From the IMG/VR virus record IMGVR_UViG_3300028610_001024, positions 13,729 to 77,728 of that record: a stretch of 64,000 bases of DNA. One strand, written 5' to 3'. This stretch comes from a virus. This document shows, piece after piece, positions 1-64,000 of the stretch. Both the position numbers and the translations under genes were made by a program. Positions within the stretch are counted from its first letter, which is position 1. Every line of letters starts with the position of its first letter. The notes beneath the pieces are model-generated. The model ran no database searches. It was not told where the DNA came from and saw nothing but the letters and a program-made list of their open reading frames with translations.

Positions 1-1
1 C

Positions 2-505
2 ATGAAAGATTTTAGTGAAGCTCGACAACCCATAGCTGAGGATATCAATACCGCACGGGAAGCTATCGCATACGCTCAGGCAATGGATACCTTAAACGGT
101 GGGGGAGATTTTCTCCATAACGTACAAGTGCTTTCTAATACTAAATGTTTCGATATCAAACGCACTGGACTAGTGGCGTGTATCACCCTTGTCTACAACA
201 AAGAAATCAACCGAAGGAAAAAGATTGAATCAAGTACCAGCGAGTATCTTGGAAAGGTAAAGGATAAAATTACAGTTCAAGCAACGTTTGAGGGAATGGC
301 ACTCTTTGATGGCTACTATGGGGCGGTCTACATCTGCCAATTTGATTCTAATGGTAGTAAAATTGTATGGTGGGCTTCTAAGTCGCCTGAGCTTACTCCA
401 GGAGTTGAGGTTGAGTTAACAGGTAGAGTGAAGAAACATGATGAGTTTAAAAATGAGAAGCAAACGACGGTTACACACTGTAAAGTAAAGGAGCTGAATC
501 AATGA
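2..505 (+). CDS. Hypothetical phage protein with C-terminal OB-fold-like domain (probably 5'-truncated by the window)
   Basis: C-terminal beta-rich segment (YLGKVKDKI...VELTGRVKKHDEFKNEKQTTVTHCK) resembles an OB-fold; stop overlaps next start (ATGA). Confidence 0.6.
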   Translation: MKDFSEARQPIAEDINTAREAIAYAQAMDTLNGGGDFLHNVQVLSNTKCFDIKRTGLVACITLVYNKEINRRKKIESSTSEYLGKVKDKITVQATFEGMALFDGYYGAVYICQFDSNGSKIVWWASKSPELTPGVEVELTGRVKKHDEFKNEKQTTVTHCKVKELNQ

Positions 506-702
506 GCCTTCAAGATTTGTTTCAAGATTTGGGTGAGACTTTTTTAACATGGTGTGATGACTGTGGAAATGATCGTGATGACGTTGGACGGATGAGAGAA
601 TGTCCACATTGTGGAGACAGTATGTGTCAAGAGTGCTATAAGAAACATATTAAATGGTGCCTAGAAGAAGAGGAAAAATGGCGCCTAGAAGAAAAGGACT
701 AG
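502..702 (+). CDS. Small Cys-rich zinc-finger-like protein
   Basis: CDDC, CPHC, CQEC motifs; AAGGAG SD; ATGA coupling. Confidence 0.6.
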   Translation: MSLQDLFQDLGETFLTWCDDCGNDRDDVGRMRECPHCGDSMCQECYKKHIKWCLEEEEKWRLEEKD

Positions 703-964
703 ATATGAACACCCAAAAACGTCGCCGCTTAATTCATACCCTACTCTCACAAGTCGATGGTCTATCCCACCGAGCCGCTTTCAATCATGTCAGACGTGTT
801 AATTATTTCTCAATAGCTCATGATCTTGATGCTGTAGGGGAAGTAGTACAGAGGAAACCTTTCAAAATGTGGCAGTTGAGAACTACTCCGAAATGTCAAT
901 CGAAGGATCATCGTGCTACTAGTCCAAGAGTACACCTGAAAATGGAAACGAGAAGGAGCTAACA

Positions 965-1207
965 ATGAAGAAGTCACTTTCAAAAAGGGTAATCGATTTC
1001 CTCAAAATTCGCTGGATTGCTATCACTGACAGTATCTGGACAGATGATGCAGAGCTAGGATTGAAAATCGGTCCCATTGTCCTAGCCTACTATAAATGGG
1101 CGGATCCTACTGTTCTATGGAGACCTCAGTACAGAGAAATGGAAAAGAGAGAGTTCGGTGAGGCAATTCATACTCAATTAGTATATAAAAGGAAAAAATC
1201 AAAGTGA
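965..1207 (+). CDS. Hypothetical protein
   Basis: AAGGAG SD upstream; part of tightly coupled + strand ORF run. Confidence 0.55.
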   Translation: MKKSLSKRVIDFLKIRWIAITDSIWTDDAELGLKIGPIVLAYYKWADPTVLWRPQYREMEKREFGEAIHTQLVYKRKKSK

Positions 1208-1469
1208 ATTATGATTACCTTTTAATGGCAACGCCTTACCAAGCCCTTACCCGTCGTCTACCTCAAGTGCTCACTATAGGTACCATCATTCCAGTAATTG
1301 AACAGTTAGAGAACGCCTTACCTACCACTATAGGCGCATGGGTGGAGGTTACCACTAACGGCCCCGTAACCGGTCGAGATACGAAAGGACCACAGGATAA
1401 GCCTACAGCATTGTACTTCTCTGGACGTGAAGCTAGGGAAGGGAAATTGGACAATGAACTTTGGAGTGA

Positions 1470-1674
1470 AAGCAAATGATCAATAAAGTGAAACATAGTC
1501 TCTCTTCCGATGAGTGGCTTCATGTACGTGAAGCGGGAAGAGAAGCATATCAAGAAAGTAAGCGTACCCAAGATTCAGAGGAAGTAGCTGTACATGCGGC
1601 GGACCTAGCTAGGGAGGAATGCCTTGCGTATATTCAATTAACGGGTGAAGCAAATGATCAATAAAGTGAAACAT
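1470..1674 (+). repeat. 27-bp direct repeat AAGCAAATGATCAATAAAGTGAAACAT at 1470-1496 and 1648-1674
   Basis: Exact match read directly. Confidence 0.9.
1476..1664 (+). CDS. Hypothetical protein (N-terminus MINKVKH shared with next gene)
   Basis: GGAG SD; ATGA overlap; duplicated 27-bp start. Confidence 0.55.
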   Translation: MINKVKHSLSSDEWLHVREAGREAYQESKRTQDSEEVAVHAADLAREECLAYIQLTGEANDQ

Positions 1675-1881
1675 GGCTTAGACCCACATAGCCAAACCAT
1701 TACAGAAAAGACTGACTGGCCACCTGGGGTATTCCTTACTGAGGAGTCCGCTTTACAGTGTATAGGAGAACAATTTCGAGATACAAGGGATAGACTTTCA
1801 GTTAATCCCGTAACCTTTACGGTTAATGCCTGGACTATAAAGTTATGGGTAGTGACTGATGGTATATGGAGTAAGTTATGA
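1654..1881 (+). CDS. Hypothetical protein (N-terminus MINKVKH)
   Basis: ATG 1654 lies inside the duplicated start block. Confidence 0.5.
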   Translation: MINKVKHGLDPHSQTITEKTDWPPGVFLTEESALQCIGEQFRDTRDRLSVNPVTFTVNAWTIKLWVVTDGIWSKL

Positions 1882-2067
1882 TGGAACTTAGAATGTTAAA
1901 GCTGATTCTCTTAGAGCAAGCTGTACGGCTTAGCAATAATATTCTAACTGAAGCACTCGGAAATTTTTCATCTGCACTATCGAAACGTGAGATGAAACTA
2001 GCCACATGTGCAAGTGAGTCTCTGTCTAATCTAGCACGTAACCTGCTAGCCTATAGGAATCCATGAA

Positions 2068-2319
2068 ATGAAACCCATGAAAGGCTGTTCAAGCTGTAGC
2101 CCCTCAATCATCAATGGTCACTTTTGCCATGAGCAAGGCTGTCCTGATAGTTGGATGGATGAGAATGGGGTAGATTATCCTATTGAGTGTAAGGAATGTG
2201 GAAGGGAATTCTATCCTCATTTGAAATATGTCAAGTTTTGTAGCTCACTGTGTGAGAATATCTATCAAGGATATGAAGATGAGCTAACCTTTACACTAGA
2301 GTTAAATGATGAATACTGA
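2068..2319 (+). CDS. Cys/His-rich zinc-binding protein
   Basis: CSSC, CHEQGC, CKEC, CSSLC motifs. Confidence 0.6.
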   Translation: MKPMKGCSSCSPSIINGHFCHEQGCPDSWMDENGVDYPIECKECGREFYPHLKYVKFCSSLCENIYQGYEDELTFTLELNDEY

Positions 2320-2575
2320 AACCTACTTTCTGATATGTGATCCAAAGTCTGGTCTAGTGATACGTCGAGCCCGCCAACCCGCCAACATTACTGAGTCACA
2401 CTTAGTATCTCTTCATGTAGACAAAAGGTTATGGAAATCTTACCGGGCGGGTGAACCCGTAAACTGGACGGAGCTACCGCTAGTTGCTCAGGACTTATGG
2501 AATCGACGTAGACGCTAGCTGCTATCGGCGGCGGACGAGCCGAGTACCAGACCTGGTCAGCCAAAACTATCACTA

Positions 2576-2621
2576 TCCAGAATTCTGAATCCAAAATCTT
2601 GAATACATCCAACTTCTTGAA
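2576..2621. promoter_or_regulatory. Putative upstream activator sequence: three TYCA-N6-TGVA boxes
   Basis: TCCAGAATTCTGAA, TCCAAAATCTTGAA, TCCAACTTCTTGAA; same arrangement at 6446-6490. Confidence 0.6.
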
Positions 2622-2716
2622 TGTAGGTAAATACATATCAGCATCAGATCTATGGGGTAGAGTACATATATGCCCCATATTTACTCAATCCATGCTGTAG
2701 TACCCTCATAGATTGT

Positions 2717-2733
2717 CTGGCATGGGCCTTGCA
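2717..2733 (+). promoter_or_regulatory. Sigma-54 (-24/-12) promoter
   Basis: CTGGCATGGGCCTTGCA fits YTGGCAY-N4/5-TTGCW with GG-N10-GC; intergenic, upstream of ORF 2787. Confidence 0.75.
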
Positions 2734-2786
2734 GTGTAGTAGGATGTCTGGCAAGTAAGCTAGACAGAAGACAAGAGAACGAGACA

Positions 2787-2999
2787 ATGACAACATACGA
2801 AGCATACGTTACCGGTTACAACTTCCTCCCTGAATTGTCTGCTTTCCTGAAGAATCAAACAATCAAGGCGCGAATCCAAACTCTACTAGGCGAGGATGAT
2901 ATCCTCCCTATCAACAATGTTCAAGCCGCCGAGGAGGTCCTTGAATCCGGTAAGGGTCTAGAGGCTTATGAGTTGGCACGGAGTCTCTATAATGCTTAA
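2787..2999 (+). CDS. Hypothetical early protein
   Basis: First ORF after sigma-54 site; C-rich codons. Confidence 0.6.
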   Translation: MTTYEAYVTGYNFLPELSAFLKNQTIKARIQTLLGEDDILPINNVQAAEEVLESGKGLEAYELARSLYNA

Positions 3000-3279
3000 A
3001 ATGACCTACCTACAAGCCAAGACCTCCCTACTCGCCCAACTCGACGCTCATGAAGACTGGACAGTCACAACCCGCAATCGTAGCAACTTCAAGCCCCTCA
3101 AGGTTCCATATGTGACGCGTGACTACGATGACTGCCGGGTGTGGTTCAAATCTCAGAGTGTCTACCTGGGTTGGACTAACAACTTGAACGACGCCAGAAG
3201 CATACACATTGAAGACCTCAGAGTCGCGACACTGGCCGACGTGCTAGAGTCGGTCGACTATTACGTGAGTCTGGACTAG
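2992..3279 (+). CDS. Hypothetical early protein
   Basis: Coupled to previous ORF; likely start ATG 2992 or 3001. Confidence 0.6.
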   Translation: MLKMTYLQAKTSLLAQLDAHEDWTVTTRNRSNFKPLKVPYVTRDYDDCRVWFKSQSVYLGWTNNLNDARSIHIEDLRVATLADVLESVDYYVSLD

Positions 3280-3913
3280 AGGAGAGTACACCATGAACCA
3301 TGTACACCAGCAGCAAGCAAAAACAAGGACAAATGGTTAGAGTTAGTTAAACCTGAAGATATCATGCAACCCCCTGACCTCAACTTCGTCCCAACCCCCC
3401 CTTGCTTCATCCAGCCCATGGGTGGCTACCGCTCAACCCTAACCGGCCGTTTCCTCTCACGGGCCTATGTGGATTACCAACTTACCCTGTGGTGGACGCA
3501 AGAGCTACAAAGAGCCTGGACGCGTCAAGTCCAGCTTGCAGCTCTCATGCTTCAAGCAACGACTCAGACGACGGTAGCGACGCAACGTCGAGTGAGACAG
3601 GAGCGTCATATCGTGGTAGACTCAGATAGACCTATTCGACGTAAGCCCAGCAAGCGGGAACTAGAGGACAAGCGACGTCAGAAATTGTGGAATCAGTCAA
3701 GGAGTTACTCATGAATAGCACTCTAAGTAATGAAACCCCTCTATCAGTCGACTTCGATGATGAGATCAAAGATGAACTAGCAGAGTGGATAGATGGACCG
3801 GATGAAGATGGAGTTAATAAGCCCTCACGTAGCATCCTGTGGATCGACTACCAACCCAGTGAAGATCTTGAAGCACGACATGAGTACAACGAAGCGACTA
3901 GGGGATATTAAAA

Positions 3914-4177
3914 ATGAGTTATGAAAATAATTCACACATTCCGGATTACTTTGAATCTTGTAAAACCATAACACAAGTAAATACCTTCATCTATGGTGTC
4001 TGTAAGCAAGTAAAGTTCAAACCTGGCTGGACTGATGATAAGCAAGACGCTGTTCACATTGGCTATAGTTCTGATACTGAAACCTTTACCGTGTCCGTTT
4101 GGAATGGTGGTGACTCCACCAAAATCAGAGAAGCGATTCGGGATTTCTACAACCTACACGAGGAGAGAGTGTCATAA
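3914..4177 (+). CDS. Hypothetical protein
   Basis: ORF in + strand run. Confidence 0.5.
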   Translation: MSYENNSHIPDYFESCKTITQVNTFIYGVCKQVKFKPGWTDDKQDAVHIGYSSDTETFTVSVWNGGDSTKIREAIRDFYNLHEERVS

Positions 4178-4869
4178 GTGGATTCACCCCCCTGTTTGCA
4201 GCTGTGGTGAGGACCATACATATACTGGAGGAAACCCATGCAAGACACAACCTTGACACGTCGAGCTATCCACCCCAACGACACCCATAACGGTGAAAGC
4301 TCAGGAGCCTCACACCTAACCCCCAGCAAGGATCCGTTCAAGCTAGGCCTTCCAACCTTACCTGAACTGCAAATGGAAGCCCGAATCCTTGACCATATGG
4401 AATTCCTAGCTAGTATAGGAGTTGAGAAAATCGACCGTCGTAAGCTAGCCGAAATGGCGATTGAGAAAGCTGACGCGTTCGTGGCTATATTCAAACCTCG
4501 TAAGGAGTAATGACATGTCGATACATCGTAGTAGGATGAAACAGTGGGCTCAATCCATTAACCCTGATGTAACAGAAAGGGATATTGATTGGTTGGTGGA
4601 ATGTCTACCTGAATCAAGTTCCTTTTCTAATACACTTGACAGGGAAATACAACAAGCAAACCAGGTTGCTATCGATCAGGGTACATTCAAAATGTTTCGA
4701 CTGAACTCTAATGGAACTAAAACAGACATAGCCGAGGAGTAACCAACGAAAATCACTCTGATAGCTCTAGTCCTCCATGCATGGGGCTGGCCTGGACTTG
4801 GTATCTATGCCATTGTCGTCCTAATAGTTCACTTTCTCGAATGTAAATACCTTTAAAGGAGTTCCTATC

Positions 4870-5244
4870 ATGGCGTTTCAATCTCTTCCTCGGACTCGTA
4901 GGTCAGTACAGTATCTCCTCACTAAAGTTCAGATCTCCAATTGCAAATCAACTCCTCACGTGTTTAGGTTCACAAGTAAAGTTCTTCTAGACCATAGTAA
5001 ACATTTATTTCCTGGAGCTGAGATTACAATAGATATTGATATCGATAGGTCGCAGGTAGCTTTCCGTAAGGCGAAAAATAGTGAACCCTCTTGGAGAATC
5101 TCTAAACCAAAGAAAAGTAATAGTACATTTAGCTCTAAAAATCTCTATGAGTTGATAGGACTTGGTACATGGGAAATTATTAAAATTCGAGTTGGTAATA
5201 AATACTATCCGGGATTCTATTACGGGCGGATTAAAGGGAAATGA
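4870..5244 (+). CDS. Basic hypothetical protein, possibly AbrB-like DNA-binding
   Basis: AAGGAG SD; beta-rich, basic. Confidence 0.45.
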   Translation: MAFQSLPRTRRSVQYLLTKVQISNCKSTPHVFRFTSKVLLDHSKHLFPGAEITIDIDIDRSQVAFRKAKNSEPSWRISKPKKSNSTFSSKNLYELIGLGTWEIIKIRVGNKYYPGFYYGRIKGK

Positions 5245-5904
5245 ACTTATCTAATGATCCAAGGGCCGTATATAACCGACTTCGATTAGAAGTTCCTCAG
5301 CCAATAAGAGAAGACGCTCTACGAAGGAGTCGTATACAGACCGATCCAACTGAAGAGAATATCAACTCTGTTTCTGAGATGTACGAGATTGTCTTACTTA
5401 AAAAACCAGGTAATCTATTGCATCAGCGTCTTGAGCAAGCTTTTCTAAACCTAAAGAGGTAAATTCATGAACCAAGTCCACCTATCTACTCTCCCGCCGG
5501 GTATCGACTTCATCTATCATCATCCTAACGGTAATGATATTGAGTGTCGTTCAGTTGGTAAGGGTAGCTATGAGTATTTTGACAATGGACTAGGCCAAAT
5601 GGAAACGCTGTATAGTCCCACCATGCTTTGTGATATAACCAATTCCGATCTAACACTAATGCAAAGTGAACAAAGGCTTAGTAAACATTTGCGACATAGG
5701 TTGCATGTTGAGACTGGGGAGTAAGTCATGGAAAATGTAAAAGATTCTAAAGATAAAGTAATTCGAGTGATACAGGATGGCTACCATCAACCTACGTGGA
5801 GAAACCTACAAGGATTATTGTGGTGAGAGTGATCTAGAGGTAACAGACTGTGATTGTGAGAAGTGCTTCAAATTAAGATCACAAGCTTATGCAAAGGATA
5901 ATCA

Positions 5905-6378
5905 ATGAAAACCACTAAAACCTTCAACCCTTCAATTGAGCAAACCATTCCCAACTTTTTCCCTGACATTAAACAACGCAAGCTTGCCTATACCATACTC
6001 AAGGTTCTCAACATCATCCCCAATCGTAAACTAATATTTGAAAAGGAACCCAACTGTAGAGGTAAATGTCCTGTCAGATTATACCTTATCAAAGATCTCA
6101 AAAAGGTACAATCACACCTTACCCAAAGCCAAACCATTACTCAAATCCCAAAAGGCTACACCGATGTTCATACACTAGAACGAAAGTACGACCTACCTAA
6201 TAGAACTATCTACCTGATATTCAAAACGGTTGGACTTGAATCAAATCAAATGTATAAACCTGAAGGACTAGGTACAGGGAGGAAACTGTTTAAGGTTAAG
6301 GATACAGAGTATGTAATGAAGTGGATTGTGAAGTCACGGGAACGATTCAGTGATCGAATATCCAACAGAGAGAGCTAG
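5905..6378 (+). CDS. Putative DNA-binding protein with two repeated wHTH-like units; paralog of 8461-8919
   Basis: Shared KxAYT, RG..xLY, P(K/D)G..D, VGLE, EYV motifs with 8461-8919. Confidence 0.55.
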   Translation: MKTTKTFNPSIEQTIPNFFPDIKQRKLAYTILKVLNIIPNRKLIFEKEPNCRGKCPVRLYLIKDLKKVQSHLTQSQTITQIPKGYTDVHTLERKYDLPNRTIYLIFKTVGLESNQMYKPEGLGTGRKLFKVKDTEYVMKWIVKSRERFSDRISNRES

Positions 6379-6384
6379 TTGAAT

Positions 6385-6401
6385 TTGGCACGATTCTTGC
6401 A
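6385..6401 (+). promoter_or_regulatory. Sigma-54 promoter motif
   Basis: TTGGCACGATTCTTGCA, a consensus match, intergenic. Confidence 0.7.
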
Positions 6402-6445
6402 GGCTACCCTCTAACCTTACCCAACTCAACTCTACCAACCCTCGA

Positions 6446-6490
6446 TCCAAATTCCTGGATTCAAAATTCTGCATACTCCAAGGAATTGAA
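6446..6490. promoter_or_regulatory. Putative upstream activator sequence: three TYCA-N6-TGVA boxes
   Basis: TCCAAATTCCTGGA, TTCAAAATTCTGCA, TCCAAGGAATTGAA; starts 140 bp upstream of the 6586 promoter. Confidence 0.6.
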
Positions 6491-6585
6491 GTTAGGTAAG
6501 TCTATAGGATCATAGAGAGTATGTAGCCCAAAGCATATATGTCGTGGATTTGCTCAATCCATGCTACTCCCCACTGAGGATTGAG

Positions 6586-6602
6586 TTGGCATGGACCTTG
6601 CT
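6586..6602 (+). promoter_or_regulatory. Sigma-54 (-24/-12) promoter
   Basis: TTGGCATGGACCTTGCT; upstream region homologous to that of the 2717 promoter. Confidence 0.75.
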
Positions 6603-6653
6603 ATATAGAGGAGTGTACGGGACACGAACTAACCAAATAAGAGGACTAAGACA

Positions 6654-6908
6654 ATGACCAAGGTCAAGCAAGCCAAACGCGCCGCCCTCCAAACTAAAGT
6701 CCTCAAGGCCTTCCGTAAGATCACAATCATTGAGCTTCTCGACGGTCCCGGGAAAACGGTCACATGTATGGACCTAGTCACCTTGGATATCTGCCAGACA
6801 CACGAACAGGCCATAGAGTTAATGGACGAGATGTGGGAAGCCCAGCAAGTCTACACAGTGAACGGGTATGGAACGAGCGCACAAGATCACGACTTCGCAA
6901 GCTGCTAG
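6654..6908 (+). CDS. Hypothetical early protein
   Basis: GAGG SD; first ORF after sigma-54 promoter. Confidence 0.6.
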   Translation: MTKVKQAKRAALQTKVLKAFRKITIIELLDGPGKTVTCMDLVTLDICQTHEQAIELMDEMWEAQQVYTVNGYGTSAQDHDFASC

Positions 6909-6942
6909 ACTCTAACTGACACCCCAAACAAGGACACACGCC

Positions 6943-7206
6943 ATGCGCTACATCAAACCTCAATCGACCGCTAAGACTCTCCGCCGTTCCAAGGCAATGC
7001 TGATCAACTTAGGTCAGACAGTGACCTCTGCTACGATCCGGAGCAACGGTGAGAAAGCTGAGCCTTACCCTCTCAAGGCTCTCAAAGGTCGTCTCATGCG
7101 AGAAATCCACTCCCCCAACTCTAGTCGATCGGACTACTACCAGGAAGCCGACGGATCCGTTACGATGTTGGCTCATGGTAACTGTACAATCAAGCTGAGC
7201 TTCTGA
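6943..7206 (+). CDS. Hypothetical early protein
   Basis: AAGGA SD. Confidence 0.55.
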   Translation: MRYIKPQSTAKTLRRSKAMLINLGQTVTSATIRSNGEKAEPYPLKALKGRLMREIHSPNSSRSDYYQEADGSVTMLAHGNCTIKLSF

Positions 7207-7379
7207 GGACGATACGATGTCAACCTCAACCTACGATTCACCCTTCGCGGACTACATCGTCAAATTCTCCAAGGGTCTTACACTCCGAGCACGGCTCGAC
7301 AAGGACTACAAGGTCGGAGATGAAACAGAGACCCAATTCGGTACCGTTACCATCGTACGCGTACTTGAGGACTAGCACC

Positions 7380-7694
7380 ATGCAAGACACTAGCACCTAC
7401 GACGCAGCTCTAGCACTCTTCCTGTCCTACGCTCTCAGCATTCAACCTGAGCAACACGCCAGCTTTCCAGTCCCTGTTTTCACCATTGAACCCGGCCGTA
7501 AGTACGACCGTATCATCCTAGCTAACCCTCACAAGTCCGCTTTCTGTTTCGTCCGTAAGTCCGACGGCGCTGTGCTCAAGACTGCCAATTACAAAGCACC
7601 AGCCAAGCACCCTCGTGGCACGATCTACCTTGACGACCCTAGCAACGTTGACGCCTACGGGATCGGCCCGTATGGTGCAAACTACCTGAGATAG
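7380..7694 (+). CDS. Conserved phage hypothetical protein (GRKY...DG.V.K.A..KAPAK..RG family)
   Basis: Motif recognised from memory of a widespread uncharacterised phage family; GAGG SD before ATG 7380. Confidence 0.65.
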   Translation: MQDTSTYDAALALFLSYALSIQPEQHASFPVPVFTIEPGRKYDRIILANPHKSAFCFVRKSDGAVLKTANYKAPAKHPRGTIYLDDPSNVDAYGIGPYGANYLR

Positions 7695-7705
7695 GACTCT
7701 CCCCC

Positions 7706-8197
7706 ATGTCTACCACTGGCACACTTTGCCCCCTCTGTCAACATCCCACAGCCACCTACGACCCTTCAGCCCGTACCCTCATCTGTACCGACTGCGAACA
7801 TGTCGAGCCCGTCACTTTAGTCCTGGCCATGACCTTGTGGGATGTAGCTATTGATATAAATAACCGGGAATTTGCCAAGTGTGTCACCGTTGAAAAAGAG
7901 CAAGGTTGTGATGAGGATACATGGCTAGCAGCATTAGGCAATGATAAAAAAACTAACGCTATCGAAGCTCAACAGAGGGCTATCCGAGCTGAGTACATGA
8001 CCACGGATGGCATCTTTGACGTCCAACAAGTCGTTCTAATCACTACAATCAAGCACTACGTCCAAGACCTAGCAGACAGTCCAGACGTCACGCCTGAGAG
8101 CCGCCAGCAAGTCTTAGAGCTACTCGAAACCACCGCCCTTAAACCTCAAGTGCTAGTCACTTGGGCGCGTAAGGTCTTAGCCAAAGCATACAAGTAA
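7706..8197 (+). CDS. Zinc-ribbon protein
   Basis: CPLC...CTDC at the N-terminus. Confidence 0.55.
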   Translation: MSTTGTLCPLCQHPTATYDPSARTLICTDCEHVEPVTLVLAMTLWDVAIDINNREFAKCVTVEKEQGCDEDTWLAALGNDKKTNAIEAQQRAIRAEYMTTDGIFDVQQVVLITTIKHYVQDLADSPDVTPESRQQVLELLETTALKPQVLVTWARKVLAKAYK

Positions 8198-8460
8198 TTC
8201 ATGACAATTCATAACTGACCACCCCCCTGTAATGACCCAAAACGCTATAAACTGACCTTAGTTAAAGCACTTGACTTACACCACCTTACCGCTTACCCTT
8301 ACGGAGTTAGTGGAGCTTTTCAGATTTTTTGTGGCAATCCAGGCTCGGAAATGAACTGGGATCTAAACCATCTTACAGACTACATTGTCTCGTCTACCGC
8401 TTCTGGCCCCTCTTTCATTCTCATTCCAGTGAGTGTACCATGTACCTCCAAAGGACCAAA

Positions 8461-8919
8461 ATGCTAGTTACAAACTACGACAGCACCAAACTTGAAACCG
8501 TTCAAGCCTACTTTCCGAAGTCTCAACAGCCAAAGGCCTACACCTACATCCGTGACCATGAAATTGAGCACGAAGCTACCTATAGGAAGGCTTCCAAGAC
8601 TCGCGGACGGGGTTCTAAGCTCTACCCTGTAGATACCCTCCAGGAGATCAAAACGACGCTCAACAAGGCCTCCCAGGAGGTTCTAACGGCTCTCCCAGAC
8701 GGGTGTATGGACCTTGCTGGAATCTCGGAGCGATATGGTATAGAATCGCACCGTATCTCGGCAGGCTTCGCCCTTGTGGGGCTTGAACCGAGGACGACAT
8801 ACCGACGTGGTAAAGCTGGTCGTCCTGTAAATGCCTACAACTTAAAGGCTGTTGAGTACGTCATAAGTGGCTTACATGAGCTTCGACAGGGACTTGATAA
8901 TTTTCATGAGGAGTGTTAG
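8461..8919 (+). CDS. Putative DNA-binding protein, paralog of 5905-6378
   Basis: AAGGA SD; internal repeat TYR..GR...Y; HTH-like LAGISERYGIESHRI. Confidence 0.55.
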   Translation: MLVTNYDSTKLETVQAYFPKSQQPKAYTYIRDHEIEHEATYRKASKTRGRGSKLYPVDTLQEIKTTLNKASQEVLTALPDGCMDLAGISERYGIESHRISAGFALVGLEPRTTYRRGKAGRPVNAYNLKAVEYVISGLHELRQGLDNFHEEC

Positions 8920-9669
8920 AGCATGGATCCACTAGAAAGACTTCAAATCCAAACAGAAATCACCATTCTCTTCATCGATGAGGGGCTTAATAGACAGATC
9001 ACTCGGAAGATGAAGGCCCGACCGTGTGTAGGGGATGCCGTTGAATGGTTTTACATGCCGTCCCCAATTATTAAACAGGTTCTAATACCATCAGGGGAGA
9101 AGGAGAGCCAATTCACAAAGTACGACTTTGTTTGTATACTCTAACTCTCTTACAAGGAATGGATCATGGACCCAACCAAAACCCTAGCTGAGTTTCTACA
9201 TACCTGTAAAGGTACGTTCAACTTATCTATCACCTACCCGACATACTGGAGACCATAATGTCCAACCTTCTACCCACACTCGGAGTCTTCCCTTTAACCC
9301 CCACCCATGAGATACTTGACGGTGAACCTGTAGACGCAACCCAATTTGGCTGTAATCCCAGTGGGTCTTTACATGATTACACTGAGCATTCGACTGAGGT
9401 CTTAGCAGAGGAGGCACTATCTCAATATCGAATATATCAGGCAATTAACACTCTCATAGAGGCAAAACTGGGGTGATCACCCCAGAAGACCTCACCACTT
9501 ACACCAACGATGAACTCACTCAACTTCAGCAACTCCTCAACCTTGAAACTGTCAAGCCCTGGCGTACAGTTAAGAGTCTACAAGCTGGACTAGAGAATGT
9601 ACTACCGTACAAGGGTAAAAGTGAGCTTGATAATCTTGAACCGTCCGACCTATTAAAAGATGAGAAATA

Positions 9670-10034
9670 AGTGTAGTCGATGATTGTCCGGTGCTTCGCC
9701 CTCTGAGAAAGTCGATGAGTGTGGTACAACAGGGATACATAGTGCAATCAACGGTCGATGGAGTAACCCACTTGTCTCGTAGGTGTTACTGGTTCCCCTC
9801 TAAATTGGAGGGTACATGGGTTCACGATAGCGTCTCACCTCGACAGACTGTATAACCTGGGAAATAAAGCCAACCGACTTCTGCCGCGCTACGTGGGACC
9901 CAGAGAACGGCAACTGCAAGGCTGGACCGTGGCACCCTTGGCCACCGTTGATTCTGGAGACCAAAAAAGTAGCAGAAAATGAGTCGTCCTCAATAAAGGA
10001 CATTATCGTCCCCTTACGGTGACACTTCTACACT
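9670..10034 (+). ncRNA. Candidate ~360-nt structured non-coding RNA (family unknown; strand inferred from context)
   Basis: Visibly GC-richer intergenic segment with at least six nested helices and end-to-end pairing. Confidence 0.6.
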
Positions 10035-10127
10035 CTTGTATTTTTGACCGCTCAAAACCTTGCTATACCATAATACTCTCTACACAGTCACACACTGAAA
10101 CCTCCCCTGACTGTCTAAAATCACTCC

Positions 10128-10144
10128 TTGGCACAGCGTTTGCA
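10128..10144 (+). promoter_or_regulatory. Sigma-54 promoter upstream of the NYN operon
   Basis: TTGGCACAGCGTTTGCA, GG-N10-GC. Confidence 0.7.
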
Positions 10145-10422
10145 TGTACATTTTCTAGTGTGGACACTAAACCAATAACTCACAATTAAAGGGCTTTTTT
10201 ATGACCAAAGAAACTTGCTACAATATGGGACATTGTGTTCCTTTGTGCGGCGTCCGTACAGTAAAGCTGACAGCTGATAAGAAAAAAACGACTTGCCCTA
10301 ACTGTCTGAATCTACTACTTACTTATCCCAAGGAGCCTACTATCGAACCTTAACCCCTTTACTATTAACCCCTCCCCCCCCCCTAATCTAACGCCTCTAC
10401 TCTTAAAAGGATAACCCCTTCT

Positions 10423-11334
10423 ATGTCCAACTCCACCTCTATTTTCGTCGATACCAGTAACGCCTACCACAATGGTGCAAATAATCTTCGTTATGATGAG
10501 CTACTCCGTTTTGCTCAACGTGATGGACGTAAGGTACAGCGCTATACAGCTTACTGCACCTATGACTCAGATAAAGATGACGGATCGTCTGAAGGTAATC
10601 TTTATGCTGAGGGCCTGGAGAAGTTCTGGGCTAGTCTAAGCGGATTTGGATATAAAGTCCATAAGGAGTACGTTAAGTGGCAAGGAAACGGTGGTAGTCG
10701 TAGACCAAAAGCTAATGTAGATATTCGTATGACAGTTGACATGCTTACGCAAACAGCTTCCGACACCATTTTACTTGTAACTGGGGACGGTGATTTTATC
10801 CCTTTAGTTGAAGCTCTACAGCTAAGAGGTATTCGAGTAGAAGTGATGAGCTTTCTCAATTCCTCTTCTGCTCTACAGGAATGTGCTGATTATCACATTA
10901 ACGGAGCACTCCTCCCCGGGGTGATTCCTATTCAACAACCTGTCAATGCTGAAGTTGCAGATGAAGACTCTCATAAACCTGTCTACTTCAACCACGGCGA
11001 ACCTGGCTCAACTCTAACCGGACAAATATACTACTTTAAACAGGAGAATAATTTTGGATTTATCCGTTATTTACCCCTGGGTGAGTATAGTAATCTTCAC
11101 GTTACAAGTACTGAGGATCCTATAACGTCCTTCAAAACTGTTCATGTTCACGGTAGCAAGCTTTTACCTAGAGATAGATACCCCTCAAATACAGTCTGGA
11201 AATTTGACCTAAAGAGTAGTGAGGTTAAAAAAGGGCAACTCACAGCTGTAAATCTTCGACCTGCGTTGACACCTAAAAATACTAAACCCCCTCATAACTC
11301 TACTCGTCCACAACAATCACCCGATAAAGGGTAA
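10423..11334 (+). CDS. NYN-domain (LabA/DUF88, PIN-like) ribonuclease with C-terminal cold-shock/OB domain
   Basis: IFVDTSN, KANVDIRMTVDM, LVTGDGDFIPL, GIRVEV motifs; C-terminal FKQENNFGFI...VHVH. Confidence 0.9.
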   Translation: MSNSTSIFVDTSNAYHNGANNLRYDELLRFAQRDGRKVQRYTAYCTYDSDKDDGSSEGNLYAEGLEKFWASLSGFGYKVHKEYVKWQGNGGSRRPKANVDIRMTVDMLTQTASDTILLVTGDGDFIPLVEALQLRGIRVEVMSFLNSSSALQECADYHINGALLPGVIPIQQPVNAEVADEDSHKPVYFNHGEPGSTLTGQIYYFKQENNFGFIRYLPLGEYSNLHVTSTEDPITSFKTVHVHGSKLLPRDRYPSNTVWKFDLKSSEVKKGQLTAVNLRPALTPKNTKPPHNSTRPQQSPDKG

Positions 11335-11369
11335 ATCCGCTCGATAAGAGCAAACTTGGAGAACTTGAC

Positions 11370-11771
11370 ATGTCAAAGTCTGACCCTGAACCCACCGTCA
11401 AAGATGAAACTGTTACCACTACCCCCCAAGCTGAGCCTACCCGTGCAGCTAACGCGTTCCGTGCGAGTGACTCTAAGGACAACAGTGATGCAGGCGGTAA
11501 ACTCTATCTTCCAATCGAGGTCTACCTTGATAGTCCTCAAGTGAATTCTCTCAGGAAAGCGGGGTTTACAACTACGGGAGCTATGCGGGGGTATCTCACC
11601 GAGTGCTTCAGTGGTAGTGATGAAGCCGTCACTAAGAAAGTGGCTGAATTTCTTACCCCAAGAAACCTTCTCGCTTCAGCTATTGCATGGAAGAAGAAGT
11701 CCCTGAAGACCAGGAATGAAGCACTCGCGGCCGAGATGGCTAAGAACGAAGCAGAACTCGCTGACCTATAG
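11370..11771 (+). CDS. Hypothetical protein, likely highly expressed, possible RHH/coiled coil
   Basis: GGAG SD; no TTA or ATA codons on my reading; followed by terminator. Confidence 0.6.
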   Translation: MSKSDPEPTVKDETVTTTPQAEPTRAANAFRASDSKDNSDAGGKLYLPIEVYLDSPQVNSLRKAGFTTTGAMRGYLTECFSGSDEAVTKKVAEFLTPRNLLASAIAWKKKSLKTRNEALAAEMAKNEAELADL

Positions 11772-11787
11772 GCTTCTTCTTCTAGTG

Positions 11788-11812
11788 GGGTCTCAATTGG
11801 GACCCTTTTTTT
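11788..11812 (+). terminator. Rho-independent terminator
   Basis: GGGTCTC-AATT-GGGACCC followed by T7. Confidence 0.8.
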
Positions 11813-11837
11813 CTAACTCTAACACTAAAGGTTTTCT

Positions 11838-12335
11838 ATGTCTAACCAACTTCCTGAGCCTAGCACATTAATCCCCGCTACTGTAATGAATACCCCTTCG
11901 CCTAAAGATAGAGAGACTGTTAAACATAGACTGGCTATTCAGCTCCGACATACGGCGCGACTACAATTACCTGTAGACGAATATATAAAAGAAACATTTC
12001 CTGAACCGTCAGACGATGGCACTATTCACATACTCGATGGTGTATCAGATAGACACCTCCCTTTACTAATTGATCTATTCTTTGAATTCTATCAGGATCT
12101 AGATAAAGAATTCGAGAGAACAGTACGTAAGGATAATTCCAACTTCGACAAATACTCCAGTATGCTGGATAGAAAATCAACCTCTAACCGTCCGGCTAAG
12201 CACACCGTCAAAAAAGCACTATCCCCTAAAGAAAAACTCCTAGCAAAGCAAGCGAAGCTACGAGAACAGCAGGCAGAACTTGAAATAGATGATGACGCAA
12301 TTGAAAAAGAAATGAGAGCAAAGTTAGGTCTATGA
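11838..12335 (+). CDS. Hypothetical protein with C-terminal coiled coil
   Basis: 165-aa ORF. Confidence 0.6.
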   Translation: MSNQLPEPSTLIPATVMNTPSPKDRETVKHRLAIQLRHTARLQLPVDEYIKETFPEPSDDGTIHILDGVSDRHLPLLIDLFFEFYQDLDKEFERTVRKDNSNFDKYSSMLDRKSTSNRPAKHTVKKALSPKEKLLAKQAKLREQQAELEIDDDAIEKEMRAKLGL

Positions 12336-12390
12336 CCCTTCGGGGGATTGAATGGTAATTTTACTGTACAAAAGTAAAAAGGAAGAAGAA

Positions 12391-12843
12391 ATGAACAACC
12401 CATCAAGAATCGTATTTCTCAATACATCCATCGTCACAAGCCCTGGAGTTTGGATTTGACGGAAGTGCTCTGCTGAACACATTGTAAATTACTTAAGAGA
12501 CTTTCCCAATAGACTCTCGGCGGTTGGACATGAAGCCACCGCGGCAGCTATGACAAAGCTATTTGGTGAGGAGGTCACCATAAATCGTGTCTTCTGGGAA
12601 GCTCGGAAAGGTGACATCGCCGTCGTCCTTAAGGTCAAGGTACTCAACGCCGAGGAGCTTGCTGAAATAGGGTACGAAGTTGGGTTACTTTCTTTCGCTC
12701 TGCCAATTGATTTTGGTGGGGCCGATGAGGAATATATGCCAGCTGCTCTTCGGTGGCTTGCGCGTCAGTTCATCGTCGCACACTCCATGACATTTCTAGG
12801 CGGTACGGATTACCCCGGTGGTCCACTTAGACATGCTGAATGA
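12391..12843 (+). pseudogene. DUF1874 (STIV B116/YddF-like) protein interrupted by an in-frame TGA at 12457
   Basis: VFLNTSIVT..G before and SAVGHEATA..T.LFG..V..NR....GD..V after the TGA, in one frame; AAGGA SD at 12391. Confidence 0.65.
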
Positions 12844-13075
12844 GAAGTTAGGGATTCTGACAGAGGAGTCAATTAAATTCCCAGGATGTGACGTCTAATT
12901 CTCATTATGTAACCAAAACCTTGAGCGCTACTGACTGGTTATCAGTATTCTAGCTCTTAGAGAGGAATACGCAAATGATGGAACCAATCGACTAGAGTAT
13001 CACGCTGCCGCGGCAAATTGAGTGGCTATCTAATATAAACCTTTACCCCCTGTCCCTCTATATTTAACCCTTCTT

Positions 13076-13861
13076 ATGTCTCTTCATCTACTCTCCTCCC
13101 ATAATCTCATTCCTGCCAAACCAGAGGATGAATTTAACCTTGCTGAGGAAATGCGGCATAGGAAGCACCAGTACATCGCATCTGAAAAAATGAAAATGGT
13201 TTCTGTATACTGCCCAAAGTACCTCACAACCTTAACCACTCGATTAGCAAAAAAAATTGGCACCGATCACGACATTAGAACCCCTGGCCTAAGTCCCATG
13301 ATGAGTGCATCAATACTTCACGGTGTAACTCTTTTACACGAGCACCCTAGCATTACTCAACTGATAATTCTTCAACAGGATGTGGCTAGCAGTAATATCA
13401 CAGACACCAGTCGAATTCAATCAATGAATCAGTGGAGAGATAGCTTCAGTGCTAATTTCTCAATATCAGACCCGTTATCGTCCGGCACTGAACAAAAAAA
13501 TACCTACATCAATGATGCTACAAAGACTACTATCAATGAGTTAAACAGTGAGCTAGGTATCTCTATGTCACACCTAATGACTTTTGCATGGATGTTGACA
13601 ATGTTATCTCAATCTCAGGTAAGTGATGAATATAAACTAAACCTTCAAGTTAGTTTAGAGTCATTCTTTAACCGTATAGATGGGCAATATCAGTATGGAA
13701 GTATCATACTCCAAGCGGTAAAGAGATCAGTAGGACCTCGAGCTATAGAAGAATTTTTAGCGGGGAAGACAATTCGAGAGCTGACAATAATGTTTCAAAA
13801 GGAAAATTACACAAGGCAGAAACTAATCAGTTTAATTCATCGATTGGTAAATGAGGAGTAG
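13076..13861 (+). CDS. Hypothetical protein, possibly tandem ribbon-helix-helix DNA-binding
   Basis: Two strand-helix-helix-like units (MVSVYCPKYLTTLTTRLAKKIG; KNTYINDATKTTINELNSELGISMSHLM). Confidence 0.45.
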   Translation: MSLHLLSSHNLIPAKPEDEFNLAEEMRHRKHQYIASEKMKMVSVYCPKYLTTLTTRLAKKIGTDHDIRTPGLSPMMSASILHGVTLLHEHPSITQLIILQQDVASSNITDTSRIQSMNQWRDSFSANFSISDPLSSGTEQKNTYINDATKTTINELNSELGISMSHLMTFAWMLTMLSQSQVSDEYKLNLQVSLESFFNRIDGQYQYGSIILQAVKRSVGPRAIEEFLAGKTIRELTIMFQKENYTRQKLISLIHRLVNEE

Positions 13862-15190
13862 AGTGATGATTGAAGTAGGCGGTAAATGGACAAAGATAAA
13901 GGATCATGATTGCAGTCGACCTAATGCAGAGGAAGCTATAAGGGTCTTACCTAGGGGAAGTGAGTGGACGTGTGAGTGTGGTAAACTCTATATGTTAATA
14001 ACCAAACAAGGCAAGCCAGTGATGATTAGTATACCTCACTATGATCACGGTAAGGAATAATATGAGACCCAAACCAGATAATCCTCACCCTGACTTCAAA
14101 TTTGTACCCTTAACCCTAAGTGGCTCCTGCGGTATCAGTCCTTCAATCCCACAAGGTTCTATCAACTACCAAAAAAAGTACGCCCCTGTGTATGAAAAAG
14201 CAGCACAGGAAAAGCTACAAAATAGAGAACCTAATAGGTATAGCTACTGGCCAGCTGGACACTGTAATGGTTAAATACCTACTTTGCCTTCTCGTGGGGT
14301 ACTTATTAAGTTCCCTTGTTCAATTTGTCAAATCTATGCGAAGCGGTTCAACAGATTTGCCTGAAAACTACGCAAAGGAAATAGATAATGACTAAGATAG
14401 AGCCCCAGATTAAAAGTATTACAATGGATACAAACCCTATTCATAAGGATTGGGAAGTAATAATTCGGTTTCAACTACCTAAACTCGATGGAGTAACTAC
14501 TGACGAAGCTGCTGGAATTGTACGGGGGTGGATGGAGCAAGCTATGAGAGAAACAGAACTCCACTATTAGGTACTTCGCTGTGTGATCTACCGGATAACT
14601 ATGCAGAGGAGATTGATCAATGATAATTGTTAATCAAGTCGGACCAATATTCAAAGGTCCAATGTCTATACCCAAGATAGTAGCTAAAAGATTAGGGCTA
14701 TCCCAGGGAGATAATATCTCAGACACTCAAGGGTTAGAAATATCCTATGCTTTACTCACACACTGTAAAGAGATGATGAGACAAGGAATTAACTAACTTT
14801 TATGTTCAAGGGTTACTCCACTGTGTTAACACACTCATACAATTTCCCCTTCACTTTCTGCTCTACTTTGTACTCCCTTGCATTATACTTCGCTCCCTCC
14901 CATAAGCACCTTAGGTGTATTTTATGCTACCGGATTGGTGTGCTCGAACCCTCTACACTAAACCACATTGTGGACCTGTATTCAAAAAACCCATCAACGT
15001 AGCATTTCCTCAACCCCTCCGCATCCTTTTCAACCCTTTAAACTAGTGTGCTTTTCCTTTTCCACACTAGGTGTATTCAAATCCCATGCTACCTACCGCA
15101 TGGTAGCCCTCTCTATATTTTTTCTCTCCTGTAACTGCTGACAATCGACAAATACAGTTAAAATGAAAAATACACTAAATCGTTTTAGAA

Positions 15191-15218
15191 CTTCCGGATA
15201 ATCGATATTATGTCAACG
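15191..15218 (+). other. XerC/XerD dif-like recombination site
   Basis: CTTCCGGATAA-TCGATA-TTATGTCAACG versus E. coli dif GGTGCGCATAA-TGTATA-TTATGTTAAAT (11-6-11). Confidence 0.75.
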
Positions 15219-15396
15219 TGTATTTTTCGACTAGGGTGAACAGTCGACTTCCACACTAAGTCAGACTTCAATAAACATAAGGCCTTTACGCTTTTTGAGT
15301 GTCCACACTAATTCAATCTGTATTTTTTACCTAGTGTGCCTAGTGTGTTAGCCTTAGACACTAGCAAGTGGCTGAAATATATTCTTATTCTTAAAG

Positions 15397-15413
15397 AGCA
15401 CGAATCGTGCCAA
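15397..15413 (-). promoter_or_regulatory. Sigma-54-like motif on the minus strand, also a palindrome
   Basis: TTGGCACGATTCGTGCT on minus strand; GG-N10-GC. Confidence 0.5.
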
Positions 15414-15461
15414 ATACGTACCCTAAGTGAAAAAAGTTCAACTTTTTTGGAGACCGCTCCC

Positions 15462-16097
15462 ATGAGTGATTCCCGACGCAGCCAACTCTCAACTCATACT
15501 GATTACCATCTACTCATAGCTAAAAACTCCCCTATAGACGTACCTACCCAACTTGACGAATTTCAATGCCTTATCACTACAGGGTTATCCCCAAAAGATA
15601 GTTACTATAAATTAGCACAATCCTGGGCTCGACAGTATAAAGTCAACCAAGAAACTCAACAGAAAATAGATAACCAGCCAAAACTAGCAGAGGATAGTTA
15701 CGATCTAATTCTACCTACCTCCTGTAGCACTTGGCATGGACGTGGTGATAGTTGCATTGAACCTGCTACTCAATACTTAGTAGACCCTAATGGCTATCTA
15801 ATTCCTAACGGTCATGTCTGCTCAGGTCATGCTTACAGTATCCTATTAGAATACAAAGAAAAACTAGATGAACATTGGACCTCTATCCCTATCTACTTTT
15901 CCCAGTATGGTCCTACTATCACCCTTGAGGCACACCAACACTTTATCCACCAATCTCTAACTAAGCCTATGGCCGATGAATTATTACTTATTCAAGGTTA
16001 CATAAAGCTCAAAATGTCAGAACAAGTATTTAACTTTTCTAGATCATTGGCACGAGCTGGGATAGACTTACTAAATGGTGAACAGCAAAAGTGGTAG
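15462..16097 (+). CDS. Hypothetical protein
   Basis: GGAG SD before ATG 15462; the track start at 15336 lies in the repeat array. Confidence 0.55.
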   Translation: MSDSRRSQLSTHTDYHLLIAKNSPIDVPTQLDEFQCLITTGLSPKDSYYKLAQSWARQYKVNQETQQKIDNQPKLAEDSYDLILPTSCSTWHGRGDSCIEPATQYLVDPNGYLIPNGHVCSGHAYSILLEYKEKLDEHWTSIPIYFSQYGPTITLEAHQHFIHQSLTKPMADELLLIQGYIKLKMSEQVFNFSRSLARAGIDLLNGEQQKW

Positions 16098-16383
16098 ATT
16101 TACCTACTACTCTATCTAGATTCCCACACGGGCCTATACGCGCGCACGAGGGGATCATATCTACCTTCTACTCCCACCACACTCCACACATACCCCACAA
16201 TGCGAGACTTTAACCCTAAGACGTGACCACCCCCTACAAGCCACGAGAACTGCCCTTTACCCCCACTCGTTCCTTACAGGTCCTCCTATGGCTCCACGTA
16301 CGTTCTATCCTTACGCCTTACTTACGCCTTCCACCTTTTCTACCGTCGCATTACCGCCCCCTTGAAAAAAGTTGAGATAGTTC

Positions 16384-16412
16384 TTGACACCTGAATACAG
16401 GTATGGCAAGGT
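16384..16412 (+). promoter_or_regulatory. Sigma-70-type promoter
   Basis: A-tract UP element, TTGACA-N17-(TGG)CAAGGT, followed by 5' hairpin. Confidence 0.55.
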
Positions 16413-17333
16413 CATACCCGTCAAGAGGTCTGACGGGTTGTCATCCTTTTGAGGGGTAGGTACTTTAAGGTTAAAAACGGACTCATGACTAGATAACGCG
16501 AATAAGTACCTACCTCTACATCAGGAATAAACTACATGGAACTTAGAACACAGGAAAAAAGAACTTTTCAGGCTGAATACACCGCTGGCAATTCTGCAAC
16601 TGTAGATAGTATTCAATCCCGTAAGCAACTCCTCAGACTAGCCAGATCCAATCCCAATATCCTCCAGTCTAACTCCTATCTCTCAAGTCTATCTAAAATT
16701 GACCTCCTAAACTTACTCAATGGAGTCTAATAGAAATGGAGTGCCTAACCCACCCTCAATTACTACTTCTAACAACTCAAGACCGCAAAAAGTACGACCA
16801 TTATGGGTTCCCTCGCAACCTCATCGCAATTACCAAGTCTCGTAAAACGAAACGCCGTAATAAAATCGTCCGTGTAAGTCGACGACGTAACCGAAAATAA
16901 CTCCACTGTCAGACCATAAAGCCTAGCTTAGCTAAAAAGCCGTGACTAGGTAGGTCTGATAGACTACGATTCACTAGGTAATTGAGGGTGGAAAATCGTC
17001 AATGGAAAAGTGCATGGTTTGAACTGCAACCAATTGATGAAAAGGATTCATTCTACACTGAGTACTAATCATGATCTACCAAATAGAAACCTCTCGTGGC
17101 GACCGTATCGACATCCCTATTGATATCTCTACAGTAGGTAAACCTCACCACTCTACTGAGACTACCCTAGTAGTTAATAACTCCCTAACCCAAGCTCTAC
17201 TTTCCCCAAAACTAACCAATAAAATAATCACCCGAGCATGTCTACAATTCAACGATCATCTAATCCCTATACTTTCAACTCAACTTGCTGATGATTTGGC
17301 TCGGGCTAAGTCGATACGAAGTAAATAATACTT

Positions 17334-17408
17334 TCAAGGTCGGACCCTCTACACGGTTCGATTCCGTAGAGCGCTCATTGGTAGGTAAAGGGATCCAGCC
17401 GACCTTGA
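17334..17408 (+). ncRNA. 75-nt T-loop-containing structured RNA (tRNA-like / Y-RNA-like candidate)
   Basis: TCAAGGTCGG/CCGACCTTGA 10-bp closing stem; ACGG-TTCGATT-CCGT T-arm. Confidence 0.5.
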
Positions 17409-17433
17409 TTAAATTTCTGTAAGGACATCCACA

Positions 17434-17904
17434 ATGATCATCACACACCAATTCCAATTCGGCATTACAGCTGATCTTAATACCCCCATTGCCTTCGATC
17501 CTTACAAACTCAAGTGGCCCGACTGGCTTATCCCTTTCACGCTCGCTTCAAAGTACAGTGACCATTCTATCTACATCCGTAACAATGCATGGCATTTATG
17601 TACAAAGCAACACGGTGAGTGTACCATACCCATCTCACATTACATAACTTTAGACGATAACAATCAACTGGACATATCGGCTGAGGAACAATCTATCTCA
17701 ACAGCAATTGAAACAACAGCAATTGAAACAACAGCAATAGAAGAACTAATTACACCTACACCCGAAGCCACTGAAGCTCTAACTGAAATGGGTATCGACA
17801 TTGATCTCCCACCAGCTAAAACAGTTATACCTACAGATAAGAAACCCCCACGTAAGCCCCGTAAACGTAAGTCCAAAGCTGCCTCTAAAAAGGACGACCT
17901 ATGA
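17434..17904 (+). CDS. Hypothetical protein with TAIET repeats and basic tail
   Basis: AAGGA SD; 15-bp tandem repeat at 17701-17742. Confidence 0.6.
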   Translation: MIITHQFQFGITADLNTPIAFDPYKLKWPDWLIPFTLASKYSDHSIYIRNNAWHLCTKQHGECTIPISHYITLDDNNQLDISAEEQSISTAIETTAIETTAIEELITPTPEATEALTEMGIDIDLPPAKTVIPTDKKPPRKPRKRKSKAASKKDDL

Positions 17905-18317
17905 AAGAGATCACCGTTGACGGTTACAAGGTATCCAAAAAACTTCAGGTTGAACAATACATTGCTATTCTATCACACGGTCCAACATGGACTGGAAATC
18001 TAATTAGCAAGTCGGCACGAACTGCACTTGTAACTCAAGGATATATCCGCTGGGATGATCAAGCTGTTGATTCTCGTCATAAATCGCCAGGAGCTTACAT
18101 TGCTACTTTTGCTACATTACGGTATCAATCATCACAACAAGCAACTCTCCAAGCCTCTAATGGTAGAGAAATGACTAAGATATCCTTACACTCAAATCCT
18201 ATAGGTGAATTAGTTCTAATACATGACCAACTACCCACTTGAAAACCTATATAACTCTAATCTTTAATGTCAAATGTTTAATACTGAATATAAACGATTT
18301 ACTGTGAAGACCGAAAA

Positions 18318-18914
18318 ATGCCTAATATAATATCAAAAAAAGTAGGTAAACCTGGACGTCCAAAAGGTAGAAAGGATTCTAAGCCTCGATCCCGTAGATC
18401 GAATATTCAGATTCAAATGGAAAATGATACATTTGATTTAGAGACACTAGGTAAAAACTATTATGAATTAAGGAAGAAAATGTATCCAGCGGGGGAATGT
18501 TTAACATTGTTAGGCTATGGTGATAGTCGACGACATGGAATGAAACAAAAGGCTAGAGCGGGAAGTGAACCAGAGAAACTATTCTTTCTAGAGCTGGCCC
18601 GTGCTGAAGAAAGGTTAAGGAAAAAGTATATAGATAAGTTTATTAAGGTCTCAGAGAATAGCCCAGCAGGGATGAATAATGTTGTGGAGAAAATGTTTCC
18701 ACAGATTCCTCGAAAGGTTAATCAGCTTGCAGTTGATTATAAGGTATTAGAAGAGATGCGTACAATTGTGCCCGAAGTTGGTGGGATGTTTATTGGGGCC
18801 TTATTAAGTAAAAAGGTGCCACCAAAGTGGCGCATAATAGCTCAGGAAGCGTTCGTGGAATTGTTTAATAATGCAATTGAGAATAGGGAAGATATGTTGG
18901 AGTTGAGGGAGTAG
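18318..18914 (+). CDS. terS: Putative terminase small subunit
   Basis: GRPKG N-terminus, HTH-like segment, then F..EL.RAE...EKMFP, the pattern of a common TerS family. Confidence 0.55.
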   Translation: MPNIISKKVGKPGRPKGRKDSKPRSRRSNIQIQMENDTFDLETLGKNYYELRKKMYPAGECLTLLGYGDSRRHGMKQKARAGSEPEKLFFLELARAEERLRKKYIDKFIKVSENSPAGMNNVVEKMFPQIPRKVNQLAVDYKVLEEMRTIVPEVGGMFIGALLSKKVPPKWRIIAQEAFVELFNNAIENREDMLELRE

Positions 18915-19787
18915 ATAGATATGTCAAAAGAAGAAGTATCTAAAGCTTTAAAAGGTGAGACGGTAAGAGATTATCTTGATAGAGTGTCCGGATTAGAGTC
19001 GATTATACGAGGTGAGGTATAATTCAAGGATATCATTATCAAGACTCAGGATCTACATAAAGGTAGTGTGTTAATAGTGGGCAAGTCTGATATGTTAGGC
19101 CCGATACCTGATAAGCCTTTACCGGAAATTATCTTGTTATGATGATGTGGAAGTGGAGTAAGTAATGCGGCGTAGATTAGTAAAGAAGATTCTAAATCAG
19201 TGTAGAAGTAGTAGAAACATTACTAATGCTGAAATCCACAGGCTATGGATAATATCAAAACGCAAAAGTGAGCAACGTACTAGACAATGGATAGAAGGTG
19301 AAGGGAGTAAGTATCTACATGAGGTAGGGGATCGACTCGTGATTATAAGATTGGGTAATGCAGAGTAGTTGGAATAGACTAAGGTTATATTGAAAAAATC
19401 TAGAAAGGATGGCATACTGAGAATAATCTAATGTGGGGGTGAGACATTTAGATGAAAGTGTTAGAAGTAGATACCAATGTAAAGTTATTCTCAGGGGATA
19501 CGTCCAGGCCCCGGAGACGAAGCCACTCCTATTCCCTCCACCTTCAGGGGGCGACCTGATGATGCTAGGTCGGTGAGGGGGGAGAAATGTTTGAACCTCA
19601 GAAACCACAGGAAGCTACCAATGTACGAAATTGAGTCCAGAACCGGTAAAAGAGAGTGTGAACTACTCGCTCTCGTCGGTGCCCCTTGGCAGCTACTCGA
19701 CGACGTTGACACCGCGGGTGACATAGCGAAGGGTGATAACGTTACCTACCAACAGATCGTCGAACGCGTCCAGGCAATGCCCCTGAG

Positions 19788-19997
19788 TTGCAACGAAATG
19801 TTAACCAAATGGCGGTTGATACTAAAGCTTTGCAGGAAATAAGGTTAATGATTCCTGAGATTGTGCCGTTATTTGAAGGGGAATTACTACGTGAGAAAGT
19901 ACCGCCGAAATTCCGGGCAAAGTGTGAAGAAGTATTTGTGAGGCTGTTTAATAATGCAGTTGAGGAAAGGGAGATGATGTTGGGGTTGGGGGAGTAA
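19788..19997 (+). pseudogene. C-terminal fragment paralogous to 18318-18914
   Basis: VNQ.AVD.K.L.E.R...PE....KVPPK...E.FV.LFNNA.E.RE shared. Confidence 0.65.
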
Positions 19998-20351
19998 AGT
20001 AATGCTTTTGTTTAGAGATCAATTGCAGGTAGTTGATAGGCCCGATGGAATACTATGTACAGCTGATGGAATTAGCACCAGTGGGAATATTCATTGCAGA
20101 GTTGAGGTAGGAAAAGATAAAGAGGGGAATCTATTTGTTCTACTGTGTGAGTTTATAAGTCTGGAAGATGTAGGAGATAACCATACTGGGTATGTTGGAT
20201 GAAGTTAGAAAGTGTAGACAGGAAACATTGAAGCAGATATAACTCCAAAACGTTGGCAATGCTATCGTCATTGGTGCGCTGAGAATAACCTAATGTGGAG
20301 TGAGATATTCTAGCCCGATTGAAAATCCTAGTAAGTATAGGATAAATACTA

Positions 20352-20609
20352 ATGAGTGAAAGTGAACAATGTGCTAGGGCTAAAGCCGATGGAATTAGAT
20401 ATCGGAAAGATCTCCAGGCTAAAGCTGATCAGTCTAATCTATTCGATCAACGTGTCCAAAAGGTTATCACTAAGCTATACGATCCAGAACGGTTAGATAC
20501 CTTTATAGATATCTTTATAGGTGCGTTCGCTCAATTGCCAGAATTAGATAAACAACGCTGGATAGAGCGGATGGCAAGGGAAATAGTTAAAGGAATGGAT
20601 TGGGAATGA
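20352..20609 (+). CDS. Hypothetical protein
   Basis: AGGA SD. Confidence 0.5.
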   Translation: MSESEQCARAKADGIRYRKDLQAKADQSNLFDQRVQKVITKLYDPERLDTFIDIFIGAFAQLPELDKQRWIERMAREIVKGMDWE

Positions 20610-20916
20610 ATAATAAACAAGAGACTACTATTACCGTTTCAGGATGTATCTTTATAATTCTTTTTACAGATGTAGTTGCTGAGGTTAAATATGAATAGTC
20701 AATATAGTTCAGTCAAATCCAAATTCATGACACCGGATGAGTTACATGAACATGGGTTGCTAATTGCTAAGAATTTACTATTAGTCACTGTGAAAGGGTC
20801 ATTATTGTAGAATGTGGTGGTTGTGATAAGGGGAGAGTATGGGAATTGAGGTACATATAAAGTAATACTGTTGGATGAGGTTGAGTTGTAGGTAGTCTAA
20901 TGAAAAGGAAATTTGC

Positions 20917-21351
20917 ATGATAACTAAACACGTTAGAGTTATGAAGAGGTGGCCCCTATTTTCTTTAAATAAAGAAAGGTGGCTACAAAGTGGATGTCCA
21001 TCTATTGAGATGGAAGTCTACAGAACGGTACCAAAAGATGAGTTCCTAGATTGTCGTCATCGTAATGGACGTCCGGGCTTAATTAGGTTTATAGAACGAG
21101 AGCAAGTGACTGCCGAGAAGGTCTCAGAAAGTCACTCTGTATGTTCAATAGGTCGAAGTCCCGATGGTTCATGGTGGGGGTGGAGCCATAGAGCCCGCTG
21201 TCGATTTAGAGTGGGGGATAGGTTATTTCGTGAAGACTTTCCAAGCCAGACAGATAATCTTCCGTTTATCGAGTGGGGTGATGTGGTGATACAGTCAGAA
21301 GACCAGGCAAGAGAAGCAGCATGTAACTTCGCCGCCTACGTGAGTTATTAA
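20917..21351 (+). CDS. Conserved phage hypothetical protein (SIG...W.GWSHRA...F..GD family)
   Basis: Motif recognised from memory; AAGGA SD. Confidence 0.6.
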   Translation: MITKHVRVMKRWPLFSLNKERWLQSGCPSIEMEVYRTVPKDEFLDCRHRNGRPGLIRFIEREQVTAEKVSESHSVCSIGRSPDGSWWGWSHRARCRFRVGDRLFREDFPSQTDNLPFIEWGDVVIQSEDQAREAACNFAAYVSY

Positions 21352-23078
21352 ATTCTTTACTTCATGGAGATATAAAAATGATTGTAGTGCAATATGGTGT
21401 AACAAGTATAGACCCCCCAAAACCCGTTTATCCCTGGGAGTAAGATAAGGGTAAAGGTTAGTAATGATAAGGTGAAAGGGTTTCAGGCGGTTGAGTGGTG
21501 TGTGAAGGGGAGAGATAACTAATGAGAATTCTACGGTCTGATAAGCCTAGATGGTTAGTTATACGGCTTCGGAGTTGGAGGGTAGCTTAACTAAAGTGCC
21601 GTTTAAGATAACGGAGATGTAGATTAGAAGTCCGGTTGGGCAGAATCCTATTCCTCGTCTGACTTGTTCAATCTCGAAAGGGAAAATTGATAGAACTTCA
21701 AAGAAATCACGAAACCGGCTGTGTTACCAGGGCATACCTGACTGTTCTTACTGGTCGCCCGTCCTTACCTTCCATTGGTGATATCGTCGAAACATTCGAC
21801 GAATCGATCACTGAGAAAGCACCTTGCTCCGGAGCCGTTCGAGCCATCAAGGATGGCTACGTTTGCATCGGTTGGTCCGACTGTCTAGAGGTCATCCCGA
21901 GTGGCTTCGACTGGGATAGCACCTATTACGGAGAAACTAGCGATGGCCGGCCATATTGGTGTGTAGGTAACCGCCGTCCTAGGTCCCACTGAAAGGATGT
22001 AGTTTTTATTGCCTTATGTGAAATCGCTAGACGATGGATTAAAGAATAATTCCTCTTAGTCAATTTCGACTTGGAACAAATTACCCTGGAGTTTAATATC
22101 ATCATGAGTGACTTAATCTTTACCGCATACGGTTTAGGCCTGATCATTGCCATTTTGATACTCTGGGCTATCGGTTCTACGTTGGTTAATAAGGCTTACT
22201 TCAAAAAGGGCAGTTGGAGTATTGACTGGCTCCCGATGAAAATTGGTTGGGACCCGCTAGATATTTATACCGAACGTGGAAAGAAAGTTGGGAGTATAGA
22301 TTTGATTGTTGTAAGGTTTAGTATTTCGTATGGGTGGAGTAGGTGAGATTATGTATTGGATTAACTTTGGAATATGGTAGACTGCATATATTGGCCTTTT
22401 AAAGGCTGAGAGGATTCACTGGGCTATAATCAAGATCTCCCCTAGGTACTCAACTTGGAAAGAATTTCCAAGGCGATTACAAAGAGAGTTACAAAGAAAA
22501 GGCGATAGTGGAGTTACTAGGCCACTTATTCCTATTTTTTGGGCTTACCACCCTTGCATGTCCTGATGAGTGGAAAGAACAATGGGAGGAAGTTGGTACT
22601 AAGGTAAAAGAGCAGTTCGCCGTCCCTTGGTATTTCAATTGGAAGTACTGAGGGAGAAGCTATAGGTAAGTTATTATTAAGATTTGGAGGAACAGGGTAG
22701 TGGTTAAAATCAGAAACAGTATCAAGGTTACTTACGATCTGACAATGGTACTTCTATTTGTGTATATGATATATACCAATACTGGGGCGGTGCGGTGGGG
22801 GCTTATCGTACTAGGAACGATAGTGCTAATTATAGGTTTCTGTAATTGGTATCTAGGGTTGAGGATAAAATGGTTAGATAGGGAGTTATTTAAGGTTAAA
22901 TGGGAAGGGTTCAGGTTAGGACGGCGGGTGCTGAGACAGAAGCGTAGATTGAGAAGGTTAAAGGGTAGTGCGTAAGAGGCAGTATAGAAAAATTGCTAGG
23001 ATTGAGTAATGTTAATGTTGAAGTCTATGAGCTGAGGTGTGGGGTTAATGTTACAAGCTACAACCCGAGGTAATTATA

Positions 23079-23462
23079 ATGGATAAACTCAACTTAGCCG
23101 CGACTGAAATAATGGAAGCGTCGAGCTTTACCCGTTCACAGGCACGTCAAATGTTACTACAGTTACAAAGTGAAAATAAGTGTAGTATTGAAACTGCGTG
23201 TCATGCTGTTATGATGGAGTTGGGAAGGATAAAAAGGGCGGGGGTTAAAGGTAGAGTTAATGGTGAGAAGTCAAGGGATAAAGTTATTGAGTGTTGCGCA
23301 TTTTGTGAGTACTTTGATGGAGAAGGGGAGATCAAGGTAAAGTCTATTAGAGATACTCTACCACAATCTGTTGAAGGAGACTGTCTAAACCCTAATTCTG
23401 AATCATTTCAAGTACGGTCAAATGAAGTTAGACAGTGTTTTATTAGAAATAGTACGTTCTGA
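23079..23462 (+). CDS. Hypothetical Cys-rich protein
   Basis: GAGG SD; CAFC...C...C. Confidence 0.55.
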   Translation: MDKLNLAATEIMEASSFTRSQARQMLLQLQSENKCSIETACHAVMMELGRIKRAGVKGRVNGEKSRDKVIECCAFCEYFDGEGEIKVKSIRDTLPQSVEGDCLNPNSESFQVRSNEVRQCFIRNSTF

Positions 23463-23469
23463 AGGTAGA

Positions 23470-24090
23470 ATGTTAATCAACCGCACACTTCGCCTACATG
23501 AAGATAGATACTATCACACCAAGTATCCTAAAACTTCTATTGTACTACATCACACCGTGGGTGGTAGTGCAGTATCTACATTTAACTGGTGGCAACAAGA
23601 TACCCGACACATTGCTACGGCGTATTTAATAGGTAGAAGGGGAACTGTTTATGAGGTATTTGAGCCTGAAAGGTGGGCATATCATCTGGGGTTAAAGGAC
23701 ACTAATAGACAATATGATAAGTCAAGTATAGGGATTGAATTAACATCAGTAGGGCCATTAACTTGGTATGATGGAGGATATTATCAATTTGGAAAGGTAT
23801 CACAGGGGACTAGATATGATGGTAAAGTGTTTGATATAACGAGAGTAATAAAGGATAAATGTACATGGCGGGGTTGGAGATTTTTTGCTGAATATACAGG
23901 TGAGCAGGTGGAAGCGTTGAGGTTATTATTGGAGATGCTGTCGAAGGAGTTTTCAATAGAGTTGACATATCCTGGTAGTATGGTGGAAGTGTTAGATAAG
24001 GTGCCCGATAGTGGAGTGTATGCTCATAGTCATGTTAGAAAGGATAAGTCCGATGTGCATTTGGGATTTGATTGGGGAGTAATTGGGTGA
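23470..24090 (+). CDS. N-acetylmuramoyl-L-alanine amidase (Amidase_2) endolysin
   Basis: IVLHHT, AYH.G, SIGIE, Q.EAL..L, HSHV..DKSD motifs. Confidence 0.9.
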   Translation: MLINRTLRLHEDRYYHTKYPKTSIVLHHTVGGSAVSTFNWWQQDTRHIATAYLIGRRGTVYEVFEPERWAYHLGLKDTNRQYDKSSIGIELTSVGPLTWYDGGYYQFGKVSQGTRYDGKVFDITRVIKDKCTWRGWRFFAEYTGEQVEALRLLLEMLSKEFSIELTYPGSMVEVLDKVPDSGVYAHSHVRKDKSDVHLGFDWGVIG

Positions 24091-24259
24091 TGTTAATATT
24101 TAAAGGTAATAAGTTCAGAAGTGGTTGGTCCTATTTAGCCCTAATAACGAATCGACTAAGGAGTAGTTAGAAATGGCAATGATCTACCAACCAATGCAGC
24201 GTAAGGGTGATCGATCCTGGGTTATGACAAGTAAGTGATGACATATTCTCCAGAAACGC

Positions 24260-24287
24260 TTGACAAGTCAAAACAGTGTGGTAGTGT
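24260..24287 (+). promoter_or_regulatory. Sigma-70-type promoter
   Basis: TTGACA-N16-(TGG)TAGTGT. Confidence 0.5.
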
Positions 24288-24322
24288 GCTATCACAAGGT
24301 AAAAATACCCCAGGAGCATAAC

Positions 24323-24970
24323 ATGAGAAAAACTTTTTTAACCTACTTGATAGGGATTATAACTGTAGCTACTACAGCATCTGCACATGTACCTCTATTT
24401 GATATACTGCCTCTACCCATTACACCAGCTGAGTTAGCTGTGTTACCCTGTGGTAGTGGGTTTATATTAAATGAATTTGAGTGGCGGGTGGACTACGTAG
24501 CAGAAACAATGTATAATTGCTATGATAATAGCGCAGTGCAAGATGGTTCTGGTTATGGGTGGTATGCTATTGGTGAGGGGGGAGTTGGGGTTGGTACTCC
24601 ATTTACTTCTAGTAGAGTAGTTAGAGTTGACTCCTCTGGAAATCTTGTAACAGAGGATATTGAAATGGTTGGGTCTGCCTTAAATGTTCCAAGTGTGTTT
24701 GTATTCCAGTTGGGAGGATTGAATGCATTTACTCTTCAATTTGGCGACCCGTCCGTTTTAGTAGGAAGCTTTCAAGTTGCTGGGGATCTATTTTCTAGCA
24801 AGTCCTGTATTATTTTGGTAGGGGGTACTACGTGTAATTTGGGATTACATGAGGTAGCACCCACAGGATTGACTGGATATACTTATACTGATAAAACAGG
24901 ATTACAGGCCTACTGTGTATTCTTAGATAGTGAGTGGAAAGTAATTATAGGTGACGGGACTTGTGAATAA
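24323..24970 (+). CDS. Secreted protein with Sec signal peptide (moron-like)
   Basis: AGGAG SD; MRKTFLTYLIGIITVATTASA-H signal peptide; several Cys. Confidence 0.65.
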   Translation: MRKTFLTYLIGIITVATTASAHVPLFDILPLPITPAELAVLPCGSGFILNEFEWRVDYVAETMYNCYDNSAVQDGSGYGWYAIGEGGVGVGTPFTSSRVVRVDSSGNLVTEDIEMVGSALNVPSVFVFQLGGLNAFTLQFGDPSVLVGSFQVAGDLFSSKSCIILVGGTTCNLGLHEVAPTGLTGYTYTDKTGLQAYCVFLDSEWKVIIGDGTCE

Positions 24971-24984
24971 TAGATGTACTTATA

Positions 24985-25194
24985 TTGATAGAAGTGATGC
25001 AAGAAATAGGTTCAGAGATTCTATCATTTGCGGATGGGTTATCAAAGATAGGCCCTGCCTTAGCTGGGGCTATTGTGTTTGGAGTAATATTAGTATTTGC
25101 ATTTTGGTTTAAATTGAGGTATGATAGGAGTGAACTTGAAAAACGGATAAAAGAATGGGAATTTGATCAGAAGAAACTAAAAGAGAGAAAGTAA
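24985..25194 (+). CDS. Small single-TM membrane protein (holin candidate)
   Basis: One hydrophobic helix and charged C-terminus; near endolysin. Confidence 0.4.
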   Translation: MIEVMQEIGSEILSFADGLSKIGPALAGAIVFGVILVFAFWFKLRYDRSELEKRIKEWEFDQKKLKERK

Positions 25195-25456
25195 TGAGTG
25201 AAGAATTTACAGGTAGTGCAGTGTCATATTATAAAGTGAAGGTAACAGATCCAGTCTCTATAAAAAACCCTATAAAGCTGAGTGCTTAGATATTATTGAA
25301 TCTCTTGGGATGTCTTTTAATGAGGGGGAACTATTTAAAGCTATATGGAGAAAATGTGCAGCTAGGACACTTAATGTAAAGAAAAAATCCCACGATGATA
25401 CGTATGATACTGAAAAAATACTATTCTACGCTAAACGAATCCAAAAAGGTATCTAA
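25194..25456 (+). CDS. DUF3310-like phage protein split by a -1 frameshift at A AAA AAC (25262-25268)
   Basis: SYYKVKV in frame 0 joins PYKAECLDIIESLGMSFNEGELFKAIWR...DTEKILFY in frame -1. Confidence 0.65.
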
Positions 25457-27088
25457 GTGTTACACTCCAACTCTTTACTTCAAAAGGTATTAAACGATCC
25501 AATCATAGCCCGTAGTGCTAGACTGGCTAGACCTACTATTGCAACAGAAACTAGACCACACTGTGCTCAGTGGTTAAAGGAAATGTTTCCCGATAGCTTT
25601 ACATTTGATTTTTCAGATAAGCAATTGGAAATATTAGATTGGTTTACTGAGATAGAGATTGACAATGTACCTGAACCTTTAGTAGGAGTACTACCTCGTG
25701 GGGCGGGAAAAACATCTATATTAGATGGGGGTACTAGTTATCTACTAGCGCATAAGACCCGTATGGGTATTTTATTTATTTCAGCTAATCTTGATAAAGC
25801 TAGAGATAGAGTTAATTCTGTTAGAAGTCTATTAGGTACAGAAAAATTTAGATCCAGGTATCCACTAGTTAGTGAACCTTTAATGGTTGGGAATCAAGGA
25901 TTTCACCAAGCCTGGAATAATAGGTTATTACTTAATGAAGCTGGGCAATTAGTTGTAGGTGCAAGTTTAAGTGGGGAAAATAGGGGACTAAATCAAAATT
26001 GTGGAGGTAGGATTGATTTTTTTGGTGGGGATGATTTAGATAAACCTTTTGATAGTGAGGAAATGACTAAACGTAGGGTTAAAAACCTAACAGCAGATAT
26101 CTTTCCAATGCGAGGACCTAAAAGACGCCCAGCGGTGTGCCTTATTCAGAATTTAATTAAAGATGATGGTATGATTGATCAACAGGTAAAAGGGTCCGCT
26201 GATTGGTTAAAGAATAGACGATTAGTAGGTCCAGTTCCGGCACTATTGGATTTTGAGTATAAAGAGAATATAGAGATGGTAACAGTTGAGGGTAGTTCTG
26301 TACCTAAGACTACTTTTTTAATTACTAGAGGGATCCCTACATGGGAGGGGCAAGATTTAAGAAAATGTCAAGAAATGATTGATGATACTGGACCGTCTAC
26401 GTTTATGCAGGAACAACAGCATGATGTGGCAGATATAGCTGGAGCGTTGCTTAGCTCTCATCATTTTAAATATACTCAAGAAGGGTTTGATTTAAGTTGT
26501 ATTTCTAAAAAGGTTGTTGGGGTAGATCCTGCCGGAGGGGCTACATGGTGTGGTATTGTTGCAGTAGGGAGGATATTGATAGATAAGCAAGTAATGTATT
26601 GCGTGTTAGAGGACGCATCGGTTAGAACGGATATTGATCTAGATGATGACTGGGCCGATACTGCGGTTTTAACAGCTTATCAGTGGGGAGCTAGTTTAGA
26701 AGTGGAGACTAATTTCGGTGGTAGAATGTGTATTGATCCATTGAAAGCAGCAATTAAAAAACTGCGTAGACAGGAACGTATTGGTAATAAATCTATCAAG
26801 ATCCATGGTACACACGCAACGATGGATAAGAAATTACGTGCGCTGGATTGGCAGAAAGCACATAAAGATGGACTAGTTTTATATCTACATAAATGTAAAA
26901 ATGGAGTGTATAAGGCTAGTGATAGGAATCACTTTACAAAGTTAAAGGGTGAATGGTGTACATGGGTTAAAGGAGAATCGAAAGGCTCTCCTAATAGATT
27001 AGATGCTCAAGTTCATGGGTTTAGAGCCATTAAGATAAATAGAAAAAGAAAAGTTAGAAATATAGGTAGTCGTCCATGGATAGCGTAG
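25457..27088 (+). CDS. terL: Terminase large subunit
   Basis: Walker A PRGAGKTS, Walker B-like FFGGDDLD, nuclease VGVDP, ETNFGG, SPNRLDA. Confidence 0.9.
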   Translation: MLHSNSLLQKVLNDPIIARSARLARPTIATETRPHCAQWLKEMFPDSFTFDFSDKQLEILDWFTEIEIDNVPEPLVGVLPRGAGKTSILDGGTSYLLAHKTRMGILFISANLDKARDRVNSVRSLLGTEKFRSRYPLVSEPLMVGNQGFHQAWNNRLLLNEAGQLVVGASLSGENRGLNQNCGGRIDFFGGDDLDKPFDSEEMTKRRVKNLTADIFPMRGPKRRPAVCLIQNLIKDDGMIDQQVKGSADWLKNRRLVGPVPALLDFEYKENIEMVTVEGSSVPKTTFLITRGIPTWEGQDLRKCQEMIDDTGPSTFMQEQQHDVADIAGALLSSHHFKYTQEGFDLSCISKKVVGVDPAGGATWCGIVAVGRILIDKQVMYCVLEDASVRTDIDLDDDWADTAVLTAYQWGASLEVETNFGGRMCIDPLKAAIKKLRRQERIGNKSIKIHGTHATMDKKLRALDWQKAHKDGLVLYLHKCKNGVYKASDRNHFTKLKGEWCTWVKGESKGSPNRLDAQVHGFRAIKINRKRKVRNIGSRPWIA

Positions 27089-27233
27089 TTAAACCTCCTC
27101 TAGGGGTTGTTCTTAGATTTATAGTTAATGATCTGAGACGAGAGACTTAGTGCTATAGAAAGGTATGAGTTAACCCCAACTCAAAATATATTACACTGTG
27201 GGAGTTAGAGCTAGATCTAATCCTTTTTAACCA

Positions 27234-28805
27234 ATGGAGTTCATCATGAAGAAAGTTGACCCTACTCACGAAGCAAATCAAATTCATAGTAGTTATGTAT
27301 CAGCTGCTAAGGCTAGAAATCTTTCTGTGGCTTATGGACATAGAGCAGACTGGTTTCGACTGGATAGTCGAATACAGAGACGATGGGTTTATCCAGCACC
27401 TAATGAATGCTTATCTGCTAGTGATGTATCATATTTACGTGGTATGAGTCGGTTTGATTGGCGTGTAGGGAAAGAGAATTGGACAACGTCTAATGTTTTT
27501 GATAGGACATTAAATACCTCAGCAGCAACTCCATTTACACATAAATTAAGTATAGATAATTGGCCACCCAAGACTGAAGCACTATTAAATGGAGAAGGTG
27601 CAGGTTTAGATGCAGAAGGAAATGGATTAAAGAGATTACATCAACAGGCGTTTGGGTCTAAATTTAAACCAGGGATTCATTTTATTAGAATACTAAACCT
27701 AGAAAGTGGCCCAGTGTGGTCACATGTAAAAGCTGATGCAATGTTAAATTGGAAGTTTAAATTAGTTAAAGATGTTGGTGTAGTTATTACAGAGGCCCTA
27801 GTTGAGAATATTCAAGAATCTGGTCATCTAGTTAGGACTATTTATAGGTTAGAGAGTAATGATGTAATATGGAAAAGCTATGTGTCAATTAAGACTGTAG
27901 GGGATGAATATATCATCTATGCCCCTAGAGCTATAAAGGATATGCAATTTGAATGGGAAGTGTTGAAAGAAGGGAAAAATAGTAAACCAGTAGAGGGCAG
28001 ATATAAGGGTTTAGGTGCTGTACCGATTGCTCCTTTTTATACTGACTGGGAAGTAAAGATGCAAAGTCCTCCGTTATTTGCTGAGGCGGCGGATTTACAA
28101 TTAAAAGTGGATAATAGAAACAGCCATTTAAACGATTTTGTTTTAAGGGTACTAGCCTCTCCAGTATTTGTAACTGTAAATGCAGATGAGGAAGATGATA
28201 ATGGTATAGTTCCTCCAGCGAGTAGTAAGGGATCTGGATTGGATTTACCCCAAGATAGTTCAGCTAGTTGGCAGGCATTAAAAGGTAGTGCAGAAATAGA
28301 TGAAATCGCTAGAAGAATAATTGAAGATGAAAAACGAATAGAGCTTATGTGTTTAAGCTCATTGGAGACTGAATATCAAGGGGATAAAAGAGTTTTAGAA
28401 ACTACTGTACGTGAAGGTAGGTCTGTAACAGTATTAGAAGCATTGATGTTATCAGATATCCCGTCACTGGATAAGTTAGCTAGATTTACAGCGCACTTAC
28501 TGGGTGAAACTGTACCTAATGACGCTAAGATTACAGCATCTAGAGTAAAGCGGGAAGGAGATAAAAAAGATTTAATTGAGAGGGCAGCAAAATGGTTAGA
28601 GTTAGATTTAATACCTAAAGAGGTATTCTATAAGATATGGAAAGAAAATAGTGAGGATATTTCAGATAAGCTATGGGAGGAGTTACAACCTTTGTTGGAT
28701 ACTAGAATAGCACTAGATGCAGATATTGAAGTTAAGGAAAAAGAAGTAAGGGATAAAGCTCAGGTTAAAGTTTCTGGTAGTATGGATTTAGACGCTGGGG
28801 AGTAG
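27234..28805 (+). CDS. Portal protein (likely start ATG 27246)
   Basis: Follows TerL; ~520 aa; LGAVPIAPFY...SPPL...ADLQ portal-like motif. Confidence 0.8.
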   Translation: MEFIMKKVDPTHEANQIHSSYVSAAKARNLSVAYGHRADWFRLDSRIQRRWVYPAPNECLSASDVSYLRGMSRFDWRVGKENWTTSNVFDRTLNTSAATPFTHKLSIDNWPPKTEALLNGEGAGLDAEGNGLKRLHQQAFGSKFKPGIHFIRILNLESGPVWSHVKADAMLNWKFKLVKDVGVVITEALVENIQESGHLVRTIYRLESNDVIWKSYVSIKTVGDEYIIYAPRAIKDMQFEWEVLKEGKNSKPVEGRYKGLGAVPIAPFYTDWEVKMQSPPLFAEAADLQLKVDNRNSHLNDFVLRVLASPVFVTVNADEEDDNGIVPPASSKGSGLDLPQDSSASWQALKGSAEIDEIARRIIEDEKRIELMCLSSLETEYQGDKRVLETTVREGRSVTVLEALMLSDIPSLDKLARFTAHLLGETVPNDAKITASRVKREGDKKDLIERAAKWLELDLIPKEVFYKIWKENSEDISDKLWEELQPLLDTRIALDADIEVKEKEVRDKAQVKVSGSMDLDAGE

Positions 28806-28884
28806 TTAGAAATAGATTTCTAGTAGGTTTGTCTGTATTGAGCTAAGCTCTACAGATCACCTATAGGAATCGTGACGTGCCATG

Positions 28885-28918
28885 AACAGGGGGGACTATT
28901 GTCCCTTACCTGTTTTTT
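28885..28918 (+). terminator. Rho-independent terminator
   Basis: CAGGGGGGAC-TATT-GTCCCTTACCTG followed by T6. Confidence 0.7.
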
Positions 28919-28949
28919 GTGCTATGCACAAGGAATTTTCGTAAATCAC

Positions 28950-28977
28950 TTGACAGGTTCAGGTGAAGGTATAGGCT
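28950..28977 (+). promoter_or_regulatory. Sigma-70-type promoter for head genes
   Basis: TTGACA-N16-TAGGCT. Confidence 0.55.
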
Positions 28978-29073
28978 AGTCGGTGGCGATTTACGATTGC
29001 CTCAGAGAGCTATTCTGCTCTCCCCCTGCTCACGGCGGGAACTACTTAGGGATTACGTCCCAGGAGTGATACC

Positions 29074-29889
29074 ATGGCTTTATTAGACTTTGCGGAAGTA
29101 TTAGCTGACTCAGGTTTAGATAGTGATCCTAATGGAGTACTTGCACGATTAGTTAGAGGGCATAATAAGGAAGAGAAAAGAGCAGGTAAACTTGATAAGC
29201 GGGTAGGGGAATTAGATATTGAAGTAGAATCATTAACTGAAAGTGTTGGAAGGTTAGAAGGAAAGAATACAGATACCCATAATAAAAATAGGGATCGTAG
29301 AGAATTAGCTGCTGATGATTTTAATAAGTATAAAGCGGAATCTGAAAATAAGTTGACTAAAGCTGAAGAAGAAAAGACTAAACTAGTAGATAGAATCTCC
29401 GAACTTGAAACTGAAGCTAAGGTTTCTAGTACATCCTATAAAACCTTACAGGATCAGCATACTGTTACATCCTCAGCTTTAAGTGTGCATGAAGAGGCAG
29501 GGTTAGAGCGTAGGCGACATTTAGAGTTAAGTAAAGTTAAACTACCAGAAGCAATACGTGACGGATTGCATACTACTGTTTATTCAAAAATTGAGCACTT
29601 TATGGTCCCTAAAGAGGACGGTAAGGGATTTGATCTAAAGGATGATAAGGGGAATATGCTTAAAAGAGACGGGAGAGAAATTGAGCTTCCTGATTTATTG
29701 AGCGATGTTAGTAGTGAGAATCCTTTATGGGCAAGTGAAGGATTATCTGGTGCCTTTGTTAAACAAGATAAAGAGTCTAGTTCACTGTTACATAGTGGAG
29801 GTGGATTACAAGGATCAGATATTAACCCTGGTGATGATACATCAGGTGATGATATTAGGGAAAAGGCAAGAGAGAAGCGAAAAAAGTAA
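29074..29889 (+). CDS. Capsid scaffolding protein
   Basis: Acidic coiled coil with Gly-rich C-terminus, directly before the coat gene; AGGAG SD. Confidence 0.75.
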   Translation: MALLDFAEVLADSGLDSDPNGVLARLVRGHNKEEKRAGKLDKRVGELDIEVESLTESVGRLEGKNTDTHNKNRDRRELAADDFNKYKAESENKLTKAEEEKTKLVDRISELETEAKVSSTSYKTLQDQHTVTSSALSVHEEAGLERRRHLELSKVKLPEAIRDGLHTTVYSKIEHFMVPKEDGKGFDLKDDKGNMLKRDGREIELPDLLSDVSSENPLWASEGLSGAFVKQDKESSSLLHSGGGLQGSDINPGDDTSGDDIREKAREKRKK

Positions 29890-29944
29890 CACTTAGGTTA
29901 CTACATCCAACTCACTGTCTATAAGGCAGTACAAGGAGAAAATC

Positions 29945-31132
29945 ATGGCGAACTTGTTTCACACTGGAGAACCGATCTTTCAAGGAGTAACCACTGATGA
30001 AATCACAGCAGCTGCTAGTGCTCATCTACAGGACCATTCCGTTGCTTATGGCCTAGCAGCTAGTCAGACATTCATTAGTCACTTTGATGATAGTCCTGGT
30101 GAAGGGGACAAGATTGATATCAGGTATCCGGATAACCCGCCGGTTGCTGAATTGATCAATAGCCCCACTGCTGGACCAGAGGACATCAAGGAAAAGAAAT
30201 TTCGACTGGAGATTGAGAGGCATTTCGTTATTCGCCATGTACTGAAGCCACGGGAATTTAAATTCAATCTTCACGACGTGGAGAGGTTTATTATTGCCCC
30301 AGCTATGACCTCCTTGGCTAGTGCTCTTAATGGGTACGTGATGTCGAAGGCTGCATTGGTGTCGAATTTTTCTGGTGTTGTAGGAGTGCCTATTACTACA
30401 CTGACGCAGCTTGAACCTCATGTGACGGTCCTTGATGAGGGGTTTGCTCCAGGAAAGAGATTTGGACTTTTTGTTCCGAATATCTACAATAAAATGGCTA
30501 CTGCGGATGATTTTGCCCACGTTGACAAAACTGGGCAGACAAAAGTGAGAGAATTCGGGGAGTTGGGGTCAGTGGCTGATGTTACCCCATTTAAGGATTC
30601 TGCTGTCGGTAGGAATCTGAAAAGTGATCAGCGGCATACTGCTGGACTTTTTGGCAATGGTACGATAGATGGCGCAGTAGCAGAAGGCGCTGTTATTATG
30701 AACCTAGCGGGCGGAGTTGCTACTACAGGTACGCTTGTTCCAGCAGATCTTTTCCAGGTTGTAGGTGTTGAGGGTACTTACGTTATCACTAACAGTACTA
30801 CCGCTGACGGTACAGGTGACATTGTAGGAGCTACTTTCTCTCCTGCGGCCCCTGCTGGTGGGTTTCCTGATACGAATGTGTTTACCCTCCAGCCCAGTCA
30901 TACCAAGAATCTAGTTGCTGCCCAAGGTGGTATCATTGCAAGTGCTGTTCCGCCAGTGCTTACCCCGGGAATGTCTGGTGGTACTATCCAGGATGAGGAT
31001 GGGTTTAGTGTGACATGGCAGTACCATCCAAAAGATGTCGAGTTTATGAAGAGTCATCTCTCCTTTGAAGTTTTTGCAGCTGCTGTGCTCGCTCGTAACG
31101 AGTATTGTAGTATCCACGTTTCGGATTTCTAA
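29945..31132 (+). CDS. Major capsid protein (P22 coat-like with insertion domain)
   Basis: GDKIDIRYP, FIIAPAM..LA, G.LG...D, HTAG plus beta insertion; AAGGAG SD; biased codon use. Confidence 0.85.
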   Translation: MANLFHTGEPIFQGVTTDEITAAASAHLQDHSVAYGLAASQTFISHFDDSPGEGDKIDIRYPDNPPVAELINSPTAGPEDIKEKKFRLEIERHFVIRHVLKPREFKFNLHDVERFIIAPAMTSLASALNGYVMSKAALVSNFSGVVGVPITTLTQLEPHVTVLDEGFAPGKRFGLFVPNIYNKMATADDFAHVDKTGQTKVREFGELGSVADVTPFKDSAVGRNLKSDQRHTAGLFGNGTIDGAVAEGAVIMNLAGGVATTGTLVPADLFQVVGVEGTYVITNSTTADGTGDIVGATFSPAAPAGGFPDTNVFTLQPSHTKNLVAAQGGIIASAVPPVLTPGMSGGTIQDEDGFSVTWQYHPKDVEFMKSHLSFEVFAAAVLARNEYCSIHVSDF

Positions 31133-31141
31133 GCGGGTAGC

Positions 31142-31978
31142 GTGCCCGTCTTCCCTCCAACTGGAATAGTTGCCGTAGTCGGTAACAGTCAGATTCTACT
31201 AAGGTGGAACGCTGTTACCGACGCGGCAAGCTATAATATTTATCGGGACACTGTACTGATAAATACAGTTGGGGCTATTGTGGATTTTGGTAAGCAAGAG
31301 GAGTATCTAGATGTAGGGTTAGTAAATGATACTAGTTATAGTTATGAGTTAGAAGTAACTGTAGGGGTAGAGACTAGTGCTAAGAGTACCCCACCTGTTA
31401 TAGCTATTCCTAAAACTATTTTAATCGAAGAGGATGGTACAGGGGTTCAAGCTGCTAATACCTTTCAAAATTTACAAAGTGCATTGGATTTAATTGCTGG
31501 GCGAGGTTATACACATTTTGCAACCATAAATGTTTTTCAGGAGAATGTGCTAATTAGGGGGACGCAGTCGGTTAATACTTCGGTGAGCTATAATAACGTA
31601 GGGACGCCGTTAAATATAGAGCAAGGATTATACTATCCAAGAACAGGGTATCCTAATTGTGGAGGGGTGAATAGTGTTAGTGTAGGATTTAGGGGGAGTA
31701 ATTTATTACTGGCCACTGGCCCTGTAGAAATACCCGAAGATATTAAATTAGCTAGTGCATTGAAGGCTGAACATATTGCATTGAGCTTATTTAATTCTAA
31801 TAATGAGTTTGCCGATATACCGGGGAATTTAAAAAAGTTTGAGTTAGCTAAAGGTGTACAGTTAGAGAAGTTTCAAGGTAAGTTAGAAACTGGAGAGCAG
31901 AAAGAATTACACGGGCAGATTAGAGGATTGATTAAAAAGCTATCTAGTGGGTCTAACTTTTGGCTAGGTGGTCCATGA
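31142..31978 (+). CDS. Head-tail adaptor with N-terminal fibronectin type III domain
   Basis: FN3: PPTG..A...QI.L.W.AV..A.SYNIYR...Y.D.GL.N.T.Y.Y; adaptor: LIEEDGTGV..AN.F, Q.L.YPR, IPEDIK.A. Confidence 0.75.
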   Translation: MPVFPPTGIVAVVGNSQILLRWNAVTDAASYNIYRDTVLINTVGAIVDFGKQEEYLDVGLVNDTSYSYELEVTVGVETSAKSTPPVIAIPKTILIEEDGTGVQAANTFQNLQSALDLIAGRGYTHFATINVFQENVLIRGTQSVNTSVSYNNVGTPLNIEQGLYYPRTGYPNCGGVNSVSVGFRGSNLLLATGPVEIPEDIKLASALKAEHIALSLFNSNNEFADIPGNLKKFELAKGVQLEKFQGKLETGEQKELHGQIRGLIKKLSSGSNFWLGGP

Positions 31979-32559
31979 GTCTAGTCTCAGCAGTTGCAAG
32001 TGTAGGGAGTAGGGTAATACCCCTACTTACAGATAATAGTGCTACATTTATCATACCTGGGTTTGAGTTAGGTAAAGTGGATTTAGAAGCACCGGATCCT
32101 ATTTTAGTAGTTAAAGGAGTATTTAGTCAAGGGGCTACAGAAATACTGATAGAGAACTCAAATGGTGACCAATTTACAGGTATGATACGTGAGGGATGTG
32201 GAACGGTAATAGACGGGAATTTATATACTGTAGATGTAGGATCTAGAGTGGATAATAGTATTTTAAGTTTAAAGTTAACTAGTGGGTTACTAGGTGGATT
32301 AGTCGGCGGGGAATCAGTTAGTAGTAGCGATAGAAGAATAAATGTTACTAGTACGGTTGAAATTAGCACTGAGAGTTACAACACTAGACAGACTGATGGA
32401 GTAGCTTTATTTGGGTTTCAATATATGACACGAGATTTTAGTGTAGTGCCAAAGGTTGGGTGGTATTGTAGGCGAGGAGTGTATAGTGGATATATTATTG
32501 AAGTTGAACAGGTTAGGGTTACAATAGTTTGGGTGGGGAAGAAGGGGATATCGAAGTGA
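31975..32559 (+). CDS. Putative head-closure protein
   Basis: Position after adaptor; ATGA coupling; beta-rich. Confidence 0.5.
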   Translation: MSLVSAVASVGSRVIPLLTDNSATFIIPGFELGKVDLEAPDPILVVKGVFSQGATEILIENSNGDQFTGMIREGCGTVIDGNLYTVDVGSRVDNSILSLKLTSGLLGGLVGGESVSSSDRRINVTSTVEISTESYNTRQTDGVALFGFQYMTRDFSVVPKVGWYCRRGVYSGYIIEVEQVRVTIVWVGKKGISK

Positions 32560-32717
32560 ATATTATTATTACACAAAGGACTGATAAAGAAAGAAAAGCT
32601 TACTATGATGGTATACGCTATGCTCTAAATAATCTTAATCAAAAAGAAAGTATGGAGTTAATGCTTTTAATTGAGTCGGGGAATCTGAATAATTCCTCTA
32701 AAGCTGAGCAAGTATAA

Positions 32718-33137
32718 ATGCGTCACCATAAACATATGCGAAGGGTACTTACTAAACAGTTTAATATACTTTATATGGAACAATCCAAAAGTGCTGCTGT
32801 AGGAGGTATGGGTAGTGCTGTAGTAGTTGCTCCTGGCCCAGAACAAACTGCAACAGCTACAGGTAGATCTAGGATGTCTGTCTCTACTAGTGTAGGAACG
32901 TTAAAAAGGTTTGATCCAGGGGATTTAGGGTCGTATAAAGTACCAGGTAGAAATATGGCATTAAGAGGTATAGCTGGACGACGGTTCGGGGATGATATAT
33001 TTATATCCATAGGGACAGATTATAGTAAGTATTTAAGAAAATGGGGTTATGAGATGATGGAACACGCACAAGATGGGGCGATTGGGCAAATGGAGATAGA
33101 TCAGGGTAGGACATTACGTAAGGTGGCTAGAGTATAA
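32718..33137 (+). CDS. Putative neck/tail-completion protein (HK97 gp10-like)
   Basis: TGR.R.S and I.I...Y..YL motifs; position. Confidence 0.55.
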   Translation: MRHHKHMRRVLTKQFNILYMEQSKSAAVGGMGSAVVVAPGPEQTATATGRSRMSVSTSVGTLKRFDPGDLGSYKVPGRNMALRGIAGRRFGDDIFISIGTDYSKYLRKWGYEMMEHAQDGAIGQMEIDQGRTLRKVARV

Positions 33138-34096
33138 TGTCTACTAGTATCACATTCCATACAGCAAATGAGGATTTAACAGGTATTACCTTTGCTGATG
33201 CCCCACCAATAGGATTAGGAGGTAGGCTTTACGGTTCAAGTGGTAATGTAATATCTAATAGTGGAGTGTCGTTATCTCTACTTGGTGGTGATTCTACTAG
33301 GGGGGTAATAAATGGTCTCCCTGAGGGTCCAGGGTATGCAGTTACTTATATATTAAAAGGCTTTGGTGAGAGTAATCACTATTATCAAGGTAGTGTTCCT
33401 TACACTTATCGGGTAGTGGCGAATAGGAATACCGGGCTAGAAGGAACTTTAGATGTAAGACTAGCGGCTGATGGGGTTATAGCTGGGAATATTATAACAA
33501 TTACTGAAGCTATTGTAGGCCAAGGGGATTACATTGTAAAATGGGGCACTGATATCCCAGGGGTTAGGTATAGCTTAACAATTGCCAGTGGTGGATTTGC
33601 ATTAGGGGAGTATGCTTGGAACAGTGTAAGTGTTTCAGATGTAGGTGCTGCAACGTGGCAGAGAGATGATTTAGGACGGGTAGTGGATATCCTTAATACT
33701 CATGTAAATAGTTTTAGTGGATTTGATTTTATAGGTTGGTATGTTAGAGGTATGCATTTTCAGGAGCCAGTGATAGAGGGTACAAGGCCTCAGGTATTTT
33801 GTGAGGTATCCCCTGGAGTGTCTAGGATTACTGATGTAATAGGAAGTCAGCTAACGGCGCCACTTAGAAATGGTACTTATATATTCGGGTTATTCTCAAG
33901 TGTAAGAAATGAAAGTATATGGAGAAGTGTGTTTAAACAAATGGTTAAAACTTTATCTACGGATTTCCCACCACAGCAAACTACAGTTATAGCAAGAGAT
34001 TTTGAGGAGCCTAACGAGAGTGATATTAGAGGGAGTAGATATCCTAATTTTGTAGCTTACACTGCACAGTTACCGTATAGATCGTGCGTTAGGTAA
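33137..34096 (+). CDS. Putative tail terminator with extra N-terminal beta domains
   Basis: Position before tail tube; ~140-aa terminator-like C-terminus ending LPYR. Confidence 0.5.
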   Translation: MSTSITFHTANEDLTGITFADAPPIGLGGRLYGSSGNVISNSGVSLSLLGGDSTRGVINGLPEGPGYAVTYILKGFGESNHYYQGSVPYTYRVVANRNTGLEGTLDVRLAADGVIAGNIITITEAIVGQGDYIVKWGTDIPGVRYSLTIASGGFALGEYAWNSVSVSDVGAATWQRDDLGRVVDILNTHVNSFSGFDFIGWYVRGMHFQEPVIEGTRPQVFCEVSPGVSRITDVIGSQLTAPLRNGTYIFGLFSSVRNESIWRSVFKQMVKTLSTDFPPQQTTVIARDFEEPNESDIRGSRYPNFVAYTAQLPYRSCVR

Positions 34097-34175
34097 TTAG
34101 AGATAATAAACCTTAGTTGGTGTTATAGGGTGCGCCTTTAACATCAAGGATTAAACTGACAGTGAGGACAAGGAC

Positions 34176-34994
34176 ATGCCAGCAGATCTTGACAGTGGCG
34201 CGACTATTTTACTAGGGGTGGAATTCGGTGGATTGCGTATAGCCCCAGATGGGTTAACTGTAGAGTCGGGAGTTACTCACCCCACAATTGAGCTAACGGG
34301 TTCTATGTTGACCCCTACTGCCAATAACCACACGTATAAGAAATCCGGAGATAGAACAGATCAGAACAAAGAAATTGGTGAGGCCTTCGTTTGGGAGTTA
34401 AAGGTTTTCACCTGTGGACCTGATAGTCGAGTGGAATATAAACTATTAAACGATGCGCTGCGATTGGATCCTGATGGGAACTTCATTGGTAAACAGGGAG
34501 TTCTTATGGTTGAAGGTAGTCAAGATCTGGCACCTAGTCCAACTAATACGGTTTTGGGATTCCAGATTCCTGGAAACCGATTAGGACCGATAGGTGGGAA
34601 TGTTGGAGATCCAAAGGAGTATACGTACACTACTCCTGTTAGTGGAGCTATTGAGGAATTAACTACGGTTATTGCTCAACCTACTACTCTAGTTGCTCTA
34701 GAGACTGGACCGACTACAATTGATCTTACTTGGGATGCTGATAGTGAACTATTAGTAAATCACCAGGGCATTTTCAGAGTTAAACACTATGATATCTTTC
34801 AGAGCTTGACTACCAGTGTAGGGTTCGTAAAGGTTAATACGGCCCCTGTGTTAGCTAATCAGAATGGAAATACCTTCACTGCAACGGGGTTGACTACTGT
34901 TACACAGTACTTCTTCTATGTCGTTGCGCGAGGTATCTTTGGAGACGGCGATTCATCTCCAATTAGCGCTGAAGCGGAAGATACCACGTCGTAA
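34176..34994 (+). CDS. Major tail (tube) protein with C-terminal FN3 domain
   Basis: Position; PTTL.A....TTIDLTW...Y.I...TGLT..TQYFFYVVA..GDS FN3 signature. Confidence 0.75.
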   Translation: MPADLDSGATILLGVEFGGLRIAPDGLTVESGVTHPTIELTGSMLTPTANNHTYKKSGDRTDQNKEIGEAFVWELKVFTCGPDSRVEYKLLNDALRLDPDGNFIGKQGVLMVEGSQDLAPSPTNTVLGFQIPGNRLGPIGGNVGDPKEYTYTTPVSGAIEELTTVIAQPTTLVALETGPTTIDLTWDADSELLVNHQGIFRVKHYDIFQSLTTSVGFVKVNTAPVLANQNGNTFTATGLTTVTQYFFYVVARGIFGDGDSSPISAEAEDTTS

Positions 34995-34999
34995 GTAAT

Positions 35000-35084
35000 A
35001 AAAAAGGCTGGCCCTCCAGGGTTGACGTTAAGCGACACACCTACTGTAGCCCGTGTCGATACCTGCGTCAGGGCCAGTCTTTTT
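35000..35084 (+). terminator. Long stem-loop / terminator after the tail tube gene
   Basis: AAAAAAGGCTGGCCCT...AGGGCCAGTCTTTTT with inner CGACAC/GTGTCG stem. Confidence 0.65.
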
Positions 35085-35157
35085 ACCCGTTTTTAGTTTC
35101 AATTTTTAACCCTTCCAACTTTGCCTCAATTAACCTTTCCTTTACTTGGAGTTTACC

Positions 35158-36036
35158 ATGAAGTCTTTTACCCCTGAAGTGATCCCACAAGTTGAATCGT
35201 TTAACGATCCATACGAATTAGGTGCTACATTTTTAATTGGTAGACTAGGGTCTAGTAAAAGTGGCAGCAGAGAGGTTGAAGCGTTCATTACAAAGGTTAA
35301 CCAAGGTAAAAATAAAGCTAAACGGGAAGCTATGAAGCGGGCTAAATTACTGGCCCCTAAAGCTAGTGGGCTTGTAGATATATATAGTCTAATGGGGGAA
35401 GATCAGGTTTATGGAGAAGAGTTACGAGATATTGATGAGGAGGAAAATAGAAAGGAAGATTATCACAGTGAATTAAATGCTATTTCGGTTGTTAGGGGTT
35501 GGAGTGGTAAAGCGTTCACGGAGAAGGAATTACCTATTGATGGAGCTTTTGATAATGATCGTATAAGGGAAATGATATTTGAACCTCATGGACCTTTAGA
35601 GGATGAAGAGGATAAGCAAGTTATTGTTCAGCGGTTTAAGAATATTGAAACAGGTGAAATGATTAGTAATCAGAGTGATATTTTTGATACGATTGAGACG
35701 ATGTTTGATAAGGTTAGTAAGGAGTGTGTCAAGAAAGGTGAAGCTGAGGAAAAGAAGCTTCAGGATGAATTCAATAGATTAGAATTTGATGGTAAGCAGA
35801 AATTTGAATATGAAGCTATGGCGTTACAGTATAGGGATAAAATAAGAGAATCTTATAAAAACCTGCGTGAAGAGTATGATAAGAAGGCCTATACTAAGTT
35901 AGAAAAAATGGGTTATGCAGAGTTACCCTTTTTCAGCTACACCTTACGTGTAGCTTTAGCATTGTGGATAGTTGAAAAGGCTGTAGAGGTGGAGGCTAAC
36001 TATAATAGAAAAAAAGGGACATTTCGGAGGGCTTAG
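35158..36036 (+). CDS. Tail assembly chaperone (gpG-like)
   Basis: Between tail tube and tape measure; V.GW.G motif; slippery A-run near the 3' end. Confidence 0.75.
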   Translation: MKSFTPEVIPQVESFNDPYELGATFLIGRLGSSKSGSREVEAFITKVNQGKNKAKREAMKRAKLLAPKASGLVDIYSLMGEDQVYGEELRDIDEEENRKEDYHSELNAISVVRGWSGKAFTEKELPIDGAFDNDRIREMIFEPHGPLEDEEDKQVIVQRFKNIETGEMISNQSDIFDTIETMFDKVSKECVKKGEAEEKKLQDEFNRLEFDGKQKFEYEAMALQYRDKIRESYKNLREEYDKKAYTKLEKMGYAELPFFSYTLRVALALWIVEKAVEVEANYNRKKGTFRRA

Positions 36037-36554
36037 CTGAATGGGCTAGGTTTCAATCGTTTATATCACGGGCGTATGACGCACCGTTTGATCCATTTAA
36101 ACTATGGAGAAAGCACGTCAAGCGTGGTAATGAAACCTGCTATAAATGTTTAAAGCAATTCTCTGGTATGAGAATGTGCCCCGAGTGTGGGGGATGGACT
36201 ATACCACAATTACCCCAGTCGTACTTCCCAGGATGGGTAGGACATACTGATAAAGAAACAGGGGAGTGGATAACTGATTTACCAGATATCATATTAGGAT
36301 TCCCAATAATGGATGCATCGTTGCAAGATGTGTTCATTACTAACTGGCAATGTTTACCTGGGGATTCTATGGGAGTACCTAGTTTTTCGCCTAATGAAAT
36401 GCTGGCTTTTGATAGAGATTGTAGGTTAGATAATGAAGACTTGGAATTTTATGGTGAAGTACTACGGAATATGTCTAGTGGGTATAGAAAAGGTTATACT
36501 CAGGCTGGTGAGTATAAAGATAGATTAAAAAAGCAGAAACAAGGTGTGAGATAG
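35158..36554 (+). CDS. Tail assembly chaperone gpGT via -1 frameshift at AGA AAA AAA GGG (36007-36018)
   Basis: -1 frame is open from the A-run to 36554 and includes track ORF 36168-36554. Confidence 0.75.
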
Positions 36555-36558
36555 AAAA

Positions 36559-39500
36559 GTGCCTAATGTAGCAGCAGATGGTTTTGAAACCCCGGTTAGA
36601 CTGGGGTTTAAGCAGTTTGAGGGGGATTCTAGTAGAATCCTTAAAACTGTTGATAAGACTGTTAAAGGGTTGGATAGACTATCTAAACCTATAAAGGCTG
36701 ATATTAGGCAGTTTTCGCAGGATATTAAAGGGGCGGTTGGTAAGGTAGAAAAGTTAGAAAAAGGTATTGATAAACTAGGTAAAGGTAGAACTAGAAAACC
36801 TTTAATATCAAAGACTGAGAGAGATAATCTAAAAGGTTTAAGTGATGGTATAGATAAAGTTGGCTTGAAGGCTAGTAATTTAGTTAGAAAGCAGAATTTA
36901 GTAAATAGCGTGATGCGGCAAACTGGGGTTTCGGCTCAAGTTGCTGGTCGCGCTGTTTCTGTTTATGCAGGGAATTTAGACCGGGCTGAGAAAGAAGCGG
37001 TACAGTTAGCTAGAGGATTAGGTAAAGCTAAAAATGAAACTAATAGATTAACTGAGGCACAGAAACGAGGGAATAAAACTACAAGTAAGGGTAGTAATCA
37101 GTTATTAGAAATGGGTAAGCGGGCTGCTGGGTTAGCCTTAGCGTATGTCGGTGTTCGACAAGGTCTAGCCCAGATAGGTCAATCTACTGATGTATTTTTA
37201 CAATTAGAGGACAACTTACTAGGCACTCAGGCGGTTACCAATTCAACGTCTGAGGAAATGAAAGGGTTATCTGATCAGACTAGAGAGTTAGGTAGAAGTA
37301 CAAGGTTTACAGCGATTGAGGTAGCGAAAACTCAGCAGATACTGAGTAGAGCTGGATTTAGTATGCGGGAAACGGTTGGAGCGTTACCGTCATTATTAAA
37401 TTTTGCATCAGCTGCACAATTGGATTTAAACAGTGCTACTAGTATTGGTGCTGATATACTACGGAGTTTTAATAGGGATGTTAGGGAGTTAGAGAATGTA
37501 TTAGATATATTGGCGTTTGCGGCGAATAGGGCGAATACTGATGTACGGTTACTAAGTCAAGGCGCAAAGTTTGCGGCGCCAGTGTTTCAGGCTACAGGTC
37601 AAGGAGTGGATGTTATGTCCGCTGCTTTGGCTACTTTAGCTGATAGAGGGTTAAAAGGTGAACTAGGAGGCACTGGTCTACGAATATCTATCCGTAGTTT
37701 GATTGCCCCCACAAAAATAGCTACTGAAACACTAAAGAAGATGGGGATCAATCTTGAGGATGTTGATTTCCAAGGGGAGAACCTAATAGATGTTATAAAT
37801 CTATTAGCTGAGAAGAATTTGGGCGCTGCTGAGTCGTTTAGAATATTCAGTGCTCGTGGTGGTACGTCAATGCTAGCGTTGACTGCTGGGGTAGATAAGT
37901 TTAACGAGATATATACTGAAATGGGTGAAGGTGTTGACGGTACTACTAAACGCATGTCTGAGACGATAGAGAGTGGACTTGGCGGTAGTACTAGACGATT
38001 AGTTTCAGCTGTTGAAAGTGCAAGGATAGCGTTTAGTGAAGGCTATGTACCGGCATTGATGGAGAGTCAAAAGCGGACGATTGAGTTATTAAATACAAGT
38101 GAGGATACTTTAATTAGTTTAGGTAAATTAGCTGGTGGGGTGTTGAATATTACGTCGGCTTGGTTGAACTTTATTACGGGGACGTCGTTGGTTAAGGGAT
38201 TGTCTAGTAATATAGATGAGATTACAGCTTCTACTGTTAAAATGCAAGAGCAGTGGGGGTTGACAAGTAAGGCTATAGCTGGGGGGGCGGAGACTATAGA
38301 TGAAAGATTAAAGGTTGTTCATGAGCAGTTAAAGAGAAATATAGCTCAGGCTAAGTTGTTTAGTAGTCAAACCCCAGAACAAAAACGTAGACTTGGTGAT
38401 AAACCTTTAGAGGCACAAAGGCAGATATTTGCACTTAGAACTGAAATAGAAGCCTTAGAGGCTGCGCAAGACGGAGCCAATATAGCTGCTATTGAAGCTG
38501 CCGAGATAGCAGATGAGCAAGCTAAAGCGTTTGCCCGGGAAGAAAAAGAAGCTAAGTCGGTTGCACTTGGAGTCGAAGCTGTATCTAAAGCTAAACAGGA
38601 TGCGAAGGTAATTACACGGGGGTTAAGATCTGAGATAGAGAAGCTAGAGATTAAGTTAGGTAAAGCAAAGAATGCCTTAGATTTAGGGGTGTTGAGTTTA
38701 GGTAGCTATAATAAAGAAGTTGAAAGACTTAATGGGCTAATACATGATATTGAGGTGGATAAGTTAGCTCAAGAGATTGAAGGGCTAAAAGGGTTATTGG
38801 AGTTGACTCGACCAGAAATGGTTATTGAGGCTAAAGTTGAAACTAAGGAGATTGATGCACTAGAGAAGCGACTGGATAAAGAATTAACATTAAGAATTGT
38901 TACCTCTATAGGGACGCCGGGGATACCAGATTTAGATAGCGGTTCAGGTGAACCTTTAGATATCTTTAACCCTGCTGATGACATTGAGGGTATTAAACAA
39001 TTTGGTAAAGAGTATAAAAATCAACTAACCAAGGCACAGAAAATAACTGAGAAATTTGAAGGACAATGGGGGAATGTAGCCGATGCTATATTTCTTGCTG
39101 GAGATGCTATCTCTAGTATGGACAGCGGGTTAGGAGGTTTACTTAAATCTGTTAGTAGTTTAATACCGGCGTTCGAGAATTTAGCTAAGGCTAGAGCTAG
39201 CGGAGATCAGGTAGCTATAAATAACGCAAACGCTCAGTTGGCGGATGCAGTACTAGGTGCTGTGGGGACTGCTGCTGGGGGTGCGTTAGCTGGTGGTGGT
39301 ACTTCTTCTTTTGGTGGAGAAAAAAGTGGTACTTTTTCTGAGGAAGGAGCCTCTATAGGAGGAATATTTGGAGGTACGGGGGCTTTTGTTGGCGCAGTTT
39401 TAGGGGCGTTCTTTAAGAAAGCTGGCGATACAATGGTGTTGCAATTCTCTCAGGGGCTAGATAATATAGAGTCGAGGGTTCAAGCTAGTGAGGGTTTAGA

Positions 39501-42500
39501 GGAGATTGCTGGATTCATTGCAGATCAGTTTGCTGGATTGTTTAATACTCTAGAGGATGAGTTAGGTCTAACTGTATTTGAGGGGTTACAGGGTCTGGAG
39601 ATAACTATAGAGAATGAATTGGCTACTGTTAGAATAGGAGGGGCTGTAAAAGGATTTAGAGGAATCGATAGTTTATCACAAGCTATGGCATTTGCAGCTG
39701 AAAGATTACTTAGTATGAATGAAAATGCGGAGGGGCTAGGGGATAATGTACGACAGGTATTTGAGAGAATAGGTGGACCATCAGAAGTAGGAGATTTTGA
39801 AGAACTAAGTGGGGCATTAAATCTAGCTATTGCAATGGATCGTCTAAATGATGGTCTTGATATTACACGCTCTACCACTGAGCTGTTTTTTGATAATCTA
39901 CAAGATAAGACAGAGGAAAATCTTGAATTACAAGGAAAATTTAATTTAGTAGCTGAAGATGTTCTAGCACTTACAGATAGAGCAATAGAACAGAAACGTA
40001 AAGAGTTAGGATTAGGTAGGGATACTCTATTTGGGGCTAGTAATATTGCTCAAGGATTCGCTGACTTAGCTAGAGAAATGGAGGGATTCAATACTGGAAT
40101 AGATAAAGAATTGAAATTTAGAGAAAATCTTACATCTAATAGGGAAGGCTATATAGAAGGAGTAATAGAGGAAACAGTAGCTATAGAGAGGTTATCAGAA
40201 GGTATATCTAATATTTCTGGTGCTACTACTGAGGCAGCAGATGCAGTAGACCAGGCGATGTCAGATATTGTACGTCAGGGTTTCAAAGATAGACTAGAAA
40301 CGATATCTGAGGGTCGTGGCGATTTATCTATAGATAGTAAAGTAGATAGTATGGAAGCTGGGTTTGATAAGACTATCGAGGCTTTACAGGATGCTTTAAG
40401 ACTAGATGTAGCTAGAGATCAGGCTGAGGCGTTGGGTTTAAGTTTAGAAGAGATACCAGAGAAATTCAGTGCTGAAGATATTGCAGATGTTTTCCGTAAA
40501 GGAGCAGCTCAGGCAGGGACTTCTCTTATTACATTATTGCAACAAGTTAAAGGAGAACAATTTGGTATTGCTAAATTACAAGAAGCTGCTGCTATTGAGT
40601 ATAAACTACAATTAGCAGCTCAGATAAGAGAAACACAACGTTTTCTTGAAATAGCAGACGATGCTAGTAAAAGCTTCTTGAGAGGTATTCTAAATGAGGC
40701 TAACTCATTACTTGGTGATCTAGAGTCTGGTGAGGTAAAGTTTACATCTCAAAAGCCAGGTAGGGGTAAAGGTAAGCAAAGACGAGAAGAAGCACGACGG
40801 GAAGCTGAAAAGGCTGCTGAACAATTAGAAGAATTTAATTTAAATTTAAGTCAGTTGACCTTAAATGCATCTACTGCTAGTGGTACCCTGGGTGATCTAT
40901 CGTCTAGATTACTTGATATTGTTACAATTGGCCAAGAAGCGTTAGATATAGGTGCTTCAGCTGAGGATGTTCGACGGCAACAAGGGTTATCAATAAGAGG
41001 AGAACGACAAGAATTATTGAGTCCCTTTAGAGAAGCTGCCGGGAGTAATTTCCTAACTGAGTCAGTGGATATTGAACAGCAGCGCCAAGACGCTCTAGAG
41101 AAGGCTAAACTTATAGCGCAGACTCAGGCAGATTTATTAGGTGTTCCGTTTGAAGTAGCTTTTGCATCTATGGAGCTGGTGATAAACCGCGGCTCGAAAC
41201 AGATGCAGAATGCCTTAACTAGGGCAATGGTTTCAAGTTTAGGTTTACCTCTAGAAAAAGTTAGAGATGGACTTAAAGCTTTTAGATTAAGGATGAAGGA
41301 TTTACATCTTGCATTTAAAACTGGGGCTATTAGTGAACGTAGATACCTAGATTTATTACAGCAGATACAGACTCAACAGGATCAAGCTGTTGGTAGTGAG
41401 GCTTTAGGATTAGCTGATAAATATTATAAAGGAGTTATTGATGGGGAGGAGTTGCGACGTACCTTAGCAATAGCTAATTTTGATCTGGAATTATCACAAG
41501 CTGAGCTGAGATTTAATAGATTACTACTTGAAGGAGCTTTAAGCCAAGAAATTATTGAGAGTGTAAGTGGAATGCTACAATTTATGAGAGATAACCCCCC
41601 CGATTGGGATGCGTTTTTTACTGGTGGTCCAAGTGATAAGTTAGGTGTAGGGAGTAGAATTAGTAGTACAGGTCCTACCGCTGTTACAATAGTAGAGGAT
41701 AATTTTAAATCACTAATAGACTCTATAAATGGATTCTTAAGTCAATTCGATAGAGTAGACATAGGTAGATTTGAGACCCAAGCGAAAGACTGGATTGATG
41801 CTATTGGTGGTTTTAATCAAGATATTGATGCTGCTCTTACTGATAATACGGCTCTAATAAGTAGCCTAGGGGTTTTATCTAATTCTGTATTTGGCATTTC
41901 TGATATAACTCAGTTGACAAGTGAACAGTTAGATGAACTTTCTGCACTATTTCCTACTTTATCGCCTTTAGCACATGAGCTAATAGCGCTAATTAGGTTA
42001 GAACAAGAACTTGATGCTATCTCTGGTCAGGCCTCGGGTAAGATATTAGATCTATACGAAGGTACCTTAGAGGTTACAAATCAGTTAGCACAAGAATATC
42101 AGAATATCAATAATGAATTTGCTGATGTTATAGCAGCACTAGATATTCTTGGTGGTACAGCTGAGGAACTTGCCCGTGCTGAGGAAATAAGGTTAGAAAG
42201 AATCGCCGCCTTTTGGGAACTTACTTTAAGTGGAGTTAGAGGGTTAAGTGAGGAATTACGCGGTGGTAGTCTCGGTGGGATATCTGCACGTAGGCGTGTT
42301 GATGTAGCTGAGGATAGAGTTGATGAATTACGAGCTAGATTAGAAGTGGATCCATTGGATTTTGAAGCGTTAGGTGAAATAGAGCAAGCTGTTAGAGATT
42401 TTATTGATGTACAGAGAGAATTTACAGGTGGAGCTGGGGCTGAGTTTGGATTAACCATTCAAGAGATGTTGGCATTCTTAGATACTATTCAACCACCAGA

Positions 42501-42756
42501 TTTAACTAATGAACCTCCGTTAGCATCTCCAGATGTAACATTGAGAATGGATGTACAGACGGTAGAGCTGCAAAGTGTCAATGAGAAGTTGGTAGAGCAG
42601 AATTTGCATATGTTGGAAATGTTGCAGTTGAATAGAGATCGGATAACAGTGACGCAGATTCAACATGATGCAGAGATAGAAAATCAGAGTGCAATAGGTG
42701 GAGCTACTATTGAAGCTATCGAAGGGTTAGATAGTGTAACAAGTCCACCAAGTTAG
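36559..42756 (+). CDS. Tail tape measure protein (TP901-family core)
   Basis: RELGRSTRFTA.EVA....L.RAGF, AANRANTDV..L, LADRGLKGELGGTGLR; 2065 aa, helical. Confidence 0.95.
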   Translation: MPNVAADGFETPVRLGFKQFEGDSSRILKTVDKTVKGLDRLSKPIKADIRQFSQDIKGAVGKVEKLEKGIDKLGKGRTRKPLISKTERDNLKGLSDGIDKVGLKASNLVRKQNLVNSVMRQTGVSAQVAGRAVSVYAGNLDRAEKEAVQLARGLGKAKNETNRLTEAQKRGNKTTSKGSNQLLEMGKRAAGLALAYVGVRQGLAQIGQSTDVFLQLEDNLLGTQAVTNSTSEEMKGLSDQTRELGRSTRFTAIEVAKTQQILSRAGFSMRETVGALPSLLNFASAAQLDLNSATSIGADILRSFNRDVRELENVLDILAFAANRANTDVRLLSQGAKFAAPVFQATGQGVDVMSAALATLADRGLKGELGGTGLRISIRSLIAPTKIATETLKKMGINLEDVDFQGENLIDVINLLAEKNLGAAESFRIFSARGGTSMLALTAGVDKFNEIYTEMGEGVDGTTKRMSETIESGLGGSTRRLVSAVESARIAFSEGYVPALMESQKRTIELLNTSEDTLISLGKLAGGVLNITSAWLNFITGTSLVKGLSSNIDEITASTVKMQEQWGLTSKAIAGGAETIDERLKVVHEQLKRNIAQAKLFSSQTPEQKRRLGDKPLEAQRQIFALRTEIEALEAAQDGANIAAIEAAEIADEQAKAFAREEKEAKSVALGVEAVSKAKQDAKVITRGLRSEIEKLEIKLGKAKNALDLGVLSLGSYNKEVERLNGLIHDIEVDKLAQEIEGLKGLLELTRPEMVIEAKVETKEIDALEKRLDKELTLRIVTSIGTPGIPDLDSGSGEPLDIFNPADDIEGIKQFGKEYKNQLTKAQKITEKFEGQWGNVADAIFLAGDAISSMDSGLGGLLKSVSSLIPAFENLAKARASGDQVAINNANAQLADAVLGAVGTAAGGALAGGGTSSFGGEKSGTFSEEGASIGGIFGGTGAFVGAVLGAFFKKAGDTMVLQFSQGLDNIESRVQASEGLEEIAGFIADQFAGLFNTLEDELGLTVFEGLQGLEITIENELATVRIGGAVKGFRGIDSLSQAMAFAAERLLSMNENAEGLGDNVRQVFERIGGPSEVGDFEELSGALNLAIAMDRLNDGLDITRSTTELFFDNLQDKTEENLELQGKFNLVAEDVLALTDRAIEQKRKELGLGRDTLFGASNIAQGFADLAREMEGFNTGIDKELKFRENLTSNREGYIEGVIEETVAIERLSEGISNISGATTEAADAVDQAMSDIVRQGFKDRLETISEGRGDLSIDSKVDSMEAGFDKTIEALQDALRLDVARDQAEALGLSLEEIPEKFSAEDIADVFRKGAAQAGTSLITLLQQVKGEQFGIAKLQEAAAIEYKLQLAAQIRETQRFLEIADDASKSFLRGILNEANSLLGDLESGEVKFTSQKPGRGKGKQRREEARREAEKAAEQLEEFNLNLSQLTLNASTASGTLGDLSSRLLDIVTIGQEALDIGASAEDVRRQQGLSIRGERQELLSPFREAAGSNFLTESVDIEQQRQDALEKAKLIAQTQADLLGVPFEVAFASMELVINRGSKQMQNALTRAMVSSLGLPLEKVRDGLKAFRLRMKDLHLAFKTGAISERRYLDLLQQIQTQQDQAVGSEALGLADKYYKGVIDGEELRRTLAIANFDLELSQAELRFNRLLLEGALSQEIIESVSGMLQFMRDNPPDWDAFFTGGPSDKLGVGSRISSTGPTAVTIVEDNFKSLIDSINGFLSQFDRVDIGRFETQAKDWIDAIGGFNQDIDAALTDNTALISSLGVLSNSVFGISDITQLTSEQLDELSALFPTLSPLAHELIALIRLEQELDAISGQASGKILDLYEGTLEVTNQLAQEYQNINNEFADVIAALDILGGTAEELARAEEIRLERIAAFWELTLSGVRGLSEELRGGSLGGISARRRVDVAEDRVDELRARLEVDPLDFEALGEIEQAVRDFIDVQREFTGGAGAEFGLTIQEMLAFLDTIQPPDLTNEPPLASPDVTLRMDVQTVELQSVNEKLVEQNLHMLEMLQLNRDRITVTQIQHDAEIENQSAIGGATIEAIEGLDSVTSPPS

Positions 42757-42795
42757 GTAATGTGGGGTTATAGGGTAGTAGCATGATATTGGGGG

Positions 42796-42824
42796 TTGAC
42801 ATGGTTGGAACTAAGTGGTAAAAT
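42796..42824 (+). promoter_or_regulatory. Strong sigma-70-type promoter
   Basis: TTGACA-N17-(TGG)TAAAAT. Confidence 0.7.
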
Positions 42825-42862
42825 ACTTAAATTAGATTTAACTTTTTTTACTTGGAGTTTTA

Positions 42863-43145
42863 GTGATGGAAAGAAAATCAAGATTCGATCCTACACATAC
42901 ACCTATACACAGTTGGTTTGGATTATCTTATGTATCTTTTCTAACCCTTCCTAGAGTGTTAATGGAGAATATGCCACAGGAATGGCAAGTAAAAATGAGT
43001 GAATTACTAAAGGAATATGAAGATGAATTCCCTGGTATAGAATCAGAAATTGATGAACAAATTAGTTAAAATTCCTGAACGAATAGTGAATTATCGCAGA
43101 CCTGATACAGATTGGATAGAATCGATGAGGAAAACTGAAATATAA
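42863..43145 (+). pseudogene. Small conserved phage protein, apparently frameshifted
   Basis: WFGLSY.SFLTLPRVLME.MP.EWQ in frame 0; LVKIPE..VNYRRPD continues in +1 frame to TAA 43143-43145. Confidence 0.45.
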
Positions 43146-45631
43146 TGTTACTCTACATCCTATGGGACATGGTCCTACAAGGTCCATCACCGGGTAATAT
43201 ATTACGGTTCTCCAATCGTAAGTATGTAGACGTGTCCGCTAGTGTTGGGCTATATGGTAAATCTTATAGAGCATCGTGGACCGATAAATCCTTCGATACT
43301 CTACAGATCAACATGATGAAATATAAAGTAGAAGGCGGGAAGGATAAAGATGGAAGTCATATTACATCTACAGGCGGTATGAATCCACGTAGAATTACGT
43401 CTATTGAGGTTGTGAATACTAGACTAGGTGAAGGACAGGATAGAGAATTAGATTATCTATTTGAAGTTGGAGGGGCTTATACTTTACGTGGTACTGTAAC
43501 TGGACGAATGGCTTTCGGTCCTGATACTGGAATACAACCAGATATAGGAGACTTTGAAACCTTTTTTACTGGTGTAGTAAATACTAATCCTGGTAGGGAT
43601 CTAGGTAAGAATACTGTAACGTGGTTTATGGAAAGTAGACTACAAGGTGAGACTAAGGGACCACTATTAACTGAGCGGTTTAATGGGATGGCTAGGTTTT
43701 ATGAGATGGCCTTTAAAGAGTTATCCATTGCTCCTCCGGTGTTTATCTTAGGTGATTTTACAGTACAGATGTACGTATCGTTTAGTGATGATGATGGATC
43801 GATTTTCCGTGTTGAAGATAGTGGTACTGTAATGTTTGAGATATTCTTTGATGATGCAACTAATACACTAAGAATAGGGGTGGACGATCGTACTGATGTA
43901 TATACAATAGCTGTAGTTAATATAGTTACTTTAACAGACTTTCTTTTTGTTACTGTCGCGTGGGATAAAACTGGAGGAGTATTTAATGCCTGGATTGATA
44001 GTGTGAAAGAATTAGATGACGAGCCAATAGTAACTGATATATTAGGTACCGCTAGTGATCTAACTTTAAGTGATACATCATATAGTAGGATTAGATTTTC
44101 TACAGTTAGAGTCTGGGATTATGTTAGAACTCAACCTGAAGTGCTACGTACCCTAGGTGTAATAGATCTATCTGATGAAACAGATATGCTTATAGATTGG
44201 GAATTTGATGAGGGCCGTGGGGATACAATAGTAGATCACAGTGGAAATAGTAATCATATAGTAATTCCAGCTAGTACAGGCGAATGGAAAAGTATTGATC
44301 ATGGTGAAGCATTTCAAGAGGGTGAAATTAAACCTTTAGCTTTAGGAGATATATTTAGTGCTCCTGTAAAGGAGATAGATACCCGATTAGATAAAGGTAT
44401 GGTGTCGTTGGTGTTACATTCGATAAATAGAGTATACTCACAAGGTATGCCATTAGTGTTTGAGACGTTACCTATATCTGCACAGTTTACATTCAATCAT
44501 CTGTCAAAAACGGTTAAATACTCCTCAGCATTGGCTACCCCTGTATTTGGGGATACTTATATAATAAATCAGCAAGTGGAAATAGTTGCTAGTACGAATT
44601 TTGATGGAATTATCACTTTAGTTCTATCTACTCCTAACCCTGAAAGGGGTCTTAGGCCCGCTGGGTTAGATTATCTTTTCGAACTACAGTTTGTAGATCC
44701 AGGTTGGACAGTTTCAGGTACTGAAGCCGCAATATTTACAACGATAGTTGGACAGGCTAATTGGGAGACTACTACGGGACCTTTTGATATTCCTAACTTA
44801 ATACAGTTTAATAGTGATCCTATAGGGCCACTGTTTGCTAATGTGATAGGTGATCCAGCTATTCTTGCTACGAGTCCTCCTAGTCCTGGCTTTGTACCAC
44901 CAGGGGATATTTCAAATTTACTTGCACAAATGATGAAACTATATGGACCAAAATGGAATGACACGATATTTCCTCTTCCTGTATATGGGAATATTGATTT
45001 TAGAGTGGGATACTATGTAGATACACTAGAAACTACTGAGAAGGCTGTAAATAAAGTATCTGAAGGGTGCCTGGTGTGGACTACTGAAAGTGGGGAAGGT
45101 ACTATTGGGCTACAACAATTTAAGTTTCCTGAGGACCTTTCTGGTGCTGAAGTTATTCATGAGTCTGAAGTAATCAAAGTAGAGCAGCCTCATTTTAAAG
45201 ATCATGGATTAAATAGATTAACTTCGTTAGATGTGCGGCATTCAAAATCATGGGTTACAATGGAGGATAGTTCTATCCCTGCCGCAGTGGATCCTGATAC
45301 TAGAGCCTTTATTACAAAACAGTGGCGTACTATAGCAGTCGGGGAAGTTAATCAGATAGATGTAATAACTCCAACTTTTAATACGTATGTTAATAGTAGA
45401 CTGCCGGCTGGTAATATAGGTGAGGATGTTCTTCGATTGTCACAAGGTACCGTCCACTTTATAACCTTTAGATTAGATGCAATGAGTCAACTATCTTCAT
45501 TCCAACAAGGTACTCTTGTCAATGCTGATTTACCCAAGTACAACCTACCTAATTTAGTCGGTGTAAGCTTTGGTCCGATATTATTTCCTACAATAGGTCA
45601 AATTACAGTAGCAGTCTGGAGTGAACAATGA
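43145..45631 (+). CDS. Tail tip/hub protein with LamG-like (ConA) domain
   Basis: GDFTV...FV.V.WD....WID...VRVWD..RT..E...W.FDEG.G.T..D.SGN.NH; KPLALG; follows tape measure. Confidence 0.75.
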   Translation: MLLYILWDMVLQGPSPGNILRFSNRKYVDVSASVGLYGKSYRASWTDKSFDTLQINMMKYKVEGGKDKDGSHITSTGGMNPRRITSIEVVNTRLGEGQDRELDYLFEVGGAYTLRGTVTGRMAFGPDTGIQPDIGDFETFFTGVVNTNPGRDLGKNTVTWFMESRLQGETKGPLLTERFNGMARFYEMAFKELSIAPPVFILGDFTVQMYVSFSDDDGSIFRVEDSGTVMFEIFFDDATNTLRIGVDDRTDVYTIAVVNIVTLTDFLFVTVAWDKTGGVFNAWIDSVKELDDEPIVTDILGTASDLTLSDTSYSRIRFSTVRVWDYVRTQPEVLRTLGVIDLSDETDMLIDWEFDEGRGDTIVDHSGNSNHIVIPASTGEWKSIDHGEAFQEGEIKPLALGDIFSAPVKEIDTRLDKGMVSLVLHSINRVYSQGMPLVFETLPISAQFTFNHLSKTVKYSSALATPVFGDTYIINQQVEIVASTNFDGIITLVLSTPNPERGLRPAGLDYLFELQFVDPGWTVSGTEAAIFTTIVGQANWETTTGPFDIPNLIQFNSDPIGPLFANVIGDPAILATSPPSPGFVPPGDISNLLAQMMKLYGPKWNDTIFPLPVYGNIDFRVGYYVDTLETTEKAVNKVSEGCLVWTTESGEGTIGLQQFKFPEDLSGAEVIHESEVIKVEQPHFKDHGLNRLTSLDVRHSKSWVTMEDSSIPAAVDPDTRAFITKQWRTIAVGEVNQIDVITPTFNTYVNSRLPAGNIGEDVLRLSQGTVHFITFRLDAMSQLSSFQQGTLVNADLPKYNLPNLVGVSFGPILFPTIGQITVAVWSEQ

Positions 45632-46503
45632 CGCCTTATATAGGTTATAGTAATCAAGTAGAATTGGCTACTGTTATAGCCGATGATGGAAGTGATTTTT
45701 CCTTTGTGACTAGTCGCCCAGTTGAGGTTGTTGGGGTAATGGACGCTGCACTTACATCATTAGAGATAATTACCCACTGGGGTGGGGATATAAAGGTTAT
45801 GTCATCTGTTGCTGTGTATGGGCATAATGTTACTACGGCAGTAGTACCTGCGGTAAGTCCCACTGTACAAGTAAGATTTTACGATAATGAGGTGCCCTTA
45901 TCTGGTATACTGCTTGCCGATAGTGGAACACAATCCCTGACTGAAAATTATCTGCACACATCATCACTAGGAATATCTAATCAACCTAGACAGTTTCTGT
46001 ATACATTTACAAAGAATGAGGCTGGTAGACTGGTACCTGAAGTATTCTCGGCTAAAAGTATTCGTTGGAACTTCACATTTGGAGCTGCATTTATATTAGA
46101 AATAGGCTCTTTATGGGGAGTTAAAACCATAGCTTTAAGTCCAATTGCTGAATTAGGTAAAGAGTCTGGACTAAATACTATAGTATTTTCGAAAGTTATT
46201 AGAACTCAGAAAGCTGGAGTGGTCTCTCAGGACGATACCAATATTGGACTTGTAGAGTTAGGGTTTCCGGTATTATCCGGTAATGATAAAGAAACACTAA
46301 CTGATTTATCTAAACGAGTAGGAGATTCTAATCCGTTCTTTTTACATAAATATCCTGGGTTAAGTCAACAGTTGAATAGAAATGATGAAGGTGGAATTGT
46401 AAGGTTTATACCTAAAGGAGTAAAGATTAACCATTTAGGCAAGGAAAATGGTGGGGATGATTTGTATGAAATGTCTAATGTTGCATTAACCTCCTGGAGG
46501 TAA
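45628..46503 (+). CDS. Tail protein (distal-tail like)
   Basis: Position; EIGSLW, VG...PFF motifs; ATGA coupling. Confidence 0.55.
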   Translation: MTPYIGYSNQVELATVIADDGSDFSFVTSRPVEVVGVMDAALTSLEIITHWGGDIKVMSSVAVYGHNVTTAVVPAVSPTVQVRFYDNEVPLSGILLADSGTQSLTENYLHTSSLGISNQPRQFLYTFTKNEAGRLVPEVFSAKSIRWNFTFGAAFILEIGSLWGVKTIALSPIAELGKESGLNTIVFSKVIRTQKAGVVSQDDTNIGLVELGFPVLSGNDKETLTDLSKRVGDSNPFFLHKYPGLSQQLNRNDEGGIVRFIPKGVKINHLGKENGGDDLYEMSNVALTSWR

Positions 46504-46505
46504 AG

Positions 46506-46982
46506 GTGTCTAGCTTTAGTCCTAATAATCCTTCAGTAGTCCCTCCAGTTAAATCTTCAACTGTAGATGCTGTAGAGATAAATTTATTTAACTCCAAGAT
46601 TGTAACCTTTAACGTAGATGGATCTATTGAGATTGATGGTGTATTTGTTGAGAGAATAGTTCAAGTACAAAGCTTTGTAAAAGGACAATTTGTTACGATA
46701 GGTTCTCCATGGATTTTAAGTCTACAGACATCATCTACAGGCCAAGCTGATGGAATTGTTATAGATAGTAATGGGTTGGAATTTTTTGTATGCATGATAG
46801 ATGGGAGTGTAATAGATTTACCTAGTCATGGAAAAGGCTCAGTTGGGGTTACTTTATGGGGTAGCGGTTCAGGTAATACTACAACTTCTAGACCAAATAG
46901 CGGTAACGTCTTTCAACGAGTTGCTAGAGTTAAAACTGTTGATGAAATAGTACTCAAAATTGAACACCCAGTAACCTTTTAG
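46506..46982 (+). CDS. Virion structural protein (tail-associated)
   Basis: GGAGG SD; beta-rich; G..LW.S.SG..T..RP..G...Q.V. Confidence 0.5.
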   Translation: MSSFSPNNPSVVPPVKSSTVDAVEINLFNSKIVTFNVDGSIEIDGVFVERIVQVQSFVKGQFVTIGSPWILSLQTSSTGQADGIVIDSNGLEFFVCMIDGSVIDLPSHGKGSVGVTLWGSGSGNTTTSRPNSGNVFQRVARVKTVDEIVLKIEHPVTF

Positions 46983-46990
46983 GGGGGCGT

Positions 46991-47884
46991 ATGAAAAGAG
47001 TAACTTGGACAACTATAGTAATCTATTTTTTCGCTGTAGGGTTACGGGGGCAGAATATTTCTGTACCTGGAGCGAATATGCCTGTGTGTAACGTAACAAA
47101 TCACGCTAAAACTATAACTATAGAGGATCCGGACTCTTATGAGGATTGTAATACTGGGGGAGGTACAGGATTTCCACCCCATGACTGTACATGTTACTGG
47201 GATGGTGCTACAGGAGTGTGGCTACTCCATACTCATAGTTCTATTGATAATGACCTTGTGATTAACGAATCGGGTGCCGCAGTGGATTTTCGTATTGAGG
47301 GGGATACCAAACCCAATTTATTCGTGACAGATGGAAGCGCGGATGAAATTGGTATTGGAACGGCAGACCCTGACGGAACTTTACACGTCATGCAGGCGTC
47401 AGCAGGGACCGTGACCGCGGGAAGCGCGGGGAACACTGCTGTATTTGAAGCTGCTGGAAATAATGGAATCTCTATTCTGGTCCCCGACGCCAATAGGGCC
47501 AATGTGAACCTGGGTACCGAATCCGATAACGTTGGCGCCTTTCTCCAATGGGATTTCACCGCTGACTTGTTTAGCATTACGACGGCTAATGTCGGTGCAG
47601 AGATCGTGCTGAAGACCGCTAATCAGGTTGGGGCTGTATGGATCGATTCTGATCAGCGTGTAGGCATAAACGATAGCTTACCTGCAAGTCGCTTTCATGT
47701 CACTCTTGACAGCGATGAGGCTGTGTGTATCGAGACCTCAAGTGGAACCTGTTGCAATTATGGGGAACTGACTAGTCCTCCTAGCTCTCCTAATGATTGT
47801 GATGAGTATACAGACACTAGCGGAGCTAAGTGCTTTCGCTTATCAGGTGCGTGGACGGTCGTTGGATCGGGTACATGTGCCTAA
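46991..47884 (+). CDS. Tail-fibre-like protein with apparent N-terminal signal peptide
   Basis: DFRIEGD...L, IGIGTADP...LHV, VGIND..P.SR.HV fibre repeats; hydrophobic N-terminus. Confidence 0.6.
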   Translation: MKRVTWTTIVIYFFAVGLRGQNISVPGANMPVCNVTNHAKTITIEDPDSYEDCNTGGGTGFPPHDCTCYWDGATGVWLLHTHSSIDNDLVINESGAAVDFRIEGDTKPNLFVTDGSADEIGIGTADPDGTLHVMQASAGTVTAGSAGNTAVFEAAGNNGISILVPDANRANVNLGTESDNVGAFLQWDFTADLFSITTANVGAEIVLKTANQVGAVWIDSDQRVGINDSLPASRFHVTLDSDEAVCIETSSGTCCNYGELTSPPSSPNDCDEYTDTSGAKCFRLSGAWTVVGSGTCA

Positions 47885-47905
47885 ACTTACTGAGGAACTA
47901 AAATC

Positions 47906-48484
47906 ATGAGACATTTTGCGATTGTAATTCTTGTACTTTTCACCGGGTGCTCACCTTTAGTTTACGACCCTATACCTACCACTTTAATCCACGGCTCCTT
48001 AGTAGCTTCTAATATTGAACCTGTACGGGTAACTACTATAGAGGAGGATGAAGCTATAAATGTCTTCGATAGGATTATTGAAGCTGAGGGGTTAGGTGTT
48101 GATACGCAGCGGACTGAGGGGGGAGAATTACCACCTAATGTTTTAACTCGCGCAGATTTTGCTAGACAAGAGGTTTCATGGTGTAGTGAGGAGGATACAG
48201 ATGAATTCTGTGAAAATGAATTCAAAAATGCACTGTATCTATATGGTAAAGCCTTTTCTATAGAGGGTGGTTTTCTCTGTGATGGTATGACTAGGAAAGC
48301 ATGTATGGATGAAGGTAGGTCTACAGGTTGGTTTCCTGGTACAGAGATTGTTACACTAACAAAAGCAGACCAATTAGTTGAAAAAAAGATAAGTAAAGAG
48401 CATGAAAAAAATCAGGATCGAGGACGAAAAATTAGACTTGAGCGACGTCAAAGAGATAAAAGTAGGAGTAGGAGTAACCAATAG
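47906..48484 (+). CDS. Lipoprotein
   Basis: MRH plus hydrophobic stretch plus lipobox LFTG-C; GAGG SD. Confidence 0.7.
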   Translation: MRHFAIVILVLFTGCSPLVYDPIPTTLIHGSLVASNIEPVRVTTIEEDEAINVFDRIIEAEGLGVDTQRTEGGELPPNVLTRADFARQEVSWCSEEDTDEFCENEFKNALYLYGKAFSIEGGFLCDGMTRKACMDEGRSTGWFPGTEIVTLTKADQLVEKKISKEHEKNQDRGRKIRLERRQRDKSRSRSNQ

Positions 48485-48509
48485 GCTAGGACAAGTGAGG
48501 TTATAAGTA

Positions 48510-49079
48510 ATGAGTAGTGAGCCTAGTAAAGTTAGGGAGATGCCGGAGGTAGTGAAGAAGTGGATTGCCGCCGGTAGTCCCAGTATTGAGGAACTTCAAC
48601 AAATGGTGGAGCAAATGAAGGGGGGACAACTCCCAGTTGAGTTATCTGAAACACGGTTACCTACTAATTACAGATTCTGGGGGATAGCTATTGGTGTTAT
48701 TATGTTTTTTGCAGTTAGTGGTTATAAAATGGGGGGTAAAGATGTAGATACAGCTAGATCATTGAATATGTTAACGTTAAGAGTTGAAGCAGTAGCTAAA
48801 ATAGTTGGACCTATTTCTACTGCATTAGATGGGGTTAGATTGGAAATAAGCGGTTTAAAGGATGAAGTGGTTAGATTGCAGCGTAGTCAAAGTGGGTATG
48901 ATATAGAATTGGCACAGACTAGAACTGATATTGAGGCGTTAGAGAAAATACTTACTAATACTATAACCAATGGTGATAAGAGATCTATTGATTTGTTTAA
49001 TAGCTTAAATAGTAAAGTTATAAGAAATGAGAATCATCTCAGTACCCTTAAAGGAAGATTCAATGCAGTACATGAGTAA
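48510..49079 (+). CDS. Membrane-anchored coiled-coil protein (lysis accessory candidate)
   Basis: TM FWGIAIGVIMFFAVSGY followed by heptad-rich region. Confidence 0.55.
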   Translation: MSSEPSKVREMPEVVKKWIAAGSPSIEELQQMVEQMKGGQLPVELSETRLPTNYRFWGIAIGVIMFFAVSGYKMGGKDVDTARSLNMLTLRVEAVAKIVGPISTALDGVRLEISGLKDEVVRLQRSQSGYDIELAQTRTDIEALEKILTNTITNGDKRSIDLFNSLNSKVIRNENHLSTLKGRFNAVHE

Positions 49080-49104
49080 CACAAGTAACGAAAGGAGGTA
49101 GTAA

Positions 49105-49182
49105 ATGAGCATATACGAGACATCTAATCGTCGTGATGATGATGATGACGATGATGAACCCCCACCGACTCCAGCTACTTAA
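49105..49182 (+). CDS. 25-aa acidic/proline micropeptide MSIYETSNRRDDDDDDDEPPPTPAT
   Basis: Perfect AAGGAGGT SD; followed by terminator. Confidence 0.6.
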   Translation: MSIYETSNRRDDDDDDDEPPPTPAT

Positions 49183-49197
49183 GGTTTTGATGTATTC

Positions 49198-49224
49198 GCG
49201 GGTATACTCTACCCGCATCTTTTT
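49198..49224 (+). terminator. Rho-independent terminator
   Basis: GCGGGTA-TACTC-TACCCGC-ATCTTTTT. Confidence 0.65.
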
Positions 49225-49292
49225 CCCTGGATATGTAGTTTTTTTATCCTTCACCCTGGAGTCACTTCTAACCTTTTTAAAGGAAGTAACTC

Positions 49293-50201
49293 ATGTCCAC
49301 AATTGGAAAAACTGAGCAACTCAGAGACGCACAGAGGGTTATAATTGATCCTTTAGGAGAAGACTTAGCTTTCGAGCTACGAGGAGAAGCTACTATAGGG
49401 CTTGTAGAACAGACACTATGGACAGCGAACGTAACAAAACATTGGAATTTAAATGCTGAATCGTTTTATATAGCATCAGATGAAGAAAATGATAAAGACG
49501 TGGAAATATCTCTAGTAGTATTAAGGGAAGGAGGTATTCAAGAGTCTTTATTTGTATTTACAGATGTAACTGATGGTAGAACCCCTATACTACTTCCAGG
49601 GGGTAATATGTTAGCTATTCAGCATGGTATCGCACTGGGAGCTATAGAAGGTGATATATGGATAGGTAGAGATGGGCCATCATTTAGTATGGGTGTACCC
49701 TCTAATGTTCCCGGTAATCCTATAGGTGGAGGAGAAGTAGAAGGTCATATAGCAAAGGATAAACTAGTTACACGTCACCCATTTTTTACTATTCCACATA
49801 GGATTACTAACCACCATTATCAGGATAAATGGAGAGCCTTAGTAGTTAGAGGTCAACATTACTGCACTGAAAAGGTAGAGGTAGCTATTTATGCTTATCC
49901 TGCACTGATTACTAGTGGTAAACCCCGCTGGGAATTAGATAGACAGAGTTTTAGTGGGAATAGTACACCATTTGAGTTTTCTCCTGCAATAGGTGTAATT
50001 AGAGGTGAACCATATATATCTCCCGACTTGCGTGCTGGATTACTCTCGTCTCAAGGTGAAAATAGAATTTTTCTAGCAGGTAGTAGGTTTGAAGTGACAG
50101 GGATATCTAAGATGGGGGCTAATGTAAGTGTACAGAGTAGGGTGACCATTGCGTTAGTTAGAGATGGGACTGAGTTTCAAAGGGATTTATCCCCTCCGTA
50201 G
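49293..50201 (+). CDS. Hypothetical beta-rich protein, possibly virion-associated
   Basis: 302-aa ORF; AAGGA SD. Confidence 0.6.
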   Translation: MSTIGKTEQLRDAQRVIIDPLGEDLAFELRGEATIGLVEQTLWTANVTKHWNLNAESFYIASDEENDKDVEISLVVLREGGIQESLFVFTDVTDGRTPILLPGGNMLAIQHGIALGAIEGDIWIGRDGPSFSMGVPSNVPGNPIGGGEVEGHIAKDKLVTRHPFFTIPHRITNHHYQDKWRALVVRGQHYCTEKVEVAIYAYPALITSGKPRWELDRQSFSGNSTPFEFSPAIGVIRGEPYISPDLRAGLLSSQGENRIFLAGSRFEVTGISKMGANVSVQSRVTIALVRDGTEFQRDLSPP

Positions 50202-50352
50202 ACTGAAATCTGAGTGACGGGGGTGTCAAGTTTTTGTGAGTGAGTTGTAGTTAGATTTATATGAGTAGGGTTGACTCAAGTTCTATGCTACTGTGCTAGA
50301 GAAATTATGTTCGTCTTATATAGGGGTGGGGATGAAAATAGTTGAGAAAAGA

Positions 50353-50382
50353 CTTGACATGAACAGGGTGGGGTATTAGGGT
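50353..50382 (+). promoter_or_regulatory. Sigma-70-type promoter, copy 1
   Basis: TTGACA-N17-TAGGGT; 27 bp identical to 61612-61638. Confidence 0.75.
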
Positions 50383-51271
50383 GGTCTTGGCTGCTGGCGG
50401 TCGAGGCCTATGGGTGAGGACATTGACGTCGACCGTCAGTAGTCTCTCTCTAAGTCTACGTTTGCTTGTGAGAGACGATCCTTGAATCTTGGTCCTCGTG
50501 TGCGTGCGGTAGGTGTGCGTGTGGTAGAGGATCTAGAATCTACGTACCGTATCCAATTCAGGGTGCGGTAGAGTGGAGATACAACAATGAAGAAATGGGA
50601 CGTGATGGTGCAGGTGGTTGGGTGGGTGAAGATAGGGATGGTAGAGGCTAAGAACGAAACTGATTATTTAAGTCCAACTAGTGTCGAAATAGAAGTTTGT
50701 ACAATTTGTGACCTTTTAACTAAGTTAGGAGTATCTTTACCAAGAAATAAAGGTTTACAGTATCTTACATCTAAGCTATGTTCTCTATTCCAAGAGGTAA
50801 AAAACTTCTCATATACAACAAATGAAGTTAAAATTGGTGATGTAGAATCAAGTGAGATAAAACAAATACTCCTTAGAGATGTAAATTTGGTGGAGGGGCC
50901 ATCAAGATAGCAGATAAAAAGAGAGTAGAAAAAGAAGTACAAAGTGAGGAGAGGAAGTCTAGTAGAAGAGCAGCACTTCTTAAATTTAACTCCTTATGAG
51001 AGGAAGTTAGATATGAACGAACAAATACAAATTGATGAACTTCGACGTGAGTTAGCTGAGCAAAAAGAAAAGCTTGGACTACTTGAGGAGAAGTGTAAGT
51101 TGTCTGAAGCGTCAACAAATACTACATGTAATAAATTCATGAAAGTTGCGGATGATACTATGGAGTTGGTACAGAAGATGTCCACTGTCATGGATAAGGT
51201 AACAAAGAAATATCCAGTTGAACCAGTAGATCCACTTTGGAGTCTAAATTGAAAATGCAGACTACACCACT

Positions 51272-51811
51272 ATGTATACATTCTCAGTAGATGAGCTAAT
51301 CGAAGCGCATACGGGTAGGTCTACCCAAGAAACAGCTAAAATATTAGGCTGTTCTGTTGGTATTGTCTATGCTAGGTGTAAAAAATATAATCTGTTCTAT
51401 CTCAGATTCCAGTATAGACAAGCTAAACAAAGGGAGCGCCTTGAAGAATGTCTTAAAGGTACAACGCTTAAAGAAGCTGGAGAAGGCTTAGGTATATCCA
51501 AACAGGCTGTAAAATCTTTAATAAACACCTATGAGATAGACAGAGAAAAGTTTCCTCATAGTGTATCAAGTAAGATTAGGTTAGACCCTGTACTAAATGG
51601 GTTAGAATTGAATATTAGAGATCTGAATAAATTGGGGTTCCAACTTCATCTTAATAGCGGTTCTAATATGTTTCCCGGTAGGAGTTTTAGAAGTAGGTGT
51701 TTAAATAAAACTATTAAGGCACTCTCTAGAGATGGTTGGTCGATAAAGGATATAACTGAAACGTGTAGAACGAGTAGAAGTAATGTATCAAGGATTAGAA
51801 GGGGATACTAA
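51272..51811 (+). CDS. Multi-HTH DNA-binding protein
   Basis: QETAKILGCSVGIV, TLKEAGEGLGISKQAV, WSIKDI..TSRSNVSRI. Confidence 0.75.
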   Translation: MYTFSVDELIEAHTGRSTQETAKILGCSVGIVYARCKKYNLFYLRFQYRQAKQRERLEECLKGTTLKEAGEGLGISKQAVKSLINTYEIDREKFPHSVSSKIRLDPVLNGLELNIRDLNKLGFQLHLNSGSNMFPGRSFRSRCLNKTIKALSRDGWSIKDITETCRTSRSNVSRIRRGY

Positions 51812-51820
51812 ATTTTTAAA

Positions 51821-51893
51821 GGGACCATAGCTCAGTGGTTAGAGCCACCGGCTCATAACCGGTTGGTCGACGGTTCAAGTCCGTCTGGTCCCA
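51821..51893 (+). tRNA. tRNA with CAT anticodon, most likely tRNA-Ile2 (lysidine, reads AUA); CCA not encoded
   Basis: Cloverleaf GGGACCA/TGGTCCC, AGCTCAGTGGTTAGAGC D-arm, CCGG-CTCATAA-CCGG, GGTTCAAGTCC; paired 1-72 so not initiator; resembles Ile2 tRNAs. Confidence 0.9.
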
Positions 51894-52322
51894 TTACATT
51901 TAGATAAAAAGGAAATAATGAAACTTCAGCAGAAAAAGTCTAAAGAGATTCCTCCAGGTGGGGGTGCATGTTACTGGTGTGATGGTCAACTATATAGAAA
52001 TAGTAAAACCAAGGAGTGGACCTATCTTGAAATAGAGGATAATGGGTATACCCGTAGTGTACATGTACATCAGTGTGGAGGGCCTAATGGAGAATCAGTG
52101 TTTAAGGATAGGGTGGAGTACTTAAAAGGAGAGTTAAAATGATCGCATGCTTAGTCTATAAGTGTCGAATGTGTGGTGATAGAATCGACCATAAAACAGA
52201 AGCACCAATTGAAGGTATGAGCTATCTTCTATACTGTATATCAGGGTCAGACCCGGAAATCCCAGTAACTTTAACTATAGTTCACAAATGTAGCTCTACT
52301 AAAAGAGGCCTTGCTGATTTAA

Positions 52323-52958
52323 TTGGAGCACATGAGGTATCTCAGTGACTACGATAACGACGGTAATCCTATGAAAACTGAACAACAAGAACTCGATTCA
52401 TTACTATATGATATTGATGGTAATTTCATCCCATTCCCAGACTTAGCATGCGTGACCTGTAATAAAACTCCTGCTGATGGAGAGTTTAGCCAATCGGGGT
52501 ATATATCTGTGCCTATTTGTTTAGAAGGAGATTGTATTGATAAGGAAATAGCTAGAAGGAAAAGAGTAAAGGAGTATCTAGCAGATAAGCAAGTTCGTGG
52601 TGTGACAGTTCCACCAGTGCCAGTGTACAGTGAGAAATTAGATGAAAAATTTGACCCATTTTATGATGAGGTAAAGAAAATGAGAACTAGAATGATACTC
52701 CCACACACGTACATGTACCCAACTACTCAACAATTAATGGATGACTTAACGGCTATTGTTTTTGGTTCACATGAAAAAGCACTATATCAAAAGGATGTAG
52801 ACTCCTCTCATGATTGGATGCTTGGCTCAGCTAATGATTGGTGGGCGACTTTACTAGGTGGAGTGGTGATAGTTGACAGTAGGTTACCGTTTCTAGAAAA
52901 GCATAGTGCTATTAGGGTTTTTCTAAAGTCTAAAGGAGCTGTAGAAGATGAAAAGTAA
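52323..52958 (+). CDS. Hypothetical protein with zinc-finger-like motif
   Basis: CVTC...C...C. Confidence 0.5.
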   Translation: MEHMRYLSDYDNDGNPMKTEQQELDSLLYDIDGNFIPFPDLACVTCNKTPADGEFSQSGYISVPICLEGDCIDKEIARRKRVKEYLADKQVRGVTVPPVPVYSEKLDEKFDPFYDEVKKMRTRMILPHTYMYPTTQQLMDDLTAIVFGSHEKALYQKDVDSSHDWMLGSANDWWATLLGGVVIVDSRLPFLEKHSAIRVFLKSKGAVEDEK

Positions 52959-53277
52959 ACTAACAGTAATTTATACTGCAACATGCGAATGTAATGAGGA
53001 GCTTACTGAGATATTTGCTCAATTTGGAGAGTATGAATGTCCGAAGTGTAAGTGTAAAGCTACAGTTGAAGAAGTGCCTATTTTCGGTGTCGTTGGAGGA
53101 ACTCAACAAGTAAGATACGCTATAGGTCCTAACTCCAGGTACACTTATGGACCTTTTAATACGGTAGATAGATGTCTAGCTCTAACACCTAGTGATTTTA
53201 TATTTTCAGTAGACGAAAATGAGGACATCATCACTATTCTATATAAAGCTGTAGAAAATCAATGGATCAAATGCTAG
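52948..53277 (+). CDS. Zinc-ribbon protein
   Basis: CEC...CPKC; AAGGAG SD. Confidence 0.55.
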   Translation: MKSKLTVIYTATCECNEELTEIFAQFGEYECPKCKCKATVEEVPIFGVVGGTQQVRYAIGPNSRYTYGPFNTVDRCLALTPSDFIFSVDENEDIITILYKAVENQWIKC

Positions 53278-53358
53278 AGTGGCGGAATTGGTCTACGCGC
53301 TTGACTTAAAATCAAGTGGTTAATTACCGTGTGGGTTCGAGTCCCACCTCTAGCACCA
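53273..53358 (+). tRNA. tRNA-Leu (TAA anticodon)
   Basis: GCTAGAG/CTCTAGC acceptor, GGCGGAATTGGT D-loop, CTTGA-CTTAAAA-TCAAG, long variable arm, GGTTCGAGTCC, encoded CCA. Confidence 0.95.
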
Positions 53359-53918
53359 TAAAAACGAGATTTCTATGAAAAAGGATGGAATAAATGCTTA
53401 GGCACAAAGGTACATATACTGATCTAATCTCTAAGCTAAAACAAGTCGGCTGTAGAGATATAAAGAGATTTCCTATACCAGATGGATTCAAGTTTGAAAC
53501 TGTTGCCGGGTTAGGACTGCGAATAAACATTAAATGGTACCCAAAATCAGGTACTCTAATGGTGCAGACTAACGGACAGAGGGGAAACCAATTGGTTAAA
53601 GCTAGTAGACTGGAACGGGATAGGATAGCTAGGGAGTTGCAGAAGCGGTCTTTAAGAGGTGTTAAAATGAAAGTAAGACAGAAATGTAGTCTAATAGATC
53701 ATGACTAGATGGAAAAAAGAGATAGCTAAGCTGATGGGATTACCTCCTGAAGTAGCACTTTATAAGCTACGTATGGCTAAGGAGTGGAGAGTGAGGATGA
53801 TATACAATAAGTGCGGCCCTACGGCTACAGGGTATAACCTTAATTATTTCAGTAGACAAGAACTAACAAAAGCATTTAATCAGGATGCTATTAGGCAATT
53901 AAGATTAACACTAGAGCG

Positions 53919-56618
53919 ATGCGCATAGTAGACCCATACGGCCCTCAGCCCAATCGAGCTTTAATAGTCGGTGAAGCTCCAGGACATGAAGAAGCCCGTG
54001 AAGGTAGACCCTTTGTCGGGAAATCTGGCCGTGTACAAGAAAGGTATCTAAACCTTGGTAATAAGTCCTCAAGTAACATTCGCCTGGCTAATGTAGTAGG
54101 TGAATACCACCCAGGTAATCCTGATCCTATACCTGAAGCTATAAAGCAGTGGACTCCTATTCTACTAGCTGAAGTCCTCAAAACTAACCCTTGGATAATA
54201 ATAGCCGTTGGTAAGTATGCGGTTAAATGGTTTCTAGGTGAGAAAGCTAATATGGAACTAGTCCATGGTATTCCACACGAAGCAGGTTGCTTTGACTCAT
54301 CTAGAAAACCCCGTGGTAATGGGGCGGTAGTATTACCTGTTTATCATGTTGCCGCAGGGTTCCATAGTGAACGTATGCGAGCTATAAATATGGTTGACTA
54401 CCAGGCTGTTTGTAAGTATTTAGATCTAGTATGTAAAGGTAAGTTTACTGTAAAGGATATCGTTAAAGATGAGTATGTTAACCCTATTAGAATAGACGTA
54501 GACGGGACGACATTCGCTAGTATTATCGATGGGTATGGATCTAGTGAAATAGGGCTAGATACAGAGGATGATCGAACCTGTCCATGGAGTATTCAAGTTA
54601 GTTGTGCTCCAGGTATGGGGATGGTTTTACAATATGAGCAGTCGGATTTTCAGGTAGGTATAGGTAAACTCCAGGAACTAGCTGATAAAGGGGTGAAATT
54701 CATCTGGCATAATCTTATGCATGATTTTAAGGTATGTCGAGTGATGGGGTTAGATTTATCTAAAGCTTTACTACATGATACAATGAGAGATCTATACATG
54801 CTCCGTACGGAAAAGTGGGCGTTGAAACCTGCTGTGTATCGCTGGTGTGGGGTGAAGAATGCTAAATCTTATATGGAAGTCGTAGGACCAGTTACTAAAC
54901 TACTACGTGAACAATGGCTTGATGATATTATTACTATAGGACTTCTTGGGGATGATAAAGGTATTGGAGAGGAGCTAGGTGCATGGCCGAAGGTTGAACC
55001 GTATAAAACCTATGAAAATGATGGTATGATTAAAACACATAAGCCATGGCAGATTATACGGCAAGTGAAAATGATACTAAGGGATTCAATAGAGGGTAAG
55101 TGTAATAAGGATGGGGAACTAACAGATATAGCTGATAGGTGGGCGAAGAAACCTCAAGTAATAAAGGATATAGTTGAGAGGAGATTAGGTACCTTACCTA
55201 TGGGGTTTTTGTCAGATGTACCATTAGATGAGGCTGTAGATTATGCTGGAGCGGATCCTGATTATACGTTGAGGTTGAAATTAGCGCTGGAGCCTGAGAT
55301 AGAAAGGTTAGAGCTGGAGGATGTGCAACGTAAAGATATGCTTGCTATACCTATGTTTGAGGCTATGCAAGATCATGGGTTACCGGTGAGTAAATCAGCT
55401 TTAGAATTACTCTCACGACAAATGCAAAATCGGATGACAGTTACACAGACTAGACTGTCACACTGTTATTACAACGGAGAGCCTTTTAACCCGTCAGGTT
55501 CGAGTGATGATACTAGACTAATAATGGAAATGCATGGGCTTGAAGGGTTATTGATGACGAAGGGAGGAGTAAAGCATGATAAAAAGATGTCAACAAGTAA
55601 AGATAGTATCGGACATCTACGTTATGTTGAGGACATTGTAACGGATATCTTCTACTGGCGAGAGTGTTTACATGTAATGACTACAGATTGTACACAAGCA
55701 TTGTGTAAGTGTACACTTGAGAATCAAGATCCTGTTGACTCAGATATTTATTATGTAAAGGCACAGATTTTACCAAGTACTGTTACTAGAAGACTAGCAG
55801 CTAGAGAACCGAATGTACTAGCTATTACAAAGCATGGGGATTTCGGTAAACTAGTTCGTAGATGCTATAGATCAGTTAAAGGTAAAGTGTGGCTGGAGAT
55901 TGATCTATCACAGATAGAGGTAGCAGTAGCCGCTCATGTTTCACAGGATGAATTATTATGTAGTATCGTTAGAAGCGGATTAGATATGCATACTCAGACT
56001 GCTATGAAAGTATTTGGATTGAAGGAAGAAGAAGTAATTAAAAAGGTACATCGGTTACCATCTAAAACTACCTTTTTTGGATGGATGTTTGGACAAGGTT
56101 ATAAAGCTTTACTACAGAAGTTTCTATCGTTAGGGTTAGAAGGGTATACTGAACGCAAAGTTAGAGCCTTTCAAGATAGATTCAAACAAGAGTTGTCAGG
56201 ATTAGCAGATGCTATTAAACAATCCGAACTAGACGTCATGGAAACTGGTATAGTACGTTGCAGTTCAGGATTTATGCGGCATATCCCCGGTGTATGGTCA
56301 GAGGATGATTATATTCAAGCTGAATCGGCTAGATTCGCCTGGAGTCATATTGTGCAAGGTACGGCACAGGATATTCTACAAGGTGGAATGATTTATATTT
56401 GGCCGAGATTGTTGAGATTAAAGGAACAAGGTTATGGAGTGTGGCCGATATTAAGTATTCATGATTCGTTACTGTTTTTGGTTAATGATGATGAGGAAAC
56501 TAAATCTAAGGTGTGGGATTTAGTGCATAGTGGAATGACTGAACATCATGGGGTGGATATGGGGGATATACCAGTGAGAGCTGAGGGAGCGTTTGGGCAT
56601 AGTTGGGTGGAGTTGTAA
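53919..56618 (+). CDS. polA: Family A DNA polymerase with N-terminal family-4 UDG-like domain and 3'-5' exonuclease
   Basis: GEAPG..E...GRPFVG.SG and PVYH (UDG); LDTE, HN..HD, YA..D (Exo I-III); DLSQIE, R...K...FG..FG, VQGTAQD, IHDS. Confidence 0.92.
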   Translation: MRIVDPYGPQPNRALIVGEAPGHEEAREGRPFVGKSGRVQERYLNLGNKSSSNIRLANVVGEYHPGNPDPIPEAIKQWTPILLAEVLKTNPWIIIAVGKYAVKWFLGEKANMELVHGIPHEAGCFDSSRKPRGNGAVVLPVYHVAAGFHSERMRAINMVDYQAVCKYLDLVCKGKFTVKDIVKDEYVNPIRIDVDGTTFASIIDGYGSSEIGLDTEDDRTCPWSIQVSCAPGMGMVLQYEQSDFQVGIGKLQELADKGVKFIWHNLMHDFKVCRVMGLDLSKALLHDTMRDLYMLRTEKWALKPAVYRWCGVKNAKSYMEVVGPVTKLLREQWLDDIITIGLLGDDKGIGEELGAWPKVEPYKTYENDGMIKTHKPWQIIRQVKMILRDSIEGKCNKDGELTDIADRWAKKPQVIKDIVERRLGTLPMGFLSDVPLDEAVDYAGADPDYTLRLKLALEPEIERLELEDVQRKDMLAIPMFEAMQDHGLPVSKSALELLSRQMQNRMTVTQTRLSHCYYNGEPFNPSGSSDDTRLIMEMHGLEGLLMTKGGVKHDKKMSTSKDSIGHLRYVEDIVTDIFYWRECLHVMTTDCTQALCKCTLENQDPVDSDIYYVKAQILPSTVTRRLAAREPNVLAITKHGDFGKLVRRCYRSVKGKVWLEIDLSQIEVAVAAHVSQDELLCSIVRSGLDMHTQTAMKVFGLKEEEVIKKVHRLPSKTTFFGWMFGQGYKALLQKFLSLGLEGYTERKVRAFQDRFKQELSGLADAIKQSELDVMETGIVRCSSGFMRHIPGVWSEDDYIQAESARFAWSHIVQGTAQDILQGGMIYIWPRLLRLKEQGYGVWPILSIHDSLLFLVNDDEETKSKVWDLVHSGMTEHHGVDMGDIPVRAEGAFGHSWVEL

Positions 56619-57226
56619 ATCCAAAACAAAGGAGTAAAGCGATGACAATAGATGAGATAATTTTCAAGGCAATAGCTAATATGTTATCTAAAGAAGTTCC
56701 TGAAGTTGGGGATATTGTAGCGTATAGGGGGGTTAGGGCTAGGTCACGAGTTAATACATATAAATGTAAATACTGCTACAATAGAGTTAGAGGGAGTAGA
56801 AGAAGAAGTAGATATTTCAACTTTATTCAATGTGAATAGTGTCAGAAGTGAAGCACTTAGAATTAAAGCATTACTTTGTTGCTTTAATTCGAACTAAGGG
56901 AGTAACTAATGAGTAAAGTATCACTCGACGACATGTTCCCTGGTACGACTGAACGATTGTTAAATACCAGTTCAATTAGCTTTGAGCTCAAAAAGTGGTT
57001 AATACGTCCACCACGAGATATCGATGGACAGGTAATACCTTTTCAACAACAGGAGATAGATGATGATGACCCTAAAGATCTACGTAGCTAGTTTATTTGC
57101 CCTCACAGGTATTATAGCTCGTACGGAGTACCATAAAGAGGATGCTTACGATGTATGGGAAAGTGTTAGCCGACAAGCAATAGAAGCGGGTAAACATTTT
57201 ACAGTGGTATGGGAAGGTAGGGCTAA

Positions 57227-57481
57227 ATGAATCCCGTAAATTTTCCACAGGTGAATAGCTTACTTTACGGCGGTTCGGCTGATAGGTTCAATACTGGAGC
57301 TGATGTGTCAGATTTACAAGTTTCTAAAGTAGATAATGAGATTATCTCTTGTTGGAAAGCTAGCTGGTGGGAGAGGTTGAGTATTTTAATCTACGGTAGG
57401 GTATGGCTAAGAGTGGCAGCTAGTAATACTCATTCGCCGGTGTGTATTCAAGGGGTTAACCCCTGGAAAGGAGTTAAATAA
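57227..57481 (+). CDS. Conserved phage hypothetical protein
   Basis: P..F...N...L......ISCW..SW.ERL..L..GRVWL....H.PV. Confidence 0.6.
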   Translation: MNPVNFPQVNSLLYGGSADRFNTGADVSDLQVSKVDNEIISCWKASWWERLSILIYGRVWLRVAASNTHSPVCIQGVNPWKGVK

Positions 57482-57914
57482 TGTTAATGAAATGTGGCTG
57501 TATAGCACAAGGTAAAACAAGTAACGATAAGTCTATATGTATAACTCATATGGAAAAAATTCCTATGGAGGATCCACCAGATCTATCTGAAAGGGTTGCA
57601 AGGTGTGAGCAAAAGTGCAAGTCAGTACAGTCTAGCCCCGATTTACCATTTTTTGTCTATCAACCGGATAGGGAATTTGATACCTACTACTGTGGTTGTC
57701 GTGGCTGGAATTAGATGACAGTTCAAGAAATATTCCATTATGGTAGATTTTGTACTGTACGCGATGCGGCATCGATATTTAATCCTTATTCAGCTTATAC
57801 CACAGAAGCACTAACATGGACACTAGGGTGGATGAAAGGTAGGTGGGAAATAACAACGCTGGAAGGAAGGAAGAAGTGAGTGGAGTTCAATTTACAGTAC
57901 TAACTAGACCTAGA

Positions 57915-58262
57915 ATGACGATCAAAAACCTTATTCAAATCTGTCATAACCGTTCTATGGATAGAGGTTGGTGGGAGTCAACTCTAGAAAATCCCCTAGA
58001 AATATGTACCAAGCTATGCCTAATTCATTCAGAAGTATCTGAAGCTATGGAGGGGTATAGAAAAGGGTTAATGGATGATAAGCTACCTAATCGTTCTATG
58101 ATCGAGGTAGAATTAGCAGATGCTATAATACGTATCTGTGACTTAGCAGGGTTTTTGAAGTTGGATCTATCAGGGGCGATTGAAGAAAAGTTAAAGTTTA
58201 ATCTCACTAGGAAGGATCACGACGCCAAGGTACGAGAAGAAAGGCACGGGAAAAGGTTCTAA
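57915..58262 (+). CDS. MazG-like nucleotide pyrophosphohydrolase
   Basis: KLCLIHSEVSEAMEGYRK...EVELADAIIRICDLAG...EKL.FN..R. Confidence 0.9.
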   Translation: MTIKNLIQICHNRSMDRGWWESTLENPLEICTKLCLIHSEVSEAMEGYRKGLMDDKLPNRSMIEVELADAIIRICDLAGFLKLDLSGAIEEKLKFNLTRKDHDAKVREERHGKRF

Positions 58263-58263
58263 T

Positions 58264-58644
58264 ATGACACCTGAACAAATTCTAGTAGTAGCCCACCTTG
58301 AACGTTTATTTCTAGGGTCGAAAGATCTATTATGGGTAGGTTGTGTATTCCATGGTGAATACCAAATATTCTCTAGAAGTAAACGTGGACATGCTGTATT
58401 CATGTCAGATGCCGCCGATAGGTTAATGGAACTATGGAAAGTAGGTATTATTGAACCGTTATGGTTTAGGCCGTCGCATAGTAGGTGTGGGTTTTTAGGG
58501 CTGACATCACACGGGGTAAACTCCTATGGGATAAATGGTAATGATAAAGATAAACCTAACTGTGAAGTAGCAGCAGATTGGACGTGGGAAGTGAAAGTGG
58601 ATTGTACAAAATGGACAAAGGAGATGAGTGATGAGCTTGGATAG
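58264..58644 (+). CDS. Hypothetical protein
   Basis: ORF in coupled run. Confidence 0.5.
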   Translation: MTPEQILVVAHLERLFLGSKDLLWVGCVFHGEYQIFSRSKRGHAVFMSDAADRLMELWKVGIIEPLWFRPSHSRCGFLGLTSHGVNSYGINGNDKDKPNCEVAADWTWEVKVDCTKWTKEMSDELG

Positions 58645-59161
58645 ATTCATCTATACTCGAATAATAATGACGTTGGTTTTCTGTTCAATTATATCTGCAC
58701 TTGAACTGTTGGAAGAGATACCTGATCTACTTAATTTTGTTGAAAAGAACCCCCCCTACCTGTGATAAGAAAATGGTTACAATAACTAAAAGGGAAATGA
58801 ATGATGCCATCTATGAAGCTAGATGAAGTAGGTATAACTAAATGGGTAGAATTAGGCGGTACAAAGGAAGGATATAGAAAGGTATTGAAAATAGCTTGTG
58901 CAAGAGCAAGTTTAGACTACGCTGAGGAGGAAATACTAACAGACGAAGTTCACGATAGAACAATGTACTACATATCCATTTCTAACTTGGAGTAACCCTA
59001 ATGAGATGTGTGTGGTGTGGAGTGCCTTGTGATAAGAACGGTATTCCGATGGGAGACGATGCCCCACACGTAAATGGACAATGCTGTCCGAATGAGGATA
59101 CTTATATTCAGGTTTCTAGAGAAATGGCTCTAGACGCTCAGGATACTAGTCTTGAGGGTGA

Positions 59162-59743
59162 ATGGATAAAGTGGTAATAGCTGAAATGAACATCGAATAC
59201 TTCAAGACATCTGAGTATGCTACATGGTTAACGCTACAACCAACCTTATTACAAAAGGCTAAGGAGCTAGCTACTAATACATTTACAGGTAACGAAGACT
59301 TCTATCTATATTTCTGTGACATGGTAGCTTTTGAGTTACAGCCATTCGGTGTAATTTGTCAAGCTGCTGGGATGTTACATGATATAATTCATCTGGTACC
59401 TAGTACAAGTAGTGCTGTAAATAGTCTATCCCCTGATCTATGGGCTATTGTTGATGTGTGTACTGATAAGTCACGGAGTTCAAAGTTAGGGGATGAAGTT
59501 AGATCAGGTAATTTCTATCAAAGGTTTAAGGAGCTACAGGGACCAGAGATTAAAGTAGAAGTAGCGTATAGAATGTGTACGATTAGGAGTATTTACGAGC
59601 AGGGGTGGAAGGATGAGCTACAAGCTTATCAAAAGGAGCATAGGATGTTTAAGAAGACGTTATACCATAGGGGGGTATGTGATGGATATTGGGAGATAAT
59701 GGAGAGGTGCTTCGCTAAAGGACTAATAAATGCAAAACCGTAA
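59162..59743 (+). CDS. HD-domain protein (Mesh1/SpoT-hydrolase-like, degenerate)
   Basis: AAGMLHDII, IVD..TD, Y.KEH..F...LY; canonical K.ADR replaced by EVAYR. Confidence 0.6.
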   Translation: MDKVVIAEMNIEYFKTSEYATWLTLQPTLLQKAKELATNTFTGNEDFYLYFCDMVAFELQPFGVICQAAGMLHDIIHLVPSTSSAVNSLSPDLWAIVDVCTDKSRSSKLGDEVRSGNFYQRFKELQGPEIKVEVAYRMCTIRSIYEQGWKDELQAYQKEHRMFKKTLYHRGVCDGYWEIMERCFAKGLINAKP

Positions 59744-60000
59744 CTGCAACCTTTCACCTAGGCAATTATCTGGTACAGCCCATTTCACCTGGATGTATAG
59801 TGAAGTATTTTTTCTAGAGCTAGAAGACGGTGATTGTGCTATCTGGTCTAGTAGGATGTACCCTAAGGGTAATGGGTCGTTATTGTTAACTGACTACACA
59901 TATGAAACTTATTGTAAAGAGAAAGGTATAAGGGTAAACACATGGGGTAGAGATAAAGGGGAACATCGTATATTGGATTATCTCTCTAGGGAGGATTAAA

Positions 60001-60372
60001 ATGAAAGTCATCATAGCTGGTTCACGTACTGTAGATAACTACGATCTAGTTTGTGGTAGAGTTATCAAGTCTGGGTTTAATATAACTGAGGTAGTAAGTG
60101 GAAAAGGTAAAGGTGTAGGTGAACTAGGTATACTATGGGCGAAGCGTAATGAGATATTATTCTCTTTACATCCACTTGATTATGATCGATATGGGAATCA
60201 GGCTAGAATAGTTAGGAATATCAAAATGGCTGAATATGTAGGTGTGGATGGAGGACTGATAGCTATAACTAATGGAGATGAGGATACCGAAAGTATGATA
60301 GGTGAAGCAATTAGGATAGGATTAGCGATTCACTATTGTTTTGTGAGGAGGTTGTACTATGAGCATGTGTAA
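60001..60372 (+). CDS. SLOG-superfamily (YspA/DUF2493-like) protein
   Basis: MKVIIAGSR, ITEVVSG..KGV..LG..WA, YG..A...RN..MA.Y, T..MI. Confidence 0.85.
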   Translation: MKVIIAGSRTVDNYDLVCGRVIKSGFNITEVVSGKGKGVGELGILWAKRNEILFSLHPLDYDRYGNQARIVRNIKMAEYVGVDGGLIAITNGDEDTESMIGEAIRIGLAIHYCFVRRLYYEHV

Positions 60373-60727
60373 ATATCAAAGATGGATAGAGGAAAATGTA
60401 ACTGAATCATATGGAATGTGTAAAGAAGTCACACTATCTATGTCTAAAGAATTCCCGGAACTAATACGTATACGGGGACATTATTATGACTACTTATGGG
60501 GAGAGAGACAACACTGGTGGCTAGAAACCACTCTAGGAGTAAGGATAGATCCTACAAAAGATCAATTTCCAAGTAAAGGTACAGCTGAATATGTTCCATG
60601 GGTTGAGGGTAGTCAAGAGCCAACTGGAAAATGCCCTAATTGTGGAGACCTTATTTATGATGGAGGGTATACACATGAGGAATGTCATGAAGAATTTGCT
60701 AGAGTATGTATGGGAGGATCACTGTGA
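60359..60727 (+). CDS. Transglutaminase-like fold protein with C-terminal zinc ribbon
   Basis: GMC...HWWLE......DPT; CPNC...HEEC. Confidence 0.5.
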   Translation: MSMCKYQRWIEENVTESYGMCKEVTLSMSKEFPELIRIRGHYYDYLWGERQHWWLETTLGVRIDPTKDQFPSKGTAEYVPWVEGSQEPTGKCPNCGDLIYDGGYTHEECHEEFARVCMGGSL

Positions 60728-60729
60728 AA

Positions 60730-61293
60730 ATGTTTAACCGTAAGCCCCAAGATAAGCTACTAGTAGTACCCTACTCCAAGCTAGATAAGGTCGAACGAAA
60801 GTACCTAATAGACCGTAACCATTTCTACGGTGAAGATCATCAGGATGTATTATATTGTTACGGTCGTCCTTTTGCGATTATAGGAGCTACTAAGGATCCT
60901 CCATATGTATGTGAGGTGTGTCATACTAATTCTCAGGAAGTGTTTAAATGCTCGACGTGTAAAGGGATTTACTGGGGACATGAGCGGTGTATTGTAGGTA
61001 GGTCTAAGGAACTATTTGATAGCGATAATATAACTGATTGTATGTATTTTGGAATGCTGTTCACTGAGGAATCATTAGGGTTTAATTCTACGACGCTGCA
61101 ATCCATGCAGACTTTTGAGGATGTTAACTCTAGAGCTAAACCAAGGGATTTTCTATTCGTGGCACATTTACACGGGGCGAGTAAGAAACAAAATGTTGAT
61201 GATATTACATTAACGTTTAGAGATGGAAGTAAGCATTTCCAGGAAGTGGTAGATGAAGATTACTATACAAAGAAGGTCTTTACTTATGAGTGA
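60730..61293 (+). CDS. Zinc-finger (MYND-like) hypothetical protein
   Basis: CEVC...KCSTCKGIYW..C. Confidence 0.5.
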   Translation: MFNRKPQDKLLVVPYSKLDKVERKYLIDRNHFYGEDHQDVLYCYGRPFAIIGATKDPPYVCEVCHTNSQEVFKCSTCKGIYWGHERCIVGRSKELFDSDNITDCMYFGMLFTEESLGFNSTTLQSMQTFEDVNSRAKPRDFLFVAHLHGASKKQNVDDITLTFRDGSKHFQEVVDEDYYTKKVFTYE

Positions 61294-61611
61294 TAACAGC
61301 TGTAAACATAAAGGCTGCTATAAAGATATCACCTGCACACTTGGATACATAGATAAACGAGAGTGCAAACATTTTCAATCTGGTTATCTAGAGGTTTCAC
61401 TCACACCTATTAGTTTTCGATTAGAAGATAATAGGCCTGTTTATCGTAGAGAGGATGTTGTAAGAGAGGGGCTGAAATTATCTATTTCTAGTGGTACTGA
61501 TGTAAGAAGTCTATGTAAACCTATTAAATAGGGATTATTACCATATGTCACATTCATCATGGAAACCCTCTCAAATATGCTTTCACCCCGTCAAAATAGA
61601 TCAAAAACAGC

Positions 61612-61641
61612 CTTGACATGAACAGGGTGGGGTATTAGACT
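61612..61641 (+). promoter_or_regulatory. Sigma-70-type promoter, copy 2
   Basis: TTGACA-N17-TAGACT; duplicate of 50353-50379. Confidence 0.75.
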
Positions 61642-61989
61642 CGATTTCTGGCTGGTCACAGCACCGTAGGATCTCTCCTACCCGACCTGAGTACAGGGGG
61701 GGCCAGAGTAGCTTTTCAAGTTGAACGTAAAGAAGGAGTAAACGTGAACAGCACAACTGATGGTATAGGTGAGATCTTTACTAGTGGAGAGTCACCAACT
61801 AAACTAAAGTCAAGAGTCCAAAGGCTTAGAGAATTACAAGACGAGCTGGCCAAATTACTAGTATCGCCTTCCCCCAATCCAGAAGATGAAGGAACAGTAG
61901 GTAATACAGAAATAAAAGATGCAATGGTTAATATTGGTACAGCAATAACTGAAATACTCATTCAAAGTAACATAGAGAGGTACTAGATA

Positions 61990-62271
61990 ATGGACGCCAT
62001 AGTAAAAGAAACCAAAAAACTTGATGAACTTGATCAACTTATAGATGAATTCAGAAGTAGAACTAATGACCCCTTACGCAAATCCCTATCTACAGGTGAA
62101 ATGCGACTGGCCTATTTATCATTTATACTCTGCACAACCATGATTGTGTTTGATCTATCCTCACCGGGACAATTAACTATACTGGAATACGCACTCTATG
62201 CAGTTGGGGCGATTTTCTTCGGGCGAAGTGGGGTTAAGGTTAGTGAGATTGTTACAAGGAATAAGAAATGA
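61990..62271 (+). CDS. Two-TM membrane protein (holin-like)
   Basis: Two hydrophobic helices; ends FFGRSGVK. Confidence 0.5.
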   Translation: MDAIVKETKKLDELDQLIDEFRSRTNDPLRKSLSTGEMRLAYLSFILCTTMIVFDLSSPGQLTILEYALYAVGAIFFGRSGVKVSEIVTRNKK

Positions 62272-63233
62272 TTAAGATACCTAATCAGTATAGATTCGAG
62301 TCGCGGCTACTTAAAATGTATTATACAAAGGGGATGTTCTGGTTGAGAGTTTTTGAGATTGGATTATGGTTTGCTTCATATCGTGTACATCCTCCTTTAT
62401 TCTCAGAGAGAAATGGGTTTGTACATACATTATCATTAGGTAAATGGAGAGTAAAAACTCTGCCTTTTTGGGAGAATCAGAAAAAAATAAGTCAATTTAG
62501 TCGCGCGAGTAAACTAGTTTAAATACGAGGAGTAAAGGTAAACACTGTTTATAGGTCATATAGTGAGTGCCACAATATAGATCTAATCGTAACAGAGAGT
62601 GAAGACCATTATGAAAAAATCGTTTTAGCTACTGAGGTCTGTACACAATTAAAATTTACTAGTCGTGAGGATAGAATAATGATTTTTCATGCAATAGCTT
62701 ATGGTGCACGTAAGGGATCGCTTCAAGTTGATGATGGTTTTGATGATCTATTCAGGATGTAGCAAAAAAGTCACGACCCAAAGAAGTTAACTCTACTCAG
62801 TACCCTACTGGCAATACTGCCATAATTTGTTCAAGGAGAAGTCATTCATGAAAATCAAGAAAGTAAACATTAACCCAACGTCGAAAAAAGATCACCCTCT
62901 GCAAAAGGTTGCTGAAGGACTTACTGAGTTAACCGGCAATGAAGGTCTTAGAATTAGCAACTTATCTGGAGAGTATTCGTATACCAACGCTGAAACACTT
63001 CGTAGAGAGCTTGAAAAATTAACAACTTACGCCTTGAATGTTATACCTGGGGATAGGGCTAGAACTACTCACTCATGGATTGTCTATAAGCTTGAGAAGG
63101 GTATAAGTGATGGAGAATCGCCAGAAATAGGTAGCGATGACTAGCACGGTTCAATATCTGAAGGTCTACCAGAAGATACTAAAAAAGTTATTGACGCTTT
63201 AGACCGTGTTTTAAGTAAAGGAATAGAAGCATT

Positions 63234-64000
63234 ATGACCTCCAAAGAAATAATACAACAGTTAGCTACACTAGGCTTAAAAAAGCACGGTGACAAGGCTA
63301 CTCTTGAAGACTATTTACTTACAGCTCAAAAGATGGACATTCCCTCTAGCTCTAAAATAATAGAAATTCATGCCGAGATACCCACAGAAACTCAGCTAGA
63401 AATCCAAACCATTACTGAGATCTCAAAAGCGTTCCCCGCGATACAATCCCAAACTGATCTAGAAATAGCTGTCGAGTTACGATTTAACCGAATCGCTCTT
63501 GCAAAAGATCTAATTAGTAGACTACTACAAATCGATCAACAAGAAATTGAGATACAGTTAGCAAGGAATAGTTTTAATAAATCAAAAGAGTATATGCAAC
63601 GATTGCTTGAACCCCTAGAGCAAGCTGATGAAGCTATAAATCAACGTATGATTGAGTATGAACAGATTAACCAACAACAACAAACTAAGCAAAGAGATAA
63701 CCTTTTAACAATGATGGTTGAACAGAGTGAAAAAGATATTTTAGAAAAAGCTGAACAGTTGATAGAAGATGGTAAAATCTCAGAAGCTACAAAGTTACTA
63801 GACACATTAGACGATGAAGTTAGCAATACTAATGATGCTTTAGAGCTTGTACTTCCAAAGGATAAAAAGGTTAAAACTAAAGTAGAAGGGGCTACATTTA
63901 CTAGTGGGTGGGATTGGAAGCTAAATGATATCAAAAAGGTTAAGTCTAAGTACTTACGTCCACAAGTTGAAAACAAGGGTGAAATTAGAAAGGTTGTTAC
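63234..64000 (+). CDS. Coiled-coil phage protein, 3'-truncated by the window (not in ORF track)
   Basis: AAGGA SD, ATG 63234, frame open to the end; W.W...D...V...YL motif near the end. Confidence 0.65.
   Translation, partial: MTSKEIIQQLATLGLKKHGDKATLEDYLLTAQKMDIPSSSKIIEIHAEIPTETQLEIQTITEISKAFPAIQSQTDLEIAVELRFNRIALAKDLISRLLQIDQQEIEIQLARNSFNKSKEYMQRLLEPLEQADEAINQRMIEYEQINQQQQTKQRDNLLTMMVEQSEKDILEKAEQLIEDGKISEATKLLDTLDDEVSNTNDALELVLPKDKKVKTKVEGATFTSGWDWKLNDIKKVKSKYLRPQVENKGEIRKVV

Follow-up and report, generated by a model that had tools for sequence, protein, structure and literature searches.

The DNA studied here (the window, 64,000 nucleotides) comprises bases 13,729-77,728 of a complete 77,728-bp uncultured tailed-virus record with 144-bp terminal repeats and a GC content of 41%. 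The virus is a siphovirus, and its recognized products include terminase, portal, major head protein, a tape measure of 2,065 aa, family-A DNA polymerase, helicase, and amidase. All genes lie on the plus strand behind clear Shine-Dalgarno sites, according to a rough gene call made on that strand only. Two tRNA genes, for tRNA-Met (CAT) and tRNA-Leu (TAA), occupy window positions 51821-51893 and 53273-53358. No tyrosine integrase was found in this phage or in the relative described below, so a temperate life style is unsupported. DNA from the presumed early region found no match among 50,697 phage records in either near or distant searches, and neither did the capsid protein; the terminase matched only Microbacterium phages in such records, at 27-30% identity.

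Predicted promoter cassettes in a region of small genes

The region from 10 to 24 kb of the genome consists of small genes, mostly of unknown function. Its largest intergenic gaps are a set of predicted promoter cassettes, which head every long gene run of the region (Table 1). An earlier note on this DNA described two of them, and all the elements it listed are present in both. The two are indeed intergenic copies of one design, but they are not the total: a third full copy lies outside the window, at genome positions 10163-10330. In the region behind the first cassette, the largest protein has 408 aa (genome 13,007-14,233, ending at window position 505); it belongs to no Pfam family, and matches end to end (E 9e-73) phrog_2319, a phage family of unknown function. 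In the operon of cassette 1, about 13 small genes follow the first, up to position 6378.

Table 1. Features of the two cassettes within the window and of the two single sigma-54 consensus sites (window coordinates; box scores are from the host-derived matrix).
Feature	Sequence	Position	Strand	Remarks
Cassette 1, box 1	ATCCAGAATTCTGAAT	2575-2590	+	13.8 bits
Cassette 1, box 2	ATCCAAAATCTTGAAT	2589-2604	+	18.9 bits
Cassette 1, box 3	ATCCAACTTCTTGAAT	2607-2622	+	16.7 bits
Cassette 1, middle region		2624..2690	+	
Cassette 1, middle motif	TAGGTAA	2624-2630	+	
Cassette 1, middle motif	CATATATG	2665-2672	+	
Cassette 1, middle motif	ATTTACTCAATC	2679-2690	+	
Cassette 1, -24/-12 element	TGGCATGGGCCTTGCA	2718-2733	+	predicted transcription start ~2744
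First gene behind cassette 1		2787..2999	+	70 aa, no known family
Single sigma-54 consensus site	TGGCACGATTCTTGCA	6386-6401	+	no box triplet upstream
Cassette 2, box 1	ATCCAAATTCCTGGAT	6445-6460	+	15.9 bits
Cassette 2, box 2	ATTCAAAATTCTGCAT	6459-6474	+	11.5 bits
Cassette 2, box 3	CTCCAAGGAATTGAAG	6476-6491	+	13.0 bits
Cassette 2, middle region		6493..6559	+	
Cassette 2, middle motif	TAGGTAA	6493-6499	+	
Cassette 2, middle motif	CATATATG	6534-6541	+	
Cassette 2, middle motif	ATTTGCTCAATC	6548-6559	+	
Cassette 2, -24/-12 element	TGGCATGGACCTTGCT	6587-6602	+	predicted transcription start ~6613
First gene behind cassette 2		6654..6908	+	84 aa, no known family
Single sigma-54 consensus site	TGGCACAGCGTTTGCA	10129-10144	+	no box triplet upstream; no matrix match of at least 11 bits nearby

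Each cassette opens with three boxes whose starts lie 14 and then 17-18 bp apart. These had been described as TYCA-N6-TGVA palindromes; the palindrome triplet stands, while the extent given for it does not, the true box being 16 bp long and reading ATYCAA-N4-TTGRAT. Box 1 lies 142 bp from the promoter in copy 1 and 141 bp in copy 2 when the count runs to the T of TGG; these values equal the 141 and 140 bp reported before, where counting ended on the base ahead of TGG. The boxes thus counted lie about 95-142 bp upstream of the promoter and not over it. Between boxes and promoter, TAGGTAA stands 93-94 bp before TGG, and CTCAATC stands exactly 34 bp before the -24 TGG and is followed by TGGCATGRRCCTTGCW in the three copies. 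Boxes, TAGGTAA, CTCAATC, and the -24/-12 element are kept in all three copies, and the spacers between these islands have diverged across the three, as had been claimed from two. The fixed shared architecture extends to the third copy for boxes, TAGGTAA, and promoter. CATATATG and the CAATC/GATTG inverted pair, the latter present in cassette 1, are missing from the third copy and are therefore probably inessential. Transcription starts were inferred by rule, with the C of the GC element taken as -12.

The window contains four instances of the strict pattern TGGCAY-N5-TTGCW, where 0.08 would be expected, always on the plus strand (starts 2718, 6386, 6587, and 10129), and a fifth consensus site lies at genome position 10,315, 3.4 kb upstream of the window. 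All five have the exact -24 GG/-12 GC element, with the consensus TGGCAC-N5-TTGCW and invariant spacing. They are intergenic and on the coding strand, with 55-70 nt from TTGC to the ATG and a Shine-Dalgarno sequence present. Single TYCA-N6-TGRA boxes number 11 in the window, against 5.1 expected, and five of the 11 fall inside the two cassettes. For the composite pattern, defined as two boxes, then 85-115 bp, then the promoter, the number expected by chance in the window is 0.00. Chance origin of the cassette elements is excluded. A sigma-70 reading of the same stretch was considered and rejected: sigma-70-like sites are unenriched (23 vs 19.3 expected), and the spacer from TTGGCA to TATATA would be only 10 bp. 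The assignment to sigma-54 made in the earlier note agrees with consensus, spacing, orientation, and distance to the gene start, and we have little doubt, judging from sequence, that the sigma-54 promoter is real. All five recognizable promoters of the phage are of this type. The replication and structural genes have no sigma-54 site ahead of them, and no promoter of any type was recognized for those genes.

Two of the five sites lack a box triplet upstream. The one at 6386 lies 8 bp past the stop of the gene at 5905-6378, and the cassette 2 boxes begin 44 bp downstream of it. This site and the one at 6587 may be tandem promoters flanking one enhancer, which would serve the 6386 site from downstream; such sharing is inferred. 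The genes behind the site at 10129 encode a 50-aa Cys-rich peptide (10201-10353) and then an NYN-domain ribonuclease-like protein (10423-11334; Pfam NYN, E 7e-26). A GC-richer gap, 9670-10034, lies upstream of this site.

A distant relative and other viral contigs

Searching IMG/VR with the composite pattern found a second phage, IMGVR_UViG_3300015263_000597 (G001), of 77,687 bp and with a GC content of 52% vs 41%. It was also the sole match to the capsid protein in IMG/VR, by single query and by profile; one other close capsid homologue, 77% identical, sits on a 4.7-kb Logan contig. The two phages have 14 proteins in common, in the same order and at 26-43% identity. At the nucleotide level their only match is the tRNA-Met region, 66 nt at 85% identity.

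G001 contains six strict sigma-54 sites, against 0 for the reversed control, and each has a box triplet about 100 bp upstream that agrees with those of the studied phage in motif and in its 14/17-18 spacing. When all nine cassettes, three from the studied phage and six from G001, are aligned on TGG, only the boxes and the promoter, TGGCAYG..cTTGCTAt.TAG, are conserved. The cassette 1 middle motifs (TAGGTAA, CATATATG, and ATTTACTCAATC) are absent from G001, and the pattern CTCAATC-N24-30-TGGCATGNNCCTTGC has no match in viral contigs. One G001 triplet, at about 24,630-24,677, sits between divergent sigma-54 sites at 24,534 (minus strand) and 24,753 (plus strand); from this arrangement the single triplet appears to serve both directions, which fits an orientation-independent enhancer.

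Loss of the boxes in relatives had been named beforehand as an outcome that would refute an enhancer; the boxes are kept in G001. Boxes and promoter are the sole parts retained in a relative at about 30% protein identity, and the repeated palindromes lie 95-142 bp upstream in three plus six cassettes, preserved independently of their flanks. The reading of the boxes as an activator enhancer, proposed from the two copies in the window, gains from both this and the shared triplet. We adopt it with good confidence, although binding itself is inferred.

Sigma-54 consensus sites with TTCA/TCCA-N6-TGAA/TGGA boxes upstream were seen in two further viral records, IMGVR_UViG_3300031566_000112 and IMGVR_UViG_3300025605_000494, of which the stretches fetched are unrelated to the phage. 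The design, as far as such motifs can tell, may recur in other phage lineages. Two short contigs, Ga0209757_10018081 and IMGVR_UViG_3300003690_003536, carry eight to nine tandem ATCCAA-N4-TTGRAT boxes directly against sigma-54-like sites. Those sites are partly palindromic and repeated, and the number of boxes is far above that of any other locus.

Matching sites at bacterial promoters

A search of one genome per bacterial species with the composite pattern found at least 120 bacterial loci, mostly in Acidobacteriota. Among the matches listed, 58 of the 80 titled loci are labelled Acidobacteriota or one of its classes (Aminicenantes, Blastocatellia, Vicinamibacteria, and Thermoanaerobaculia). 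Eight "uncultured Eubacteriales" MAGs are also among the matches listed; because several of them have the same outer-membrane protein family downstream, they may be mislabelled. A sample of 301 Acidobacteriota genomes gave 25 matches in 16 genomes, and the reversed control gave 0.

Among the matches listed, 44 of 123 box-plus-promoter instances precede proteins of 900-1,190 aa that have CarboxypepD_reg and outer-membrane beta-barrel regions, which is the TonB-dependent-receptor type. Likewise among the matches listed, 30 of the 123 precede a GAF-PAS histidine kinase (~950 aa) directly followed by a regulator of REC-Sigma54_activat-HTH_8 architecture (~461 aa), which by its gene content looks like a self-regulated two-component operon. 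NCBIfam gives this regulator no specific name, AtoC and NtrC being the best matches, both below their cut-offs. The motif is not unique to one regulator, since similar box pairs adjoin other activators in some Bacillota (loci L012, L058, L077, and L086).

The resemblance between host and phage sites reaches beyond what the search pattern imposes. The four box positions that it leaves free (1, 6, 11, and 16) are A, A, T, and T in host sites, as they are in the phage. The start of the nearest box lies 100-115 bp before TGG in hosts; the phage range is 110-119 bp. Applied to the phage, a matrix derived from host boxes gives 11 matches, nine of which are cassette boxes (11.5-18.9 bits), against a shuffled mean of 3.65; on G001, 14 of 16 matches are cassette boxes (shuffled mean 2.25). 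At host promoters there are as a rule two boxes, spaced by 19-20 bp, whereas phage cassettes always have three. Nevertheless, the three-box layout with 14+17/18 spacing is native to some host promoters, in genomes labelled Aminicenantes, where the phage-like 14+18 form occurs. A 14-spaced pair was found in 12 metagenome loci, and every one of them also has the three-box layout, mostly before proteins of ~1,020-1,090 aa, which we take to be receptor genes by size alone, without comparison with the receptor family.

The middle part of the cassette has no such counterpart. TAGGTAA, CTCAATC, and the ATGCTAC of G001 are unenriched in host promoters. An IHF consensus site occurs in 19 of 122 host promoters, against a shuffled mean of 1.5; in the phage cassettes checked by eye, no IHF consensus of the E. 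coli type was seen, and ATTTRCTCAATC stands at that position. Because the middle motifs (TAGGTAA and ATTTRCTCAATC; ATGCTAC in G001) are located where those host promoters carry their IHF site, they may be a site for a DNA-bending protein.

The host was inferred from regulatory motif and GC content only. On that basis it probably belongs to Acidobacteriota, most likely to Aminicenantes. Candidate hosts carry rpoN. The Aminicenantes chromosome CP070825.1, with a GC content of about 40% in the parts retrieved, encodes at least 14 NtrC-family activators. There, the best orthologue of the boxed operon of kinase and regulator is preceded by a single box, ATTCAATTTTTTGGAT (20.6 bits; L147 2873-2888), 56 bp before the kinase start codon. 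There is one box only and no sigma-54 site at that operon, and the box may reflect autoregulation at another promoter type. The host's orthologue of the regulator in the boxed kinase-regulator operon is our candidate for the phage activator, a tentative identification that we would put somewhat below an even chance on the sequence evidence. A capsid profile run on 401 Acidobacteriota genomes gave one weak partial match. When 20 kb of the phage was searched at DNA level in 151 genomes from the same class as CP070825.1, no spacer-like match appeared; the only match, 48 nt at 81% identity, lies inside the NYN gene and is not a spacer.

A proposed mechanism and its alternatives

For promoter opening, sigma-54 holoenzyme strictly needs an activator ATPase of the AAA+ type. 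The sigma-54 interaction domain (PF00158) is absent from both phages, the whole genome having been covered for the studied phage, and the sigma-54 DNA-binding domain (PF04552) is absent from the studied phage. No GAFTGA-like motif occurs in any reading frame of either phage. A phage-encoded activator was considered and is unlikely, there being no PF00158, no GAFTGA, and no matching Walker motif. The activator is probably supplied by the host, since sigma-54 needs an ATPase activator and neither phage has one. The earlier note had drawn this inference from the window alone; it now rests on the whole phage genome, and on the same motif, spacing, and distance at sigma-54 promoters of Acidobacteriota chromosomes.

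A classical enhancer-dependent sigma-54 promoter is glnAp2 of enteric bacteria, activated by NtrC; at norV, activated by NorR, three sites are needed. In NtrC-type systems, palindromic activator sites lie about 100-150 bp upstream and work in either orientation, and three dimer sites fit one hexamer. The present case resembles glnAp2/NtrC and norV/NorR in the -24 GG/-12 GC element with fixed spacing, in the tandem upstream palindromes, and, by inference, in an activator with receiver, AAA+, and Fis-type HTH domains. It differs from them in that the phage genome holds the sites and encodes none of the proteins. In promoter element, placement, and upstream boxes the cassette meets the sequence-level criteria of the NtrC/glnAp2-type class, with function, that is, binding and transcription, inferred. 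It also resembles the promoters of the receptor regulon of Acidobacteriota/Aminicenantes in box motif, box spacing, box-promoter distance, and promoter consensus; the differences are the usual two boxes and occasional IHF sites of the host promoters, as against three boxes and middle motifs of its own in the phage.

In the usual description, a phage begins transcription from sigma-70 promoters or with a polymerase of its own. We found no description in the literature of the box motif ATYCAA-N4-TTGRAT with 14+18 spacing, nor of phage enhancers copied from a host regulon. The earlier remark that few phage examples are known agrees with the literature as far as we could consult it, in which only Pseudomonas phage YuA was named (PMC5053324, PMC10914365). 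In the portions available, phage use of sigma-54 is called "rare" but "not unprecedented", and YuA is cited there as having a strict requirement for host sigma-54 (PMC5053324); mapping of the transcription start confirmed one sigma-54-like promoter of YuA (PMC10914365), and YuA is described as having one sigma-54-like promoter region among sigma-70-like and phage-specific ones (PMC5053324, PMC10914365). The likeness to this Pseudomonas aeruginosa phage, as far as those excerpts go, lies in its being a siphovirus whose development depends on host sigma-54. In contrast to YuA, all five recognizable promoters here are of the sigma-54 type, and the parts of the YuA papers available to us describe no enhancer sites copied from a host regulon. 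With no DNA or capsid-protein match in the 50,697 phage records, the present phage is unrelated to the YuA/M6 type. Agrobacterium phage 7-7-1 was considered as another phage with rpoN promoters and set aside, its paper giving RpoD-type promoters only.

We think it quite likely that host sigma-54 polymerase and a host NtrC-family activator drive the phage operons, with the caveat that binding is inferred and there are no expression, start-site, or binding data. Host RNA polymerase with host sigma-54 would form a closed complex on TGGCAYG-N4-TTGCW. The three ATYCAA-N4-TTGRAT boxes, about 95-140 bp upstream, would be occupied by dimers of an NtrC-family activator of the host, with receiver, AAA+ ATPase, and Fis-type HTH domains; three dimers would then assemble as an active ring that reaches the polymerase by looping and uses ATP to open the promoter. 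The phage would contribute DNA sites only, copies of an enhancer used by a regulon of its host, which would belong to Acidobacteriota and probably to Aminicenantes. The copied regulon would be that of outer-membrane beta-barrel receptor genes of TonB-dependent-receptor type, which in other classes of the phylum would also hold the regulator's own kinase-regulator operon. Phage expression would in this way be tied to the signal read by the partner GAF-PAS sensor kinase. The content of the regulon, outer-membrane uptake receptors, suggests a nutrient or envelope cue, although the signal is inferred. That the operons are early is plausible from position and content, and their timing is likewise inferred, not shown.

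The boxes could instead be operators for a DNA-binding protein of the phage itself, be it a repressor, an anti-activator, or an activator that went unrecognized, their likeness to host boxes then being coincidental or serving competition with the host regulator. Three tandem palindromes do resemble the tripartite operators of phages, most phage proteins are of unknown function, and a 260-aa protein common to both phages has a faint winged-helix (TrmB) match (E 0.0098, below the family cut-off). The box sequence has also been kept in two phages whose hosts, to judge by GC contents of 41% and 52%, are probably different. We nevertheless find operators improbable: sigma-54 needs an AAA+ activator, which neither phage has; the boxes lie about 95-140 bp upstream and not over the promoter; and the same motif, spacing (14+18 included), and promoter distance recur at host chromosomal promoters without phage genes nearby. 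We also give little credence to the possibility that the cassettes are host promoter DNA captured for accessory (moron-like) genes only, outside the core infection programme. They have been multiplied (three cassettes and two single sites here, six cassettes in G001), they stand at the head of each long gene run from 10 to 24 kb, they persist in both phages, whose proteins are otherwise only about 30% identical, and they have no nucleotide similarity to host DNA beyond short motifs. In favour of such a capture are the small size and unknown function of the downstream genes and the lack of a sigma-54 site before replication and structural genes.

It is very improbable, in our estimation, that TGGCAY-N5-TTGC is read by something other than host sigma-54, such as a sigma-like factor or a polymerase of the phage. 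The extra conserved bases after -12 in both phages (TTGCTAt.TAG) do go beyond the sigma-54 consensus. However, consensus and spacing are exact at five sites in one phage and six in the other, the enhancer boxes are the same as those of host sigma-54 promoters next to activator genes, and no transcribing polymerase or sigma gene was recognized among the phage proteins scanned.

Under the preferred reading, host sigma-54 and a host activator acting on sites copied by the phage, a host switch protein probably decides when the phage gene blocks fire. The promoter is of a known kind in an unusual place, and it links an uncultured phage lineage to a two-component switch of the host in a way that can be tested. 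The cassette can be tested directly in a reporter because it is small and modular. One further conjecture, which we regard as unlikely, is that the phage receptor is itself an outer-membrane beta-barrel receptor of the copied regulon. If so, a cell that displays the receptor would already hold the active regulator, and one host signal would couple adsorption and promoter firing. Under this conjecture a sigma-54 start for its first genes would also free the phage to shut down sigma-70 transcription, and phages of Acidobacteriota would share the strategy across a whole lineage.

A whole phage lineage appears to leave the initiation of its gene blocks to a two-component switch of the host, whose DNA sites it has copied. 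If this is true, infection outcome would be linked to the host's nutritional or envelope state. It would also offer a sequence-only route for assigning hosts to uncultured phages, here among the hardly cultivated Aminicenantes/Acidobacteriota, and would point to an undescribed sigma-54 regulon of outer-membrane receptors in Acidobacteriota.
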